A stretch of DNA of 4,397 nucleotides from a virus. Its lineage: Duplodnaviria; Heunggongvirae; Uroviricota; Caudoviricetes. The notes under the pieces are model-generated. The model saw nothing but the letters and a program-made list of their open reading frames with translations. It was not told the DNA's origin and made no database searches. Below, one piece after another: positions 1 through 4,397 of this stretch; positions within the stretch are counted from its first letter, which is position 1, and the number at the start of each line of letters is the position of its first letter. The stretch is from the IMG/VR virus record IMGVR_UViG_2548876698_000016. One strand, 5' to 3'. The position numbers were made by a program, and so were the translations under genes.

Positions 1-258
1 GAGAAATACACACGCTGGGTAAAGACACAGCCGTGTGCGTGTTGTGGTAAGCCAGCGGACGATCCTCATCATCTGATTGGTCATGGTCAGGGTGGAATGG
101 GAACAAAATCCCACGATATTTTCACGCTACCGCTGTGTCGGGAGCATCACAACGAGCTTCATGCGGATCCGCTGGCGTTCGAAGAAAAGCATGGTTCCCA
201 GGTTGATTTAATTTTTCGTTTTCTTGATCACGCTTTTGCAACCGGCGTGCTCGGGTAA
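1..258 (+). CDS. Prophage DUF968-like (YdfU-like) protein, C-terminal fragment with Cys/His-rich zinc-binding-like motif; 5' end lies outside the window
   Basis: Frame 1 is open from the window edge to TAA at 256-258. Translation reads ...PCACCGKPADDPHHLIGHGQGGMGTKSHDIFTLPLCREHHNELHADPLAFEEKHG...; the CxCC...HH...C..HH pattern and the position immediately upstream of rusA match the DUF968 family as I recall it from lambdoid prophages. Family assignment is from memory, not a search. Confidence 0.55.
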   Translation, partial: EKYTRWVKTQPCACCGKPADDPHHLIGHGQGGMGTKSHDIFTLPLCREHHNELHADPLAFEEKHGSQVDLIFRFLDHAFATGVLG

Positions 259-270
259 AAGAGGTTACTG

Positions 271-642
271 ATGCGTATAGAGTTTGTTTTGCCTTACCCG
301 CCGACGGTGAACACCTACTGGCGACGTCGTGGCAGCACATATTTTGTATCAAAAGCCGGTGAGCGTTATCGCCGGGCTGTGGCGCTTATTGTTCGCCAGC
401 AGCGGCTGAAATTAAGCCTGTCCGGACGGCTGGCAATAAAAATTATTGCAGAACCACCGGATAAGCGCCGCCGTGACCTGGACAACATTCTGAAAGCACC
501 GCTGGATGCGCTGACGCATGCGGAAGTGCTCATTGATGACGAGCAGTTTGATGAAATCAATATTGTGCGCGGTCAGCCTGTGCCAGGTGGACGGCTGGGC
601 GTGAAGATTTACGAAATCAGAGGTGGTAACGATGGCGCGTGA
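271..642 (+). CDS. rusA: Holliday junction resolvase RusA (crossover junction endodeoxyribonuclease RusA family)
   Basis: ATG at 271 preceded by AAGAGG (259-264). The 123-aa product has the size and the RRRDLDN acidic motif typical of RusA ([11 protein letters not shown]...[29 protein letters not shown]...[11 protein letters not shown]). It is similar but not identical to my recollection of E. coli K-12 RusA. Its position between a nin-region gene and Q is typical. Confidence 0.85.
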
Positions 643-1003
643 TATCCAGATGGTTCTTGAGCGATGGGGGGCATGGGCAGCAAATAATCATGAAGATGTA
701 ACATGGCCCTCGATAGCTGCTGGTTTTAAAGGATTAATCCCGACTAAAGTGAAATCACGTCCTCAGTGTTCTGATGATGACGCCATGATAATTTGTGGTT
801 GTATGGCACGATTAAACAAGAATAATCAGTATTTGCACGATTTGTTGGTGGATTATTACGTAGGTGGAATGACATTTATGGCTCTTGCACGTAAGCATAG
901 ATGTTCTGATGGGCTTATTGGTAAAAGGCTTTATAAAGCGGAAGGTATTATTGAAGGAATGCTTATGGCTCTGAATGTCCGGTTAGATATGGATATGCGG
1001 TAG
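632..1003 (+). CDS. Late-gene antitermination protein Q (small Phage_antitermQ family, QuuD-like)
   Basis: The ORF is open from GTG 623, but the likely start is ATG 632 ([23 protein letters not shown]...), with a GAGGTGG Shine-Dalgarno at about 620-627. It overlaps the rusA stop (640-642) by 11 nt, suggesting translational coupling. The ~124-aa, Cys-containing product resembles the small Q antiterminators of DLP12-like prophages and sits directly downstream of rusA. Stop is TAG 1001-1003. Confidence 0.75.
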
Positions 1004-1094
1004 GGATATATAGTGATGAGGGTTATGTTTTCTGTGTTTATAATTAACATGTTTATTTTTTGATGGTCATGTATTGTGGAAGGTAGATAAAATG

Positions 1095-1123
1095 TTGCCT
1101 GGTGAATTGAAAATATTGATAAT
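1095..1123 (+). promoter_or_regulatory. Candidate sigma70 promoter in the Q-downstream intergenic region (TTGCCT -17- GATAAT); possible late promoter or cargo promoter
   Basis: -35-like TTGCCT at 1095-1100, a 17-nt spacer, and -10-like GATAAT at 1118-1123, about 30 nt upstream of the CPBP start. A perfect TATAAT also occurs at 1039-1044 but has no good -35. Prediction is from sequence only. Confidence 0.3.
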
Positions 1124-1154
1124 CAATCTTCATCATTAAATAAAAGGAGTGCTT

Positions 1155-1973
1155 ATGTGGATTGTGTTAGTACTGTCACTGTCAACTCTCAGTTGGCATA
1201 AGGTAGTGGCTTTTTCATTGTTGACGGTGTCTGTTGTCCTGGCTGTGCTTAATGATATTATTGATTGGTCGGTGTTATTTTTTGTTGCTACAATCGTTTT
1301 TTTTATTATTTTGAAGTTCAACTGGAAATATAACGCCTGGGCTAAATCTATATATGAAGTTGGCATAGTTTTATCAGCCATAGCATTATTTTTCCATCTA
1401 TGGCCAGGGTTTCACAATCCTGTAGTGCTAAATTCTGTTACTGTTGGCCCTCAAAGTACTCCCTATACAATGTATTTTAATTTTGATAAAGCGCTGGTGC
1501 CATTTTTGTTAGTCCTGTGTACATCTTCTTTGTTTAAAAAAGAAGTAAAATCAGAAGTGTCTTTGTGGAAGTGGGGGGCTCTGTCGCTCTCTGTTCCTCT
1601 TATCCTGTTTTTGGCTGTTTTTTTTGGTGGATTAAAGCCAGAGATTCATTTTCCTGAGTGGTTGCCAGAGTTTATATTGGCTAATTTGTTTTTTGTGTCT
1701 CTGGCAGAGGAATCATTATTTAGAGGGTATATTCAATCACGGCTATCAGAAGTAACGTCTCCATTGGTTGCATTAATTGTGGCGGCTTTGTTGTTTGGTT
1801 TTTATCACTATTCAGGTGGTGCTTTACTTGTATTATTTGCCACGTTATCTGGTGTTGTGTATGGATTGTCATGGATGTGGAGTGGGCGTTTGTGGGTTGC
1901 CACCCTTTTCCATTTTGGTTTGAATCTGTGTCACTTGTTATTCTTTACCTATCCATTTTTAAAACATAATTGA
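1155..1973 (+). CDS. CPBP family intramembrane glutamic metalloprotease (CAAX protease / Abi-domain, PF02517-like), polytopic membrane protein
   Basis: ATG 1155 preceded by AAGGAG (1144-1149); the ORF track starts at in-frame GTG 1149. The 272-aa product is very hydrophobic with about 8 predicted TM segments. All three CPBP catalytic motifs are present in order: EExxxR (AEESLFRGY), FxxxH (FGFYHY) and HxxxN (HFGLNL). The gene is T-rich and clearly lower in GC than rusA/Q. Stop is TGA 1971-1973. Confidence 0.8.
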   Translation: MWIVLVLSLSTLSWHKVVAFSLLTVSVVLAVLNDIIDWSVLFFVATIVFFIILKFNWKYNAWAKSIYEVGIVLSAIALFFHLWPGFHNPVVLNSVTVGPQSTPYTMYFNFDKALVPFLLVLCTSSLFKKEVKSEVSLWKWGALSLSVPLILFLAVFFGGLKPEIHFPEWLPEFILANLFFVSLAEESLFRGYIQSRLSEVTSPLVALIVAALLFGFYHYSGGALLVLFATLSGVVYGLSWMWSGRLWVATLFHFGLNLCHLLFFTYPFLKHN

Positions 1974-2113
1974 TTTTTTCTATGGTTTTAAATTTATAAG
2001 ACTGAAAAATAGCAGGACGTGACATTTGCATGAAAAATATGCACGGCAAAGCATTTACGTACGTAAAAAATCAGGTATGCTGTTAAGAGTGGTTATTTCG
2101 CCGCATAGCTTGA

Positions 2114-2136
2114 CCCCGCCTCTGAGCGGGTTTTTT
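2114..2136 (+). terminator. Putative rho-independent terminator downstream of the CPBP gene
   Basis: GC stem CCCGC (2115-2119) / GCGGG (2126-2130) with a 6-nt loop, followed by TTTTTT (2131-2136). The stem is short (5 bp), so strength is uncertain. Confidence 0.45.
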
Positions 2137-2259
2137 GTGCCCGCAAAGTAGCGCAGTGCGTTAAATGTGCTGGTAGTTATTAATACAGGTCTTTCAGCTT
2201 GCTGGCTTTTTCGACAAGAGTTATTGGTGTGTCACGTTAACCGGAAAGGGTAAAAAGAC

Positions 2260-2499
2260 ATGCTGAAACAGCAGGATATGACAGAAACCGCCAGAGTTGT
2301 GTTTGATGAATTAAGCGTCACCGAACCGGCGACGGTCGGGGAGATTGCGCAGAATACGTACCTTTCACGCGAGCGCTGCCAGTTAATACTGACCCAGCTG
2401 GTTATGCGGGTCTGGCAGACTATCAGTTCGGTTGTTACAGACGCCTTCAGTCCTGAAGGCTTTTTTATTTGTGGTAAATGGGCGGCTGGTGGGTGTTAG
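2260..2499 (+). CDS. Hypothetical small protein (79 aa) with a possible helix-turn-helix segment; coding status uncertain
   Basis: ATG 2260 follows a purine-rich stretch (GGAAAGGG, 2243-2250); an alternative ATG is at 2278. The segment ATVGEIAQNTYLSRERCQLILTQL looks HTH-like. GC is higher than the flanking AT-rich spacers. Caveat: a canonical terminator hairpin plus T-run (2443-2466) lies inside the last 19 codons, so the true 3' end or the coding status is in doubt. Confidence 0.4.
   Translation: MLKQQDMTETARVVFDELSVTEPATVGEIAQNTYLSRERCQLILTQLVMRVWQTISSVVTDAFSPEGFFICGKWAAGGC
2443..2466 (+). terminator. Canonical intrinsic terminator (7-bp stem, 4-nt loop, T6) located inside the 3' end of the 79-aa ORF
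   Basis: GCCTTCA (2443-2449) pairs perfectly with TGAAGGC (2454-2460) around loop GTCC, followed by TTTTTT (2461-2466) and ATTT. Confidence 0.5.
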
Positions 2500-2527
2500 C
2501 GGCACCTGTCAGTCCTTTGCTTATGTG

Positions 2528-2558
2528 TTGATGATAATTTACCTTTTGGGGCTATAAT
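2528..2558 (+). promoter_or_regulatory. Candidate sigma70 promoter for the AraC-family gene
   Basis: Perfect -10 TATAAT at 2553-2558 with -35-like TTGATG at 2528-2533. The spacer is 19 nt, which is longer than optimal. It lies about 35 nt upstream of ATG 2594 in an AT-rich spacer. Confidence 0.3.
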
Positions 2559-2593
2559 TGAGCTAACCAATTGCTAATGAAAGTAAAATTATA

Positions 2594-3307
2594 ATGGCTG
2601 TTGTCTGTTCAGTTATCATGGTTTGCTCCCCAATTAATATTTTTCTTGAAAAGGATACGTTGTCACTTAAGCCCGGCTCAGTCGTTCTGGCCACCAAATG
2701 CATCAGGGCGCTTTTCCTTATGCATTATGGCAAAGTTAAAATTTTCGATATAAACCATTCCATAGTAAGTCAATATCTGGAAATTCAGCATAAGCTGACA
2801 AGAACTCATCTGACTGACGTTCCGCTTTATCTGTCACTGGAACCCAACAACCCTGCGTTGGCTGAGGCTTTAATTACCAGCCAGAGATTTTCCGGAGATA
2901 CCACGGATATGTTTCTTATGATGGCATGCCTGTCGCTGTTTGAATCAGATGAACGGATATTATTATTTTTAAGTGGATGTTTATCCAGTATAAGTGCCAA
3001 AGTCAGGGCGATAATTCAGACAGATATATCAGCAAGCTGGACGCTTGGTGCGATTGCGTTACGCCTGCATATGAGTGAGAGTTTGTTAAAGATAAAACTG
3101 AAAAATGAAGGGCACATGTTCAGTCGCTTGTTGCTGGAAGAGCGGATGCGTGTTGCTGTCAATATGTTATGTTCCCGGCATGGATATGGACAGGCTGTAG
3201 CAGAAAAATGCGGTTATTCAAGCTGGTCCTACTTTATTTCTGTATTTCACCGCTATTATGGCTTCCCGCCAGACAGATATGTATCCAGGCAAGGGCTTGA
3301 TTATTGA
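2594..3307 (+). CDS. AraC/XylS-family transcriptional regulator, YdeO/AppY/GadX-like subgroup (prophage-encoded)
   Basis: The 237-aa product has a C-terminal AraC-type double HTH (WTLGAIALRLHMSESLLKIKLKNEGHMFSRLLLEERMRVAVNML...AEKCGYSSWSYFISVFHRYYGFPP). The N-terminus MAVVCSVI... resembles the M-x-x-VCSV start I recall for YdeO and AppY, which supports ATG 2594 as the start despite a weak Shine-Dalgarno. The gene is AT-rich. Stop is TGA 3305-3307. Confidence 0.8.
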   Translation: MAVVCSVIMVCSPINIFLEKDTLSLKPGSVVLATKCIRALFLMHYGKVKIFDINHSIVSQYLEIQHKLTRTHLTDVPLYLSLEPNNPALAEALITSQRFSGDTTDMFLMMACLSLFESDERILLFLSGCLSSISAKVRAIIQTDISASWTLGAIALRLHMSESLLKIKLKNEGHMFSRLLLEERMRVAVNMLCSRHGYGQAVAEKCGYSSWSYFISVFHRYYGFPPDRYVSRQGLDY

Positions 3308-3335
3308 TTTTCATCTGATTATTATTTTTTGGCTC

Positions 3336-3411
3336 GGCCCTTTAGCTCAGTGGTGAGAGCGAGCGACTCATAATCGCCAGGTCGCTGGTTCAAATCCAGC
3401 AAGGGCCACCA
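3336..3411 (+). tRNA. tRNA-Ile2 (anticodon CAU, lysidine type; ileX/ileZ-like)
   Basis: A 76-nt cloverleaf folds cleanly: acceptor GGCCCTT/AAGGGCC, D-arm GCTC...GAGC, anticodon loop CTCATAA (CAT at 3369-3371), T-arm GCTGG-TTCAAAT-CCAGC, discriminator A and encoded CCA. It is near-identical in architecture to E. coli ileX as I recall it, including the C4:G69 and C5:G68 pairs used by TilS, so Ile2 is favoured over Met. Confidence 0.88.
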
Positions 3412-3418
3412 TCACATA

Positions 3419-3495
3419 CCGCCATTAGCTCAGCCGGACAGAGCAATTGCCTTCTAAGCAATCGGTCACTGGTTCGAATCCAGTACAACGCGCCA
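3419..3495 (+). tRNA. tRNA-Arg (anticodon UCU)-like gene; acceptor stem anomalous, possibly a degenerate or pseudo-tRNA
   Basis: D-arm (TA-GCTC-AGCCGGACA-GAGC), anticodon arm (ATTGC-CTTCTAA-GCAAT, TCT at 3453-3455), 5-nt variable loop, T-arm (ACTGG-TTCGAAT-CCAGT) and 3' GCCA are all canonical. However, the presumed 5' acceptor strand (CCGCCAT, 3419-3425) is not complementary to the 3' strand (ACAACGC, 3485-3491) in my hand fold, so the boundaries and functionality are uncertain. Confidence 0.6.
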
Positions 3496-3509
3496 CACTT
3501 ATTTTCCCT

Positions 3510-3535
3510 GGCTCGCTTTTGCGGGCCTTTTTTTT
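3510..3535 (+). terminator. Strong rho-independent terminator following the tRNA genes
   Basis: 7-bp stem GGCTCGC (3510-3516) / GCGGGCC (3521-3527) with one G-U pair and loop TTTT, followed by eight T residues (3528-3535). Confidence 0.7.
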
Positions 3536-3732
3536 AAATGTCTCACAATTCAGGCGGTTGACTGTTGTCTGGTTTGCGGGGAGTTTGTTAAAAGAAACTG
3601 GCATGGTGAATCCCCCTGTGCGGAGGGGCAATCAGCGAGTAGGTATATGGGATAATCGCGGATTCAGGTGCTGGTACTGAATTCACCGGGAGGCACCCGG
3701 CACCATGCAATGGCACATAGCGCCACTCTCCA

Positions 3733-3756
3733 GCCCCTCTCCGGAGGGGCTTTCTT
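3733..3756 (+). terminator. Terminator-like hairpin (plus-strand orientation) in the tRNA-to-nanS intergenic region
   Basis: 7-bp stem GCCCCTC (3733-3739) / GAGGGGC (3744-3750) with loop TCCG, followed by TTTCTT (3751-3756). The U-tract is imperfect. Confidence 0.45.
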
Positions 3757-3762
3757 ATGGAC

Positions 3763-3791
3763 AAAAAAAGCCCGCGCAGGGAGACGCGGGC
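3763..3791 (-). terminator. Intrinsic terminator oriented for leftward (minus-strand) transcription
   Basis: 7-bp stem GCCCGCG (3770-3776) / CGCGGGC (3785-3791) with an 8-nt loop. On the + strand it is preceded by AAAAAAA (3763-3769), which is a U7 tract after the hairpin on the minus strand. Confidence 0.45.
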
Positions 3792-3984
3792 GGCAAGGAA
3801 TAAACAACAAAACGTGAAGTAATATTTCAGCTGGCGAATAATATCCGACAGTAATCACTCTGCGCAATAGCGCGGCCTTTTTCGTATTGCGGGCTGTTGT
3901 CTCTCTTCTGCCATTGTCCTGTAACTTCCGGACTTCAGCCCGCTCCTCATTTTACTCACAATATTATCCCGGCCGGGAGGATTC

Positions 3985-4397
3985 ATGGCATTTAAACACT
4001 ATGATGTTGTCAGGGCGGCGTCGCCGTCAGACCTTGCGGAAAAGCTGACACACAAACTGAAAGAGGGCTGGCAGCCATACGGCGGACCGGTTGCCATTAC
4101 GCCGTACACACTGATGCAGGCGGTGGCTATTGAAGGAGATCCACAGGTCGGCCCTTCATCTAAGCCGGACTGGTTCTACGTGGTTGTGCTTGCCGGACAG
4201 TCCAACGGCATGGCCTACGGTGAAGGGCTTCCGTTACCGGATTCTTACGATGCTCCGGATCCGCGCATTAAACAGCTGGCGCGCCGCAGCACGGTAACTC
4301 CGGGTGGAGAGAGTTGTACGTATAACGACATCATTCCGGCTGACCACTGCCTGCATGATGTGCAGGATATGAGTACGCTGAATCATCCGAGGGCTGA
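3985..4397 (+). CDS. Prophage sialate O-acetylesterase NanS-p-like protein (DUF1737 N-terminal domain + SGNH/SASA esterase), 5' portion; continues beyond the window
   Basis: ATG 3985 preceded by GGGAGG (3973-3978). The frame is open to the window end (137 codons). Translation MAFKHYDVVRAASPSDLAEKLTHKLKEGWQPYGGPVAI... matches the DUF1737-type N-terminus, and FYVVVLAGQSNGMAYGEG carries the GQSN block of SASA-type esterases. GC is high and E. coli-like. The placement upstream of lysis genes is as recalled for lambdoid and Stx prophages. Confidence 0.8.
   Translation, partial: MAFKHYDVVRAASPSDLAEKLTHKLKEGWQPYGGPVAITPYTLMQAVAIEGDPQVGPSSKPDWFYVVVLAGQSNGMAYGEGLPLPDSYDAPDPRIKQLARRSTVTPGGESCTYNDIIPADHCLHDVQDMSTLNHPRA

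Follow-up and report, generated by a model that had tools for sequence, protein, structure and literature searches.

Which elements lie between the antiterminator gene Q and the late-region tRNA genes of a lambdoid prophage, and do they belong together? This question is raised by a stretch of phage DNA of 4,397 nt (referred to below as the window), in which a reading made from the sequence alone had described positions 1004–3335 as one AT-rich insert of three cargo genes, that is, a CPBP protease, a 79-aa ORF, and an AraC-family regulator, all of which are indeed found where it had placed them (Table 1). The window is 99.7–99.8% identical to O157:H7 chromosomes and covers, in a lambdoid prophage of the Sakai Sp4 type from E. 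coli O157:H7, the region from Q to nanS. Its genes ECs1085, ECs1086, and ECs1087 were originally annotated in EDL933 as Z1787–Z1789; in the closed EDL933 assembly, the corresponding prophage is the one on the yccA side. The block is flanked on the left by rusA (PF05866) and Q (PF06530) and on the right by nanS-p, which starts at position 3985, and in both Sakai and EDL933 IS elements and an inverted lysis cassette are located near the block. The view that the Q-to-lysis interval is a cargo slot is borne out by related phages, which carry stx2, a DNA methylase, an ORF6N antirepressor, or nothing at this place. As set out below, the interval is most probably a mosaic arranged around the late-transcription control region of the phage, with two unrelated add-on genes and no three-gene module.

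Table 1. Positions of the features discussed in the text, given in window coordinates.
Feature	Position	Strand	Basis
Antiterminator Q, Q933 family; left flank, not cargo	632–1003	+	PF06530, 175 bits
AT-rich stretch 5' of CPBP, 28.5% GC; promoter-like hexamer pairs at 1064–1093, 1095–1123, and 1107–1136	1004–1154	+	consensus scan, composition
CPBP/Rce1-like glutamic intramembrane endopeptidase, ECs1085/Z1787; slot A cargo between Q and PR'	1155–1973 (alternative start 1149)	+	PF02517
Late promoter PR', Q933 family: -35 TTTACG 2054–2059, -10 TATGCT 2076–2081, predicted start A2088	2054–2081	+	homology to Sp5
Leader hairpin 1, terminator-like: stem CCCGCC/GGCGGG, then T6; +28 to +49 of the predicted late transcript	2115–2136	+	scan
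"79-aa ORF": frameshifted 65-aa winged-helix gene, phrog_331, ECs1086/Z1788	2260–2499	+	alignments to intact copies
Leader hairpin 2, intrinsic-terminator-like: stem GCCTTCAG/CTGAAGGC, then T6	2443–2466	+	scan; kept in four loci
Promoter-like site for psr, ATGATA–16 nt–TATAAT; start of slot B cargo	2531–2558	+	best scan match, 10/12
psrA-type AraC/YdeO-like regulator, ECs1087/Z1789, 237 aa	2594–3307	+	PF12833, PF00165
tRNA-Ile2, anticodon CAU, ileZ (Sakai ileZ1)	3336–3411	+	ARAGORN; Rfam tRNA model, 72.5 bits
Hybrid argN/argO tRNA-Arg remnant, acceptor stem broken	3419–3495	+	alignment to strain 493/89
Terminator-like hairpin after the tRNA cluster	3510–3535	+	scan

The low GC content of the interval holds overall but not throughout. 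Positions 1004–3335 have 40.1% GC and 35.4% T as compared to 48.2% GC in the left and 53.8% in the right flank, a gap far beyond sampling noise for 2.3 kb. While the protease gene (37.7% GC, 41.6% T, the latter to be expected for a membrane protein) and the regulator gene (42.4% GC) are low, the segment 2054–2259 (44.7% GC) and the 79-aa ORF (51.2% GC) are ordinary for E. coli and its phages. The Q gene itself has 41.9% GC, so that AT-richness starts already within Q and position 1004 is no compositional boundary.

Q belongs to the Q933 family and shares 79% amino acid identity with Q of 933W/VT2-Sakai, its core being complete and the difference being restricted to the variable C-terminal tail. 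Downstream of the protease gene, positions 2054–2136 align to the Q-end sequence of Sp5/VT2-Sakai (75% identity over 84 nt), and it is here that homology to the mapped Sp5 promoter predicts the late promoter PR'. Its hexamers are spaced TTTACG–N16–TATGCT, with the -35 element inside a 14-bp palindrome (TTTACGTACGTAAA; 2054–2067) whose centre co-varies (GT/AC versus GA/TC). Compared to Sp5, the -35 hexamers are identical, the -10 hexamer reads TATGCT instead of TATCAT, and the initial transcribed motifs (GATAAGAGTGG/GTTAAGAGTGG) are nearly identical. For StxS of Sp5, a length of 258 nt and an RNase E site at +173 have been reported (PMC7547250), which place the start 7 nt past the matching -10 hexamer; the StxS numbers fit that promoter exactly. 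The PR' motif is furthermore kept after every Q of the Q933 family, or after Q plus cargo, in six loci.

The first leader hairpin shows compensatory changes across four loci and is also present in Sp5, where transcription evidently passes it, since StxS extends to 258 nt. The second overlaps the stop codon of the intact version of the 65-aa ORF; either of the two is a candidate tR'. The late leader is conserved over positions 2054–2466 (45–51% GC), and the module of leader and 65-aa ORF occurs at 4,703 places in 2,159 of the 5,426 complete E. coli genomes that make up our survey set. A comparison with the PR'–tR' region and StxS of Sp5/933W (Sy et al. 2020, PMC7547250) reveals a common Q family and a matching -35 palindrome, -10 element, initial transcribed motif, and first hairpin. 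However, PR' overlaps the Q stop codon in Sp5, whereas in the window the 819-bp protease gene sits in between, and the body of StxS (its 3' 74–85 nt) is missing from the window, which has the leader with the 65-aa ORF in its place. A StxS homologue in the window was accordingly rejected as a candidate, as the two have no more in common than PR', the first hairpin, and an 11-nt remnant, which leaves out the sRNA body. Phage mEp460, considered as a cargo-free comparator, was uninformative owing to its different Q.

It is this conserved leader to which the middle one of the three supposed cargo genes belongs. Alignment with intact 65-aa copies shows that the window lacks a single G between positions 2406 and 2407 (with it, the frame would end at 2456), and PGAP labels the ORF "TrmB family, frameshifted", so that we regard it as a pseudogene of the late leader and not as cargo. 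Q, PR', and the leader, with its two terminator-like hairpins and the winged-helix ORF that is frameshifted in O157:H7, leave two separate places for additional genes, namely slot A from Q to PR' and slot B from the leader to the tRNA cluster.

Slot B is occupied by the regulator, whose C-terminal helix-turn-helix is recognized by PF12833 (36.6 bits) and PF00165 (35.3 bits), both over their cutoffs. Its best match in the PDB is the DNA-binding domain of GadX (3mkl, E=1.5e-18), and it aligns over its full length with the YdeO model (residues 1–229, 105 bits), the GadX model being matched as well. It is nevertheless set apart from YdeO, GadX, and GadW, the chromosomal activators of the GAD acid-fitness island, by scores far under the equivalog cut-offs (105 versus 348 bits), by its location on a prophage, and by a promoter-like site of its own, which is conserved among psr-bearing loci and at which the methylase-bearing phage Stx2_95 diverges. 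The original annotation runs from Z1785 (rusA) and Z1786 (Q) through Z1787, Z1788, and Z1789 to a gap with three tRNAs, Z1793, and Z1794 (holin); since this order equals that of the window, we infer, by gene order and elimination, that the regulator is Z1789, that is, psrA, which had originally been labelled "envelope protein" (EnvY-like AraC). It differs in one amino acid from the Sakai/EDL933 protein (99.6% identity) and shares 216 of 237 residues (91%) with the copy that closed EDL933 carries in its prophage at OI-57, the position of PsrB; for PsrA and PsrB (Z2104, OI-57), 90% identity has been published (PMC10877973; PMC8565820). With its AraC-type C-terminal helix-turn-helix and its length, it resembles PsrA/PsrB and PatE of EHEC O157:H7, and like psrA and psrB it shares its lambdoid prophage with a PerC/Pch regulator: in Sp4, pchA (ECs1091) follows at a distance of a few kb, in strain 493/89 the lysis genes are followed by a PerC-family gene, and the OI-57 copy is accompanied by a PerC gene as well.

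For the function of PsrA we rely on the literature. According to two reviews (PMC10877973, PMC8565820, citing Tree et al. 2011 and Yang et al. 2015), PsrA acts as an activator of gadE/yhiF and a repressor of type III secretion; it boosts GAD acid resistance, represses the LEE indirectly, and has a share in persistence in sheep. Its published target, gadE, is the very node that YdeO activates. In the O157:H7 lysogen, the slot B gene would hence be expected to raise gadE and yhiF, with GAD acid resistance going up and LEE type III secretion indirectly going down. The suggestion of lysogenic conversion is therefore well taken for the regulator, for which the proposed acid-resistance and virulence-reporter assays have already been published on PsrA/PsrB (PMC10877973), but the regulator is not part of an undescribed system, being of the published PsrA type (Z1789; Tree et al. 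2011 via PMC10877973, PMC8565820). The literature assigns psrA to OI-50/CP-933N, a label that disagrees with the closed EDL933 and Sakai assemblies, in which psr is absent from that position and the block sits in the yccA-side prophage (Sp4). Of the late-region tRNA genes that follow, tRNA-Ile2 is intact, but the tRNA-Arg pair of related strains has been fused by a 90-bp deletion into a broken hybrid, in which ARAGORN calls nothing and to which the Rfam match is limited to model positions 7–64.

Slot A, by contrast, holds a protein of the CPBP/Rce1-like family that is well above the Pfam threshold (PF02517, 70.6 bits, cutoff 22.4). Judged by its full length and by the catalytic motifs EExxxR, FxxxH, and HxxxN (E185-E186-R190, F214-H218, and H253-N257), which are invariant in an alignment of 14 sequences with 47–84% identity, the protease is intact. 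The gene occurs at 577 places in 572 of the 5,426 genomes (about 10%; mostly EHEC serotypes among the matches listed), always joined to this Q allele, and the order Q–CPBP–PR' is retained in variants of 96%, 62%, and 59% identity. Its relatives at about 50% identity are single-copy chromosomal genes of Dickeya, Hafnia, Enterobacter, Providencia, Pantoea, and Photorhabdus, orthologues that have no conserved neighbour gene; the window gene differs in being located on a phage, fixed between Q and PR', with no bacteriocin, sortase-tag, or two-component partner beside it and no candidate substrate gene encoded nearby. A PDB sequence search with the CPBP profile gave no match, and for the enterobacterial subfamily of about 272 aa the literature searched describes no function. 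Full-text searches for the locus tags ECs1085, ECs1087, and Z1343 returned nothing specific and no ECs1085 phenotype, those for CPBP and prophage nothing relevant to E. coli phages, and a protein cluster look-up generic annotations only.

Published RNA-seq values indicate that none of the three genes is transcriptionally silent in lysogens: Z1787 reaches an RPKM of 39 in LB and 51 with antibiotics (background 0.14) and is raised by 2.3 log2 with SOS-inducing antibiotics, as compared to 11 for Z1788, 7–18 for Z1789, and 5 for the upstream Q. In uninduced LB, the protease transcript thus exceeds that of Q approximately eightfold, with the old EDL933 genome as the reference for read mapping. Together with weak hexamer matches in the AT-rich stretch in front of the gene, this ratio leads us to infer that CPBP has its own promoter. 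Slot A would then carry an independently transcribed moron, from which the protease may be made in the inner membrane of the lysogen to cleave a putative envelope or peptide substrate.

Could the block simply be the decaying baggage of a defective prophage, with a protease that has no selected function in E. coli? The frameshift in the 65-aa ORF, the fused tRNA-Arg pair of this strain, the IS elements and inverted lysis cassette in Sakai and EDL933, and the lack of an ECs1085 phenotype in the full-text search would all be in keeping with decay. Against this, the protease is full length and occupies the same post-Q position with invariant catalytic residues down to 59% identity, which indicates purifying selection, it is transcribed well over background, and psrA has in vivo phenotypes according to the reviews. 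On these grounds, we consider decay to be improbable, though less so than the two readings discussed next.

The sequence-only reading had raised, as an inference, that the protease, the small ORF, and the regulator act together, be it in defence, exclusion, or lysogenic conversion. One form of this would be a membrane protease controlling, or controlled by, the regulator. Gram-positive CPBP proteins do pair with signalling systems (MroQ with Agr, Abx1 with CovS, and SpdC with WalK), all three genes are transcribed here, and 555 of the 572 CPBP-bearing genomes (97%) have CPBP and psr next to each other. The near-identical sequences of these cases (at least 99%), however, suggest the inheritance of one recently spread prophage type, and across prophages the protease and psr assort independently. 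CPBP is followed by a DNA methylase in slot B of RM11911 and by a slot B without the 65-aa ORF and psr in another locus; conversely, psr is combined with an empty slot A at the OI-57 position of EDL933 and in the Stx2k phage phiSTEC1575, and with an ORF6N antirepressor in a further locus, while Stx2_95 has an empty slot A and the methylase. More than half of the 1,324 psr places in the 5,426 genomes are without CPBP. Synteny hence gives a twofold answer, as the genes do occur together, in 555 genomes, but each cargo gene is also found without the other. A single inserted block is moreover at odds with the conserved late promoter and leader (2054–2466) between CPBP and psr, and a module with the pseudogenization of its middle gene, with the full-length alignment of Psr to the soluble regulator YdeO, and with the activity of PsrB, which is encoded without CPBP next to it and, according to the reviews (PMC10877973, PMC8565820), is active and can stand in for PsrA in trans. 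Nor does a defence system find backing in PADLOC-DB v2, where neither CPBP nor psr matched any family at E<=0.1 and the 65-aa ORF gave a marginal SWIM_XIII match only (E=0.003). Joint action of the three genes therefore appears very improbable. Equally hard to credit is that CPBP is the first gene of a Q-dependent late operon, expressed in the lytic phase only from a PR' within 1004–1154, perhaps to act on the envelope or on lysis timing. In favour of this reading, PR' of lambda directly follows Q, promoter-like hexamers are present at 1064–1136, and Z1787 responds to SOS-inducing antibiotics, but a PR' at this place was rejected given that the post-Q region lacks conservation across the phages that have a Q of this family, that the homology-mapped motif lies 3' of CPBP in five variants, and that Z1787 exceeds Q eightfold without induction.

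The mosaic of two unrelated genes around a late control region has much in common with lambdoid morons and stx-type cargo, including atypical GC contents (CPBP and psr versus 48–54% in the flanks), and a presence that varies among otherwise homologous phages; the promoter-like sites and the transcription in lysogens would likewise suit morons. In addition, psr directly precedes the ileZ-argN-argO tRNAs, which in Stx phages lie upstream of stx2, and shares phiSTEC1575 with stx2k. In contrast to stx-type cargo, the interval here offers two slots instead of one, on either side of the segment that runs from PR' to the end of the leader, and while stx needs Q read-through, CPBP and psr appear to be Q-independent.

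For slot B, it is already published that the regulator ties the prophage content of O157:H7 to acid resistance and type III secretion, so that the finding adds nothing new in the main. As regards slot A, it is conceivable, if on balance rather unlikely, that CPBP is an old partner of the Q933 family that could serve as a lysogen-expressed superinfection-exclusion or immunity factor of a new type in the inner membrane; its targets could then be a protein of an incoming phage, a receptor or transporter of the host, or a peptide toxin. In any case, ECs1085/Z1787 stands out as a conserved and transcribed membrane protease with intact catalytic motifs in 572 of 5,426 complete E. coli genomes. The discrepancy in the map position of psrA (OI-50/CP-933N versus the closed assemblies) bears on the interpretation of O-island deletion phenotypes. 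For the Q family as such, the map shows a cargo slot upstream of PR' and a second one beyond the leader, which predicts a different expression logic for the genes in each of them.

Across all 4,397 bases, the window is 99.7–99.8 % identical to E. coli O157:H7 chromosomes. Its Sakai counterpart is part of prophage Sp4, in which ileZ-argN-argO, a nanS-p-type esterase and, a few kb beyond, pchA follow downstream of ECs1087, and in closed EDL933 the block is carried by the prophage adjoining yccA. The three ORFs that the sequence-only reading had proposed as one cargo block are present as it placed them; Pfam matches were obtained for RusA, Q (PF06530), the CPBP/Rce1-like protease (PF02517) and the AraC-type HTH protein, and none for the 79-aa ORF in this search of the window proteins. 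Taken together, the block is indeed AT-rich relative to its flanks, but it is not uniform: the segment-by-segment GC values reveal two AT-rich genes with DNA of ordinary composition between them, and position 1004 is no compositional edge, as the GC content is already low in Q.

Features of the window, with locus tags, annotations and expression in EDL933 (RPKM in LB unless stated otherwise; PMC4048457)
Feature	Window position	GC (%)	Sakai Sp4 annotation	Original EDL933 annotation	RPKM
Left flank	1–1003	48.2
rusA			ECs1083, rusA	Z1785, endonuclease	6
Q	632–1003	41.9	ECs1084, Q	Z1786, Q	5
Block	1004–3335	40.1 (T 35.4)
Intergenic, directly 3' of Q	1004–1154
Candidate CPBP promoters (scan)	1064–1136
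CPBP	1155–1973	37.7	ECs1085, 'CAAX protease'	Z1787, hypothetical	39; 51 with trimethoprim-sulfamethoxazole
PR' element	2054–2136
Palindrome around −35	2054–2067
Predicted PR' (start A2088)	2054–2081
Leader segment	2054–2259	44.7
Hairpin 1	2115–2136
79-aa ORF	2260–2499	51.2	ECs1086, hypothetical	Z1788, hypothetical	11
65-aa winged-helix ORF	2260–2456
Hairpin 2	2443–2466
psr promoter-like site	2531–2558
psr (237-aa form)	2594–3307	42.4	ECs1087, AraC family	Z1789, 'putative envelope protein'	7; 18 at pH 9; 16 at 15 °C; 12 in faeces
Right flank	3336–4397	53.8
Hybrid argN/argO	3419–3495
STnc100 match (RF02076)	3572–3762

The window Q is 79 % identical to that of 933W/VT2-Sakai. In the Stx2a phage Sp5, GTTTACGATCGTAAAAATCTGCATATCATGATAAGAGTGG overlaps with the stop codon of Q and has a hairpin behind it. 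StxS, the transcript of the Q-dependent late promoter PR', has a length of 258 nt, an RNase E cleavage site in GU|AUU at +173 and its end at the terminator tR' (Sy et al., PMC7547250). These numbers fit the Sakai sequence in one way only, namely if transcription starts with the A that lies seven nucleotides 3' of TATCAT and stops at the T-run of the second hairpin, which identifies TTTACG–N16–TATCAT as PR' in Sp5. The homologous element of the window begins 80 bp 3' of the CPBP stop codon and consists, in this order, of TTTACG (within the palindrome TTTACGTACGTAAA), N16, TATGCT, GTTAAGAGTGG and the hairpin CCCGCCTCTGAGCGGG-T6. In every examined locus of this Q family, the element comes after Q or Q plus cargo, for example, after an ORF6N antirepressor cargo in the relatives L011 and L010 and after CPBP in L020 (96 % identity), L017 (59 %) and L021/L022 (62 %); among phages with this Q family, the intergenic stretch directly 3' of Q showed no conservation. 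We conclude from these comparisons that the predicted PR' lies within this element, so that CPBP would be situated between Q and PR', outside the Q-dependent late transcript. The ORF6N/antirepressor-like gene (phrog_2379) that occupies the slot between Q and PR' in L011 (4160–4720) and L010 (4153–4638), where no protease is found, has weak matches to the PADLOC candidate family PDC-S05.

A perfect 14-bp palindrome, the centre of which is altered on both sides in L010 and L011 (TTTACGATCGTAAA), encloses the −35 of the Q933-family PR' (also at 4738 in L011 and 412–425 in the Sp5 locus L019); in Stx2_95, the Q of which reaches just 48 % identity, the equivalent position is occupied by another palindrome, GCGGTCCGC. 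The palindrome may represent a Q-binding element. Positions +27 to +49 in the PR' transcript form a strong, terminator-like hairpin (L019 472–494 in Sp5; hairpin 1 in the window). The 258-nt StxS of Sp5 runs past this first hairpin and ends at the next one (PMC7547250); candidate roles of the former are those of a partial terminator or of a part of the Q-loading pause.

From hairpin 1 through the 65-aa ORF to hairpin 2 and about 60 bp beyond, the sequence is near-identical in four loci with different Q genes, with compensatory changes across them in the hairpin-1 stem. A count over 5,426 complete E. coli genomes gave 4,703 places with this leader module, spread over 2,159 of the genomes. The module is phage backbone rather than cargo. 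A frameshift makes the 79-aa ORF a pseudogene (where intact 65-aa copies have GGTTATGGCGGG, the window has GGTTATGCGGG), and PGAP labels it 'TrmB family, frameshifted' in O157:H7; the frameshift is found in the O157:H7 Sp4 lineage, while the gene is intact in other lineages, including non-O157 EHEC. The 65-aa ORF (phrog_331), whose stop codon is overlapped by a terminator-like hairpin, comes first among the genes behind the late-leader hairpin in very many lambdoid prophages, including Stx2 phages. The loci start to diverge a short way 5' of the psr promoter-like site, which scored best in the promoter scan, and here the place of psr is taken by a DNA methyltransferase in Stx2_95 and RM11911.

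Among the same 5,426 genomes, CPBP was counted in 572 (577 places) and psr in 726 (1,324 places). The Q–CPBP junction is present in 572 genomes, this Q allele being joined to every CPBP copy counted, and the junction CPBP to 65-aa ORF to psr in 555. psr hence follows CPBP nearly always, but among copies that are at least 99 % identical, and the copies bearing both genes appear to represent one prophage type common to the EHEC lineages O157, O145, O111, O26, O103, and O121. More than half of the psr places lack CPBP, as exemplified by the second psr copy within the same EDL933 genome, an inducible Stx2k phage (in which the tRNAs and stx2k come right after psr), and a commensal isolate; CPBP, in turn, is found elsewhere paired with a methylase or without both the 65-aa ORF and psr. 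As each has been seen without the other, the cargos of the two slots (between Q and PR', and between the leader and the tRNA cluster) assort independently. The cargo slot as such had been identified correctly, yet the suggestion of an undescribed protease-plus-regulator system is not supported, given the late promoter and leader between the genes, this independent assortment, and a regulator that has already been published.

The closest families of psr are YdeO (with an alignment spanning residues 1–229) and GadX, the DNA-binding domain of the latter being its nearest solved relative, and psr shares 91 % identity with the copy carried by the OI-57-position prophage. The original EDL933 annotation, in which the tRNAs account for a three-number gap after Z1789, followed by Z1793 and the holin gene Z1794, exactly matches the window in its order, which makes the window genes Z1787, Z1788, and Z1789 and the regulator PsrA-type. 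From gene order and elimination, we infer that the window regulator is psrA (Z1789), whose label is read as EnvY-like and hence AraC family. PsrA and PsrB (Z2104) are AraC-like, 90 % identical and confined to prophages that bear effector loci and pch genes as well; by raising GadE and YhiF, they repress type III secretion, PsrB binds to the promoters of hdeA and gadE and increases survival in acid, and PsrA contributes to persistence in sheep (reviews PMC10877973, PMC8565820). The suspicion of lysogenic conversion was thus correct. Sakai ECs1087 is annotated from an internal ATG (195 aa; 6127–6714 in the Sp4 locus L002) and by PGAP from an upstream ATG; full-length alignment to YdeO residues 1–230 favours the longer, 237-aa form.

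The 2001 EDL933 annotation and the literature put psrA and its neighbours in CP-933N/OI-50, whereas closed assemblies have the psrA block in the yccA-side prophage of EDL933 (L005) and in Sp4 (L002), and tblastn found neither psr nor CPBP in the potC-side prophage of closed EDL933 (L004) or in Sakai Sp6 (L003). The likeliest cause is that similar prophages may have been swapped in the 2001 assembly, which bears on the reading of ΔOI-50 phenotypes.

The protease has the full set of three CPBP catalytic motifs, none of which varies in an alignment of 14 homologues. Single-copy chromosomal genes of about 50 % identity occur in unrelated neighbourhoods in many Enterobacterales, and for this reason the phage gene resembles a housekeeping-type protease, missing from the E. 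coli core genome, that has been captured. Phage versions of 59–62 % identity hold the same place after a Q933-family Q, a fixed position that argues for long-term retention. CPBP is assigned to a PHROG without known function and had no match in PADLOC and no sequence relative in the PDB; locus-tag and CPBP/prophage literature searches returned nothing on the ECs1085-type CPBP.

Strand-specific EDL933 transcriptomes (Landstorfer et al., PMC4048457, Table S4) place Z1787, Z1788, and Z1789 above the background of about 0.14 RPKM, so that the three genes are not silent. The RPKM of CPBP is approximately eight times that of the adjacent upstream gene Q, an excess that fits, as indirect evidence, transcription from a putative promoter of its own.

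Downstream of the cargo, tRNA-Ile2 is the sole intact tRNA. Compared with Sakai, EDL933, and 493/89, the window lacks 90 bp, a deletion that joins tRNA-Arg(UCG) argN and tRNA-Arg(UCU) argO at a shared TTAGCTCA; owing to its mismatched acceptor stem, the hybrid is not called by ARAGORN and its Rfam match is limited to model positions 7–64. Both tRNA-Arg genes are present in all of the best 20 genome matches. Between the terminator of the tRNA cluster and nanS-p, outside the three-gene block, lies a strong STnc100 match (138 bits vs. a gathering score of 47).

Summed up, the finding as a whole is largely already known, and what remains of interest is the protease, as yet uncharacterised, and the two-slot anatomy. 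In the proposed picture, a Q-independent membrane-protease moron (an independently expressed accessory gene) would be placed ahead of PR', followed by the late promoter and leader that belong to the phage itself, including a small ORF that has decayed, and, last, by the known PsrA regulator, which, with its own promoter-like site, would rewire the GAD/LEE circuitry of the host.

Follow-up and report, generated by a model that had tools for sequence, protein, structure and literature searches.

A CPBP-type membrane protease gene between antiterminator Q and a putative late promoter of an Escherichia coli O157:H7 prophage: a candidate lysogenic-conversion gene

The window, i.e. the whole stretch of 4397 bases analysed here (IMG/VR record IMGVR_UViG_2548876698_000016), is 99.7-100 % identical to a lambdoid prophage that hundreds of E. 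coli O157:H7 genomes carry, and its counterpart in the Sakai strain is prophage Sp4. The features identified in the window are listed below.

1-258, + strand: 3' end of a DUF968 gene (Pfam)
271-642, + strand: rusA (Pfam)
623-1003, + strand: antiterminator Q gene of the Q21 type (PF06530; relative of the phage 21 Q, PDB 6P18, E=7e-8)
1095-1136, + strand: predicted overlapping sigma-70-like promoters TTGCCT-17-GATAAT and TTGAAA-18-CATCAT (AT-rich region, consensus match)
1112-1130, + strand: Fur-box-like sequence AATATTGATAATCAATCTT, 14/19 to consensus, overlapping the predicted -10 regions
1155-1973, + strand: CPBP protease gene, 272 aa plus stop codon
1395-1511, + strand: family-specific conserved loop H..PGFHN..G..S..MYFNFDKA..PF of the protease (aa 81-119), outside the Pfam domain
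1707-1724, + strand: motif 1 of the protease, EESLFR (EExxxR, catalytic Glu; aa 185-190), with E185, E186 and R190 invariant in 113 homologues
1794-1808, + strand: motif 2, FGFYH (FxxxH; aa 214-218), with F214 and H218 invariant in the same homologues
1911-1925, + strand: motif 3, HFGLN (HxxxN/D; aa 253-257), with H253 invariant and N257 conserved in at least 90 % of them
2054-2086, + strand: element specific to the Q21 type, i.e. TTTACG (2054-2059), a 16-nt spacer, TATGCT (2076-2081) and TAA (alignment); putative late promoter
2115-2140, + strand: predicted intrinsic terminator, CCCGCC-loop-GGCGGG with a T run (terminator prediction, sharing across prophages)
2260-2499, + strand: 79-aa ORF (ECs1086; phrog_331 match, TrmB-like; PGAP label 'frameshifted')
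2594-3307, + strand: AraC-like regulator PsrA (ecs1087; profile match and PMC13502914)
3336-3411, + strand: tRNA-Ile2 (CAU anticodon)
3419-3495, + strand: defective tRNA-Arg (not called by ARAGORN, truncated in Rfam)
3572-3762, + strand: STnc100 sRNA (Rfam RF02076, full-length, 138 bits; gathering score 47)
3985 onward, + strand: start of a DUF1737/NanS-type esterase gene

The protease ORF starts at the ATG at 1155, which is preceded by AAGGAG at 1144-1149 with a spacer of five bases; an alternative GTG start at 1149, two codons 5' of the ATG, is likewise open, and RefSeq picks 1155. Published primers (Jandu et al. 2009) match the window exactly, i.e. the gene is the one studied there, and the Sakai annotation lists it as 'phage CAAX amino terminal protease family protein'. 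Neither the gene nor its assignment to this family is new.

The window is around 70-90 nt shorter than every matching O157 genome. Positions 1-3444 and 3425-4397 map to reference positions 70 nt apart, with an overlap of 20 nt, and the junction (near 3425-3444) joins the 5' part of the tRNA-Arg gene argN to the 3' part of argO. The Rfam match of the fused tRNA-Arg is truncated (model positions 7-64) and ARAGORN makes no call; either the two tRNA-Arg genes have recombined or the assembly collapsed here. The STnc100 sRNA lies past the tRNA genes and before the NanS-type esterase gene.

The protease matches Pfam PF02517 (Rce1-like) over aa 171-260 with 70.6 bits (cut-off 22.4; E=1.4e-19), values at which the match is not due to chance, and its CPBP/Rce1-type membership is sound. 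Both hydropathy and an AlphaFold2 model built on the alignment of 113 homologues (mean pLDDT 94.8, pTM 0.91) give around eight to nine hydrophobic helices, i.e. a polytopic helical fold like that of Rce1 and SpdC. All three motifs are intact, with their key residues conserved throughout the alignment; 39 of 41 IMG/VR copies are intact and carry all three, and the dN/dS between prophage alleles (0.12-0.30) indicates purifying selection. The first-pass annotation, made from the sequence alone, had described a polytopic CPBP protease with intact motifs, encoded by a prophage, and was right in each of these respects.

Intact and conserved motifs suggest that the protease is catalytically competent, although they do not prove proteolysis, because the closest solved structure, SpdC of Staphylococcus aureus, acts as a non-catalytic scaffold. 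By analogy, the protein encoded here could merely bind and modulate a membrane enzyme or a sensor kinase. We consider this very unlikely, as SpdC is without the catalytic residues that are invariant here across all 113 sequences, a degree of conservation hard to explain without catalysis. Outside the Pfam domain, G85, N88, N109, D111, K112 and F117 of the loop at aa 81-119 are also invariant in the alignment, with near-invariant neighbours, and the model folds this region into short strands and helices. Since the invariant loop is common to prophage and chromosomal members of the family, it suggests that both act on, or bind, the same conserved substrate or ligand of bacterial origin.

Profile searching with the protease gave no match among PDB sequences, SpdC and Rce1 being linked to it by fold comparison only, and the matches in BFVD were limited to remote CAAX proteases of giant viruses and of Bacillus phage G. 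Against the NCBIfam models, the best score was 46 bits (cut-off 435), and the Mrt models for myxosortase/CTERM-sorting CPBP proteases gave 19-33 bits (cut-offs 75-325), which places the protease outside these families.

Comparison across prophages shows how constant the position of the gene is. In all 47 prophage and IMG/VR loci with upstream sequence (alleles of 55-100 % identity), a Q gene lies directly 5' of the protease gene; this Q is of the Q21 type in most of them and lambda-like for the allele with 55 % identity. On the other side, the hairpin at 2115-2140 is also found in prophages of other Q types, whereas the element at 2054-2086 is not. A scan of IMG/VR for this element yielded 120 loci (L146-L265), 110 of them with enough upstream sequence. 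A Q21-type Q precedes the element in 101 of these 110 and another Q type in none, while a T run follows 3' of it in 115 of the 120. Based on this comparative position, the element probably represents the Q-specific late promoter pR' together with the Q-utilisation region, and the hairpin with its T run would correspond to tR'. The published comparison of pR' regions (PMC6266700) holds no useful detail on the Q21 type. A short transcript is predicted from around 2088 to 2140, which could be an sRNA like those of other late promoters.

What lies between Q and the element varies among the 101 loci. In 28 there is nothing between the two, and the element begins 28-63 nt past the Q stop codon; 67 loci hold cargo other than the protease, i.e. 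a Porin_1 gene of the Lc/NmpC type on the opposite strand (56), an ORF6N gene (seven), a DnaD_N-like gene (two), an NsnB/PDC-M55-like ATPase pair (one) or a P22_AR_N antirepressor-type gene (one); the CPBP protease occupies the slot in six. The slot ORFs of two further loci, L009 and L100, had no match in Pfam or PADLOC. The place of the protease thus appears to be a variable slot for cargo, bounded by Q and the putative late promoter. Its GC content is 37.7 %, and that of the region upstream 28.5 %, compared with 50-53 % for DUF968 and rusA. The low GC content, the patchy presence, the empty or alternatively filled slots and the constant place after Q all argue for cargo, and presence or absence between homologous phage genes together with a deviant base composition is what characterizes a moron.

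Part of the biology of this gene has been published. A transcript was found in the broth-grown, uninduced EDL933 lysogen and was induced with HEp-2 cells, not with T84 cells (Jandu et al. 2009, PMC2654852). In the same study, the gene fell into an array cluster with exbB, chuU, chuW, entE and ter genes, and its lambda-Red deletion abolished the bacterial block of IFN-gamma-induced STAT-1 phosphorylation; complementation of the deletion was only partial, as was the effect in HB101 (PMC2654852).

With regard to expression, several promoter-like sites of the consensus type are predicted at 1064-1136, and a transcript is reported in uninduced EDL933 (PMC2654852). The predicted sites, together with the lack of a predicted terminator between Q and the gene, would suit expression in the lysogen. 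The Fur-box-like sequence at 1112-1130 is the best match to the Fur consensus in the whole window and fits the co-induction of the protease with Fur-regulon genes on the array. When the intergenic region was shuffled 2000 times, its score of 14/19 came up in only 32 cases; the 55 % allele carries a 17/19 box at the equivalent upstream place, a score reached by none of 2000 shuffles. However, the case for a Fur box in the window itself is weak, because around 5 % of control upstream regions also reach 14/19 and no enrichment of Fur boxes was seen upstream of the chromosomal homologues. On the latter ground, Fur control as a trait of the whole family was rejected.

Since Q and the protease gene are read in the same direction, the latter might belong mainly to the early lytic phase: it would be co-transcribed with Q as the last gene of the delayed-early operon, and the protease would process a phage or host membrane protein so as to time or assist lysis or the release of toxin. 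Its place directly after Q in every case, with no terminator predicted between the two genes and with the lysis cassette or stx further downstream throughout, is in line with such a role. The STAT-1-inhibiting activity, moreover, is said to have been linked later, by Ho and colleagues in 2012, to Shiga toxin, the release of which depends on prophage lysis functions. Nevertheless, we regard a primary role in the lytic cycle as improbable: the downstream holin and endolysin types vary (holin 2_1, 3_1 and 8), leaving no constant phage partner, the slot is empty or taken by a porin in sister phages of this Q type, the chromosomal homologues occur without any phage, and the transcript is detected without induction.

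The genes downstream of the hairpin had been taken for two putative regulators, one of which might form a signalling pair with the protease. The AraC-like gene is psrA (ecs1087 of Sp4), as named in a study of the HnrS sRNA that deals with Sp9, Sp10 and Sp12 rather than with the protease locus (PMC13502914); PsrA, PsrB and PatE form a group of prophage regulators acting on the GAD system and on type III secretion. Genes of the psr type occur at 1325 places in 726 complete genomes, the protease in around 572 of 5426 complete E. coli genomes. They are also found behind other Q types without the protease (loci L100 and L101), and downstream of protease alleles with 55-85 % identity there is no Psr; what follows is stx1A/B, the lysis genes directly, or other genes. 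A conserved co-occurrence of the protease and PsrA, looked for in the prophage loci, was not seen. PsrA is cargo independent of the protease. The second putative regulator, the 79-aa ORF, derives from a phage protein of 65 aa (phrog_331): the loss of 1 nt near nt 2405 alters the C-terminal 30 aa, in agreement with its PGAP label. The intact 65-aa form is common, and the ORF is not a specific partner of the protease.

Cleavage or control of PsrA or of the 79-aa protein by the protease is therefore largely refuted by distribution, and we consider it extremely improbable. Their physical proximity, seen in Sp4 only, and a location in AT-rich foreign DNA, which may bring shared silencing, would speak for such a pair; yet psr occurs without the protease and the protease without psr, one proposed partner is a frameshifted remnant, and the other, of the AraC type, is soluble, no membrane segment having been detected in it. 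In addition, the putative late promoter and terminator lie between the protease and both genes. While the family, motifs and prophage setting given by the first-pass annotation hold, the protease-regulator pair is not supported.

Some further observations concern the same region. A hairpin at 2443-2460, which normally follows the phrog_331 stop codon, now lies inside the extended 79-aa ORF. Close alleles of the protease (84-85 % identity; L002-L004 and L136) are located between Q and stx1A/B in Stx1-type prophages, and the IMG/VR contig L109 carries the protease, a small ORF and psrA, followed by a Stx2-like A subunit (54 % to Stx1A).

Prophages with the protease were found in major pathogens, namely O157:H7, O111, O103, O121, E. 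albertii and Shigella; in some of them the gene adjoins stx1. A tblastn search of 50,697 GenBank phage records with the protease returned nothing, and the phage side of the family was seen in prophages only (IMG/VR, PHROG 13291). No copy outside prophages was found among the E. coli contexts inspected. The IMG/VR locus L143 (47 % identity) was rejected as a prophage copy, as it follows tail genes at the prophage edge and is probably host DNA. Full-length chromosomal homologues with 45-55 % identity are present as single genes in many Enterobacterales, with rare copies in Helicobacter and Pseudomonas. Their gene order is modE-modF-CPBP-gpmA-aroG-pnuC in Providencia, Photorhabdus and Xenorhabdus, and modE-modF-x-CPBP-galT-galK-galM in Serratia and Yersinia, while the Enterobacter homologues occupy other chromosomal sites. 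Neighbour clustering of 80 chromosomal loci, in search of a conserved functional partner, gave only housekeeping synteny (mod, gpmA, aroG, gal).

In Enterobacter, the homologue is flanked by an EAL-domain gene on one side and an ABC importer on the other (L007, L035, L039, L053, L056 and L063), and L007, the one such locus with Pfam calls, has a TonB-dependent receptor further downstream. This iron-transport-like setting may be coincidental.

The chromosomal relatives also bear on the question of whether the protease defends the lysogen, either through superinfection exclusion, i.e. by blocking the entry of phage DNA, or by triggering abortive infection via a membrane target. That sister phages use the same slot for conversion and defence cargo (56 loci with an Lc/NmpC porin, one locus with the NsnB/PDC-M55-like ATPase pair), together with purifying selection in prophages and a transcript in lysogens, would suit this role. 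Against it, PADLOC-DB v2 gave no defence family for the protease at E<=0.1, its PHROG family is without known function, the roughly 50 %-identical homologues are single genes at housekeeping loci and not in defence islands, and no phage-resistance phenotype is reported in the literature searched; defence is worth keeping in mind, but unlikely.

Alternatively, the protease could make the lysogen immune to a peptide toxin, bacteriocin or microcin, as Abi/CPBP proteins do in lactic acid bacteria. It belongs to the same superfamily, its motifs are intact, and such a trait would both benefit the lysogen and suit the distribution of single chromosomal genes in Enterobacterales. However, as already noticed at the locus in the first reading, no bacteriocin-like gene adjoins the protease; none for a bacteriocin or peptide toxin lies beside it in the 47 prophage or the 80 chromosomal loci, nor were bacteriocin, microcin or export genes found next to the copies examined, and no cognate toxin is known, which makes immunity distinctly unlikely.

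The reading we favour, to which we give an even chance of being correct, is that the gene is an independently expressed lysogenic-conversion gene, and that its product is a catalytically active CPBP enzyme of the inner membrane, directed against a conserved substrate of the bacterial envelope. The gene would be an autonomous cargo of a Q21-type lambdoid prophage, captured from the chromosomal family widespread in Enterobacterales. Expression in lysogeny would most likely start from its own putative AT-rich promoter, possibly repressed by Fur, and after induction it may also come from read-through from Q. In the inner membrane of the lysogen, the product would work as a glutamic intramembrane endopeptidase of the CPBP/Rce1 type, presumably cleaving a membrane-associated bacterial protein or peptide conserved across Enterobacterales. 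A host-type substrate is suggested by the roughly 50 %-identical homologues at housekeeping loci without a conserved partner, as well as by the loop at aa 81-119. Cleavage may then alter the host envelope or the set of secreted proteins; neither the neighbouring regulators nor a phage lysis protein would be its target.

It is tempting to extend this reading to an iron-responsive, Fur-controlled protease whose cleavage of a conserved envelope protein either releases or matures a factor damping IFN-gamma/STAT-1 signalling in host cells or protects the lysogen from phages, but this full chain is doubtful. If true, a CPBP protease of Gram-negative bacteria or their phages would, for the first time, have a defined function and substrate. 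Although bacteria have many CPBP proteases, we know of no defined substrate for any of them in Gram-negative bacteria, and none was found in the literature searched. For the gene described here, there is one published virulence-related deletion phenotype, which was never explained. The search for a substrate now has a cleaner start, i.e. a membrane and not a secreted enzyme, independent of PsrA, in a slot between Q and the putative late promoter, and with chromosomal relatives. In practical terms, the gain is modest unless either the STAT-1 phenotype or one of phage resistance is confirmed.

Comparison with known systems places the protease as follows. In PMC2654852, a possibly released protease acting on host cells was considered, whereas sequence and model point to a polytopic inner-membrane enzyme, so that any STAT-1 effect must be indirect. 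Rce1, the type II CAAX prenyl endopeptidase (Methanococcus maripaludis, 4CAD), shares 17 % identity with the protease; bacteria, however, are without prenylated CAAX substrates, and the protease differs further by its N-terminal helices, which are variable, and by the additional conserved loop (aa 81-119). SpdC/LyrA of S. aureus (6U0O, SagB-SpdC complex; 13 % identity) is the non-catalytic partner of a glucosaminidase and has lost the catalytic residues, which the protease keeps, with no SagB-like partner gene nearby. The Abi/CPBP bacteriocin-immunity proteins PlnI and SkkI of lactic acid bacteria confer an immunity that depends on the CPBP motifs; their genes lie within bacteriocin loci, as the protease gene never does among the loci examined. 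Related over the full length are the chromosomal 'lysostaphin resistance A-like' CPBP genes of Enterobacterales such as Providencia, Photorhabdus, Serratia and Enterobacter, which have the same length, motifs and loop and are likewise uncharacterized, but are found at housekeeping loci (modF-gpmA, modF-galT) and not in prophages. With regard to position, the counterpart is the Lc porin of phage PA-2 and NmpC of DLP12, an unrelated outer-membrane porin whose gene, unlike that of the protease, runs on the opposite strand. For the porin, in contrast to the protease, a role in lysogenic conversion is established, Lc of PA-2 being a classical conversion factor that alters phage receptors. Nonetheless, porin and protease are alike in being envelope proteins carried as optional cargo in the same slot between the Q21-type Q and the element.

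Follow-up and report, generated by a model that had tools for sequence, protein, structure and literature searches.

In phage lambda, the short RNA made from the late promoter pR' is the 6S RNA. In lysogens of Shiga-toxin (Stx) phages, pR' is constitutive and most transcripts are halted at the terminator tR' (PMC7547250). The late operon may also carry 'morons', each of them a unit of promoter, gene and terminator inserted in the operon (Juhala et al. 2000, cited in PMC4104026). Translation can act on a terminator that lies close to the end of a gene: Li et al. reported that lambda tR2, when it follows a gene by a few bp, is almost completely repressed by ribosomes (PMC4824070). Murray et al. 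described the methyltransferase of phage 1720a-02 as 'very similar' to the non-specific adenine methyltransferase M.EcoGII, which they reported to be silent in the lysogen or host and harmful when expressed constitutively (PMC5778455).

The described genes closest to the one considered here are L23 of phage phiP27 (NP_543075), which encodes 65 aa ending in ...LVMAGLADYQFGCYRRLPQ before the stop codon, and orf47 of phage SfV (NP_599079), which encodes 64 aa ending in ...RRLQQ. Together with PHROG 331, whose category is 'unknown function', these intact homologues are 63-67 aa long and end in ...AGLADYQFGCYRRLQS followed by the stop codon. We analysed a 4,397-nt stretch of viral DNA, referred to as the window, in which a 79-aa ORF at 2260-2499 overlaps a terminator-like hairpin.

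Setting of the 79-aa ORF

The window is the late-control region of a lambdoid prophage and is 99.8% identical to a prophage of E. coli O157:H7. The RefSeq annotations of the matching O157:H7 stretch, converted to window coordinates, give in order the end part of a DUF968 gene, RusA (271-642), the Q antiterminator (623-1003), a CPBP membrane endopeptidase (1149-1973), a pseudogene called 'TrmB family transcriptional regulator, frameshifted' (2260-2456), an AraC-like helix-turn-helix gene (2594-3307), tRNA genes and, from 3985, a sialate esterase gene. The answer that the ORF is a frameshifted pseudogene is already known from this annotation.

The GC content is 0.475-0.525 at 2101-2500 and 0.32-0.42 in the flanking CPBP and AraC-like genes, which agrees with the sequence-only reading in so far as it described a higher-GC patch in AT-rich surroundings. 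Its further suggestion, that the patch was a separately acquired piece, has to be reversed. The stretch of about 2040-2530 is common to phiP27, SfV and ~270 other loci, and the AT-rich neighbours vary from locus to locus; judged by this distribution, the GC-richer patch, which extends from pR' to the first ~60 nt of the leader described below, is phage backbone and not acquired cargo, and the AT-rich CPBP and AraC-like genes are inserted cargo. The AraC-like gene belongs to an AT-rich cassette (2531-3307, +) that stands in place of a methyltransferase gene and the rest of the leader and has a promoter-like site, ATGATA-16-TATAAT, at 2531-2558 (+; 10/12). The distance from Q to the small gene varies from ~200 to 1900 nt within one promoter-block class because cargo is inserted between Q and the block (the CPBP gene here and a GIY-YIG nuclease in phiP27).

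A one-nucleotide deletion in the small gene

The ORF starts with ATG at 2260, encodes 79 aa ending in ...FFICGKWAAGGC and stops at TAG 2497-2499. The hairpin and T6 that had been noticed inside it from the sequence are present at 2443-2466, and the geometry given for them, with the end of the T-run 31 nt upstream of the stop codon of the ORF, was confirmed: the T6 is decoded as codons 68-69 (FF), and 10 further codons precede the TAG, which is in the loop of the next hairpin (2484-2514). The first 49 codons (MLKQQDMTETARVVFDELSVTEPATVGEIAQNTYLSRERCQLILTQLVM; 2260-2406, +) are intact, as indicated by their match to phrog_331 (E = 5.7e-32 for the 79-aa form) and by alignment to phiP27 L23 and SfV orf47. 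At 2406-2407 (+) the same alignment revealed a 1-nt deletion, in which ATGGCG has become ATGCG through the loss of one G. The window reads ATG-CGGGT, compared with ATGGCGGGT in phiP27 and SfV; at this site both the window and the O157:H7 genome read GTTAT-GCGGGT, and the two phages have GTTATGGCGGGT.

When one G was put back, the window encoded ...LVMAGLADYQFGCYRRLQS and stopped at TGA 2454-2456, which forms the first three bases of the 3' arm of the hairpin, and the intact form matched phrog_331 with E = 1.4e-37. The RefSeq pseudogene ends at the equivalent of 2456. In the window as it stands, 2407-2456 (+) holds an out-of-phase remnant of the native C-terminus (AGLADYQFGCYRRLQS) together with the native stop, and the shifted frame creates a tail (RVWQTISSVVTDAFSPEGFFICGKWAAGGC; 2407-2499, +) that extends through the hairpin and its T-run into the beginning of the leader, so that 16 native C-terminal residues are swapped for 30 unrelated ones. 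The ORF overruns the terminator because the deletion at 2406/2407 bypasses the native stop inside the hairpin. Since the frame runs over the hairpin and the T-run after the loss of the G, we read the 79-aa ORF as a frameshift product, most likely a pseudogene, rather than as a gene built to end in a terminator-bearing tail. Three options had been offered from the sequence, namely a gene with a terminator-overlapping tail, a non-coding RNA, or a different start or frame. The last came closest, with the amendment that the real frame is the annotated one up to 2406 and a second phase from there to TGA 2454-2456.

A prophage of O111:NM that is 98.5% identical and has the same CPBP and AraC-like neighbours carries an intact 65-aa gene, as does a prophage of O104:H4 with the same AraC-like neighbour. 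A probe across the deletion site found the 91-nt allele exactly in 343 of 1960 matching E. coli records (complete records). Among the matches listed, all other E. coli alleles span 92 nt, save one row (H78), and every row with the exact 91-nt allele is from an O157:H7 or un-serotyped strain. An identical 91-nt allele in 343 records, with 92 nt in all but one of the other listed rows, indicates that the lesion is real and clonal and not a sequencing error. Of 272 sequences (271 loci and the window), the window and its O157:H7 counterpart alone had the 79-aa tail. At least 1000 public contigs carry a call for exactly this 79-aa product, under the label 'hypothetical protein' or 'lipoprotein'. 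The frameshift allele also retains its ribosome-binding site, and the protein may therefore still be produced.

The block upstream of the small gene

The 60-80 nt before a tR'-like hairpin fall into three sequence classes that follow the type of Q protein. In 67 of 79 loci, the TAAGAGTGG class, represented in the window by GTTAAGAGTGG, accompanies the short Q type of the window and phiP27; it never occurs alongside the SfV-type Q. The AACGATGGG class, which we take to be the same sequence as the promoter-proximal pause element of lambda, is found with the long SfV-type Q (62/63 loci), and the third class with neither Q type. The putative late promoter pR' and Q-utilisation region of the window (2054-2092, +), placed by this variation with Q type, is composed of a -35 hexamer TTTACG (2054-2059), a 16-nt spacer, a -10 hexamer TATGCT (2076-2081) and the promoter-proximal element GTTAAGAGTGG (2082-2092); the two hexamers together match at 8/12 positions, under the scan threshold of 9/12. 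It is followed by a tR'-like intrinsic terminator found in the scan (2115-2136, +; CCCGC, loop CTCTGA, GCGGG and T6; -9.0 kcal/mol), which is homologous to the 'putative rho-independent terminator' annotated just after Q in SfV and is kept in nearly all loci. Because the class of the block tracks the type of Q, we infer that 2054-2136 corresponds to pR'/qut/tR'.

A conserved 5' untranslated block (CTTGCTGG-N-CAAGAGTTATTGGTGTGTCACGTTAACC; 2198-2250, +), near-invariant across genera, leads up to the small gene and includes its ribosome-binding site, GGAAAGGG (2243-2250). In the window, in phiP27 and in a Kluyvera locus, the stretch from tR' to the small gene contained no sigma-70 promoter-like site. 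Most simply, the small gene is the first gene of the late transcript. A promoter of its own, as the 'moron' reading would have it, was considered and rejected on the lack of a promoter-like site after tR' in the three loci.

Conservation of the small gene and of the hairpin at its stop codon

The small gene is present in many Enterobacterales prophages and has 327 related protein clusters. Its coding capacity was examined in 28 diverse homologues from Escherichia, Salmonella, Klebsiella, Kluyvera, Citrobacter, Buttiauxella, Mixta, Mangrovibacter, Providencia and other genera. Entropy by codon position was 0.54/0.46/1.19, the third position being the most variable, and the median pairwise dN/dS was 0.12, with values below 1 in all 218 informative pairs. 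As judged by substitution, these data show that the intact small gene is truly coding and under purifying selection. The idea that the frame is non-coding and the region specifies a small RNA was not upheld, given the third-position-biased substitution, the median dN/dS of 0.12 and the absence of any Rfam family at 2260-2499. At E <= 1, Rfam returned nothing in the ORF, terminator or leader of the window, nor in those of six related loci; the weak leader matches seen in related loci are below threshold and lie upstream, at the tR' region.

The most conserved stretch of the protein is RCQLILTQLVMAGL. The frameshift falls inside it and everything past LVM is lost, so that the deletion at 2406/2407 removes the near-invariant AGL..YQFGCY..RL segment of the conserved C-terminus. 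The window copy lacks an intact frame through the conserved C-terminus of the PHROG 331 family. Against Pfam TrmB (PF01978), the intact protein scored 18 bits, below the gathering threshold of 25.6, and the 79-aa form gave no match. Other winged-helix families scored 12-15 bits over the same residues as TrmB. We regard the 'TrmB' label as weakly supported. An AlphaFold model (pLDDT 70.7) showed three helices in helix-turn-helix order and gave no winged-helix match, and a profile search of PDB sequences with the small protein was empty. At most, these results point to a small, possibly DNA-binding protein.

The hairpin at the end of the gene (2443-2466, +) was recognised by terminator scan, RNA folding and conservation. 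It is made up of GCCTTCA (2443-2449), a GTCC loop (2450-2453), TGAAGGC (2454-2460) and T6 (2461-2466), followed by ATTT. The perfect 7-bp stem includes 4 G-C pairs; the folding energy of the RNA is -10.5 kcal/mol (z = -3.84), a stability that none of 200 dinucleotide shuffles reached. On the minus strand the copy runs into GTCTGTAACA, a sequence not rich in T, so the putative terminator is one-directional. Shuffles gave 4.7 +/- 2.3 terminator-like sites and the window itself 14; any one site might thus have arisen by chance, and it is conservation that settles the matter. The ~265 loci comprise 69 distinct versions of the stop region, and in 60 of these the stop codon is overlapped by a hairpin with a T-run, defined as a stem of 5 bp or more with 3 or more G-C pairs, followed by 5 or more T within 10 nt. 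Control windows from within these genes gave 0-10 of 69.

In ~60 of the 69 variants the stop codon lies in the loop (e.g. GCCTCCA-GTAA-TGGGGGC) or at the start of the 3' arm. Pairing is kept in 27 distinct stem variants, examples being GCCTTC/GAAGGC, GCCTCC/GGAGGC, GCTGCCA/TGGCAGT, CCGCCAG/CTGGTGG, TGCCTG/CAGGCA and CTCCGC/GCGGAG, and both sides are altered by compensatory changes at 5 of 6 pairs in a plain MAFFT alignment. MAFFT misaligns some of the hairpin variants, so the 89% pairing of helix 1 is understated; a register-free hairpin search was used in parallel. The E. coli class, including the window, has T5-T9 after the stem, and interrupted T-runs (TTTCTGCTGT) are present in many other variants. 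Three loci are exceptions: L013 and L014 have the stem without a T-run, and L022 (Providencia) has no hairpin, so that the hairpin may serve some other or further purpose.

Taken as covariation, these data show that the hairpin is under selection, independently of the protein. The sequence-only reading had proposed that homologous loci would tell whether the reading frame or the hairpin is the conserved element. The either/or assumption behind this test fails: both are conserved, the frame with dN/dS of 0.12 and the hairpin in 60/69 versions with compensatory changes at 5/6 pairs. We infer that the hairpin is a second terminator of the late operon. The documentation of this stop-in-hairpin ending as conserved and co-varying seems to be new. 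A Term-seq dataset of O157:H7 Sakai exists (GSE143631, cited in PMC7547250).

The leader and methyltransferase downstream

A non-coding leader and a DPPY methyltransferase gene follow the terminator in 237 of the 252 related loci with enough downstream sequence. The leader extends from AATGGGCGGCTGGTGGGTG to GCTTACTGATCTATG and is 129-135 nt long, mostly 132, and the gene after it encodes a ~350-aa beta-class DPPY DNA methyltransferase of the M.EcoGII type. Phage 1720a-02 has the genes in the order Q, small gene, methyltransferase, stx2A. No Shine-Dalgarno sequence is obvious at the start of the methyltransferase gene, and this start is predicted to be paired with leader sequence farther upstream. 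Within the 132-nt leader, GGUCACAAGC and GCUUACUGAUC could form a helix. No consistent ORF was found on either strand behind the conservation of the leader, which is conserved as nucleotides and not as codons. Rfam has no family for the leader that precedes M.EcoGII-type methyltransferases, and no description of it was found. The tight module of small gene, conserved leader and M.EcoGII-type methyltransferase seems to be new.

Only a stump of the gene-leader-methyltransferase module is left in the window. The leader remnant comprises the first ~60 nt (2470-2530, +), the homology to methyltransferase-type loci ending at ~2530, and its hairpin at 2484-2514 contains a Chi site, GCTGGTGG (2485-2492).

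Discussion

The region is very probably a conserved piece of lambdoid late-operon backbone with a lineage-specific lesion, in which the 79-aa ORF is a frameshifted gene that overruns its terminator. The firm parts of this explanation are the frameshift, the purifying selection on the intact gene and the selection on the hairpin. The order would be pR' (~2054-2092), tR' (2115-2136) and then the small gene as first late gene. In a lysogen, pR' would be constantly active with most transcripts stopped at tR', as in lambda and Stx phages, and the hairpin at the end of the small gene would stop the transcription that escapes tR' without Q. This would keep the next gene silent, a toxic methyltransferase with, in some phages, stx2 beyond. 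Such a second barrier would matter because the next gene in 237/252 loci encodes an M.EcoGII-type non-specific adenine methyltransferase, presumably harmful if expressed in a lysogen. After induction, Q-modified polymerase would read through both terminators. In the window, the predicted point of termination is 2466, with read-through under Q. In this prophage the methyltransferase gene and most of the leader would have been replaced by the AraC-like cassette with its own promoter-like site, and in the O157:H7 prophage the small gene would have decayed, leaving the terminator and the first leader hairpin as relics crossed by the shifted frame. By analogy with lambda tR2, ribosomes translating the small gene should repress a terminator this near its stop codon, at least in part, and the hairpin would then be less effective as a simple 'barrier'.

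The same proximity could be read as a translation-dependent attenuator, in which the hairpin terminates only if the small gene is untranslated or the ribosome and polymerase are uncoupled, and so gates the downstream gene. A ribosome finishing the small gene would block the hairpin because the native stop lies inside it, and since ribosomes disable a terminator near a stop codon, almost fully when it is a few bp past the gene (PMC4824070), termination could depend on translation. The stop codon in the loop or 3' arm of ~60/69 variants, the tight linkage of small gene and methyltransferase in 237/252 loci, and the methyltransferase start without an obvious Shine-Dalgarno and with predicted pairing to the leader all fit such a switch. 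However, the gene encodes a conserved protein of 63-67 aa with dN/dS of 0.12 and not a short leader peptide with regulatory codons, no leader ORF selecting between alternative structures was found, and there is no convincing alternative antiterminator structure (outer helix 2432-2477, z = -1.05). Q-modified polymerase should ignore the terminator anyway, the AraC-like gene has its own promoter-like site, and the overlap of stop and terminator is also a simple way of saving space in a phage genome. We therefore consider an attenuator improbable, though it deserves to be kept in view as a rival of the barrier reading or an addition to it. The gene gated by it would be the methyltransferase or, in the window, the AraC-like gene; in the frameshift allele, ribosomes would run across the terminator and could raise read-through. 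It is distinctly unlikely, though less so for the variants that have no T-run, that the main role of the hairpin is in RNA stability or processing, or as the initial helix of a structured leader, and not in termination. L013 and L014 keep the stem without the T-run, many other variants have interrupted T-runs, and the conserved sequence continues unbroken into the leader; yet the T5-T9 after the stem in the E. coli class, the window included, gives the classic form of a terminator, and 60/69 variants fit the rule of hairpin plus T-rich tail, compared with 0-10/69 controls.

The remaining alternatives concern the ORF itself. Its allele is fixed in 343 complete genomes and called on at least 1000 contigs, with nothing lost from the start codon, the ribosome-binding site or the first 49 residues, as would be the case for a genuine new O157:H7 protein with a novel C-terminal tail. 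That the 79-aa protein is functional is nevertheless very unlikely, since the tail is encoded by hairpin, T-run and leader sequence (the leader being conserved as non-coding nucleotides), is limited to the window and its O157:H7 counterpart among 272 sequences and comes with the loss of the near-invariant AGL..YQFGCY..RL; clonal descent alone explains its frequency, and RefSeq calls the locus a pseudogene. Also very unlikely is a non-coding small RNA of ~200-400 nt that ends at the terminator with the ORF as an incidental passenger. pR' is constitutive in lysogens and gives rise to short RNAs in Stx phages, such as StxS (PMC7547250), a transcript leaking past tR' would end at 2466, and prophage late regions contain many small RNAs (PMC4104026), with STnc100 at 3572-3762 in the window. 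Against it stand the clear coding signature in the homologues, the absence of any Rfam match in 2260-2499 at E <= 1, the failure to detect a promoter of its own, and the location of the known prophage small RNAs elsewhere, between the inserted cargo gene and the esterase gene (PMC4104026). StxS, AgvB, AsxR, Esr41, STnc100 and the Pas RNAs were considered as the identity of the region; none matched, and they lie at the cargo-esterase site or begin at pR'. Finally, loss of one G from a GG doublet is a common kind of error, and a sequencing or assembly error or a programmed ribosomal frameshift might be proposed. The chance of either is negligible: identical sequence in 343 independent complete genomes refutes a sequencing error, and a programmed frameshift is contradicted by the lack of a slippery heptamer at 2400-2410 and by the absence of the shifted-frame tail from the homologues among the 272 sequences.

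For the window, the backbone-with-lesion explanation corrects a mis-called ORF and has very little further consequence. The intact module is of wider interest, as it sits between the late promoter and stx2 in several Shiga-toxin phages (phiP27, 1720a-02 and others), where an extra conserved terminator bears on the repression of both toxin and methyltransferase in lysogens, and the conserved leader may explain why M.EcoGII-type enzymes are silent in their hosts. As a speculative extension that we hold to be unlikely, the small gene, the stop-in-hairpin terminator and the ~132-nt leader, with its Chi-containing hairpin and the pairing over the start that lacks a Shine-Dalgarno sequence, could be one undescribed control cassette that keeps a toxic M.EcoGII-family methyltransferase silent in lysogens and turns it on late. 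In such a cassette, translation may suppress the terminator, the leader RNA may gate translation and the small protein may be a trans-acting controller. If so, O157:H7 ribosomes crossing the terminator into the leader hairpin could raise read-through into the AraC-like gene.

Comparison with known systems

The locus resembles lambda-type late control: Q lies upstream (623-1003), the promoter-proximal block changes with the type of Q, a predicted terminator follows ~50 nt downstream, and a further predicted intrinsic terminator lies in the late path. The locus differs in the CPBP cargo that lies between Q and pR' in the window. The predicted pR'-tR' RNA of the window would be ~50 nt long, compared with 258 nt for StxS (PMC7547250). 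Like a 'moron', the small gene is bounded by terminators in a late operon, beside cargo (CPBP and AraC-like genes). Unlike a 'moron', it has no detected promoter of its own and its GC content is like that of the backbone, and its conservation across three Q/pR' families shows that it behaves as backbone and not as cargo.

For a small protein linked to a methyltransferase, the controller (C) proteins of restriction-modification systems offer a comparison, by analogy only. Both would be small, possibly helix-turn-helix proteins encoded just upstream of a tightly linked DNA methyltransferase that does harm when expressed at the wrong time. C proteins showed no sequence or fold match to the small protein, no operator repeats were identified, and the phage methyltransferase, unlike that of C-protein systems, is an orphan enzyme without a partner nuclease. 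In the work of Li et al. 2016 (PMC4824070), as here, a stop codon lies within ribosome-footprint reach of a terminator hairpin; there, lambda tR2 was moved in a reporter, whereas here the overlap is natural and conserved.

The nearest counterparts are phiP27 L23, SfV orf47 and PHROG 331. The window copy differs from L23 and orf47 in being frameshifted, with 79 aa, and in being followed by an AraC-like gene and not by a methyltransferase. It agrees with PHROG 331 and the two phage genes in the first 49 residues, and over the whole protein once the G is restored, and shares with L23 and orf47 a position directly after a tR'-like terminator and the same stop-in-hairpin ending.

A conserved leader upstream of the methyltransferase genes

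M.EcoGII-type methyltransferase genes in many Enterobacterales genera are preceded on their 5' side by a non-coding leader of about 132 nt, which is nearly constant in length and very highly conserved in sequence. The full form is found in the related loci L002 (2912-3045) and L006 (3213-3345) as well as in about 235 further loci, and a remnant is found in the window (2470-2530). No consistent open reading frame was found within the leader, and a search of Rfam returned no match to it. The bases of its predicted helices pair in 97-100% of cases, with a few compensatory changes. The covariation backing for these helices is modest because the leader sequence barely varies. One predicted helix, GGUCACAAGC / GCUUACUGAUC, spans the sequence immediately 5' of the start codon, which follows GATC and has no Shine-Dalgarno sequence. 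In the O157:H7, O111 and O104:H4 prophages, an AT-rich AraC-like regulator cassette (window 2531-3307) stands in place of the methyltransferase and two-thirds of the leader. A strong promoter-like site (10/12) is located within this cassette at 2531-2558.

Chi sites flanking the small gene

The first hairpin of the leader contains a plus-strand Chi site, GCTGGTGG, in 202 of the 213 distinct regions; in 127 of them, a second Chi on the same strand is located 5' of the small gene. The downstream site lies at +27/28 from the stop codon in related loci and at 2485-2492 on the plus strand of the window; the upstream site lies at -89/-91 from the start codon in related loci. The window retains only the downstream Chi, and the upstream position (2169-2176, same strand) is degenerate and reads GCTGGTAG. 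By our own reasoning, RecBCD coming in from the lysis/cos side should encounter these plus-strand sites in their active orientation. In the Providencia locus L022, Chi is lost and the first leader hairpin is retained via compensatory changes; therefore Chi is not the sole constraint on the hairpin in that locus.

The small gene and its 5' untranslated region

Within its 5' untranslated region, the small gene has a block (window 2198-2242) that is near-invariant across genera. It reads TGCTG-N11-CCAGAGTTATCTGTRTGTCA in most loci and CTTGCTGGCTTTTTCGACAAGAGTTATTGGTGTGTCAC in the window, and it showed no resemblance to a sigma-70 promoter. In a control scan, a G+C-rich hairpin with 5 bp or more and no T-run was also observed in the coding region of 60 of the 69 distinct small-gene variants, about 120 nt 5' of the stop codon in related loci and at about 2310-2365 in the window. 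This hairpin may be a by-product of conserved codons (GAACCGGCGACGGTCGGGG).

Public protein databases call the small-gene family inconsistently, at lengths from 53 to 110 aa, because some entries take an upstream start, some are partial and some carry a frameshift tail. At least 1000 contigs carry the 79-aa frameshift product under the label 'hypothetical protein' or 'lipoprotein'. Since this product aligns at positions 35-110 of the 111-position PHROG 331 profile, the profile itself is suggested to incorporate tails of the frameshift type.

Variation in the surrounding late region

In the stretch between Q and the tR'-like hairpin (window 1004-2092; also L002, L003 and others), the promoter-proximal block 5' of the hairpin occurs in three classes that parallel the type of the Q protein. 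Between Q and this block lie inserted cargo genes, encoding a CPBP endopeptidase in the window and a GIY-YIG nuclease in phage phiP27, and Q is therefore up to about 1.9 kb from its presumed target site.

Further downstream, a tRNA gene with anticodon CAT (3336-3411) is annotated as tRNA-Ile in RefSeq. The adjacent segment (3412-3500) is 90 nt shorter than in O157:H7 strain TT12B, a difference equal to the spacing of two tRNA-Arg genes, and the window thus carries one fused hybrid. ARAGORN did not call this hybrid, and Rfam gave only a partial match to it (48.9 bits, model positions 7-64).

The small RNA STnc100, which is related to PasD in a 2026 preprint, is matched at full length at 3572-3762 on the plus strand (138 bits, E = 1.8e-31). 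It is opposed by a strong convergent terminator, GCCCGCG...CGCGGGC-T7, on the minus strand (3791-3770). This facing arrangement resembles the convergent small-RNA pairs described by Tree et al. (PMC4104026) for the site where O157 prophages carry inserted cargo.

Follow-up and report, generated by a model that had tools for sequence, protein, structure and literature searches.

The reading frame at positions 2594..3307 (+ strand) of the window, by which we mean the whole 4,397-nt stretch of viral DNA analyzed here (IMGVR_UViG_2548876698_000016), is very probably psrA, the characterized AraC-type regulator of E. coli O157:H7 prophages that acts by raising GadE and in this way lowering type III secretion. 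Megablast searches showed that the whole window is 99.7-99.8% identical to E. coli O157:H7 prophages and that at least 80% of it is present in 542 of 5,426 complete genomes. In the Sakai genome the window corresponds to prophage Sp4, from ECs_1082 to ECs_1088, at 99.7% identity with 11 mismatches and one 90-bp gap, and in the resequenced EDL933 genome it corresponds to the yccA-adjacent prophage. The encoded protein shares 236 of 237 residues with both the ECs_1087 frame and EDL933 WP_000261909.1, the sole difference being Ala2 vs. Val2, and a 100% nucleotide match of the gene was found in strain TT12B (WP_000301781.1). Published psrA is ecs1087 on Sp4 (PMC13502914, Tree laboratory), or z1789 in reviews that also list psrB as z2104 and the two as 90% identical (PMC10877973, PMC8565820). 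Near-identity and the same prophage context thus place the window protein with PsrA. The initial annotation had proposed, from the letters alone, a YdeO/AppY-subgroup prophage regulator of the Psr/PatE type; given the residue identity and the identical gene order, the gene is PsrA itself, and the finding is a rediscovery of a characterized and already known gene. PGAP labels the protein in RefSeq as “helix-turn-helix domain-containing protein,” and the Sakai record labels it “AraC-family transcriptional regulator.” As PsrA is one of the connections between EHEC prophages and the host circuit of acid resistance and type III secretion, its correct recognition matters for the annotation of O157:H7 genomes. 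Our results leave the known biology of PsrA unchanged, and their by-products are at the level of annotation: the 237-aa start, the location on the prophage, and a CPBP gene that is no conserved partner.

The psrA frame (237 aa plus stop in the ORF list) runs uninterrupted from the ATG at 2594 to the stop codon at 3305-3307 and begins with MAVVCSV. Blastp, the YdeO profile and the alleles delimit an N-terminal domain of approximately residues 1-130 (2594..2983, + strand) with an M-x-x-x-CSV start, which blastp aligned colinearly with the corresponding domains of PatE, GadW, YdeO, and AppY. It is followed by an AraC/XylS DNA-binding domain (3056..3283, + strand; residues 155-230) with two helix-turn-helix motifs, delimited by Pfam and PDB matches. 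Both Pfam models, HTH_18 on residues 155-230 (E 5.7e-09, 36.6 bits, cutoff 33.6) and HTH_AraC (E 1.2e-08, 35.3 bits, cutoff 26.6), scored above their gathering thresholds. The C-terminal AraC-type HTH claimed initially was hence found, the lack of any AraC-family similarity that could have overturned that claim was not seen, and PsrA has the approximately 100-residue C-terminal domain with two helix-turn-helix motifs that characterizes the AraC/XylS family. The best NCBIfam match was the YdeO model (E 5.2e-30, PsrA 1-229 on profile positions 1-230 of 253), and PHROG 1450, a phage family without assigned function, covered the whole protein (E 1.4e-94). Among solved structures, the DNA-binding domain of GadX (3MKL) matched with E 1.5e-18, the other closest ones being Rns, CsvR, and ToxT. 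The gene had also been described as AT-rich, in agreement with a GC content of 42.4% for psrA, 35.1% for its 94-nt leader and 37.7% for the CPBP gene, vs. 51-56% in the flanks.

PatE (37.9% identity to PsrA in blastp), GadW (35.2%), YdeO (31.2%), and AppY (28.7%) all aligned from residue 1, which makes the N-terminal motif a genuine signature of the subgroup. It had been read as a mark of a GadX/YdeO/AppY subgroup, which is right for YdeO and AppY, and also for GadW and PatE, but not for GadX, for which blastp aligned PsrA residues 87-234 only. Colinear full-length homology combined with the M-x-x-x-CSV start assigns PsrA to a GadW/YdeO/AppY/PatE subgroup. PsrA scored 104.9 bits against the YdeO equivalog model (NCBIfam NF007407, cutoff 348 bits), and it scored 88.4 against that of GadX (NF007432, cutoff 500) over residues 107-232 only. 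As these scores lie far below the cutoffs, PsrA is no orthologue of GadW, YdeO, AppY, or GadX.

Literature data agree with the initial proposal of a prophage regulator reprogramming acid resistance and virulence. PsrA and PsrB are reported to raise gadE and yhiF, which encode regulators of the GAD island, and so to repress LEE type III secretion indirectly, GadE acting as a repressor of ler and the LEE so that secretion falls (PMC10877973, PMC8565820). Deletion of psrA increases secretion, and PsrA aids persistence in a sheep colonization model (PMC10877973, PMC8565820, PMC13502914). Direct DNA binding, to the promoters of gadE and hdeA, has been described for PsrB rather than for PsrA, and PsrB also increases acid resistance and survival (PMC10877973, PMC8565820, PMC13502914). 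Levels of psrA and gadE follow the prophage sRNA HnrS, apparently indirectly (PMC10877973, PMC8565820, PMC13502914). We looked for HnrS in the window, and it is encoded on Sp9, Sp10, and Sp12, not on Sp4. By analogy to PsrB, PsrA would be a direct activator at AT-rich sites of the gadE and hdeA promoters, and through it the prophage would feed into the YdeO/GadW/GadX/AppY circuit of the host. The lysogen would express psrA from the gene's own promoter, and after induction transcripts from the Q-dependent late promoter could extend into it.

A promoter-like ATGATA-16-TATAAT at 2531-2558 lies in the psr leader (2499..2593, + strand). It gave the best score (10/12) of the region covered by our consensus scan, and allele comparison showed that the approximately 95-nt leader including this site is kept in 7/7 alleles, even in that of isolate A34 with unrelated sequence further upstream. 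This site fits the initial suggestion that psrA has its own candidate promoter. Upstream of the leader we found a terminator-like hairpin (2443..2470, + strand, stem-loop 2443-2460) composed of GCCTTCAGTCCTGAAGGC followed by a T run, and a second one at 2115-2130, between the CPBP gene and a small ORF. This small ORF (ECs_1086; 2260..2499, + strand) is a frameshifted version of a 65-aa winged-helix-like protein found alongside psr in most alleles. Compared with the intact 198-bp ORFs of Sp11 (ECs_2192), O104:H4, MS7163, and STEC409 it has lost 1 nt, and it is a pseudogene in the window as well as in Sakai Sp4. The PGAP annotation reads “TrmB family, frameshifted,” PHROG 331 matched with E 6.8e-37, and the Pfam models TrmB and HTH_24 stayed below threshold. 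The stop codon of the intact ORF falls inside hairpin 2443-2460; judged by its position, the 2443..2470 hairpin probably marks the end of the small-ORF unit, and transcription arriving from upstream would be kept out of psrA by it unless antiterminated by Q. On the other side of psrA, 28 nt 3′ of the gene, an ileZ-type tRNA with anticodon CAT (3336..3411, + strand; ARAGORN, Rfam, and the Sakai annotation ileZ) opens a tRNA cluster, and this linkage is kept in all contexts examined.

The initial placement of the gene next to Q (623-1003) holds only loosely: psrA is not adjacent but 1.6 kb downstream, with the CPBP gene, both hairpins and the frameshifted small ORF in between. The first gene after Q, in a stretch of 28-38% GC, encodes a CPBP/Rce1-like intramembrane protease (1155-1973; Pfam PF02517, E 1.4e-19; PHROG 13291). 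We compared the contexts of Sp4, Sp11, O104:H4, UPEC MS7163, STEC409, and the wild-animal isolate A34, and among these the CPBP gene occurs in the Sp4-type context only. What is constant is the leader, psr and the tRNA cluster (ileZ-argN-argO), with the small ORF preceding the leader except in A34. What varies is the cargo between Q and this unit: Sp4 carries CPBP there, O104:H4 has two genes on the reverse strand, unrelated hypothetical genes fill the interval in MS7163 and in STEC409, and Sp11 has none. Regulation of the upstream CPBP gene by PsrA is thus without comparative support, as the CPBP slot differs or is empty in Sp11, O104:H4, MS7163, STEC409, and A34, and we dropped CPBP and psrA as a functional pair on this co-occurrence evidence. 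From the arrangement of these genes, the leader, psr and tRNA cluster, usually with the small ORF, may form a mobile cassette of the Q-to-lysis slot. In the Stx2 prophage of STEC409 (L014 4501-6824) the tRNA cluster and stx2 follow directly after the psr homologue, and an iraM gene is present just after stx2B. A psr homologue of approximately 89% amino-acid identity lies upstream of the tRNA cluster and stx2 also in phage phiSTEC1575-Stx2k (OQ243220.1 16748-17458).

Such fixed surroundings raise the question of whether PsrA is primarily directed at the phage itself, acting on CPBP, the small ORF, the tRNAs or late genes, with incidental effects on the host. That psr is always located in the Q-to-lysis slot and always followed by the tRNA cluster, is usually preceded by the small winged-helix ORF, and in STEC409 and phiSTEC1575-Stx2k stands just upstream of tRNAs and stx2, would fit this explanation. 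Yet CPBP, one of its possible targets, is restricted to the Sp4-type context, psrA has stayed intact despite the small-ORF pseudogene and the IS-rearranged Sp4 of Sakai and EDL933, and the published PsrA phenotypes concern host regulons (PMC10877973, PMC8565820). We therefore consider a mainly phage-directed role distinctly unlikely and retain PsrA as the regulator of GadE and type III secretion. Should Q-antiterminated transcription pass both hairpins, induction would co-express PsrA-type regulators, tRNAs, and toxin; if true, lytic induction would be coupled to GAD activation and LEE shutdown.

Annotations differ in the start codon of the gene. The Sakai record gives ECs_1087 195 aa (588 bp) with a start at Met43 (nucleotide 2720), whereas PGAP gives 237 aa. 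If the Sakai form were the true product, the first 42 codons would be a leader; the original annotation lists 588 bp for both ECs_1087 and ECs_2191, and neither ATG (2594 or 2720) is preceded by a strong Shine-Dalgarno sequence. However, the alignments to PatE, GadW, YdeO, AppY, and the YdeO profile begin at residue 1 and take in residues 1-42, and the N-terminal frame is open and conserved in 7/7 alleles. In the most divergent pair these 42 codons differ by six synonymous and six nonsynonymous changes, the latter being below the neutral expectation. The shorter product is in our opinion very unlikely, and homology supports the 237-aa start over the Sakai annotation of 195 aa.

Next to psrA, the window holds a frameshifted small ORF and one crippled tRNA, and the region is AT-rich and probably H-NS-silenced, as might be expected if psrA no longer had a function and were carried silently, or were decaying, in a defective prophage. 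Results of the allele comparison speak against it: psrA is intact in 7/7 alleles, at 85% to 100% nucleotide identity, and its whole-gene dN/dS of 0.21-0.43 (allele pairs having synonymous differences), thus below 0.45, indicates that the gene is under purifying selection. Frameshifted or truncated copies in relatives, which would have pointed to a pseudogene, were hence looked for among the seven alleles and not found. Moreover, 726 of 5,426 complete E. coli genomes carry psrA, with no pseudogene flag in any of 40 rows sampled across the ranking of genome matches, and both a deletion phenotype and regulated psrA expression are reported (PMC10877973, PMC13502914, PMC8565820). A gene without function is extremely unlikely in the light of these data.

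Sakai-type genomes have two places for a psr gene, the second being ECs_2191 in Sp11. Another second locus, guessed from the best match of 20R2R at 2.26 Mb, was rejected, as Sakai 2.24-2.285 Mb holds only Sp12 and core genes and the 20R2R locus is Sp4 in a genome merely numbered differently. We also sought psrB in Sakai Sp10, which has no AraC gene and was negative in tblastn, and found it in Sp11. Window PsrA is 91.1% identical to ECs_2191, in agreement with the published 90% for PsrA and PsrB (PMC8565820). Since Sp11 carries the OI-57 effectors nleG2-3, nleG6-2, and nleG5-2, we assign ECs_2191 as psrB and the gene of the window as psrA. We give hardly any credence to the converse, that the window gene is the paralogue PsrB (z2104, ECs_2191), for although the two are so similar and share the slot before ileZ and Ala2, the window protein has 99.6% identity with the Sp4 copy vs. 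91.1% with the Sp11/OI-57 copy, which has a differing context, and the whole 4.4-kb window matches Sp4 at 99.7%, including the CPBP gene that is absent from Sp11.

PsrA and PsrB differ by 21 substitutions, including position 211, which is Trp in PsrA vs. Arg in PsrB. Trp211 (codon 3224-3226), in the YSSWSYF segment, stands at the start of the second recognition helix. In the allele alignment residue 211 is Arg also in O104:H4, MS7163, and STEC409 and Lys in A34, and the equivalent position is Thr in YdeO, GadW, and AppY and Val in PatE and GadX. We take this position to be one that faces DNA in the MarA-DNA structure. With Trp vs. Arg in the second helix-turn-helix motif, target preference of PsrA and PsrB may differ. 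Deletion of psrB is reported to have little effect on secretion (PMC8565820), and a target set altered by Trp211 could explain why a secretion phenotype is seen only in the psrA deletion. A joint reading, in which a mobile cassette couples the regulator to induction and Trp211 separately changes the target set, appears rather unlikely.

In reviews psrA (z1789) is placed on OI-50 together with espK, espN, and nleL (PMC8565820). We compared two regions of resequenced EDL933 (NZ_CP008957.1, 1626000-1675500 vs. 1240000-1289900), and a tblastn search of the prophage at the OI-50 position (potC/potB), which carries those effectors, revealed no psr homologue. In finished genomes psrA resides instead in the prophage at the Sp4/CP-933M position adjacent to yccA. 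The OI-50 assignment may stem from the original 2001 EDL933 assembly, and the location of psrA could matter when phenotypes of OI-50 deletions are read.

Downstream of psrA, the tRNA cluster of the window deviates from that of Sakai. At 3419-3495 (vs. Sakai L002 29503-29669) a 90-bp deletion across the shared TTAGCTCA has fused the argN 5′ acceptor arm to the argO body. The hybrid keeps the TCT anticodon; its acceptor stem is unpaired (5′ CCGCCAT vs. 3′ ACAACGC), ARAGORN made no call, and Rfam matched model positions 7-64 only. No one-piece alignment across the deletion was present among the best 25 genome matches to the whole window, and Sakai, EDL933, 493/89, and TT12B have three tRNAs each; the deletion thus appears to be confined to the source strain. 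Three further differences from Sakai are clustered at 3332-3336, at the 5′ end of ileZ, where G1 of the window pairs with C72 and the Sakai nucleotide is A1. A short recombination patch from the tRNA cluster of another prophage may be their source.

Between the tRNAs and the esterase gene we observed an Rfam match to STnc100 at 3572-3762 (+ strand; 138 bits, gathering score 47). EvrS (Esr023), a 154-nt sRNA that represses the LEE via z2269, was mapped between z1789 and the esterase gene z1793, starting at a C and ending 154 nt later at a T after the terminator; STnc100 is absent from the text of that paper (PMC11774850). In the window, C3602 to T3756, with its end after hairpin 3732-3751, fits the mapped ends exactly. 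By position and by the fit of both ends, 3602-3756 is probably EvrS.

Compared with known systems, PsrA resembles GadW, YdeO, and AppY in its two-domain architecture and MxxxCSV start. GadX provides the DNA-binding domain with the closest solved structure, yet it has the C-terminal half alone in common with PsrA. All four, encoded on the chromosome or on DLP12 and part of the GAD circuit, feed into gadE (PMC10057817). PatE (z0321; ECs_0287, Sp1, OI-8) is likewise prophage-borne and a full-length homologue (E 2.5e-52), and it reportedly activates gadE, gadBC, and hdeAB while decreasing LEE transcripts (PMC10877973). It is, however, a distant paralogue in another prophage, located outside the Q-to-lysis slot, at the end of a remnant. 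Full-length relatives 37-40% identical to PsrA are present also in several functional lambdoid phages. PsrB is alike in its equal length, its leader, its position before ileZ and its reported activity in trans on gadE and yhiF (PMC8565820), while its prophage Sp11 differs in having no CPBP gene and an intact small ORF. The closest system is psrA of Sakai and EDL933 itself, in which the neighbors, DUF968, RusA, Q, CPBP, the frameshifted small ORF, psrA, ileZ, and the esterase gene, are identical to those of the window. At the sequence level the window allele is distinct from this studied allele in Ala2 rather than Val2 and in G rather than A at leader position 2562, and at both sites it has the state found in psrB and all other alleles.
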